DNA of 36,521 bases from Tolypothrix carrinoi HA7290-LM1 (GCA_019358935.1 JAHHIK010000087.1:1-36521), one strand, 5' to 3'; shown: positions 1 through 36,521, numbered from the stretch's first letter. The notes: generated from the sequence alone by a model not told the origin. Numbers and translations are program-made.

Positions 1-1356
1 GGGGGAGGACAAGGGAGAAATTCCTGTTTGTCCCCCTTGTCCCCCTTGTCCCCCTTGTCCCCCTTGTCCCCCTTGTCCCCCTTGTCCCCCTTGTCTCCTT
101 ATCCCCTTGTCCTCTACTTGCGACAATCGAATTTCTATCGTTCCTTCGGGCGGTGTAAACTTGATGGCATTAGAAAGTAAGTTCCAGACAATTTGCTGCA
201 AGCGATTCTCATCCCCCATAACTTGCCCGACTGAGCCATTAAGTATAGATATCAGCTTTAGGGATTTGGCTTGAGCTGTCAACTGTACGGTATTGAGTGT
301 ATTTTCAATCACATTCGCCAAATCGACGGGTGACTTTTCCAGTTGCATTTTTCCTCGCATCAAGCGAGAGGTATCGAGAATATCGTTAATTAACTGGTTT
401 TGCTGATTTGCATTGCGGGCTATAATTTCCAAGCTGCGATTTTTGGTTTCTTCATCAAAGTCGCGAGTGCGTAGCAGTTGTGTCCAACCTAAAATGGCGT
501 TTAAAGGAGTGCGGAGTTCGTGGGATACGATCGCCAAAAACTCATCTTTCATTCGGTTTTCTTGCTCTAATTCCAACTCTCGCTGCTTGCGTTCGCTAAT
601 ATCTAACACTACCCCGCTCATCCGCGTAGGTTTTCCGGCTTTGTCGTAAAAAAACTTACCTTTCCCTGCAATCCAATGAATGCTGCCATCAGCCCAAATT
701 ACGCGATGTTCTTGGTTATAATCTGTTTTGGTTTCTAAAGCACGAGTGATAGATTGGGCAATTAGTTCTTTATCTTCTGGGTGAACGCAAGCGATAAATC
801 CCTCGTAAGTTCCCAAAAAGCTACCAGGAGGCAAACCAAATAATAGTTCGTGATTCTCAGACCAGAGAACTTCATTTGTCAGCATATTCCAGTCCCAGCT
901 ACCGAGTTTGGCTGAGTCTAGAGCTAATCGAAAGCGTTCCTCACTCAGTTGCAATTGTTCCAGAGTAAGTGCATATTCTTGACGTATTCGTTGCTTTTCC
1001 AGAGTTTCCCGCACAGCGATCGCCAAACGCCTAATCGGTCTACCCTTAAGGACATAATCACTCAATCCAGACTTCATCCCCTCTACAGCAACTTCTTCGC
1101 TACCGCTATCGGTAAACATAATTACTGGCATGTCTGGATACTTAGCTTTCACAGCATTCACAACTGTTAAACCATCAGTCCAGCGCAGTTGATAATCGGT
1201 AATAATTAAATCGAAACTGCATATTTCTAGCGCTTCGTCAAGACCCTTGGCATCAATAATTGAGGTAACTTCAACTTCGGAAAACTCGTGTTGCAGTTCC
1301 CGTGTTGCCAGAATGCGATCGTCTGGATTGTCATCAATCAGGAGAATACGTAGCAT
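1..1356 (-). CDS. Hybrid receiver-PAS-histidine kinase, 3' end beyond the window start
   Basis: Manual translation from ATG 1356: MLRILLIDDNPDD (REC), WDWNMLTNEVLWS...VHPED (PAS), FLAIVSHELRTPLNAILGW (HisKA), LQQIVWNLLSNAIKFTP (HATPase N-box). Frame is open to base 1, so it is absent from the ORF track. Confidence 0.9.
   Translation of the reverse strand, partial: MLRILLIDDNPDDRILATRELQHEFSEVEVTSIIDAKGLDEALEICSFDLIITDYQLRWTDGLTVVNAVKAKYPDMPVIMFTDSGSEEVAVEGMKSGLSDYVLKGRPIRRLAIAVRETLEKQRIRQEYALTLEQLQLSEERFRLALDSAKLGSWDWNMLTNEVLWSENHELLFGLPPGSFLGTYEGFIACVHPEDKELIAQSITRALETKTDYNQEHRVIWADGSIHWIAGKGKFFYDKAGKPTRMSGVVLDISERKQRELELEQENRMKDEFLAIVSHELRTPLNAILGWTQLLRTRDFDEETKNRSLEIIARNANQQNQLINDILDTSRLMRGKMQLEKSPVDLANVIENTLNTVQLTAQAKSLKLISILNGSVGQVMGDENRLQQIVWNLLSNAIKFTPPEGTIEIRLSQVEDKGIRRQGGQGGQGGQGGQGGQGGQGGQTGISPLSSP
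29..113. repeat. 9-bp tandem repeat (CCCCCTTGT)n encoding (GGQ)n inside the kinase ATPase domain
   Basis: Directly visible; in frame with the kinase ORF. Confidence 0.9.
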
Positions 1357-1554
1357 GGGGACGCAATGCGAGTTTGGATTAGATTATATGGCAGATACGG
1401 GTAATCAAGAGAAGTCAAAGAGCAGAGATTAACGGTTACTGGCTAGTACTGATGATAAATGCGATTTGGTAATTTCAACTGATGCGGAGGTCAGAAAATT
1501 CTTGGCTAGTGCTGACGAGTGGTGAGAATGCGCTCTTGAAAGAGCGATCGTCAA

Positions 1555-2004
1555 TTAAAACATGCGAATTTCTGGCTGCTCATTCAGTAGCAACCAATAC
1601 AAATTAAGCGTTTGTACTACTTCTACTAAAGCTGCAAGTCCAACAGGTTTGACTAAATAAGAATTAGCCCCTAAATCGTAAGCTTGATTAATATCCATGT
1701 TTTCTTTAGAAGAAGTCAACATAATCACAGGCAAACGCTTAATTTCTGGTTGTTGTCGCAGCCATGATAAGATTTCATGACCCGATCGCCTGGGTAATTT
1801 CAAGTCTAATAAGATTAGCACGGGTAAAGGATAACGATCGCGATCGCTATATTTACCTTCACCGCTAAGGTAAAAAACAGCACTATCTCCGTCACTGACG
1901 ATTTGCAATGAAGCATGAGCTAAATTCGCTTTACGGAAAGCGCGTTGGGTAAGAAGAATGTCGTTAGGGTCATCTTCTACTAGTAATATAGTGCGTGTGG
2001 ACAT
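1555..2004 (-). CDS. Single-domain response regulator (Rcp1-like receiver)
   Basis: ILLVEDD, LILLDLKLP, MLTSS, GANSYLVKP motifs. Confidence 0.92.
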   Translation of the reverse strand: MSTRTILLVEDDPNDILLTQRAFRKANLAHASLQIVSDGDSAVFYLSGEGKYSDRDRYPLPVLILLDLKLPRRSGHEILSWLRQQPEIKRLPVIMLTSSKENMDINQAYDLGANSYLVKPVGLAALVEVVQTLNLYWLLLNEQPEIRMF

Positions 2005-2069
2005 TTGTTGTATTTTTTATTAATGGTGGTCAGATTCGGTGACTTCTTAAAGAAGTCGGGAATCTTGCA

Positions 2070-4059
2070 TCAAGTTTCCTTTTCAAAGTCCCCATTTCTT
2101 AATTCAATCCAAAAACGGCTTCCTTGTCGAAGTTGCGATTCTACTCCTACACATCCTCCCATGCGATCGATACCTTTACGAACGATCGCTAACCCAATTC
2201 CCGTACCAGGATAAGTTTCCATTCCATGCAAACGCTCAAAAACCCGAAAAATTCGTTTTTGGTGTTCTCTGGCTATGCCAATACCATTATCTTCCACCCA
2301 CAGGCGCACACATTCGCCGTGTATTTCTGCCCAAACTTTGATTTGTGGTGACACACCCTCATCAACAAATTTCATTGCATTTGTGAGCAAATTGGTGATA
2401 ACTTGAACTAAAGTTGGGCGATGAGCGATCGCTTTCGGTAACGGTGATTGTATATTTACCTGCGCTTGAGTTTGCTCTATCTCCGCTTCTAATTGGGTCA
2501 TTGCCTCTGACATAATAGTTGTTAAATCAATCACCTTTAATTCCAAGTCAGAGCGACTGAGACGGCTGTAAGCAAGTAAGTCTTGTATCAAATTTTCTAA
2601 GCGCTGTGCCGAAGTAACAATGCGTGTAGCGTACTCTTTGCCAAGTTCATCTAAAATATCTTCATAGTCTTCAAGCATTGCTTCCGCAAATCCCTGCATT
2701 GCTCGCAACGGGGCGCGGAGGTCATGAGAAACTGAATAGGCAAAGGCTTGTAATTCTTCGTTGGCTTCTTCTAGTTGGGTAGTACGCTCTAATACCCGCT
2801 GTTCTAAAGTTTCGTTTAATTGTTTGAAGAAAGGCAGAGGGCAGGAGGCAGCTATGCTGAAGGAGCAATCGGATGGGGATTCAAACCCCAACCGATTGAA
2901 TCCACCGTGTAGACGGTGGGGTTTTATACCCAGTTGGCTCCAGCCAGAAGGCGGAATCAAAGACATAATTTATACCTTCTGCCCTCTGCCCTCTGCCTTC
3001 TGCCTTCCGCCGAAGGCGGATAATTTCAGCTTCCGTTTGCTTGCGTTCAGTAATATCACTGACCACCCCTACCATGCGGATCGGGTTGCCTGACACATCA
3101 CGCTGGAATCTGCCAAATGCTGTCACCCAATGCAAACTATTATCGGAACAAACAACACGATACTCAGCGTGGAAATCTTACTGATTTTTCACGGATGCTT
3201 GCACAAGCGCTTCAACTTTTGGCAAATCTTCAGGATGAACGCGGTCTGCCCATTCTTTGTAGCTGCGGTTGGGCTTACCTGGCTCGTAACCAAAGATAAT
3301 TTCGTGATAAATTGTCCATAATATCTCATTGGTAACAAGATTCCAATCCCAAGAACCCATTTTACCCGCATCCAATGCTAAGATTAACCGCTCGTTATTT
3401 TCACGCAGTTTTTCTTCTTCTTGTTTGCTTTGTCGATGGTTCAGCCTAAATAAATAGTAGACTAAAGCTAGCAGTGCCAAATTTATGACGGCAGCAATGA
3501 AAAATGTGAGTAAAGTTTCTTGCAGCTTTGCTTGTGATTCTTGAGTGCGTTGCTGCAAGAGTTGATTTTCGATATTCTCCATATCAGCGATGTCAGCGCG
3601 AATATTATCCATGATTTGCTTGCCGCGATCGCTTTTCACAAGCTGCTGTGCTGCATCAAAACCTTTTTCTCGACGTAATTTGACGGTTTGTGCAAGTTCA
3701 GTTAATTTGAGAGCGATCGCATTCTCTAAAGCAAAGACACGTTGTTGCTGATTGGGATTATCTGCCGTCAGTTGTTTGAGAGAATTGATTTGGCGATCAA
3801 TTTTGTCAACAGCACTTTCATAAGGTTGCAGATACCGTTCTTCTCCCGTAATCAAATAACCGCGTTGTCCGGTTTCCGCATCTTTTAAAGTTGAGAGAGT
3901 CGCTTCTAACTCAGTTAAAACCTTTTGGGTATGAGTCACCAACCGCTGATTTGAAATCAGCTTCAAGGTATTGCGATATGATACCACAGTATTGGCAACT
4001 AACAGCGCCAGCGCTAACCCCAGCCCGATTGTAATTTGTTGTGAGTGCGATCGTTTCAT
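2070..4059 (-). pseudogene. CHASE3-PAS sensor histidine kinase, disrupted by an in-frame TAA (3178-3180) and a 193-bp insertion (~2826-3020)
   Basis: DAETGQRGYLITG (CHASE3); PAS reads on in frame past the TAA (DFHAEYRVV...SDITERKQ); SHDLRAPLR and GTGIGLAIV in the distal ORF; removing the insertion restores EAEIIKQLNETLEQRV. Confidence 0.85.
2826..3020. mobile_element. Small repeat/MITE-like insertion with inverted (GGCAGAG)/(CTGCCCT) heptamer ends
   Basis: AAGGCAGAGGGCAG near 2831 is inverted to CTGCCCTCTGCCTT near 2986-2999; possible GA duplication at the junctions; causes a frameshift. Confidence 0.7.
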
Positions 4060-4083
4060 AATTGTTGGGGGTTAGTGGGAGCG

Positions 4084-4418
4084 TTGTTAGTTGTTAGTTG
4101 TTAGTTAGTTGTTAGTGGGCATTGGGCAATGGGCATTGGGCATTGGGAATTGGGAATGGGTAATGGGTAATGGGTAATAATTCTTTTTCCAGTCGCCATG
4201 ACGCGGCTATGCTTCAAGTCGGCATCCCCGACGGCAGGTGCTACAATGGGGGGAAAATACGCAACGCACTGCCTCCCCAACGCACTGGCTCCCCCATGCC
4301 CCATGCCCCATGCCCCATGCCCCACTATCCACGCTCCCACTATCCACTATCCACGCTCCCACTAACCACTATCCACGCTCCCACGTTCCTACTAACTCCT
4401 AACTCCTAACTCCTAACT
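4084..4418. repeat. STRR heptamer arrays (TTAGTTG, GGGCATT, CCCATGC, CTCCTAA) around a GC-rich palindromic core
   Basis: Directly visible; core is related to the units at 27781-27964. Confidence 0.85.
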
Positions 4419-5615
4419 CTTCCCCCGCTGTGCCCAAATACGTGTTGGTAGTCCCCAAACGTAAATAAAGCCTTCGGCTGCTTTATGATCGAATTTATCT
4501 TCGGCTCCGTAGGTTGCTAAATCTGGTGTGTAAAGGGTATTTTCAGAAGTACGTCCAACTATGGTGGCGTTACCTTTAAACAGTTTTACTCGCACAGTTC
4601 CGGAAACTCGCTCTTGAGTTTTTTGAATAAACGCATCCAATGCAGCTTTGAGTGGACTGTACCACAAACCGTTGTAAACCATTTGGGTATAAGTTTCTTC
4701 AATACCACGTTTGTAGTGGGTAATATCTGCGGTTAAAGTCAAGCTTTCTAAATCTCGGTGTGCTTGAATTAATACTAACATTGCGGGTGATTCGTAGATT
4801 TCCCGCGATTTAATGCCTACCAAGCGGTTTTCTATCATATCAATCCGCCCGATACCGTGGTTGCCGGCTGCATTGTTGAGTTGTTCAATTAGCGCAACTG
4901 GGTTTTTAGCTTCACCGTTGAGGGTGGTTGGAATGCCTTGAGTGAAACCGATTTCAATGTATTCTGGTTCGTTGGGGGTGTTGGCGATCGCTTTCGTCAT
5001 TTCATAAATTTCTTCTGGTGGTTCAACTGCCGGATCTTCCAGAACACCAGCTTCTATGCTGCGACCGAGCAAATTTTTATCAATACTGTAGGGGGATTTC
5101 TTTTTCACTTGTGAAGAAATACCAAACCGTTCACCATAAGCGATGGTTTCTTCACGACTCATTCCCCATTCCCGCGCTGGTGCAAGTATCTTCAGATTTG
5201 GGTTCAGTGCAGCACAGGATACATCAAAGCGTACTTGATCGTTACCTTTACCGGTGCAACCGTGAGCGATCGCATCTGCACCGTATTTTTCTGCGGCTTC
5301 TACTAATATCTTAGCAATCAACGGACGCGCAAGCGCAGTTCCTAAAGGATAGCGATTTTCATAAAGAGCGTTTGCTTGAATCGCTCCAAAGGCGTAATCT
5401 TTAACAAATCTATCTTTGACATCCGCTACCAGAGATTCACTTGCACCCGATTTTAAAGCTTTTTCTCGAACTGGCTCTAATTCATCTCCCTGACCTAAAT
5501 CTGCTGCTAGCGTAATCACTTCTTCCACACCCCACTCATGCATGAGGTAGGGGATGCAAACTGAGGTATCGACTCCACCAGAATATGCCAGAACAACCTT
5601 TTTAGCGCGACCCAT
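4413..5615 (-). CDS. argG: Argininosuccinate synthase
   Basis: [40 protein letters not shown]. Confidence 0.98.
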
Positions 5616-5902
5616 TCAAAACTCCTGATAGCAAAACGAAATAATGAGTCAATATTATCTAACTAATTTGCTCTTCAAAATATACTTATTTCATGACATT
5701 GAAAATCGCAAAGCTTAGAACCCCGCTTTCTTGGAGAAACCGGGGTTCTTGGAGAAACCGGGGTTGTTGTTCAGAATAAGTAATAGTACTTGGATTTTAC
5801 TAAAAATAAATCATAAGTATATTTAATTTAGACATTCTCTTCATCAAAGTTTACCTGTTAAGATTATTACTCAGTATATGTTAATCTAAACTCAGGTAAA
5901 TT

Positions 5903-6583
5903 ATGCTTCGTTCACGTATCGCATGGCTTATTCCAGTAGCTTTAACATTAGTTGGTTTGGGGTCAAATGTAAAAAGCGCTATAGCCCAAACTACTACTAA
6001 CTTTGATGTAACATACAAGACATTATTTTCGCTTCAACCCAGAACGGACTTAGGTGAAGGTATGTTCAGAGCAACCATCACAGGTGAGAGTAAAGACGCT
6101 CTTTACGGGTTGACAAACTTTGAAAGTAATACATATGGAAAATTAGTAGAAGCTACTGACACTACCCAAAAGTTTCAATTTAACGCAGATCCAGCCGCGT
6201 TTGGCTTAAAAAACCAAACTATATTAGGAGACGTGTATTTTAACGCTGGCAATAATCCTAATAAAGTGTTTGGAACAGCGAACGACATGGCTACAATTAA
6301 CTTTGCGAACAACACAGTCATGGGTGGTGGAACCATAACTTTAACTGGGGGAGCCGGCATATTTGAGAAAGCTAGCGGCAAAATAACCTTTACCCAGCAA
6401 GACAAACTCGATCCTACTGCACCTCCAGGAACTCCTGTTGTAGGTGAGGCAACGTTGAAATTCTTTGTACACACTCCTAAAAAAGTTCCGGAACCAACAG
6501 CCACTACAACCTTAGTCGGTATAGGTGTTATTGGTACAGGTTTACTGCTGCGTCGGCACCGCAATAAAAATACATTCGGTTAA
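5903..6583 (+). CDS. PEP-CTERM sorting-domain exported protein
   Basis: N-terminal signal peptide; C-terminal VPEPT + transmembrane segment + RRHRNK. Confidence 0.88.
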   Translation: MLRSRIAWLIPVALTLVGLGSNVKSAIAQTTTNFDVTYKTLFSLQPRTDLGEGMFRATITGESKDALYGLTNFESNTYGKLVEATDTTQKFQFNADPAAFGLKNQTILGDVYFNAGNNPNKVFGTANDMATINFANNTVMGGGTITLTGGAGIFEKASGKITFTQQDKLDPTAPPGTPVVGEATLKFFVHTPKKVPEPTATTTLVGIGVIGTGLLLRRHRNKNTFG

Positions 6584-6639
6584 TACTCGTCACCCAAGTC
6601 GTTTAAAGACGACTAATAAATGATTTGAGTCTACTAAAG

Positions 6640-6760
6640 TAGTAGTCTGTCAATAAATAGTTGATGGATACACCCAGAACTTACGCATTGACAAATAAGA
6701 CAATAAATGGATTAGGAAAAACCAGAAAAGAATACGCGATCGCTAGTCCGCAGGTGACTT
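6640..6760. mobile_element. IS/MITE end remnants
   Basis: TAGTAGTCTGTCAA... is repeated at 8416; GAACTTACGCA resembles the GGACTTACGCA ends at 17543 and 20677. Confidence 0.5.
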
Positions 6761-6973
6761 GCGGCTTCTGGCACAGGGGTATGTCCGTAGACTACCATCG
6801 CTTCACCCCGATACTCTCCTGCCGCGACCGAAAGGGAGCAAGGATTTAAGCACGGAGCCAACCAAATTAAAAATTTGGTGGCTCTCCCTATTCTGGGGTC
6901 TGAATCCTATAAGTGAATAAAACATAAGTGCCTCCTGCCTCCTTCAACAATCAAAGCCAGTGCTTTCAAAATA

Positions 6974-7136
6974 AAGAGCAAACTCCCGCACAGCACCAGA
7001 CCCCCGTCCTTATGGGAACCAAACTGGCGTAACTAACTCCGTAGCGATGCCTACGGAGTTAGTTACGTTGGTGGCATAATTCTTCTGGTAGGTCGAGGAC
7101 GATGGCGATCGCAAAGCAGCGATACTACCGTGCCAT
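6974..7136 (-). pseudogene. Eroded remnant of bacterial polynucleotide kinase-phosphatase (Pnkp)
   Basis: MAR*YRCFAIAIVLDLPEELCHQRN (7136-7062), RQFGSH (7029-7012) and AVREFAL (6994-6974) resemble Pnkp kinase-domain and C-terminal motifs, from recall. Confidence 0.55.
7028..7067. repeat. Perfect 17-bp-stem hairpin
   Basis: CGTAACTAACTCCGTAG-CGATGC-CTACGGAGTTAGTTACG. Confidence 0.85.
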
Positions 7137-7897
7137 TAATCTGCACTCAAAAGTTTGGCAATAAACTTGCTGTACTCATCCTTCATTGGCAAGTCCAAAT
7201 CTTGCCTGACGCGGCGCCGTAGTGCTGGGACAGTTTCACCGCTGATTGGGTTAAATCCCTGCTTTTGGTATTCTTCCCAATACAGCCCCACACCTCGTTT
7301 TTGCCAATTGGGCAGATGATTAAAATTAATCCCATGCTGGAATAATAGTTCGTTTTTATCGGCAACAGATAACCCTTTCATCATGCTGGTTGCTTGAGTT
7401 ACACTTTTGCCATCTCGACGCAGACACCAGTAACAATGAGCATTGAGAGCATTTCTGTGGGCATCCTGACTGCGCCAACGAAAATAATTTACTACTTCTT
7501 CTATATTAGGGAGCTGCGAAATGCGACAGTCAAAGCAGCCAATAGCACCTAATAATAAAGAAAATTTGGCGCTGGCTTCACCTGCTAAAACCGAATTGAG
7601 TTTTCTTAGTTTGCGGTTGAAAGTGTTTTCTTGTTGAGCAAACAGTAGAGAGATTTCATCACTTTGGGTATAAGCATAAGTGATATCTAACCCGCAATTG
7701 AGCAAATGTTCGACAGTTGCAAGCATCAAGTCTCGAAAGCGAGTATCGTAGGGAGCCTCAAATTGATGCACTTCTTTTGTCAGGCGAGTAAAGCTGCGTC
7801 CATCTAATCTTGCAACTATGTAAAGTCCAGGTAGCACACAATGATCGTGTGCTGTCTCAAACACCCGCATTTTGCTATCAAGTTCATCAAATTTCAC
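7136..7897 (-). CDS. Thg1-like protein (tRNA-His guanylyltransferase family, 3'-5' polymerase)
   Basis: IVARLDGRSF, YTQSDEISLL, FDCRI, YFRWRSQDAHRNALN; probable start GTG 7897 (MKFDELDSKMR) rather than TTG 7915. Confidence 0.92.
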   Translation of the reverse strand: MKFDELDSKMRVFETAHDHCVLPGLYIVARLDGRSFTRLTKEVHQFEAPYDTRFRDLMLATVEHLLNCGLDITYAYTQSDEISLLFAQQENTFNRKLRKLNSVLAGEASAKFSLLLGAIGCFDCRISQLPNIEEVVNYFRWRSQDAHRNALNAHCYWCLRRDGKSVTQATSMMKGLSVADKNELLFQHGINFNHLPNWQKRGVGLYWEEYQKQGFNPISGETVPALRRRVRQDLDLPMKDEYSKFIAKLLSAD

Positions 7898-8336
7898 GGT
7901 TCCATTCCTCAACAACGAATGAATTATTTAAGTGATTTTTAACCGAGTAAAGTGCATCAAACTCTTCGCTCCAACTCGGTAAATCCAGCTTTTTATACGT
8001 TGCTAACAATCCAACCAAAGGCACGATTTCTTCAGGAAGTCTCTGGCTATTTCGTTGCTTGCAGTCTTCCAGTTTTGACTGAAAGTAGTAACCCACAACC
8101 CGGAAACCTTTCGCTTTGGCTGGAGTAATATAGCGTTTTCTTTCCTCCACAGTTGGGTTAGTATTGTCCACAACGAAACGCTGTTTAGTTTCTAAACAAG
8201 CTTGGAGAAAAATTTGCTCTCGATGACGGGTTTTGAGCATATCAAGGTTAATGCGGATGTGAGTATTAAAGAAGCGATCGCGATAAAAAGTAGACTTACC
8301 TGCTCCCTGGATTCCTATAAAAATAATTGCTTCCAT
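7887..8336 (-). CDS. Small P-loop kinase (AAA_33 / polynucleotide-kinase-like)
   Basis: GIQGAGKST Walker A, VVDNTNPT motif; overlaps the Thg1-like gene start. Confidence 0.85.
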   Translation of the reverse strand: MEAIIFIGIQGAGKSTFYRDRFFNTHIRINLDMLKTRHREQIFLQACLETKQRFVVDNTNPTVEERKRYITPAKAKGFRVVGYYFQSKLEDCKQRNSQRLPEEIVPLVGLLATYKKLDLPSWSEEFDALYSVKNHLNNSFVVEEWNREI

Positions 8337-8350
8337 GATCGATGATGAAA

Positions 8351-8416
8351 TTAGGAGTTATGGCTAAACACCGCCATTTGTGTAGGTGAGCCGACTTCTG
8401 GATCTTCCGTCCCTAT
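8351..8416 (-). pseudogene. hen1: 3' remnant of bacterial Hen1 RNA 2'-O-methyltransferase
   Basis: IGTEDPEVGSPTQMAVFSHNS* matches the recalled Hen1 C-terminal GSPTQMxVF motif; cut exactly at the repeat starting at 8416. Confidence 0.7.
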
Positions 8417-8652
8417 AGTAGTCTGTCAAGAAAGAATTGAGGGATAAACCCGCTTCAATTTGATTCGTGCATCTATGGAAACTGCCTGTGCAGGTGAACT
8501 AGCGGGGGTTTTAGAAGATATGGGTAACTTTAGTCGTCGGGTAACGAGTGCTATTAATTATCTGTTATGGGGTCCAGTTAAAAATCAAAACTTGAATAAG
8601 GAACAGTCTCAGAGCCGCTGATGTCCTATCTTGGAGATGGATACATAGTGTT

Positions 8653-9630
8653 GTGGGTTTAGTTGTGTTTTTTAGCGTTGTTATTCCAACTTACAATCGC
8701 CAGCCGATTTTAGAAAAGTGCCTCAAAGCCTTAGAAGTGCAGAAACTGAGTCATGTAGAGACGCGACATGTCGCGTCTGTACAAGGTTACGAAGTTGTCT
8801 TAGTGGATGATGGTTCTACTGATGGTACATTGTCATGGTTGGAAGCAAACCAAAGCGAGTTTCCTCATGTGCGAGTTTTTCAACAAAACCACGCTGGACC
8901 TGCTGCTGCTCGCAATTTAGGAGTAGAAAAGGCAAAAGGTGACATAATTATTTTTATTGATAGTGATTTAGTAGTACTTGAGAATTTTTTGCAAGCTCAT
9001 GAGGCTGCATTGATAGAGGGACGAGAGAAATTAGGAAGCGATCGCTTCTTTACCTACGGTGCAGTAATTAACACATGCAATTTCGACAACCCCACCGCCG
9101 AACCTTATAAAATCACCGATTTTTCCGCTGCCTTTTTTGCTACAGGTAATGTCGCTATTCCCAAACATTGGTTAGAAAAATCTGGACTATTTGACACTCG
9201 CTTTCAACTTTATGGCTGGGAAGATTTAGAACTAGGCGTAAGACTCAAAGAACTCGGTTTAAAACTGATTAAATGTCCAGAAGCAGTCGGTTATCATTGG
9301 CATCCACCGTTTAACTTAGAGCAAATTCCCCGTTTAATTGACAGAGAAATTCAACGCGGACGCATGGGAGTTTTATTTTATCAAAAGCATCCAACCTGGG
9401 AAGTACGAATGATGATTCAAATGACATGGTTGCATCGCTTACTTTGGGGAATTCTCTCACTCAACGGCACACTTAACGAACGCACAATGGCGCCCTTTTT
9501 GCGCTGGCTAATTAATTTAGGTAAACCTCAATTAGCATTAGAAATAGCTCGAATTTTTCTCAATTGGTATAACGTCAAAGGAGTTTATGCAGCTTACGGC
9601 GAACTTCAGCACGAAAATGTTAGTGGTTAG
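8653..9630 (+). CDS. Glycosyltransferase family 2
   Basis: SVVIPTYNR, VDDGSTDGT, FIDSD, GWEDLELG; exact start uncertain. Confidence 0.92.
   Translation: MGLVVFFSVVIPTYNRQPILEKCLKALEVQKLSHVETRHVASVQGYEVVLVDDGSTDGTLSWLEANQSEFPHVRVFQQNHAGPAAARNLGVEKAKGDIIIFIDSDLVVLENFLQAHEAALIEGREKLGSDRFFTYGAVINTCNFDNPTAEPYKITDFSAAFFATGNVAIPKHWLEKSGLFDTRFQLYGWEDLELGVRLKELGLKLIKCPEAVGYHWHPPFNLEQIPRLIDREIQRGRMGVLFYQKHPTWEVRMMIQMTWLHRLLWGILSLNGTLNERTMAPFLRWLINLGKPQLALEIARIFLNWYNVKGVYAAYGELQHENVSG
8754..8783. repeat. 30-bp palindromic small dispersed repeat, in frame in the GT2 gene (VETRHVASVQ)
   Basis: TGTAGAGACGCGACATGTCGCGTCTGTACA is a near-perfect palindrome. Confidence 0.75.
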
Positions 9631-9855
9631 TGGATAGTGGATAGTGGATAGTGGATAGTGGATAGTGGATAGTGGTTATTGGATAGTAAATAGTAGTTAA
9701 CTGTCAACAAACAACCATCAACCAACAACCATCAACAAACAACCATCAACAAACAACCATCAACTATCAACTATCAACAAACAACCATCAACTATCAACA
9801 AACAACCATCAACCATCAACCAACAACTATCAACTATCAACTATCAACTAACAAC
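9621..9855. repeat. STRR arrays (GTGGATA)n and (CAACCAT/CAACTAT)n between convergent genes
   Basis: Directly visible. Confidence 0.9.
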
Positions 9856-11268
9856 CTACTTAACAGGAATTTCAATCCAAAACTCAGTGCCATTATCTGG
9901 TTTTGTTTTGTATTTGAGTGTACCGCCATGCTTATCAACCACAATTTGATAGCTGATTGAAAGTCCTAAACCTGTACCCTTTCCGACTGGCTTACTAGTG
10001 AAAAATGGGTCAAATATGCGTGCTTGAATTTTTTCGGGAATACCCGTGCCATTATCAGCAATTTTTATCACAACATAATTAGGGCGAGAAACTTCAGTAC
10101 GAATTCTAATCTTTGGTTTTGGATTTTGTGTTTTTACAACTGATTCTTCCACAGCATCTATAGCATTGCTCAAGATGTTCATAAATACTTGATTCAGTTG
10201 TGATGCATAGCATTCTACTTGAGGAATGTCACCATATTCTTTAATAATTGCAATATTAGGATGCTCTGCTGTTGCCTTGAGTCGATGCCGCAAAATTAAT
10301 ATGGTGTTCTCAATTCCTTCATGCAGATCGACAAGTTTCTTTTCTGATTCACCTAACCGAGAAAAGTTGCGTAAAGACAAAACAATTTCTTTAATCCGCT
10401 CAGTACCGATTTCCATAGAAGATAAAATCTTCGGCAAATCTTCTACTAAAAAACTTACATCTATTGTTTTCGCTTGACGTTGAATTTCATCATTCGGATT
10501 TGGGTAGTGTTGTTGATAAAGAGTTAGCAGATTCAGTAAGTCTTTAACGTAAGTATTAACGTGGCTGAGATTACCATAAATAAAATTGACAGGATTATTA
10601 ATTTCGTGAGCTATACCAGCAACTAAATGACCCAAGCTGGACATTTTTTCACTTTGAATCAGTTGGACTTGAGTTTGCCGCAACTTCTTTAAAATCTGGG
10701 TTAACCGCTGATTAGTACCGCGTAGATTTTGTTCTACTTGCACTCGCTTACTAATATTTTGTTTTAATTTGGCTATATTAATTCTTAGTTCTAGCTGGCT
10801 GATGACTTGACGACTAAGAGCCTGTAAAGCTGCAATCTTTTCTGGGTCGAGTTCTCGTGGTTTGCGGTCAATAGCGCAAAGCGTGCCGATCGCAAAACCA
10901 TCAGGTGTAATCAGGGGTGCGCCGGCATAAAATCGAATATTGGGATCGGCACTCACCAGCGGATTGGTAGCAAAACGCTCATCTTCTAGCGCATTTGGCA
11001 CAATCAGCATTTTATCTGGCTGACATATAGCATGAGCGCAAAAAGCCAATTCTCTAGGAGTTTCTGTTACTTCTAAACCAACTTTTGATTTAAACCATTG
11101 CCGGCGATCATCGACTAGACTAACTAAGGCTATAGGAGTGCCGCAAATATACGCTGCCAAACTAGTCAAATCATCGAATCCTGATTCAGGATCGGTATCA
11201 AGAATTTGATATCGTTCTAGTGCCTTAAGCCTATCCTGCTCATTTGCAGGCAATGGTGGTTGTTTCAT
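9856..11268 (-). CDS. GAF-domain sensor histidine kinase
   Basis: RQWFKSKVGL and IRFYAGAPL (GAF); AGIAHEINNPVNF; FDPFFTSKPVGKGTGLGLS. Confidence 0.93.
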   Translation of the reverse strand: MKQPPLPANEQDRLKALERYQILDTDPESGFDDLTSLAAYICGTPIALVSLVDDRRQWFKSKVGLEVTETPRELAFCAHAICQPDKMLIVPNALEDERFATNPLVSADPNIRFYAGAPLITPDGFAIGTLCAIDRKPRELDPEKIAALQALSRQVISQLELRINIAKLKQNISKRVQVEQNLRGTNQRLTQILKKLRQTQVQLIQSEKMSSLGHLVAGIAHEINNPVNFIYGNLSHVNTYVKDLLNLLTLYQQHYPNPNDEIQRQAKTIDVSFLVEDLPKILSSMEIGTERIKEIVLSLRNFSRLGESEKKLVDLHEGIENTILILRHRLKATAEHPNIAIIKEYGDIPQVECYASQLNQVFMNILSNAIDAVEESVVKTQNPKPKIRIRTEVSRPNYVVIKIADNGTGIPEKIQARIFDPFFTSKPVGKGTGLGLSISYQIVVDKHGGTLKYKTKPDNGTEFWIEIPVK

Positions 11269-11436
11269 TTACCGCCTGGGTAGTATGTTATACATAAATC
11301 CAAATATATATGTTCTTACTTAAACACTGAGCTTACTTTCATCGCCTGGAAATAAAAAACAGCAGAAACACGTAATTGGAGAGTTTTTCTTTGGAAAACG
11401 CCAATTTTTTGTGATATGCTAGAAGGGTTGTCTAAT

Positions 11437-11510
11437 CTCGCACATCCGGGAGTTCGGGTGTTTCCAACTTGGGAAATACGCTCGGATGGAGGTTTAACCC
11501 GAATAGGAGT
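11437..11510 (+). promoter_or_regulatory. Probable structured rpsB (S2) 5' leader
   Basis: CATCCGGG...CTCGGATG stem enclosing GTGTTTCC/GGAAATAC; TTCGGG can pair with CCCGAA just before the GGAG SD; located directly before rpsB. Confidence 0.55.
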
Positions 11511-11519
11511 TAAAAATAT

Positions 11520-12317
11520 ATGCCAGTTGTTTCATTGGCTCAGATGATGGAGTCTGGGGTTCACTTTGGGCATCAGACCCGACGTTGGAACCCGAAAATG
11601 TCTCCTTACATTTACACTTCGCGTAATGGAGTACATATCATCGACTTGGTGCAAACAGCCCAGTTGATGGAAGATGCCTACAGCTATATGCGATCGCAAG
11701 CAGAACAAGGTAAGAAATTCCTTTTTGTCGGCACCAAGCGCCAAGCAGCCGGAATCATTGCTCAAGAAGCGGCTCGTTGTGGTTCGCATTACATCAACCA
11801 GCGCTGGTTAGGCGGAATGCTGACTAACTGGACGACTATCAAAACACGGGTAGACCGGCTCAAAGATTTGGAACGCCGCGAAGAAACCGGTGCCTTGGAT
11901 TTATTGCCCAAAAAAGAAGCCTCAATGCTGCGTCGGGAAATGGCAAAGCTACAGAAATATTTGGGCGGCATTAAATCAATGCGGAAAGTGCCAGATATTG
12001 TGGTAATTGTCGATCAAAAGCGGGAGTATAACGCAGTTCAAGAATGCCAAAAACTCTCGATTCCGATTGTGTCCATGTTGGATACAAACTGTGACCCAGA
12101 TGTAGTAGATGTTCCAATTCCAGCAAATGATGATGCCATCAGGTCTATCAAGCTGATAGTTGGTAAATTGGCAGATGCGATTTACGAAGGTCGTCACGGT
12201 CAGTTGGATGCAGAATACGAAGATGAAGATTACGACGGTGGCGAGTATGACGAAGACTACGACGAAAGCGAGTATACTGACTCGGTAATTCCCGACGAAG
12301 AGGAAGAAGAATCGTAG
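11520..12317 (+). CDS. rpsB: 30S ribosomal protein S2
   Basis: [34 protein letters not shown]. Confidence 0.99.
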
Positions 12318-12456
12318 GGCGGGGTTTTCCCACCATATGATGGGCGGATTTTTCCCGCAAGAGCGTAGGGGTTTTCTACCCCTGCGCCGAGTAAGATAGA
12401 AATACTGAACACCCGTGAGCGATTACAACTGTAAGTCTTGTAGGAATTGAGGCAAC

Positions 12457-13398
12457 ATGGCGGAAATATCTGCAAAAGTCGTCCAAGAATTACGCCAAAA
12501 AACCGGTGCAGGCATGATGGACTGCAAAAAGGCGTTGAAAGAAAACGATGGAGATATGGAAAAATCCATCGATTGGTTGCGACAAAAAGGCATCGCTTCG
12601 GCGGGTAAAAAAAGCGATCGCATCGCGGCAGAAGGTCTAGTAGACACTTATATTCAACCTGGTGGAAAAGTTGGTGTGCTATTAGAAGTCAACTGCCAAA
12701 CAGATTTTGTCGCCCGGAACGAGGCTTTTAAAAGTCTTGTGAAGAACTTAGCGCAGCAAGCAGTGACAGCCCAGAACGTTGAGTCTTTGCTGGCTCAACC
12801 TTACATCGAAGATAAAAGTGTAACAGTCGAAGAGTTCATCAAGCAAGCGATCGCCAAACTAGGCGAAAATATGCAGGTGCGCCGCTTCGTCAAGTTTACT
12901 ATTGAAGAAACACAAGGCATCGTAGACAGCTACATTCACACTGGCGGTCGCGTCGGCGTGTTGGTTGAACTGAACAGCAAAACTGATGCACCCTCCGGTC
13001 GAGAAGAGTTTCAAAGCTTGGCACGAAATATCGCCATGCAAGTTGCTGCTTGTCCCAACGTTGAATATGTCAACGTCAGCGAAGTCCCCCCAGAAGTTGC
13101 CCAAAAAGAAAAAGACATCGAAATGGGACGCGATGACTTGGGTAACAAGCCAGAAAACATCAAAGAAAAGATTGTTCAGGGACGAATTGAAAAACGCCTG
13201 AAAGAAATGGCTTTGATGGATCAGCCTTACATTCGCGACCAAAGTATTTCTGTCGAAGACTTGGTGAAGCAAGTAAAAGCGAAATTAGGCGAAGACATCG
13301 AAGTGCGTCGCTTTGTTCGCTATGTGCTGGGTGAAGGCATTGAAAAGCAAGAAAGCAACTTTGCTGAAGAAGTCGCCGCACAAATGGGGACTAAGTAA
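12457..13398 (+). CDS. tsf: Elongation factor Ts
   Basis: [26 protein letters not shown]; follows rpsB. Confidence 0.99.
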
Positions 13399-13482
13399 AT
13401 TAGTTAGGAGGCGCGGAGTTAAGAGTTAGGAGTTAGTAAGAAGTAAGCTTTATAACTCATAAGTTTTAACTTCTAATTACTC

Positions 13483-13519
13483 AAATACAGGTCTAGCAAA
13501 GTATGCTGACCTGTATTTT
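13483..13519 (+). terminator. Probable intrinsic terminator after tsf
   Basis: AAATACAGGTC...GACCTGTATTTT hairpin. Confidence 0.6.
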
Positions 13520-13690
13520 GTTAATAGTCGTCATAAACTGCGCTTTCCCAGTACTGATGAAAATCTCTTTTCAAGCGTTTCTAATCCAAGCGCCCCTAGT
13601 CCCTAATCTAAAATCATAAGATAAAGTTATCTTCAAAAACATACGTACATTTGTACCATAAAAAGTTCAGATGGACAATAACCAAAAGCT

Positions 13691-14743
13691 ATGGCGAGAG
13701 CAATCGAGCGAATTGAACGGGATATTATAGCAATGGAAGAGGCGATTGAAGCGATCGCATCAGAACTTTCTTCTGCTTATACAAATTATCTAACAATCTT
13801 GGGGCAAGCTGTACAACAGCAATTGATTCAGGCAAGTTATTACCTATGTACCCAAGGACATCCCGACAACTTTTTAAAATTGTCATTGAATCAACGGCAA
13901 CAATTACAACAAGCCATCCGCAAGTTAGGTCAACAAGCAGCTCAACAGTTACTCAGTTATATCGAGAGTGGGGAAGATGAGGGAGATGAGGGAGATGAGG
14001 GAGATGAGGAGGATGAGGGAGATGAGGAGGATGAGGGAGATGAGGGAGATGAGGTAGATGAGGTAGATGAGGAGGATGAGGAGGATGAGGTAGATGAGGG
14101 AGTGTCCTTGTTGTCCCCAACTCCTTCGACTTTCCCAACTCCTTCGACTTTCCCAACTTCCCCTACCTCGCTTACTTCCCCAACTCCCGTACAGACGTTC
14201 CGAGGGAACGTCTCTACCCCAATTCCCCCAATTCCTTTACAGACGTTGCGTCGAAACGTTTCTATCCCAACTCCCCCAGCTTTCCCTGAAGACCCATGCA
14301 ACCCAGTAGAAGTAGCAAAATGGCAACAGCAATTAGAAGGAGTGACGCAAGAAACGCTGAAAAAACTTTCCCGTGACGCAAATCTTTTATTACAAAAAGC
14401 GAGAATATTACCGAATAAATTACCAGAACAGATTTTAGAAGCGGCTGCGGCTGTATCAGAAGCATCTGCGGATGTAACTCCAGCACCGCCTAATCTATTA
14501 AACTTAGTAATTGAAATTGAAAATGAACAGAAGCCTGAAGAATCAAGCCTGACACAGATCGTGGCTATTAACATGCGCCTTGCAGAAATTGAATTTGCTG
14601 ACCTCACACTTTCGTCTGCACGCAAGCAGATTCGCAGTATCTTAGTTCAGCTAAACAAACTAGGGCGCGAGTATCAAAAAAAGCACCGAGAACTATCAGT
14701 TGCCGAAGCTGAAGCCGCATGGCGTGCTAGTTGGTTTGAATAA
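13691..14743 (+). CDS. Hypothetical coiled-coil protein with a large low-complexity repeat block
   Basis: 350-aa ORF; helical N- and C-terminal parts split by (EGD/EVD)n and PTPSTF repeats. Confidence 0.8.
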   Translation: MARAIERIERDIIAMEEAIEAIASELSSAYTNYLTILGQAVQQQLIQASYYLCTQGHPDNFLKLSLNQRQQLQQAIRKLGQQAAQQLLSYIESGEDEGDEGDEGDEEDEGDEEDEGDEGDEVDEVDEEDEEDEVDEGVSLLSPTPSTFPTPSTFPTSPTSLTSPTPVQTFRGNVSTPIPPIPLQTLRRNVSIPTPPAFPEDPCNPVEVAKWQQQLEGVTQETLKKLSRDANLLLQKARILPNKLPEQILEAAAAVSEASADVTPAPPNLLNLVIEIENEQKPEESSLTQIVAINMRLAEIEFADLTLSSARKQIRSILVQLNKLGREYQKKHRELSVAEAEAAWRASWFE

Positions 14744-14744
14744 A

Positions 14745-14918
14745 GTTAGGAGTTATGAGTTATGAGTTATGAGTTATGAGGAGCGGAGTTAGGAGTTATG
14801 AGTCATGAATTATAAATTATAAATGCGTCAATTTTTTACTCCTCACTCCTCACTCCTCACTCCTCACTCCTCACTCCTCACTCCTAACTCCTCACTCCTC
14901 ACTCCTCACTCCTCACTT
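14745..14918. repeat. Facing STRR arrays (GAGTTAT)n and (CTCCTCA)n
   Basis: Directly visible. Confidence 0.9.
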
Positions 14919-14927
14919 CTATAACCA

Positions 14928-17525
14928 ATGACTAATGACACACCAGATTGGACACGATTGCAGAAAGCCTTGGCAATAGAAGCAGAACAAGGCTTTACTG
15001 ACATGATGGGCAGACAATACCGCTTTAGTGAGTTTCTCACCCTAACTTTTGGGAAATTCCCCCCTGTCCTGCCAAGTACTGAACGCCGGCGCTGGCAAGA
15101 ACTAGCGGCTCAATTTGCAAGCTATCCAAATCTAGGGTCAGAAGATAGACAACACTTAGTAGCAGAAACTCGCAGGTATCTTTACCAACTGCAAAAGGAG
15201 GAGACAGGGGGGCAGGGGGGACAAGGGGGACAAGGGGGACAAGGGGGACAGGGGGGACAGGGGGGACAAGGAGAAATTTCTCCGTCATCTCCCTTGTCTT
15301 CCCCATCTCCCTTGTCTTCCCCCTCTCCCTTGTCTTCCCCATCTCCCCCACTCCCTACTCCCTACTCCCCACTCCCCAATACATCTCCTATCGTTGCTGA
15401 GGTAAGTCGGTTACTTGCGCCGAAAATTGACCAAAAATTGCAGGAGTTACCAGAAATAGGAGTTAGAAAAGCAATAAATTTAGGGGAGCGTCTTGGTTTA
15501 TACACTGTACGCGACTTGCTATATTACTTTCCTCGCGACCATATTGATTATGCGCGTCAGGTGAGTATTCGCGAGTTGCAGGGGGGGGAAACTGTGACGA
15601 TAGTGGCAAAGGTAAAAAGTTGCAACTGCTATGTTAGCCCCCGCAACAAAAAGTTAATGATTTTAAACATACAGTTGCAAGACAATACTGGCAAAATCAA
15701 AGTTAGCCGCTTTTTTGCGGGTACGCGCTTTACCAGTCGCGGTTGGCAGGAAACTTTAAAGCGTCGTTACGCAGAAGGTAGTATTGTCGCAGCCTGTGGG
15801 TTGGTGAAAAGCGGTAAAGACGGCTTGACGCTGGATAACCCAGAATTAGAAGTTTTGGCACAACCGGGAGATCCGATTGAGTCTTTAAATATTGGTCGAG
15901 TGGTGCCGATTTACTCCTTGACAGAGGGTATAGCGGCGAATGTGGTGAGACAAGCGGTAATTGCTGCTTTACCATCTGCGGCTCATATGAAAGACCCTTT
16001 GCCCAGTGGTTTGCGACAGAAGTATAATTTGATGGAATTGAAAGATGCGATCGCTAATATTCATTTCCCAAAAGACAGCGACACTCTCAAAGTTGCCCGT
16101 CGTCGTCTCGTCTTCGATGAATTTTTCTACCTGCAACTAAGTTTACTACAACGTCAGCATCAAGCACGAGCGATTCAAAAAAGTGCCATCCTCGCTCCCA
16201 AAGGTGAGTTAATCGAAGAATTTCACAAAATACTGCCTTTTAAACTCACCGGCGCTCAAACCAGAGTTGTCAACGACATCCTCAACGACTTACAAAAACC
16301 TGCACCGATGAATCGTCTTGTGCAAGGTGATGTCGGTTCTGGTAAAACTGTTGTCGCGGTAATTGCCATTATCGCTGCAATTCAATCTGGCTATCAAGCA
16401 GCGCTGATGGCTCCTACCGAAGTTTTATCAGAACAGCATTATCGCAAGTTAGTTAGCTGGTTTAATCTGTTGCATTTACCAGTAGAATTACTGACAGGTT
16501 CCACCAAAGTGGCAAAACGGCGACAAATTCACGCGCAACTAGCAACGGGTGAATTACCTTTGTTAGTAGGAACACATGCCTTAATTCAAGACCCAGTAAT
16601 CTTTCATCGGCTCGGTTTGGTGGTAATAGATGAACAGCACCGCTTTGGAGTGCAACAGCGGGCGCGTTTGCAGCAAAAAGGCGAGCAACCTCATGTATTA
16701 ACGATGACAGCTACGCCCATACCGAGAACCTTAGCGCTGACGATACACGGGGATTTGGACGTGAGTCAGATTGATGAATTGCCACCGGGAAGGCAGAAGA
16801 TACAGACAACAATGCTGACGAGTAAGGAACGTACTCAAGCTTACGATTTAATCCGCCGGGAAATCGCTCAGGGAAGGCAAATTTATGTAGTTTTGCCGCT
16901 GGTGGAAGAATCAGAGAAATTGGATTTGCGATCGGCTGTGGAGGAGCATCAAAAGCTACAAGAAAGCATTTTTCCAGAGTTTTCGGTGGGATTGTTGCAC
17001 GGTCGGATGAGTTCGGCTGATAAAGACGAAGCAATTAGTAAATTTCGCGATCGCCAAACTCAAATTCTCGTTTCTACCACCGTCGTTGAGGTCGGTGTAG
17101 ACATACCAAATGCTACAGTCATGCTCATTGAAAATGCGGAACGCTTCGGTTTATCTCAGTTGCATCAATTGCGGGGACGTGTCGGTCGGGGTGCAGCGCA
17201 GTCCTACTGTTTGTTGATGAGCAATTCCCGAAGCCCTGATGCAGAAGCTAGACTGAAGGTTTTGGAACAGTCCCAGGATGGCTTTTTCATCTCAGAAATG
17301 GATATGCGTTTTCGCGGTCCGGGTGAAGTGCTGGGCACTCGTCAATCAGGTGTGCCGGATTTTACCTTGGCAAGTTTGGTAGAAGATGAAGAAGTTTTAT
17401 TGTTAGCGCGGGAAGCAGCGGAGAAGGTGATAGAAATAGATGCAACTTTAGAGCGTTGGTATTTGATGAAAGAAGAATTGAAGTATCGTTACGATCGCTT
17501 GATGGGTGGGTCAATTTTGACGTGA
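14928..17525 (+). CDS. recG: ATP-dependent DNA helicase RecG
   Basis: MNRLVQGDVGSGKT, DEQHRFG, MTATPIPRT, QLHQLRGRVGRG. Confidence 0.98.
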   Translation: MTNDTPDWTRLQKALAIEAEQGFTDMMGRQYRFSEFLTLTFGKFPPVLPSTERRRWQELAAQFASYPNLGSEDRQHLVAETRRYLYQLQKEETGGQGGQGGQGGQGGQGGQGGQGEISPSSPLSSPSPLSSPSPLSSPSPPLPTPYSPLPNTSPIVAEVSRLLAPKIDQKLQELPEIGVRKAINLGERLGLYTVRDLLYYFPRDHIDYARQVSIRELQGGETVTIVAKVKSCNCYVSPRNKKLMILNIQLQDNTGKIKVSRFFAGTRFTSRGWQETLKRRYAEGSIVAACGLVKSGKDGLTLDNPELEVLAQPGDPIESLNIGRVVPIYSLTEGIAANVVRQAVIAALPSAAHMKDPLPSGLRQKYNLMELKDAIANIHFPKDSDTLKVARRRLVFDEFFYLQLSLLQRQHQARAIQKSAILAPKGELIEEFHKILPFKLTGAQTRVVNDILNDLQKPAPMNRLVQGDVGSGKTVVAVIAIIAAIQSGYQAALMAPTEVLSEQHYRKLVSWFNLLHLPVELLTGSTKVAKRRQIHAQLATGELPLLVGTHALIQDPVIFHRLGLVVIDEQHRFGVQQRARLQQKGEQPHVLTMTATPIPRTLALTIHGDLDVSQIDELPPGRQKIQTTMLTSKERTQAYDLIRREIAQGRQIYVVLPLVEESEKLDLRSAVEEHQKLQESIFPEFSVGLLHGRMSSADKDEAISKFRDRQTQILVSTTVVEVGVDIPNATVMLIENAERFGLSQLHQLRGRVGRGAAQSYCLLMSNSRSPDAEARLKVLEQSQDGFFISEMDMRFRGPGEVLGTRQSGVPDFTLASLVEDEEVLLLAREAAEKVIEIDATLERWYLMKEELKYRYDRLMGGSILT

Positions 17526-17542
17526 AGTTAGGAGTCAGAATA

Positions 17543-17629
17543 TTAGGACTTACGCAAAAACTCTCCCAAACTCTTATTTCTCTGCGTCCTCTGCGGTTCG
17601 TTCCATGCGTGACTTTGCGTAAGTCCTAA
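17543..17629. mobile_element. 87-bp MITE-like element
   Basis: 16-bp perfect terminal inverted repeat TTAGGACTTACGCAAA / TTTGCGTAAGTCCTAA. Confidence 0.75.
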
Positions 17630-17841
17630 CAAGAATGTTCCACAGTTCCATTTCTGTTTGGGTCAAACGGCACCAAGAGCCATTGGGCAGTGAGTGAGTG
17701 AGCGCCGTGTGCCTACCTCCTTGTTCCCGGTCTGCCAAAAAAGCCTCTATCTCACTCAACCTTTCACCTTTGGGGGACGCGATCGCCTGTGACATTTGCA
17801 TAAGTCCTGACTATTTTTTTGCGAGCGCAAAACTTTTCGGT

Positions 17842-19128
17842 CTACTGAAATTGTGGTAGGAATTGTTTATGTACACAGAGCATCTCGTCTAACATTCGTT
17901 TCGCAATTGGTAGAGAAGGAATCAGAGGATGGGTAGCCAATGCTGCAAGTGCAACATTATAGTTGCCATATATCCCCGCTTCGACAGTGAGTTGTTCATA
18001 GGCAGCAACTTGTGAAATTAAGCCTCGAAGGTGTGGATGTAAATCATGCTGTTGTTGAGGTATTAAATAATTATTCTCTATCTTCACAGGAGTCTCAACA
18101 ACAGCAGTTTCAGGCAAGAACGCTAAATTACCCTTGTTGGGCACACACGGAAAAATCTGGCGATTGCTAGGACAAAGTATTTCGTTTATCGTAGTTGCAA
18201 TTGCTGGTCCCAACAGGAATCCGCCCCTTAAAGACGCTGTTTTTATCCACTCCGGGTCATGCAGTGAGTACTGCTGCATTAGAATCTGGTCTATTTCCTT
18301 ACATTTTTCTGCTCTAGTCTTTGAGTAGCTGCATATCTGATCTGTTATCTCTTTTAGCAAGTAGTAATACTGCAAGTATGGAGAGGGTATTACTCGGCTC
18401 GATCTTGATATATATACTAGCGATGTTAAATCTTTATGATTGGGAAGTAATTTCTGGAGTATGTGATCAATATGATTTTCTAATACAGTATCAATAATAG
18501 ATTGATTGTTTATAACTATGTCTGTAATCCAAGAAAGGTGATTTAGACCAGTATAAGATAATTTAATTTCTTCTTGAGGTATGTTCAAAACCTCAGAAAT
18601 TGATAGCAGCATTTGTACTGGTATTTCACAAATTCCTATAGTTCGTTCCTTTCTTATTCTAAAACAAGCCTGCGTAATAATTCCAACAGGATTTGTAATG
18701 TTAATCATCCATGCTTGTGGACTGAGTTCTTGCAATATTTCACATATTTGAACAGCAACTGGTATGTTGCGAAGCGCACTTATAAAACCACCCCAGCCTT
18801 GAGTTTCTTGACCCAATATTCCATGCTTAATAGCTTGTAAAGTATCAAAGTATCTCGCATTCAGCCCCCCAACGCGATACATTGTAAAAACAAAGTCAGT
18901 GTTTTGAAGAGCATATCGTAGATCACAGCATAACTCTAATGTCACTGAAATATGGTAAGTTTCAAACTGATGCTCTACAAATTGCTTGATAATATCTAAC
19001 CTATCTTGAACTATGTCCATCAAAACAATCTTCCCAAAAGGGAATTCCTTAAAGCTCTTCAGCAGGTAATCAATTAATACAGGTGTATAATTACTTCCAG
19101 CTCCTATAATACTAAGAGTAAGTGACAT
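17842..19128 (-). CDS. Family 4 glycoside hydrolase (NAD+-dependent, 6-phospho-glucosidase-like)
   Basis: IIGAGSNYTP Rossmann start, GQETQGWGG, NITNP, IGICE, GLNHLSW, ALATHPLIPS. Confidence 0.88.
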   Translation of the reverse strand: MSLTLSIIGAGSNYTPVLIDYLLKSFKEFPFGKIVLMDIVQDRLDIIKQFVEHQFETYHISVTLELCCDLRYALQNTDFVFTMYRVGGLNARYFDTLQAIKHGILGQETQGWGGFISALRNIPVAVQICEILQELSPQAWMINITNPVGIITQACFRIRKERTIGICEIPVQMLLSISEVLNIPQEEIKLSYTGLNHLSWITDIVINNQSIIDTVLENHIDHILQKLLPNHKDLTSLVYISRSSRVIPSPYLQYYYLLKEITDQICSYSKTRAEKCKEIDQILMQQYSLHDPEWIKTASLRGGFLLGPAIATTINEILCPSNRQIFPCVPNKGNLAFLPETAVVETPVKIENNYLIPQQQHDLHPHLRGLISQVAAYEQLTVEAGIYGNYNVALAALATHPLIPSLPIAKRMLDEMLCVHKQFLPQFQ

Positions 19129-19139
19129 TAAATATACTT

Positions 19140-20081
19140 TTATTTAAATAACGCAATCAGTGATATTATAATAGCAAATGCACTTATTAGCAACGAAATT
19201 CGGTCTACGTTTACTGATATATAATTTAACTCTTGAATACTTACAGTGTCTTTGAGAACCTTATAAGTCTCAATCATCAAATCATGTGTCCATTGATTTA
19301 CAGGAGTAAATTTATTGGTTATCTTCTCTATTTCGTGATCCTTTTTGATTTTTTGGTAAATTCCTCCATAATAAATTCCATCAATAATTTTAAATAGCAA
19401 GTTTTGATCCATTTTATAACCACTCAGATATATTATTATACTAGGTACACTTATTCGGACATAGTGAGTTTTTGGTCGAATTAATTCAAGATTATCACTT
19501 TCTGTTAGTGCAAACCCAAAGGCAGTACTTCTACTTGAAAATACGGAATCATAGCCATTTTTATCTAGTTCTATTACTTCTCTCTTCATTTCTTTTTGTC
19601 CGTTGGGAACCACAATTAGAGTATAAGAGTAAATGTATCGGAGTAGCAAATTCGATGTTTTGTTTGGTATTGATATTTGATAGTTTGTAAATTCCTCGAA
19701 GAACTTTTCCCGTATTATCTTGTGAATTTCACCTCGATAATCTCTAATTACTGATAGAGTAGCACTCTTAACAAATTTTGTCTTGAATATGGCTCTGTGA
19801 TGATAGTAACCAAACTGTATTTCGCTTGCAAACTTGGACAGATTAGCCCCCAAACAATCTTCAAAGGCGACAGGATCTCTTGATTTTAACAACTTTAATT
19901 TAAAGTATGCAGCATCACCATTATCATCTTTATGTCCTCTCCATTTTTTTAAAAATAAGCTGTTCCTAAAGTATGAATCAATCATACTCATAGTTGCTCT
20001 ATCGAGAACTACTGTTTCATCAGTATCTTCTTCAAAGTATAACATACCAAGTATGTACAGTTCGACGCAGTACTTGCTCAT
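19140..20081 (-). CDS. Hypothetical AT-rich protein with a C-terminal transmembrane helix
   Basis: 313-aa ORF ending ISLLISAFAIIISLIALFK; 11 bp upstream of the GH4 gene. Confidence 0.75.
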   Translation of the reverse strand: MSKYCVELYILGMLYFEEDTDETVVLDRATMSMIDSYFRNSLFLKKWRGHKDDNGDAAYFKLKLLKSRDPVAFEDCLGANLSKFASEIQFGYYHHRAIFKTKFVKSATLSVIRDYRGEIHKIIREKFFEEFTNYQISIPNKTSNLLLRYIYSYTLIVVPNGQKEMKREVIELDKNGYDSVFSSRSTAFGFALTESDNLELIRPKTHYVRISVPSIIIYLSGYKMDQNLLFKIIDGIYYGGIYQKIKKDHEIEKITNKFTPVNQWTHDLMIETYKVLKDTVSIQELNYISVNVDRISLLISAFAIIISLIALFK

Positions 20082-20339
20082 AGCTCATAGTTTATTACTA
20101 TTTTAATTTGTTGATAATTTATTTATATTAACTAGTTAGAATTAGCATTTTAGCATTCCAGATTTTAACTAGAGTTAAACTTTTTTTATATTAACCATAA
20201 GAGGGTGTTTGAAAAGTTTTAGAAAGTCAAAATTTAAGCCAGTCGCCTCACCATAATACCATCCGTGAGAGGTTAAGGTAATTGCATTTTTGTCAAGAGG
20301 GAGCAGGAAAAGGCAATAAATCCAGCTTGGAGACTGCCT

Positions 20340-20528
20340 AAGCTGGTTAGCTCCTCGACCGGAGCATTTTTATAAAGTATTTTAGCGATCGCGCGAGCGT
20401 GTTCCATCAACAGCTGGTTTTCTTCTTCAGTCATGGCAATTCTCGCAGATAGCTAGGGCTGTTATTATCCCTTTAGTATCTCACATTTCATTTATTTGTA
20501 TTAGAAGAATAAAAACTGGGATGCACCC
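20340..20528 (-). mobile_element. Transposase 5' fragment with IS end (ISKra4-like, from recall)
   Basis: MTEEENQLLMEHARAIAKILYKNAPVEELTSL from ATG 20434; minus-strand GGGTGCATCCCAGTTTTT end at ~20528. Confidence 0.6.
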
Positions 20529-20677
20529 CGCGTTACCTTTGTCATAAGCAACGCTGAAATGGTACGTGCTTCACTAATGCCATTTCTATTCCGAATACAA
20601 AGCTTTCGGAACGGGAGCAAAGTAATACTTATGTACTACTAAAGGGTGATCGCAGTGTGCCAGTTGCGTAAGTCCTG
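20529..20677. mobile_element. Second IS end fragment
   Basis: Ends in TGCGTAAGTCCTG, the same end motif as the MITE at 17543-17629; coincides with truncation of the flavin oxidoreductase. Confidence 0.55.
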
Positions 20678-20932
20678 TTGCTTCCAGCCTTCTACTTGTG
20701 CTGAGTTATAAATTCCCGGTGTATTGGGGTAGCCAATGCCATTGGGTGCAACTTGGGTTGCTTCGCTGATAATTAACCCAGCCGATGCTCGTTGGGCGTA
20801 ATATAGGGCATTAATCGGCTGAGGAACATACCCAGCACCAGCACGACAACGAGTTAGAGGTGCAAGAATCATGCGATCGCGAAGTTCGAGCAAACCGAGA
20901 TTAGCAGGAGAAAGCAATTTTAGTGTCGTCAT
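20678..20932 (-). pseudogene. 5' fragment of Old Yellow Enzyme / NemA-like alkene reductase
   Basis: RMILAPLTRCRA, YYAQRASAGLIISEAT, TPGIYNSAQVEGWK, then abrupt end. Confidence 0.85.
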
Positions 20933-20942
20933 GGTTTCTGTA

Positions 20943-21245
20943 TTAAGTTGTTTCCTCTAAATATTTATGAACTAAAGTCACAGCCATAGCACCTTCACCA
21001 ACAGCCGAAGCAACCCGCTTGATCGAGTTATGTCGGACATCACCAGCAGCAAAAGAGCCGGGAACGCTGGTTTCTAAGAAAAAGGGGTCACGGTCGAGTG
21101 TCCAACCTGACGGGGGATGACCATCTTTAAGTAAGTCCGAACCAGTGAGTAGATAACCAGAGCGATCGCGGATAATATTAGTGTCCTTTGCCCATTCAGT
21201 ATTTGGCGCACCCCCAATACAAACAAACAGACGTTGCGTATCGAT
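20943..21245 (-). pseudogene. 3' fragment of a thioredoxin-reductase-like FAD oxidoreductase
   Basis: Manual translation LFVCIGGAPNTEW...LETSVPGSFAAGDVRHNSIKRVASAVGEGAMAV...ETT*; no start codon. Confidence 0.85.
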
Positions 21246-21435
21246 TTATCGCGTGACGGGTAGCGATCATTATCTAGCCAAGGTATCAGTAACTTCTATT
21301 AGTCACTTAGAGCAATTGGTCGATCGCTTTATTCCTTTTGCCACTGTCACAACTTCAATTGTGCTTTCAGTTCCCGTCCTTGGACGGACAATTGATCAGG
21401 GTATCTTCCCTGAAGCAGAACGTCCTAAATCATGA
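21244..21435 (+). pseudogene. 3' fragment of an Lrp/AsnC regulator (ligand-binding domain)
   Basis: YRVTGSDHYLAKV...LEQLVDRF...TTSIVLS; HTH missing. Confidence 0.75.
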
Positions 21436-21476
21436 CGAAGACGGTAGATTTAGGAAGTAACTGAGGAGGTTATTAG

Positions 21477-21821
21477 ATGTCAAATGGTAGCCGTGCTTAT
21501 ATCGCAGTTTTTGTTTCTAAAAGTTCAGTAGGAAATCTTGATACCAACCTTTATTATCAGGAATGTTTTACCTTAATTAAAGCATCTTCCCCGGAGGAAG
21601 CTAGACAAAAAGCTGTTAACCACGCAAACAATACCGTAAATACGTCCTACCCAAACGAACACGGAGAAACAGTAACCTGGGTTGTAAAACAAATTACTGA
21701 TGTGACAAACACACTAGAAAACGAATTCGACTTACATACTGATGCTGTAGATTTGTACGTAAGAGGTTTTGAAGATTACAAAACTTATCAAAGTTTGTTT
21801 GGTTTGTCAGAAAGTCAATAG
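21477..21821 (+). CDS. Small protein, DUF4288-like
   Basis: YQECFTLIKASSPEEARQKA...YPNEHGETVTW; GGAGG SD. Confidence 0.7.
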   Translation: MSNGSRAYIAVFVSKSSVGNLDTNLYYQECFTLIKASSPEEARQKAVNHANNTVNTSYPNEHGETVTWVVKQITDVTNTLENEFDLHTDAVDLYVRGFEDYKTYQSLFGLSESQ

Positions 21822-21886
21822 ACCTATCCGCTATTTTTGCGCTCATTCCTAAAAAATATGAAATTAGGTTTTTGCAACACAACTTC

Positions 21887-23650
21887 TCAAATCCCGTAAG
21901 ACCGGGGATAGGGCTTTAGGAGTGTCTTAGCTTGATAGACATAAACGACGTTGATAACCACCCCACCTCGTCGAATCGGTATCGTTTCGATCGCACTCAG
22001 GCTGTTAAAGTAAGTTCGATAGTTAGCCATTAAGTCTTTTCTGAGATTAAAGGGGGCAGTAGTGATGTACAACGCATCTTCTCCCAACCATTGCCCAGCT
22101 TTTGACCAAAAAGCAAACCCACGCAGATCCTTGCCAATATCAAAGCAAGTAATCGGTGTGTCAGCTAGAGGTTTAAGGGACATTGCAATCGGTCCACCTA
22201 GGTAATAGCGATTGGTGAATATAAAGCTAGAGTTGTGTAGCGCTGCACTAAGGACAGGAGATTCAGCAAAACCGCGTCGCAGTTGCCCAATATCAATTAG
22301 TTCTGTAGAGGGGTCGTTTTTGGGAGATAAGAATCCTCCCATTAAAGCGTATTGACTAGGCTTTTGCATGATTCCTGTTGTTATTTGCAGCAGAACAATA
22401 AGTAACATGCTGCTAACCGCAATTCCTGAACCTAAAAGCCATCGCTGCACAGAACGTCTGGATTTCTCTTGCCAGATAACTGCCTGTTGTCCTAATAGTA
22501 AAGTTGTCCCCCAAAATCCTGGCATCGTCCAAGCCGGCAAAATTTGCCGATATCCTCCTATGAAAGTAAACCCGAAAATTAAGGGTAGGGACACCCATAA
22601 AATCAATAGAATCGAAGCGTCTAAATCTTTTCTTTTCTGATAAAAAAGTTCATTTGTTCGAGCTACTGTCGATCGCAAACTCACCCACCAAAGCGGAAAT
22701 CCTATCGTGGGAAATAAATAGGCTATCCCAAGAAAAAACACAGATACTACACTCAGCAGATTGTAGCCGCTTTTAGGCACTGCACGCTCTGACTGAAAAC
22801 GAAAAGACACCCAATCATGCTGTATATTCCAAAACACAATTGGGGAGATGGTGATGATAAATAAGCTTAACCCTAGCCATGCCCAAGGCGATCGCACAAC
22901 ACAGCGATGACGTGGACTCGTTAAACAAAAACCAATTAGCCCCACTCCCAAAACAAAACCGTGATATTTGCTATCGCAGGCTAATCCTACCAAAATACCC
23001 AGAATTGCTAAACGGTAACTGGGGACGTATAAATTAGACTTCTTGCATAAATCAAAACGAAGAACCCCACCCCGCCTTTGACTTACGTCAAAGTCTCCCC
23101 TCCCCGCAGGCGGGGAGGGGTTGGGGGTGGGGTTTTGGAGAATGAGTGCAAGAGGTCTATTAGATAATTTGCCGTGCAATTGATTTCCAGGCTGCGGAAA
23201 AAATTCATTAGCCGCACAATATAAACTGGCAGACCAAAAAAACATCAGTGGACTGTCGGGTAGACTGAGGATGCCAAAACTAACTTGAAAAATTGGACTT
23301 ATGGTAGCGATCGCCAAAGTCAACTTCGCAGCCTTTGCAGAGAATAGTCTCTTGCTAGTCAGATACAATAGCAGCAAACTGCCTGTGTAGCAAATTAGCG
23401 CTCCCAGCCGAATTGTGAATTGGGATACAATTCCAGTCAACCAAGGACCAAAACCAGTTGTCAGCGCAACCAAAACTGGATGATCGAAATAGCTCCAGTC
23501 CAGATGCAGACTGTAAAGATAGTAGTAAGCTTCATCAAACGTAGGGTAAAGCCAAAAAGCAAGGAAGGATCGAAACAGCAGTCCCCCAACCAGTAAAAAA
23601 AGCACTAACTGATTAGTTTTTTCGGCAAGCCATTTCTGAGCTATTTGCAT
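21887..23650 (-). CDS. Membrane glycosyltransferase (GT39 / PMT_2 / ArnT-like)
   Basis: DEAYY...LDWSYFDHP, PDSP, SKY motifs; multiple TM helices; carries a 41-aa in-frame insert. Confidence 0.88.
   Translation of the reverse strand: MQIAQKWLAEKTNQLVLFLLVGGLLFRSFLAFWLYPTFDEAYYYLYSLHLDWSYFDHPVLVALTTGFGPWLTGIVSQFTIRLGALICYTGSLLLLYLTSKRLFSAKAAKLTLAIATISPIFQVSFGILSLPDSPLMFFWSASLYCAANEFFPQPGNQLHGKLSNRPLALILQNPTPNPSPPAGRGDFDVSQRRGGVLRFDLCKKSNLYVPSYRLAILGILVGLACDSKYHGFVLGVGLIGFCLTSPRHRCVVRSPWAWLGLSLFIITISPIVFWNIQHDWVSFRFQSERAVPKSGYNLLSVVSVFFLGIAYLFPTIGFPLWWVSLRSTVARTNELFYQKRKDLDASILLILWVSLPLIFGFTFIGGYRQILPAWTMPGFWGTTLLLGQQAVIWQEKSRRSVQRWLLGSGIAVSSMLLIVLLQITTGIMQKPSQYALMGGFLSPKNDPSTELIDIGQLRRGFAESPVLSAALHNSSFIFTNRYYLGGPIAMSLKPLADTPITCFDIGKDLRGFAFWSKAGQWLGEDALYITTAPFNLRKDLMANYRTYFNSLSAIETIPIRRGGVVINVVYVYQAKTLLKPYPRSYGI
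23035..23159. mobile_element. MITE with TA-flanked 13-bp inverted repeats, inserted in frame
   Basis: TAGACTTCTTGCA ... TGCAAGAGGTCTA (1 mismatch); internal CCCCTCCCCGC/GCGGGGAGGGG hairpin. Confidence 0.8.
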
Positions 23651-23742
23651 TTACTTAAATTTTATCCTTCTCATTAACATGCATCTTAATCTTGAAGTCA
23701 TATAAATCAAAAGTTGAATAATTAAATCAAGCAATAAATTTC

Positions 23743-24470
23743 ATGACCGAATTTGAACGCTATCTATTTGACTTACAAGGCTTCTTAGTAATTGAGAATG
23801 TACTCAATAAAGGCGAAATTGCCGCTCTTCAGTCACTGCTAGATCGGCAAATTGCACTTCAAGATAACATGGCAAAATTTCTGCGCTTTGATAGTTTACT
23901 ATCTTGGGGTAAACCTTTGAGAAATTTGCTCGATAAGAGCGCGAATCACTCCCTACCTATCTAATTTGCTAGGAGAGAAATTTCGCCTAGATCATGACTA
24001 CGTTCACATCATCCGTCAAGGCATCGGTCCGATTGGCTCTCACCTACATGGAGGTGCAACTCCCTACGATCCTTGCCAATATTACCAATTCAAAAATAAC
24101 AGAATGTACAACGGCTTAACTGCCGTTGCTTACGAACTAAATGACGTGCATCCAAAGAACCGGTGGTATGGGATGCGTTCCTGGTAGCCATAAAAGTAAT
24201 CTACCTTTCCCGCAAGAATGGCTTGATTTGAAAATTCCCCATCCCTGCGTACAAGCGGTTACAGTCAAAGCTGGAAGCGCCATTATATTTACCGAAGCAT
24301 TAACTCACGGTACACTTCCTTGGAAAGGAAAAAACGAGCGTCGGACACTTTTTTACAAATATTCTCCCCATCCATCAGCTTGGGCAAAATATTTATATAA
24401 CTCTGATGATTACCCAGACCTGACCGCATCGCAACGGCAAATACTCAGTCCACCTGGAGTCTATCCTTAA
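23743..24470 (+). pseudogene. Phytanoyl-CoA dioxygenase (PhyH) family gene with two +1 frameshifts
   Basis: Three consecutive ORFs: YLFDLQGFLVIENVL / HLHGG / CVPGSHKS...IIFTEALTHGTLPW. Confidence 0.8.
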
Positions 24471-24527
24471 CACAACTTACCCAAAAACTCTCTGTTCTTC
24501 CTCAGCGTAGCGTTTTTAAATGCAAGG

Positions 24528-24674
24528 GGGTGACAATGCGATTGTATCGGGTGACAATGCGATTGTATCGGGTGACAATGCCATTGCATCGGGTGACAAT
24601 GCCATTGTATCGGGTGACAATGCCATTGTATCGGGTGACAATGCGATTGCATCGGGTGACAATGCGATTGTATC
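24528..24674. repeat. Seven tandem copies of a 21-bp unit GGGTGACAATGC(G/C)ATTG(T/C)ATC
   Basis: Directly visible; no spacers. Confidence 0.95.
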
Positions 24675-24953
24675 GAGTATTGCCAAATTTAATACGAGCG
24701 CGAATTCTCCGCGTACCTCTGCGCTTACCTCTGCGACCCTTTGCGTTTAAATTTCAACCCTCAATTCGCCACGATTTGACGCAATAACGAGAGAACTATC
24801 CGATAGGACGGGATGAGGTTGTGATGTACAACTTGTATAACATGCAACTGCGTATCCAAACTAAGCAAAGATGTGATTTAAACACCTGTGCCATAAAGTA
24901 GTACATTGAAAAATGCATCTAGAGTAGCGTTATTATTCTTGACAAAATTACCT

Positions 24954-25679
24954 GTGCGAAAAATAGTTATTGCCGGCAACTGGAAAATGTTCAAAACTCA
25001 GGCAGAATCCCAAGAATTTTTAGAAGGATTTCTGCCCACCTTACAACAAACACCCGACGAGCGAGAAGTCGTTTTATGTGTACCCTTCACAGACTTAAGC
25101 GCTTTGTCCAAGAATCTGCATGGAAGTCTTGTACAGCTAGGAGCGCAAAATGTCCATTGGGAAGAAAGCGGAGCATACACCGGTGAAATCTCCGGTCCCA
25201 TGCTGACAGAAATTGGCGTGCGCTATGTAATTGTCGGTCATAGCGAACGCCGACAATACTTTGGGGAAACGGATACTACCGTCAACTTGCGTCTGAAAGC
25301 AGCTCAAAAGTACGGTCTTACGCCAATTTTGTGTGTAGGTGAAACTAAGGAACAACGAGATGCAGGAGAAACCGAATTTCTGATTAGCACTCAGTTAGAA
25401 AAAGACTTGGTGGATGTTGACCAAACTAACTTGGTGATTGCTTACGAACCAATTTGGGCGATCGGCACTGGTGACACTTGCGAAACAAAAGAAGCTAATC
25501 GCGTAATTGGTTTAATTCGCAGTCAGTTGACAAATCCAAATGTTCCAATTCAATATGGCGGTTCAGTCAAGCCAAATAATATTGACGAAATTATGGCTCA
25601 ACCGGAAATTGATGGGGCTTTAGTGGGAGGAGCGAGTTTAGAAGCTGCGGGTTTCGCCCGAATTGTTAACTATAAATAA
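24954..25679 (+). CDS. tpiA: Triosephosphate isomerase
   Basis: [33 protein letters not shown]; probable GTG start at 24954. Confidence 0.98.
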
Positions 25680-25695
25680 TCCCATGTTCTATCTT

Positions 25696-25808
25696 CTCGT
25701 TCCCACGCAGAGCGTGGGAATGTCTTCAATGGGGCTGCTGCCTCAATCGTCATCAAAACGAGGCGGCAGCCGACGTAAGAGCGTTACCAGGCTGAACCTG
25801 GTAACGAG
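25696..25808. repeat. REP-like double-hairpin element
   Basis: CTCGTTCCCACGCAGAGCGTGGGAATG ... CGTTACCAGGCTGAACCTGGTAACGAG. Confidence 0.7.
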
Positions 25809-25833
25809 TCGGACAAGAGTAAATCGTAAATTT

Positions 25834-26691
25834 ATGCCAAGCAATTTGATAATTAGGGGACGCTGTTTCGATTGGGGACAGCGGACTTATCTAATGGGCG
25901 TTTTAAATGTGACACCTGATAGCTTTAGTGATGGTGGCGATTTTAACAGCATTGCTGCGGCTTTAATACAAGCAAAAACACTGGTAGCTGCTGGTGCTGA
26001 CATTATCGATATAGGTGGTCAATCGACTCGACCCGGAGCGGCGCAAATCTCTGTGGCTGAAGAACTTGAGCGGGTGCTGTCGGTCTTGCAAGTACTCAGA
26101 AAAGAAATGGACGTGCCAATTTCTGTAGATACCACAAGAGCGCTTGTAGCAAAAGCATCCATAGAAGCTGGAGCGGATATAGTCAATGATATCTCTGGGG
26201 GCACGTTTGACTTAGAAATGTTGCCAACAGTTGCTAAATTAAACGTGCCAATTATACTAATGCATATCCGGGGAAACCCAGAGACAATGAATCAACTTAC
26301 AGATTATCAGGATTTGATGGGGGAGATTTATACTTTTTTAGCAAGGCAAATTGCAGCTGCAACAGATGCGGGTATTGAGCCTGAGAAAATAATTATCGAT
26401 CCTGGTATTGGTTTTGCCAAGAACTACGAGCAAAATTTAGAAATATTTCGCCGCTTGCGATCGCTCACAAAACTCAACTGCCCTATCCTAATAGGACCAT
26501 CCCGCAAAAGTTTCATTGGTCGCATTTTAGATCAACCAGACGCAAAAGCACGAGTTTGGGGAACCGCAGCAGCATGTTGTGCGGCTATCTTTAATGGTGC
26601 TGATATCCTCCGCGTTCACGATGTCAAAGAAATGCGCGATGTATCGCTAGTTGCTGATGCACTTGTGCGACACTCTCCACATCGTGATTAA
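25834..26691 (+). CDS. folP: Dihydropteroate synthase
   Basis: MGVLNVTPDSFSDGG, IIDPGIGFAK, SRKSFIG, ILRVHDV; probable ATG at 25834. Confidence 0.97.
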   Translation: MPSNLIIRGRCFDWGQRTYLMGVLNVTPDSFSDGGDFNSIAAALIQAKTLVAAGADIIDIGGQSTRPGAAQISVAEELERVLSVLQVLRKEMDVPISVDTTRALVAKASIEAGADIVNDISGGTFDLEMLPTVAKLNVPIILMHIRGNPETMNQLTDYQDLMGEIYTFLARQIAAATDAGIEPEKIIIDPGIGFAKNYEQNLEIFRRLRSLTKLNCPILIGPSRKSFIGRILDQPDAKARVWGTAAACCAAIFNGADILRVHDVKEMRDVSLVADALVRHSPHRD

Positions 26692-26721
26692 ATCAGTTAA
26701 GAAGTGGGTTTAGACTTGAGA

Positions 26722-27564
26722 TTAGACAGAACCATTCTCAGAGGTATTGCCATTAGCTTCAGTACTTACCGTATCACCAACCATCTGCTCAAAAGCTCCC
26801 TCTGATACTCCTTGATTGAGAAAGACAATTTTTGCATTGGTACTAGCACCGAGTCTTTGGCTAGCTTCTACTTGTTCTTGAGCCACCAAATACTTGAGGA
26901 TTTCTTTAGTTTCCGGTTTGGAAGTTATGGCGTCAGAAAGTATCCGAATAGATTCCTTAGTTGCTTCTGCTCTCTTAATTGAAGCTTCCCGCTCTCCTTC
27001 TGCTGTGGTAATAGCTGCCTGTTTTCTGATTTGAGCCGCTTGCTGCTCTGCCATTGACTTCTGTACACTTTCAGGTGGTGTAATCCTCTGAATATCTACC
27101 CGAAGAATCTCAACTCCCCATTCTGAGCTTACCTGGTTTAAAACCTGCAACAGCGATTGGTTCATCTGATTTCTAGAAGAAATGGTTTCCGTTAAAGTTC
27201 TATCGGCAATGTTGGCACGAAGTTCCACCATCACCAGGTTTGTTAGCGATATTTGGATATCATCGATTTTGTAAAAGCTTTTCTCCATACTCATGATTCG
27301 CCAGTTGACAACGCCATCAACTTCTAGGTAAACGTTATCTTTGGTGATTACATTTTGAGGCTTAATATCTAAAATCTGTTCTCGTGTAGTATCTTCCATC
27401 ACAATACTATCGACCAAGGGAACAATAAAGTTCAGACCTGGCTTGAGTTTGCGATGATACCGTCCTAAACGCTCGACTAAGGCTTCATTACCTTCATTAA
27501 TCAGTTTTGCAGACCCTAACGCATAGCCTATAAGCACTAAGACTATAGCAACAATCGGCTCCAT
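26722..27564 (-). CDS. SPFH/Band 7 (stomatin/paraslipin-like) membrane protein
   Basis: ALVERLGRY...PGLNFIVP, QNVITKDNV, WGVEILRVDIQRITPP. Confidence 0.92.
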   Translation of the reverse strand: MEPIVAIVLVLIGYALGSAKLINEGNEALVERLGRYHRKLKPGLNFIVPLVDSIVMEDTTREQILDIKPQNVITKDNVYLEVDGVVNWRIMSMEKSFYKIDDIQISLTNLVMVELRANIADRTLTETISSRNQMNQSLLQVLNQVSSEWGVEILRVDIQRITPPESVQKSMAEQQAAQIRKQAAITTAEGEREASIKRAEATKESIRILSDAITSKPETKEILKYLVAQEQVEASQRLGASTNAKIVFLNQGVSEGAFEQMVGDTVSTEANGNTSENGSV

Positions 27565-27762
27565 ATATGCTCCTATTCAGCTTTTGGTAGAATTTAAATT
27601 TAATCTAAAGGACACGGCACTAGCTTGTCCTACCTTTAAGTCTAATGTGTTGAATGTGTGTAATCTTATTATCACAAGCAACAGTAAATGGCAAGACACG
27701 ATAACACAAGGCAATCGCTATTAAAGCACTTGAGTGTCACGCTGGCAAGTATTTTTTTAGGG

Positions 27763-28086
27763 AATGGGGCATAGGGCATGGGGCATGGGGGAGGCAGTGC
27801 GTTGGAAAGGCTCTGCCGACAGTCACGCATCTGCCGTCATGGGGCATGGGGCATGGGGGAGGCAGTGCGTTGGAAAGGCTCTGCCGACAGTCACGCATCT
27901 GCCGTCATGGGGCATGGGGGAGGCAGTGCGTTCGGTCAAAAGACAGTCACGCATCTGCCGTCATGGGGCATTGGTAATAATTATTTCCCCTTTCCCCTTT
28001 CCCCTTTCCCTAATGCCCATTGCCCATTGCGATAGGGCCCATTGCGATAGGGCCCATTGCCCATTGCGAGCGTGCCCATTGCCCAA
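27763..28086. repeat. STRR (GGGCATG / CCCATTG) arrays with three tandem 61-68 bp palindromic units
   Basis: GGAGGCAGTGCGTT...CAGTCACGCATCTGCCGTCAT, units starting near 27781, 27849 and 27910. Confidence 0.9.
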
Positions 28087-29733
28087 TTACTTAACTACAA
28101 ACTCCAGCCACGGTTTAATATTTGCTGGTAACTCGGAAACTAGACGCAACGGCAGTTGGGGTGTAGAAAAAGATTGGGCGTAAGCTGATGTAAGAAAAGG
28201 TTGATAAATTCTCGCTTCTGGTGTAAGTTGAAGGGTAAAAGCTAAACTGACACCACGAGTTAGTTGACGCAAAGGTTCGGTTTCTACACCACGCCGTTCT
28301 TTAACGATGGTGGTGGCTGCACTTCCTACATATGCTGGGTCGCTAATACTCAAGTGAGTACCACCAATAGCAGTTAGCAGATATTTGGTTCCTCGCAGTT
28401 GAGTAAAAGGTTGGATTTGATGGTTTAGCGCTGGGGTCAGAGAGTCTTCGGTGCCGCTTAAGATTAAAACTGGGTTGGTAATTTTACTTAAACCGTTTTT
28501 ACCAAATAGTTTACCGACTAGAGGATTGAGCGCGATCGCACTTTTTACCCTTTCATCTTTTAATTGTATTTTCCTATCTCCTAAAGGTGCCGCCGTACAT
28601 TGCAACCAATCCCCCGGAGATTCTCCAAAAGTAAGAGAATTTTGACAATATTGCCGTAAATCCTTTAAGTCTAATTCTCCCCCCACCAAAGCCAAAGCTG
28701 TATAACCTCCCAAAGAGTGACCTATCACAGTCACTTTCTCGGTATTTAGCTTTCCTTGAAGTTGTCCTGGTTGAGAATTTAGTTTCGCCAGTTCATTCAA
28801 TAAAAATGTAACATCTTTGGGACGGTCAAGAAATTCTGATGCTGGCATCAAATCTGCTAAATTACCAGATGCGGAAGCGCTATTAACTGATGTCAGGTTA
28901 CTACCAGGATGTTCAATTGCCGCAACCGTGACACCGTGAGATGCTAAATGACGCGCTAAATATTCCGAAAATTTGCGATTTGCCCCAAAACCGTGAGAAA
29001 TTACTACTAAGGGTGCTTGCGCTTCAACCCGACTTGAATATATATCTACAGGAATAATTCTATTTCGTCGTCTGTCGGTAAAAGTTAAAGTTTGTTGTTG
29101 AACTGTTTCTTTGCCGATCGCCGCTGGATCGAAAGTTGCCCGAAACGGTATATTATTGTCAACAGCTAATTCTCGTGCTAACAAGACTCCCAAAGCTTGA
29201 CTTTGCAAACGATTAGCGCTAAATTCAACTGCAAGACCGATCGCTTGAGTTGCATCTACGGTAACATCTTGTTGTGGATAAGCTCGTAAAAAACCAAGTG
29301 CGCTTAAACCGTTGAATTGTCGCAGCGCTATATTAAGTGTTCCTTGCAAGCTTTCGACTGTACTACCGGGTATTGCTACTCCTAAGGAGGCAATTAATTG
29401 TTTGCCTTCTGGTGTTCGCACTAAATCAGCGATGAATTTGTCTGCTACAGCCGGATCTACTTGCAAGCGTCTTGTCAGCAATTTTTGTACTTCCGGTGAG
29501 AGTACAGAAGATAAAATTTCCAGCTTTTCTGGTAGTTTACCAGTTTTGGCGTATTTTTCTAAGTCGGCGATCGCTACTGACTGTTCAAATGGACCTAAGC
29601 GGATAATAACTCTTTGAGCGGCTAAAGTAGAGGGCATCCCCACACCCAAACCGAAAGCTAAAGACAAACTACACAAGAATTTGTGTGCGAAGGCAATTTT
29701 ACGCCGATTTCTTACCAATAGCTGAAATTGCAT
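28087..29733 (-). CDS. Alpha/beta hydrolase with DUF1400-like N-terminus
   Basis: VISHGFG, EHPGS, GHSLGGYT nucleophile elbow; start uncertain (ATG 29733 vs TTG 29784). Confidence 0.88.
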   Translation of the reverse strand: MQFQLLVRNRRKIAFAHKFLCSLSLAFGLGVGMPSTLAAQRVIIRLGPFEQSVAIADLEKYAKTGKLPEKLEILSSVLSPEVQKLLTRRLQVDPAVADKFIADLVRTPEGKQLIASLGVAIPGSTVESLQGTLNIALRQFNGLSALGFLRAYPQQDVTVDATQAIGLAVEFSANRLQSQALGVLLARELAVDNNIPFRATFDPAAIGKETVQQQTLTFTDRRRNRIIPVDIYSSRVEAQAPLVVISHGFGANRKFSEYLARHLASHGVTVAAIEHPGSNLTSVNSASASGNLADLMPASEFLDRPKDVTFLLNELAKLNSQPGQLQGKLNTEKVTVIGHSLGGYTALALVGGELDLKDLRQYCQNSLTFGESPGDWLQCTAAPLGDRKIQLKDERVKSAIALNPLVGKLFGKNGLSKITNPVLILSGTEDSLTPALNHQIQPFTQLRGTKYLLTAIGGTHLSISDPAYVGSAATTIVKERRGVETEPLRQLTRGVSLAFTLQLTPEARIYQPFLTSAYAQSFSTPQLPLRLVSELPANIKPWLEFVVK

Positions 29734-30111
29734 AGATTTATTTGCCCAAGTTTTGTTAAAGCGCGGATTTTCAGCAGTTGTCAAAACTAATTGCTACAAT
29801 TAGTGCTCTTTGATGAATGCACTTCTTCTACAACTTATAGCAAAAATTTACTTTCCTTCTTTTTTCGGGCGTTATATATGTGAAGGTTAGAGTCTGTAGA
29901 ATGAAAGCGATCGCTCCCTTATGTCCTACAATATACTACACTGACTCAAATCGAACATGAGTCTTAATTTTAACAATTTCATTTGGCAAGGTCATATTTT
30001 TACACATACAATCGGTAAAATGGCGATGGGTGTATAAAACATCAACCTCAATATCATAAATTTATTACTTTATTAAAAATTCAGGGTAAAAAAGCTATCG
30101 TTAAACTTCAA

Positions 30112-31077
30112 ATGGCAGACCGGATAAATGATATCGCTTGGCAAGCTCACCTGGGTAGCGTTGCTGCGATTATTCAAGTATTGAACCAAAAATTAGCCAA
30201 TTCTGGTGTCAGAACCAGAGCTATCTTTGCTGATGGAGTCTTACAACTTCTTTGTGAGGCTCGTACAGTCGATAAACTTGAACAATCAACTCTAGTCAAG
30301 CAAATCCAGCAAATTCTCGAATCAATCGCACCGCGTAACATTCGTAGAGTTAACATCAACAGTCGAATTGTTCAAGAACAGCAATTGTTATGGTTAGAGG
30401 AAATTACCCGCGCTCCGGAAAATCATTTACTTTGGTCAGAGGAAATTATTTTAGCTCAACCAGGTATTTTACAGCAAGTAATTCAAGATTTCCAAGAGCG
30501 TAAAATCGAACAAGCAAAGCCAAATTTACCCAAGTCGCAATATTCTAGTGCTTTAGTAGCTATTAACAAAAATAAGCGCAAAAAATCCCCCAGTGGACGG
30601 ATGCTCGATACAGTGGGTTTATGCTTATTTTTATTTGTCCTTGGCTGGAGTGCTTATGTTTGGTTAGGTGGTAGATCAAATTTAACGCCACAACAAGTGC
30701 TTAAATCTTTAGCACCGACGGTAAAATCGAACGAGCCAGCTTCGACTAACTCTGAACCAGAAATACCACCTTTGGCGGCTATACCAAGTGATTCTACGCT
30801 AGATGAAGATTTGTTTGCAGCAGCCGTGAGAATTGCCAATCAAGCTTCTACAATCGGTAAAAATGCTCAGACATCAATTCAATGGTTGGATTTAGCTGCT
30901 AGGTGGCAAAGAGCCTCTGATTTAATGAGTAAAGTACCATCCAATCATAGTCGATACAAAGAAGCTCAAATTCGGACTAAGTTGTATCGAGAATATAGTG
31001 AAGCGGCACAAAAAGAGGCAGACAAGATTAAAAAAAGTCAGGGGTCAAAAGTCAAAAGTCAGAATTCTGACTCCTAA
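30112..31077 (+). CDS. Hypothetical single-TM protein
   Basis: 321-aa ORF with a central TM segment and helical C-terminus. Confidence 0.8.
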   Translation: MADRINDIAWQAHLGSVAAIIQVLNQKLANSGVRTRAIFADGVLQLLCEARTVDKLEQSTLVKQIQQILESIAPRNIRRVNINSRIVQEQQLLWLEEITRAPENHLLWSEEIILAQPGILQQVIQDFQERKIEQAKPNLPKSQYSSALVAINKNKRKKSPSGRMLDTVGLCLFLFVLGWSAYVWLGGRSNLTPQQVLKSLAPTVKSNEPASTNSEPEIPPLAAIPSDSTLDEDLFAAAVRIANQASTIGKNAQTSIQWLDLAARWQRASDLMSKVPSNHSRYKEAQIRTKLYREYSEAAQKEADKIKKSQGSKVKSQNSDS

Positions 31078-31122
31078 ATTTTACCAGATTGACGCAACTC
31101 AAAAATTAATTTCCCCAACTAC

Positions 31123-31151
31123 TTGACACTGCATACTACATATACTACATT
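31123..31151 (+). promoter_or_regulatory. Candidate sigma70 promoter for the Y-like RNA / Ro60 locus
   Basis: TTGACA-17 bp-TACATT. Confidence 0.55.
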
Positions 31152-31227
31152 AGGAATACAAGCTGATGTAGAAAAAGGAGTAAGCTTTTAGCAGTATTTG
31201 CATTGAATCTCAAATCCAAAATTTCAT

Positions 31228-31352
31228 GTGGTAAGTAGCTCAATAGTAGAGCGCCAATTTTATCCGTAAGGGTCGAAGAATAAAGGGTTATCGCGAAAGT
31301 GTCCCCCTTAATTTGCCGGAAATGCGGGTGCAAATCCCGCTTTGCTACACCA
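31228..31352 (+). ncRNA. tRNA-like Y RNA candidate 1 (class A)
   Basis: 8-bp acceptor GTGGTAAG/TTTGCTAC + ACCA, D-arm GCTC..GAGC, T-arm GCGGG-TGCAAAT-CCCGC; ATCC-GTAA-GGGT-C-GAAG hairpin in place of the anticodon arm. Confidence 0.85.
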
Positions 31353-31387
31353 AATTAATTAGAAATACAAAACGTGCGAATTTTCAT

Positions 31388-31517
31388 GTGGTGGGTAGCC
31401 AAGTGGTTGAAGGCGCTAAACATCCTTGTTCACAACTTGCTTGAAAAAGCCGAGGAATTGAGGGTTATCGTAATACAAACGAGTATTCGTGGGTTCAAAT
31501 CCCGCCCCACTACACCA
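31388..31517 (+). ncRNA. tRNA-like Y RNA candidate 2 (class B)
   Basis: GTGGTGGG/CCCACTAC + ACCA, D-arm GCC..GGC, T-arm GTGGG-TTCAAAT-CCCGC; CTTGCTT-GAAA-AAGC-C-GAG hairpin. Confidence 0.85.
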
Positions 31518-31571
31518 ATTAATTTGAGATTTTAGATTTAATCTAAAATCCTTGGCTCCAAAATTTTCTAT

Positions 31572-31702
31572 GTGGTAAGTAGCTTAATAGTAGAGCGCCA
31601 ATTTTGCCCAAAAGGGACGGAAGAATCGAGGGTTATCGCTGTTAACGAACTATCCCCTTAATTCGCCGGAGATGCGGGTGCAAATCCCGCCTTGCTACAC
31701 CA
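31572..31702 (+). ncRNA. tRNA-like Y RNA candidate 3 (class A)
   Basis: GTGGTAAG/CTTGCTAC + ACCA; close paralog of candidate 1. Confidence 0.85.
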
Positions 31703-31778
31703 AATAATTCAAAATAAAAAATGCAAAATTTTGCATTTTCAACTCTTAACTCTTAACTCCTAACTTCTAACTTTATAT

Positions 31779-31906
31779 GTGGCGGGTAGCTCAGTTAGGT
31801 AGAGCGCCGAAAACATCCTTTTTCACAACTTGTCTGAAAAGACCGAAGAATGAGGGTTATCGCATTTGAAGCCGGATGTCGCAGGTTCAAGTCCTGCTCC
31901 GCCACC
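31779..31906 (+). ncRNA. tRNA-like Y RNA candidate 4 (class B, CCA not encoded)
   Basis: GTGGCGGG/TCCGCCAC, D-arm GCTC-AGTTAGGTA-GAGC, T-arm GCAGG-TTCAAGT-CCTGC; CTTGTCT-GAAA-AGAC-C-GAAG hairpin. Confidence 0.85.
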
Positions 31907-31941
31907 TTTCATTTTGCCCGTAAGGGCTGGGAGATGAAGTC

Positions 31942-33543
31942 ATGAATTATAAATTCTTTACAAAAAATAAGACAGGTACACCACAAAATAAACCTATCCC
32001 TGGACGAGAAGCAGAGATGATTCAGGGACGTAGTGGTGGCTTCATGTTTGATGCTGGCATTTGGCAGATGTTGCGTCGCTGTTTGCTAGTTGGCACGGCA
32101 CAAAGCACTTATTATGCCGGAAAGCAGGAATTAACAGAGGATTTTGTCGCGGTTTTAAAACAAGCTGTTGCGGAAAATCCCCGCCGCGTTGCCGAAGAAA
32201 TCTTGTATGCTAGCGATGGACGCGCCATCAACAACAGTGCGCCTATCCTTGCATTAGTGCTGCTATCGATGGGTGAAGCACCAGAAGCTAAAAAAGCTTT
32301 TATGGAAATCTTTCCCCAAGTTGTTCGCACCGGTAGCCACTTCTACGAATGGTTGAGTTACACTAAATCTCTGCGGGGATTTGGTAAGGTGGTACGCGAA
32401 GCTGGTAAAAATTGGCTATCTCGTGAAGATGTGAAAGCTTTAGCTTATCAGCTTTTGAAATATCAACAGCGTCAAGGCTTCACTAATCGCGATGCATTAA
32501 GATTGTTTCATGTCAAGCCACCTACAGAAGATCATCGCCAACTGTTTGAGTGGGTGGTCAAAGGTTGGGAAGAAATGCCTGTGGAAATTCCTTCGCAGGC
32601 GATCGCCCAGATTTGGTGGTATGAATGGTTAAAGCGAAATCCCAGCAAAACTCATGAAGCCATTACTCAAGGACACCTAAGCCACGAAATGGCTGCACCT
32701 GTGGGCAAAATGGACAAAGCTGCTTGGCAGCTACTTTTCTCTGAAATGCCAATTGGGGCAATGTTGCGTAACCTCGGTTCACTAACAGAACTGGGTGTTT
32801 TGCAAACTCACGAAAGTGCGAATTTGCTGCGGGTGGAAGCTGTTCTCAACAACAAAGAACATCTGCGTAAAGGACGCATCCATCCGATTGATGTTTTGAA
32901 AGCGTTGAAAACTTATCAATCTGGGGGAAAATTAGGACGCAGCCAGAAGACTTGGAACCCAGTTTCTCGGATTGTAGACATCTTAGAAAAAGCGGTTGAA
33001 TTGTCTTTTGATGTAGTCGAACCCACAAATAAAGTCTTCATGCACGCCGTTGACGTTTCTGGTTCAATGGGTGGTATGGTTGCGGATATGGGGCTGACTT
33101 GTTGCGAAATTGCCACAACAATGGCGCTAGTTACAGCAAAAGCTGAGAAAAACTACATGATTCGCGGCTTTGCTACCGACTTCCGCGACTTGGGTATTAC
33201 TGCCAAAGATAGTTTTGGTTCGGCTGTTCGCAAAGCTAGCAATCAAAACTTCGGTGGAACAGATGCATCTGTAGCCTATGACTGGATGATTAAGAATAAG
33301 TTTAAAGCAGATGTCGTTTGCTTTTGGACAGATTCAGAATCATGGGCTGGTTACAAGCATCCGAGTCAAGCGCTGGCTAAGTATCGGCTTCATGTGAATC
33401 CCGATGTCAAAGCGGTGTATGTCACTCTGACACCTTATCAGATTACGCTGGTAGATCCGAAAGATCCGCTCTCCTGGGATTTAGGCGGATTCGATCCGGG
33501 AATTCCTCGGATTATTCAGATGTTAGCTACGGGTGAATTGTAA
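31942..33543 (+). CDS. rsr: Ro60-related TROVE/vWA RNA-binding protein (Rsr)
   Basis: RSGGFMF N-terminus, KYQQRQGFTNRDALRLFH, MLRNLG, RIHPIDVL, DVSGSM MIDAS, GGTD, TDSE. Confidence 0.93.
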   Translation: MNYKFFTKNKTGTPQNKPIPGREAEMIQGRSGGFMFDAGIWQMLRRCLLVGTAQSTYYAGKQELTEDFVAVLKQAVAENPRRVAEEILYASDGRAINNSAPILALVLLSMGEAPEAKKAFMEIFPQVVRTGSHFYEWLSYTKSLRGFGKVVREAGKNWLSREDVKALAYQLLKYQQRQGFTNRDALRLFHVKPPTEDHRQLFEWVVKGWEEMPVEIPSQAIAQIWWYEWLKRNPSKTHEAITQGHLSHEMAAPVGKMDKAAWQLLFSEMPIGAMLRNLGSLTELGVLQTHESANLLRVEAVLNNKEHLRKGRIHPIDVLKALKTYQSGGKLGRSQKTWNPVSRIVDILEKAVELSFDVVEPTNKVFMHAVDVSGSMGGMVADMGLTCCEIATTMALVTAKAEKNYMIRGFATDFRDLGITAKDSFGSAVRKASNQNFGGTDASVAYDWMIKNKFKADVVCFWTDSESWAGYKHPSQALAKYRLHVNPDVKAVYVTLTPYQITLVDPKDPLSWDLGGFDPGIPRIIQMLATGEL

Positions 33544-33685
33544 GGGTTAATGGGCATTGGGCATTGGGCAATGGGCAATGGACAATGGTAATAATTCTTT
33601 CCCTTGTCCACGCCAGTCGCCGAGGGCGTTCGTGACCTCCGCACGGAGAAAAGCTCCCCTTGTCCCCACTCCCTAACCCCAGTCT

Positions 33686-33797
33686 TGGCGGGTTTTCCTG
33701 GTTCACAACTTACCTGAAAAGGACGAAGAACTTAGGGTTATCGGTTAAAATCTCCACCATTGTGGGGATCAGCGGGTTCAAATCCCGCACCCGCCGT
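33686..33797 (+). ncRNA. Y-like RNA candidate 5 (no D-arm)
   Basis: GGCGGGT/ACCCGCC closing stem, class-B core, AGGGTTATCG, extra hairpin ATCTCCAC/GTGGGGAT, T-arm GCGGG-TTCAAAT-CCCGC. Confidence 0.78.
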
Positions 33798-33939
33798 TAT
33801 TTTATGATAAATATAAAGTTGCTCAAAGGCGATCGCTTTTTACCCAGATGTGCGACTATACAAACAAAGTTAGCCTCGGTAAGCGATGATGCTATTCTAT
33901 CGTTGCTAAAATAATTGCAGTGGTGGTGATTGGCAGAAT

Positions 33940-34359
33940 ATGTCAGCCAAAGATAGATTTCACGAGGCTGTAAAAACTGCACTTCAAAAAGATGGGTGGA
34001 CGATAACCGATGATCCACTGAGTATCCGTATAAGCTCTAGAACCAAACTTTATATAGATTTAGGAGCCGAAAAAATTATTGCTGCACAACGCGATCAAGA
34101 AAAAATTGCCGTTGAAGTCAAAAGTTTTTTGAGTGCTTCTACAATAGCTGAATTCCATACAGCAGTAGGACAATATATTAACTACCGCTACGCTTTGACA
34201 GACTTTGGTTATGAGCAAACTTTATATTTAGCAGTACCTTTTTACATTTATGATGATTTTTTTACACAGCCATTTGTTCAGTCGGTGATTCAACGTAGCC
34301 AAGTTAATTTACTTATTTACGATGATGAAAAAGAAGAGGTTGTGCGATGGCAAAGCTAG
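33940..34359 (+). CDS. xisH: XisH-family protein
   Basis: MSAKDRFHEAVKTALQKDGWTITDDP, IDLGAEK, IAVEVKSF. Confidence 0.93.
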   Translation: MSAKDRFHEAVKTALQKDGWTITDDPLSIRISSRTKLYIDLGAEKIIAAQRDQEKIAVEVKSFLSASTIAEFHTAVGQYINYRYALTDFGYEQTLYLAVPFYIYDDFFTQPFVQSVIQRSQVNLLIYDDEKEEVVRWQS

Positions 34360-34682
34360 AAGAATATCGAGATTATATTCAGCAATTACTGACAAAATAT
34401 GCAGCGCGTGACTCTGGTGAAGATGGTGTAGAAGTGCAAACTATTTTTGACACGAAGCATGACCACTATCAGGTTTCTTATGTTGGTTGGCGCAATCGAC
34501 GGCGCGTTTTTGGTCCGGTGATGCATCTTGATATTAAGAATGGCAAAATTTGGATTCAGTGGAATGGTACTGAAGATGACATCGCGGCAAAATTAGTGGA
34601 AATGGGTGTAGCTAAGGAAGATATTGTATTAGGGTTTCACACGCCGTATGTGCGCTCCTTTACAGATTTTGCGGTGGGGTGA
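34347..34682 (+). CDS. xisI: XisI-family protein
   Basis: DHYQ, HLDIKNGKIWIQWNGTE, DIVLGFH; overlaps xisH. Confidence 0.93.
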   Translation: MAKLEEYRDYIQQLLTKYAARDSGEDGVEVQTIFDTKHDHYQVSYVGWRNRRRVFGPVMHLDIKNGKIWIQWNGTEDDIAAKLVEMGVAKEDIVLGFHTPYVRSFTDFAVG

Positions 34683-34774
34683 TTTTAATCGGGTTTGGGG
34701 AGTGCGATCGCCAAATTTCATTTCTTTTGTATACTAAAAATAGATTACGTTCTCAAAGGCGAAAGGTAGTCAGT

Positions 34775-35192
34775 GTGCCAGCAAGAGACATCTATCATGA
34801 TAATTTTAAAAATGCACTTATCAAGGATGGCTGGATAATTACCCATGACCCTTATATGCTTAAATGGGGTTTGAAAGATTTATACATTGATTTAGGCGCA
34901 CAGAAACTTTTAGCAGCAGAAAAGCAAGAGCAAAAAATTGCCGTTGAAATTAAAAGTTTTGTTAGTCCATCTGAAGTTGAAGATTTAAAGAACGCTTAAT
35001 AGTCAATTTATTCTTTATAATGATATCCTCGCTCGCACAGAACCAAACCGCAAGCTTTATCTGGGTATCACGCGCGCTGTATTTATAGATATTTTTGAAG
35101 AGCCAATCGGTAAAATATTACTGGAAAATGAACGTGTCAGATTAATTACATTTGACTCAGAACAGGAGGCAATTATTAGATGGATATTTTAG
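34775..35192 (+). pseudogene. xisH: Second XisH-family gene, frameshifted near 34997
   Basis: (V)PARDIYHDNFKNALIKDGW...DLKNA*, then the +1 frame continues SQFILYNDILARTEPNRKLYL...EAIIRWIF*. Confidence 0.85.
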
Positions 35193-35515
35193 ATAAATAT
35201 CGGCAAATTATTCAAAATATTTTAGTAACCTATGTTGATATCAAGTATGCCAATGGAGACATACATAACGAAACAATTTTCGACCAGCCAACCGATAGAT
35301 ATTTAGTGATGTCATTAGGATGGCAAAGAGTAAAACGAATTCATGGTTGTTTAATTCACATCGATATTATTGATGGGAAAGTGTGGATTCAACGCGATGG
35401 AACTGAATATGGTATTGCTAATGAACTAGTGGATGCGGGTATTCCCAAAGAGCATATTGTACTTGGGTTTCATCAACCAAACGTGCGACAGCATACCGGT
35501 TTTGCTGTAGCTTGA
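35180..35515 (+). CDS. xisI: Second XisI-family protein
   Basis: RIHGCLIHIDIIDGKVWIQRDGTE, HIVLGFH. Confidence 0.93.
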   Translation: MDILDKYRQIIQNILVTYVDIKYANGDIHNETIFDQPTDRYLVMSLGWQRVKRIHGCLIHIDIIDGKVWIQRDGTEYGIANELVDAGIPKEHIVLGFHQPNVRQHTGFAVA

Positions 35516-35610
35516 TCGCTCTCTAGCCCAGATGAATAGAATTCGCGGTTAGACAAATAGAGCTTACCTGCATGGGCTAGGTATCGGGTTTTGGGGAGTG
35601 CGATCAGTAC

Positions 35611-35973
35611 TTAATCTTTATCATCTGACGCGTGTGTCTTTTGTAGAGCAGTTGCCAAACTAACTAAGCTTTGCCATAAGTTATGCAAAGTCTCACTTGA
35701 AACAGAGTTTTTGAGAAACCTAGCCCCCATTGCCGAATAAATAGAATTATCAAAAGTCGCCTTCTCTATTTCGGATGGTTCTTGCGCTTGCGGAACTGTG
35801 GCTGAGTTAGGGTGTGGAGGTGATTGAGCAAATATTCTTGTTAGTTCACCCAGTTCAACTTTCAATGCAACCGCTATTTTTTCAAGTGTTGCTGGCTTAG
35901 GACTAGCGGTATAGCCATTGACAATCTTACTAATCAAACTTTTATCTAGACCAGTAAACCTTACTACTGGCAT
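35611..35973 (-). CDS. XRE/Cro-type HTH protein, possibly lacking its first helix
   Basis: TGLDKSLISKIVNG...PKPATLEKIAVALKV. Confidence 0.6.
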   Translation of the reverse strand: MPVVRFTGLDKSLISKIVNGYTASPKPATLEKIAVALKVELGELTRIFAQSPPHPNSATVPQAQEPSEIEKATFDNSIYSAMGARFLKNSVSSETLHNLWQSLVSLATALQKTHASDDKD

Positions 35974-36521
35974 TCCTCTATTTTTGTTTTTTTACATATG
36001 CGAAAAAATAAATGGCGGGTCTATAAGCTCAATCCTTTACGGCTTGGAGAATAACAAGCAATATTTAAAGCCTGCGCTCGTCTGGCTTTGTATGTATAGC
36101 CCCACCCTTCGAGGGTGAGGGTGCCTAAATTCGACACAAAATAACGAGTGCGATCGCTTATCATTTCTCCAAGTACCGAATACGTGAAGTACCCCATCTT
36201 GCCTTCGGCTGAAGATGGGGCGTATCCCTTATCCAGACTTAGAACAAGGACGGTTTTATTCGTCTTCGGAGTTTCCCGTCTCAACCGCCGATGCCTCCTC
36301 AAACCCGTCGAATTCGTTAATTAAACGTCCCTAAAAAAGCGATAATTGGTTTCCACTCCTATACCAGTCAACACATAAGTAGCATATCGCAACAACGGAT
36401 ATCATTTAACCCGGTAAAAACTAGTAACAAGTACTAATTTCTACTGTGTATCGGGGTATATCCTCCCCAGCCCCAACAATCGTCGAGGCACTTGTCACGT
36501 CATTTAATGACTTGATAAAAA

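Follow-up and report, generated by a model that had tools for sequence, protein, structure and literature searches.

The window examined here, a 36,521-nt stretch of DNA from the Nostocales cyanobacterium Tolypothrix carrinoi, contains five small RNA genes flanking a single Rsr (Ro60) gene. The rsr gene (31942..33543, +) encodes a Ro60 orthologue of 533 aa with the TROVE ring and the Ro60 vWA domain that characterize the Ro60/Rsr family. Four RNA units precede it and one, RNA5, follows it; all of them lie within about 4 kb of the Ro60 orthologue and on the same strand, as expected of Rsr-associated Y RNAs. A candidate sigma-70-like promoter, TTGACA-17 nt-TACATT with short TACA repeats, is located upstream of the array (31123..31151, +; 10 of 12 positions match). 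Sites of this kind are not more numerous in the region than expected by chance; at 84 of 101 related loci, this pattern is also present ahead of the first unit.

Architecture and distribution of the RNA units

A T arm and an acceptor stem were found in each of the five units and a D arm in four of them. Each unit also carries a Y module, which consists of a bulged-C helix with a short cap, an upper stem and then UUAUC. The GNCGAAN0-1G-like strand within the bulged-C (Ro) helix reads CGAAG in three units and takes variant forms in RNA2 (CGAGG) and RNA3 (CGGAAG). We distinguished three types: in type A (RNA2, RNA4) both strands of the upper stem flank the Ro helix, in type B (RNA1, RNA3) the upper stem is closed by a strand 3′ of UUAUC, and type C (RNA5) has no D arm and lies downstream of rsr. 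RNA1 (31228..31352, +; model score 55.9 bits) comprises an 8-bp acceptor stem with encoded ACCA, a D arm, a capped Ro helix and a T arm; its upper stem is closed by the strand downstream of UUAUC, and a GNRA tetraloop hairpin replaces the anticodon loop. RNA2 (31388..31517, +; 115.9 bits, although its sequence was in the model training set) is a tRNA body with the Y module inserted after position 28, in which the 30-40 hairpin is retained, U33 is lost and ACCA is encoded. RNA3 (31572..31702, +; 52.9 bits) has an anticodon-like loop with a GUU triplet immediately 3′ of the motif, and encoded ACCA. RNA4 (31779..31905, +; 135.7 bits, its sequence likewise being in the training set) shows the order acceptor, D arm, Y module, anticodon-like loop, variable loop and T arm, with no encoded CCA; its anticodon-like loop (31864-31870) has U33, a UUG triplet and A37. 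RNA5 (33687..33795, +; partial match of 41.7 bits, z -3.3) contains an acceptor stem, a Y module, a long hairpin in place of the anticodon-like loop, and a T arm.

Standard models recognized little of this array. The Rfam YrlA model (RF02553) gave no match in the region at E up to 10 and none on the contig among the 150 of 190 candidates scored, and the Y_RNA model (RF00019) gave none in the region scan and none on the contig among the 150 of 1348 candidates scored. Rfam matches were confined to RNA1 and RNA3, both to tRNA carrying a large insert, and ARAGORN called no tRNA gene in the region. Since single-sequence folding gave inconsistent middles, and the insert alone gave weak z-scores, we relied on covariation. 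In a MAFFT alignment of 36 type A units, 97% of cells in the bulged-C helix were paired and two-sided changes occurred at four of its six pairs; the pairing model tested for covariation was built from these same sequences.

Related loci show the same build. Among 316 parsed units from 104 cyanobacterial loci, 221 were type A, 12 type B and 78 type C, and 5 fell into no type. As 80 of these loci are the best 80 of 317 matches and mostly come from Nostoc, the unit counts overstate independence. Both type A and type B units were likewise seen in the genome whose clade Rsr is the most divergent (67% identical). The model R1, trained on loci of several genomes that it later matched, with 84 candidates scored per genome, found matches in 17 of the 18 genomes that carry an intact clade rsr, and in none of 23 others; in relatives the matches lie near rsr, one of them 5.5 kb away. 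A locus of the same type is present on plasmid pAQ7 of Picosynechococcus PCC 7002, a tractable strain.

An identical 10-mer follows the Ro helix

The sequence AGGGTTATCG occurs exactly, always on the plus strand, at 31284..31293 in RNA1 (UUAUC at 31288-31292), 31461..31470 in RNA2 (31465-31469), 31629..31638 in RNA3 (31633-31637), 31853..31862 in RNA4 (31857-31861) and 33734..33743 in RNA5 (33738-33742). A preliminary description of this DNA had reported five identical copies, each shortly after a CGAAG-like strand and set in diverging flanks. Both statements held. UUAUC starts 13, 13, 14, 12 and 13 nt after the bulged C of RNA1 to RNA5 (31274, 31451, 31618, 31844 and 33724, respectively), and the bases directly adjoining the 10-mer differ among the units. 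The five units are paralogues of one locus and do not amount to five independent observations. When one mismatch was allowed, AGGGTTATCG gave 7 matches versus 1.48 expected, and none of 100 shuffles scored as high; the 7.96-Mb genome contains nine exact copies, five of them inside the 2.5-kb array.

The same description had named lack of conservation in other cyanobacterial homologues as grounds for rejecting its proposal. In units defined by the T arm and the Ro helix, without use of the motif, we found the exact 10-mer in 286 of 333 cyanobacterial units; the genome whose clade Rsr diverges most has it too. UUAY stood 11–14 nt after the bulged C in 328 of the 333 (1, 144, 178 and 5 units at 11, 12, 13 and 14 nt), with a spacing of 12–13 nt in 322. 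On this count the proposal was not refuted. These frequencies come from motif-free definitions, while per-position conservation was computed on motif-defined units. The position of the motif is unchanged in units that have no D arm (type C), no anticodon loop (RNA1) or a rewired upper stem (type B), so the motif goes along with the Ro helix rather than with the tRNA body.

In the structure model for type A, the 10-mer closes the Y module, at the joint with the tRNA body, and is a composite of three parts: an AGGGU strand of the upper stem, a UAUC junction strand that is unpaired, and a G that corresponds to tRNA G30 (31470 in RNA2, 31862 in RNA4). AGGGU pairs with an upstream AUCCU in 96% of cells of the 36 type A units; this pairing has no covariation support because almost no variation occurs there. 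The terminal G pairs with a C ten bases further on in 35 of the 36.

The UUAUC core in other bacteria and in animals

We sampled 47 loci whose Rsr falls outside the cyanobacterial clade, from Actinomycetota, Alphaproteobacteria, actinophages, metagenome contigs and other genomes, leaving out five near-duplicates and four intron-bearing eukaryote loci. A Ro-like strand was present upstream of 40 of their 101 T-arm sites. YUAYC occurred at 11–13 nt in 27 of these 40, at exactly 12 in 20, compared with 0.19 in shuffles; in the T. carrinoi genome outside this contig it occurred at 1 of 23 sites. The full 10-mer was found in 3 of 31 non-clade units. Invariance of AGGG is thus a feature of the cyanobacterial clade and the general part is the (G)UUAYC core. 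The non-clade upper stems differ in sequence and still pair.

Chen et al. 2014 (PMC4201824) describe a conserved YUAY that opens the ‘V loop’ of YrlA, and Wang et al. 2018 (10.1101/312249) report that the UA of YUAY kinks the stem in a Salmonella crystal structure. Judged by its place after the Ro strand, UUAUC is the same element as the YrlA YUAY. The units share further traits with YrlA: they adjoin rsr on the same strand, carry a GNCGAAN0-1G-type Ro strand, and combine YUAY with conserved D and T arms, RNA5 having no D arm.

The preliminary description had also proposed that the motif is positionally equivalent to the UUAUC of animal Y RNAs. Spacing was counted directly on the published sequences of three mammalian Y RNAs, and not taken from a structural alignment. 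In human Y4 (PMC6096425) and in mouse Y1 (PMC4597359, table sequence), the distance from the bulged C to UUAUC is 12 nt, a Y4 fragment as printed in PMC5331234 gives 13, and human Y3 has UUUAC at 13, one base further (PMC13501136). The equivalence therefore stands by counting on few sequences, at 12 nt in human Y4 and mouse Y1 and 12–13 nt in bacteria. The cyanobacterial units also have GGGUUAUC in common with human Y4. Vertebrate Y RNAs and nematode stem-bulge RNAs (sbRNAs) (PMC4450293, RF00019) show the same succession of bulged-C lower helix, upper stem and UUA(U/C)C, which in the units here again comes right after the upper stem. However, they have no tRNA domain and end at the lower stem, whereas in the units here the helix is internal and capped, the 5′ and 3′ ends do not pair as a lower stem and the metazoan covariance model gives no match; nor is the UG-CA upper-stem motif of the animal RNAs a feature of these units. 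Sequence and spacing suggest that UUAUC here is most likely the element that opens the loop in animal Y RNAs and sbRNAs, a homology that rests on 5–6 letters and the spacing in two animal RNAs.

Convergence or chance, by which a folding-favoured junction became fixed in cyanobacteria through duplication, appears improbable to us. The motif is short and has variants (UUACC, CUAC, UUUAC), the invariance of AGGG is clade-specific, and the review PMC4726728 calls bacterial Y RNAs not homologous with the vertebrate clades. Yet the bulged-C strand, upper stem and UUAUC follow in the same order and with equal spacing in RNAs associated with orthologous proteins, and outside cyanobacteria the distance is the same although the intervening stem is free to vary. 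We favour common descent instead: the UUAUC core is not a cyanobacterial trait and looks like an old Y RNA element common to many bacteria and animals. Both ends of this comparison were already known, the bacterial one as YUAY and as the 10-mer printed for Calothrix, Stanieria and Gloeocapsa in Supplementary text 2 of Chen et al. 2014, and the animal one as UUAUC; their equivalence seems genuine and widespread. The searchable literature yielded no statement that YUAY and UUAUC are one element, and key Y RNA reviews and the sbRNA supplement, which lie outside that search, may contain one.

The units follow tRNA order

In YrlA the domains are permuted, with T before D, a closed acceptor loop and an anticodon loop said to be absent. 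The units here differ: D comes before T, the unit ends at an 8-bp acceptor stem, and the Ro helix is capped. To compare pairing within and between units we fixed the 5′ strand by the D arm alone; this version was used instead of an earlier one (44:1) that had picked 5′ strands partly by pairing. The 3′ acceptor strand paired better with the 5′ strand of its own unit than with that of the next unit in 40 of 53 distinct cases, with 11 ties and 2 reversed. Two-sided changes occurred at all eight acceptor pairs of the 36 type A units. The eighth pair was G-C in 214 of 297 D-anchored calls, a set that includes false D calls on type C, and ACCA followed the acceptor stem in 108. With the 40:2 result and this covariation, an arrangement with the T arm 5′ of the D arm and a loop-closed acceptor stem was not found. 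Instead, the domain order and pairing indicate that the units are built in tRNA order and lack the permutation of YrlA, the Y module being inserted into the 5′ strand of the anticodon stem near position 29/30.

Cyanobacterial YrlAs are drawn with a long acceptor stem in Chen et al. 2014; the sequences aligned there begin at the Ro strand of one unit, cross the spacer and enter the next D arm. If that model applied here, the mature RNAs would be permuted YrlAs spanning two neighbouring units, with a long acceptor stem derived from the spacer. Besides the published model and alignment, closed-loop YrlAs have been demonstrated in Salmonella and M. smegmatis, and the paralogous strands are alike enough for cross-pairing. 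We nevertheless consider this quite improbable: acceptor pairing within the own unit prevails by 40 to 2, spacers range from 9 to 222 nt, the first D arm has no T arm before it and the last unit no D arm after it, ACCA is encoded 3′ of the stem in three of the five units, and the Ro helix is capped inside each unit. The published ‘long acceptor stem’ YrlAs were thus probably read across two units, which suggests that their boundaries are wrong. Among searchable papers none was found that describes a tRNA-order layout in which the anticodon loop is kept; key reviews outside the search may state a tRNA-order form.

The cyanobacterial Rsr among Ro60 proteins

Among the matches listed, the closest named relatives of the window Rsr come from Tolypothrix and Plectonema (97–98%). 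In comparisons with PDB structures it scored 250 bits with D. radiodurans Rsr and 223 and 221 bits with Xenopus and a second vertebrate-type RO60; two non-clade Rsrs reached 409–439 bits against vertebrate Ro60 structures. No paper was found on the PDB entries 9NEN, 9NEP, 9NF8 and 9NFA. Alignment to the Xenopus structure showed identical counterparts in the window Rsr for K170, R174, D181, R184 and H187, some of which presumably contact Y RNA.

Mean identity to 16 named animal Ro60s was 30–32% for 15 cyanobacterial proteins and 34–45% for 37 other bacterial and phage proteins; this comparison left out 14 loci without a full-length protein, two of which entered the later tree. In the trees the eukaryote group was well supported, and the cyanobacterial group, which stood on a very long branch, had no stable neighbour. 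The stem branch, at 1.2–2.2 changes per site, leaves the cyanobacterial Rsr without a firm position either way. Eukaryotes and cyanobacteria formed a clade in 11 of 1000 bootstrap trees; an AU test (LG+G4, on 30 rows of the 60-row mixture tree) did not reject such a clade (p 0.44; p 0.62 against a poorer quick tree).

The preliminary description had linked the motif to the origin of animal Ro60 and Y RNA and had suggested looking for this Rsr near the animal clade. A special kinship of this kind, for example through a cyanobacterial donor, now seems very improbable. It could draw on the GGGUUAUC match with human Y4, on type B, which has the animal topology of an upper stem followed by a UUAUC that opens the loop, and on the AU test. 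Against it, other bacteria and phages match the core motif and its spacing equally well, their commonest distance being the 12 nt of the animal RNAs, and of all groups sampled the cyanobacterial Rsr resembles the animal proteins least. The trees give a sister position no support and do not reject it either; with 11 of 1000 bootstraps and no stable neighbour there is no positive evidence for the link. Since UUAUC has the same position in many bacterial and animal Y RNAs, we read it as an old shared element; the equivalence is general, says nothing specific on cyanobacteria and does not settle the origin of animal Ro60.

A retained anticodon arm

The gap from UUAUC to the T arm was exactly 19 nt in 186 of 342 units, which is the length of tRNA positions 30-48. 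In 41 of 50 distinct arms of 18–19 nt, 30:40 and 31:39 were paired, position 33 was U and position 37 a purine, compared with a mean of 1.1 in shuffles (maximum 7 of 2000) and 0–6 in shifted registers. Two-sided changes were seen at 27:43 (5), 28:42 (14) and 31:39 (18) among 36 sequences, and the two bases 3′ of the D stem pair with 42-43, again with compensatory changes. U33 was held in 39 of 42 arms. By contrast with the loop, positions 34-36 were near-random (1.9–2.0 bits), triplets with A34 included, and one acceptor type carries many different anticodon triplets. Among distinct type B units, the anticodon-like loop was kept in 6 of 11 and absent in 5. The same build occurs outside cyanobacteria, in a viral contig among others (L133, L160). 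As judged by these signatures, most units retain an anticodon stem-loop whose anticodon drifts freely; the ‘V arm’ here thus bears an anticodon stem-loop signature, unlike YrlA as described. Because the loop shape is kept and the triplet is free, a decoy or docking role would fit better than decoding.

We give almost no credence to the units being interrupted tRNA genes in which the Y module is spliced out in the manner of a non-canonical intron and RtcB joins the halves into working tRNAs, for although a cloverleaf with a 7-nt loop results once the insert is removed and two RtcB genes lie elsewhere in the genome, many near-random anticodons sit on one acceptor type, the acceptor stem has eight pairs, and the genome has 67 ordinary tRNA calls. 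Nor do the units have the 7-bp acceptor stem, uninterrupted anticodon arm and matching anticodon of a canonical tRNA. In the four public RNA runs examined (best share 0.11) we detected contigs of relatives alone, without ends or strand, and no insert-removal joint.

Proposed working and origin

The reading we prefer, with a probability of roughly 0.7, is that the units are tRNA-order Y RNAs of the neighbouring Rsr, with the Y module inserted near 29/30 and UUAUC an ancestral part of the Ro module. What the analysis established is their sequence, domain order, covarying pairs, spacing and distribution; their transcription, processing, binding and function may be pictured as follows. The array would be transcribed together with rsr from the conserved promoter at 31123, and the precursor would be cut by tRNA-maturation enzymes into single tRNA-shaped RNAs. 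Rsr would bind these through the bulged helix. Lying about one helical turn beyond it, UUAUC may act as a hinge that orients the distal domain, that is, the anticodon-like loop and the tRNA elbow, for a tRNA-recognising partner.

For the motif itself, a direct contact with Ro has, in our estimate, slightly less than even odds. A ruler set by Ro60 fits because the distance of UUAUC is fixed across phyla while the stem, the downstream domain and the topology change, and Ro60 is the sole common partner. A purely structural kink is plausible too, at odds clearly below even, and a site for another factor is unlikely. In nematode sbRNAs the motif makes a difference in a cell-free replication assay but not for short stem-only RNAs (Kowalski et al. 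2015, PMC4450293), which points to a role in folding or for another factor rather than Ro60. A phage Ro60 tightly binds a minimal stem-bulge RNA, which may or may not carry the motif (PMC12135203). Together with the protein-free kink, these data suggest that UUAUC may be mainly structural. For this element of human Y RNAs, the units offer a precise target for mutation in bacteria.

A wider scenario is tentative, and in all its parts jointly rather doubtful. Y RNAs would have arisen by insertion of a Ro-binding module at about position 29/30 of a tRNA, and the units here would keep the ancestral layout. The anticodon loop would serve as a decoy for enzymes that attack anticodons or modify tRNA, or as a sensor of them, as expected if its shape is selected and its triplet drifts. 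YrlA would derive by a permutation opened at the Ro-helix cap, and animal Y RNA by that permutation combined with a deletion of the tRNA at the boundary of the insertion. UUAUC would open the animal loop because the old junction and second Ro60 contact were retained from bacteria to mammals. Apart from this scenario, the analysis itself ties animal UUAUC, YrlA YUAY and the cyanobacterial 10-mer, described separately until now, to one position in one module. It also suggests an anticodon stem-loop as the identity of the YrlA ‘variable arm’, which challenges the dimeric-tRNA origin model and offers a testable anticodon-decoy function.

The nearest parallel in locus organization is Deinococcus, where Yrn1 and Yrn2 with Rsr and PNPase form RYPER. 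As here, several Y RNAs lie beside rsr; a polycistronic precursor, which we would predict for this array, and the keeping of both Ro-helix strands likewise count as shared. Yrn1 and Yrn2 differ from the units here in having another tRNA-like module. As a separate observation, the YrlA ‘V arms’ of Mycobacterium, Gordonia and Streptosporangium, as published, line up by eye with the anticodon loop.

Variant units and Ro60 relatives

The tRNA-order Y RNAs beside the rsr genes (Ro60 orthologues) of other genomes included some units with a tRNA-Leu-like D arm, at loci L004 (2611-2745), L032 (2597-2732) and L083. In these units the arm 3' of the UUAUC motif was longer and a U replaced the bulged C. 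Y modules may therefore be carried by several kinds of tRNA scaffold. At L105, L106 and L107, where the Rsr protein lies outside the cyanobacterial Rsr group, the DNA downstream of rsr holds long arrays in which tRNAs are mixed with Y-like units. The plasmid pAQ7 of the model strain Picosynechococcus PCC 7002 (L119) carries rsr with three unannotated units upstream.

Two Ro60 proteins from a eukaryote protein collection, P0154 and P0175, clustered with animal Ro60 in the trees. One of the two is, by its label, probably a non-animal holozoan protein. The acquisition of Ro60 by eukaryotes may be older than animals.

Surroundings of the Tolypothrix locus

Three short direct repeats containing TACA span the spacer, the -10 box and the start region of the promoter upstream of RNA1-RNA4 (window 31123-31165). 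These repeats were kept in many related loci and are possibly an operator for some regulator. Short tandem repeats of a type usual in Nostocales intergenic DNA occupy the gaps between RNA3 and RNA4 (31740-31775) and between rsr and RNA5 (33550-33680). Downstream of RNA5 lie two XisH/XisI pairs (33940-35515), the second XisH-like frame having an early stop at 34999.

Elsewhere in the source genome (G000), two RtcB genes (contigs C143 and C71) were both unlinked to the rsr/Y RNA locus. A single 10-kb contig holds an array of 23 tRNA calls (C183, 6577-9684), which resembles known cyanobacterial spare tRNA operons, and a second tRNA cluster of 5 calls was observed on contig C42.
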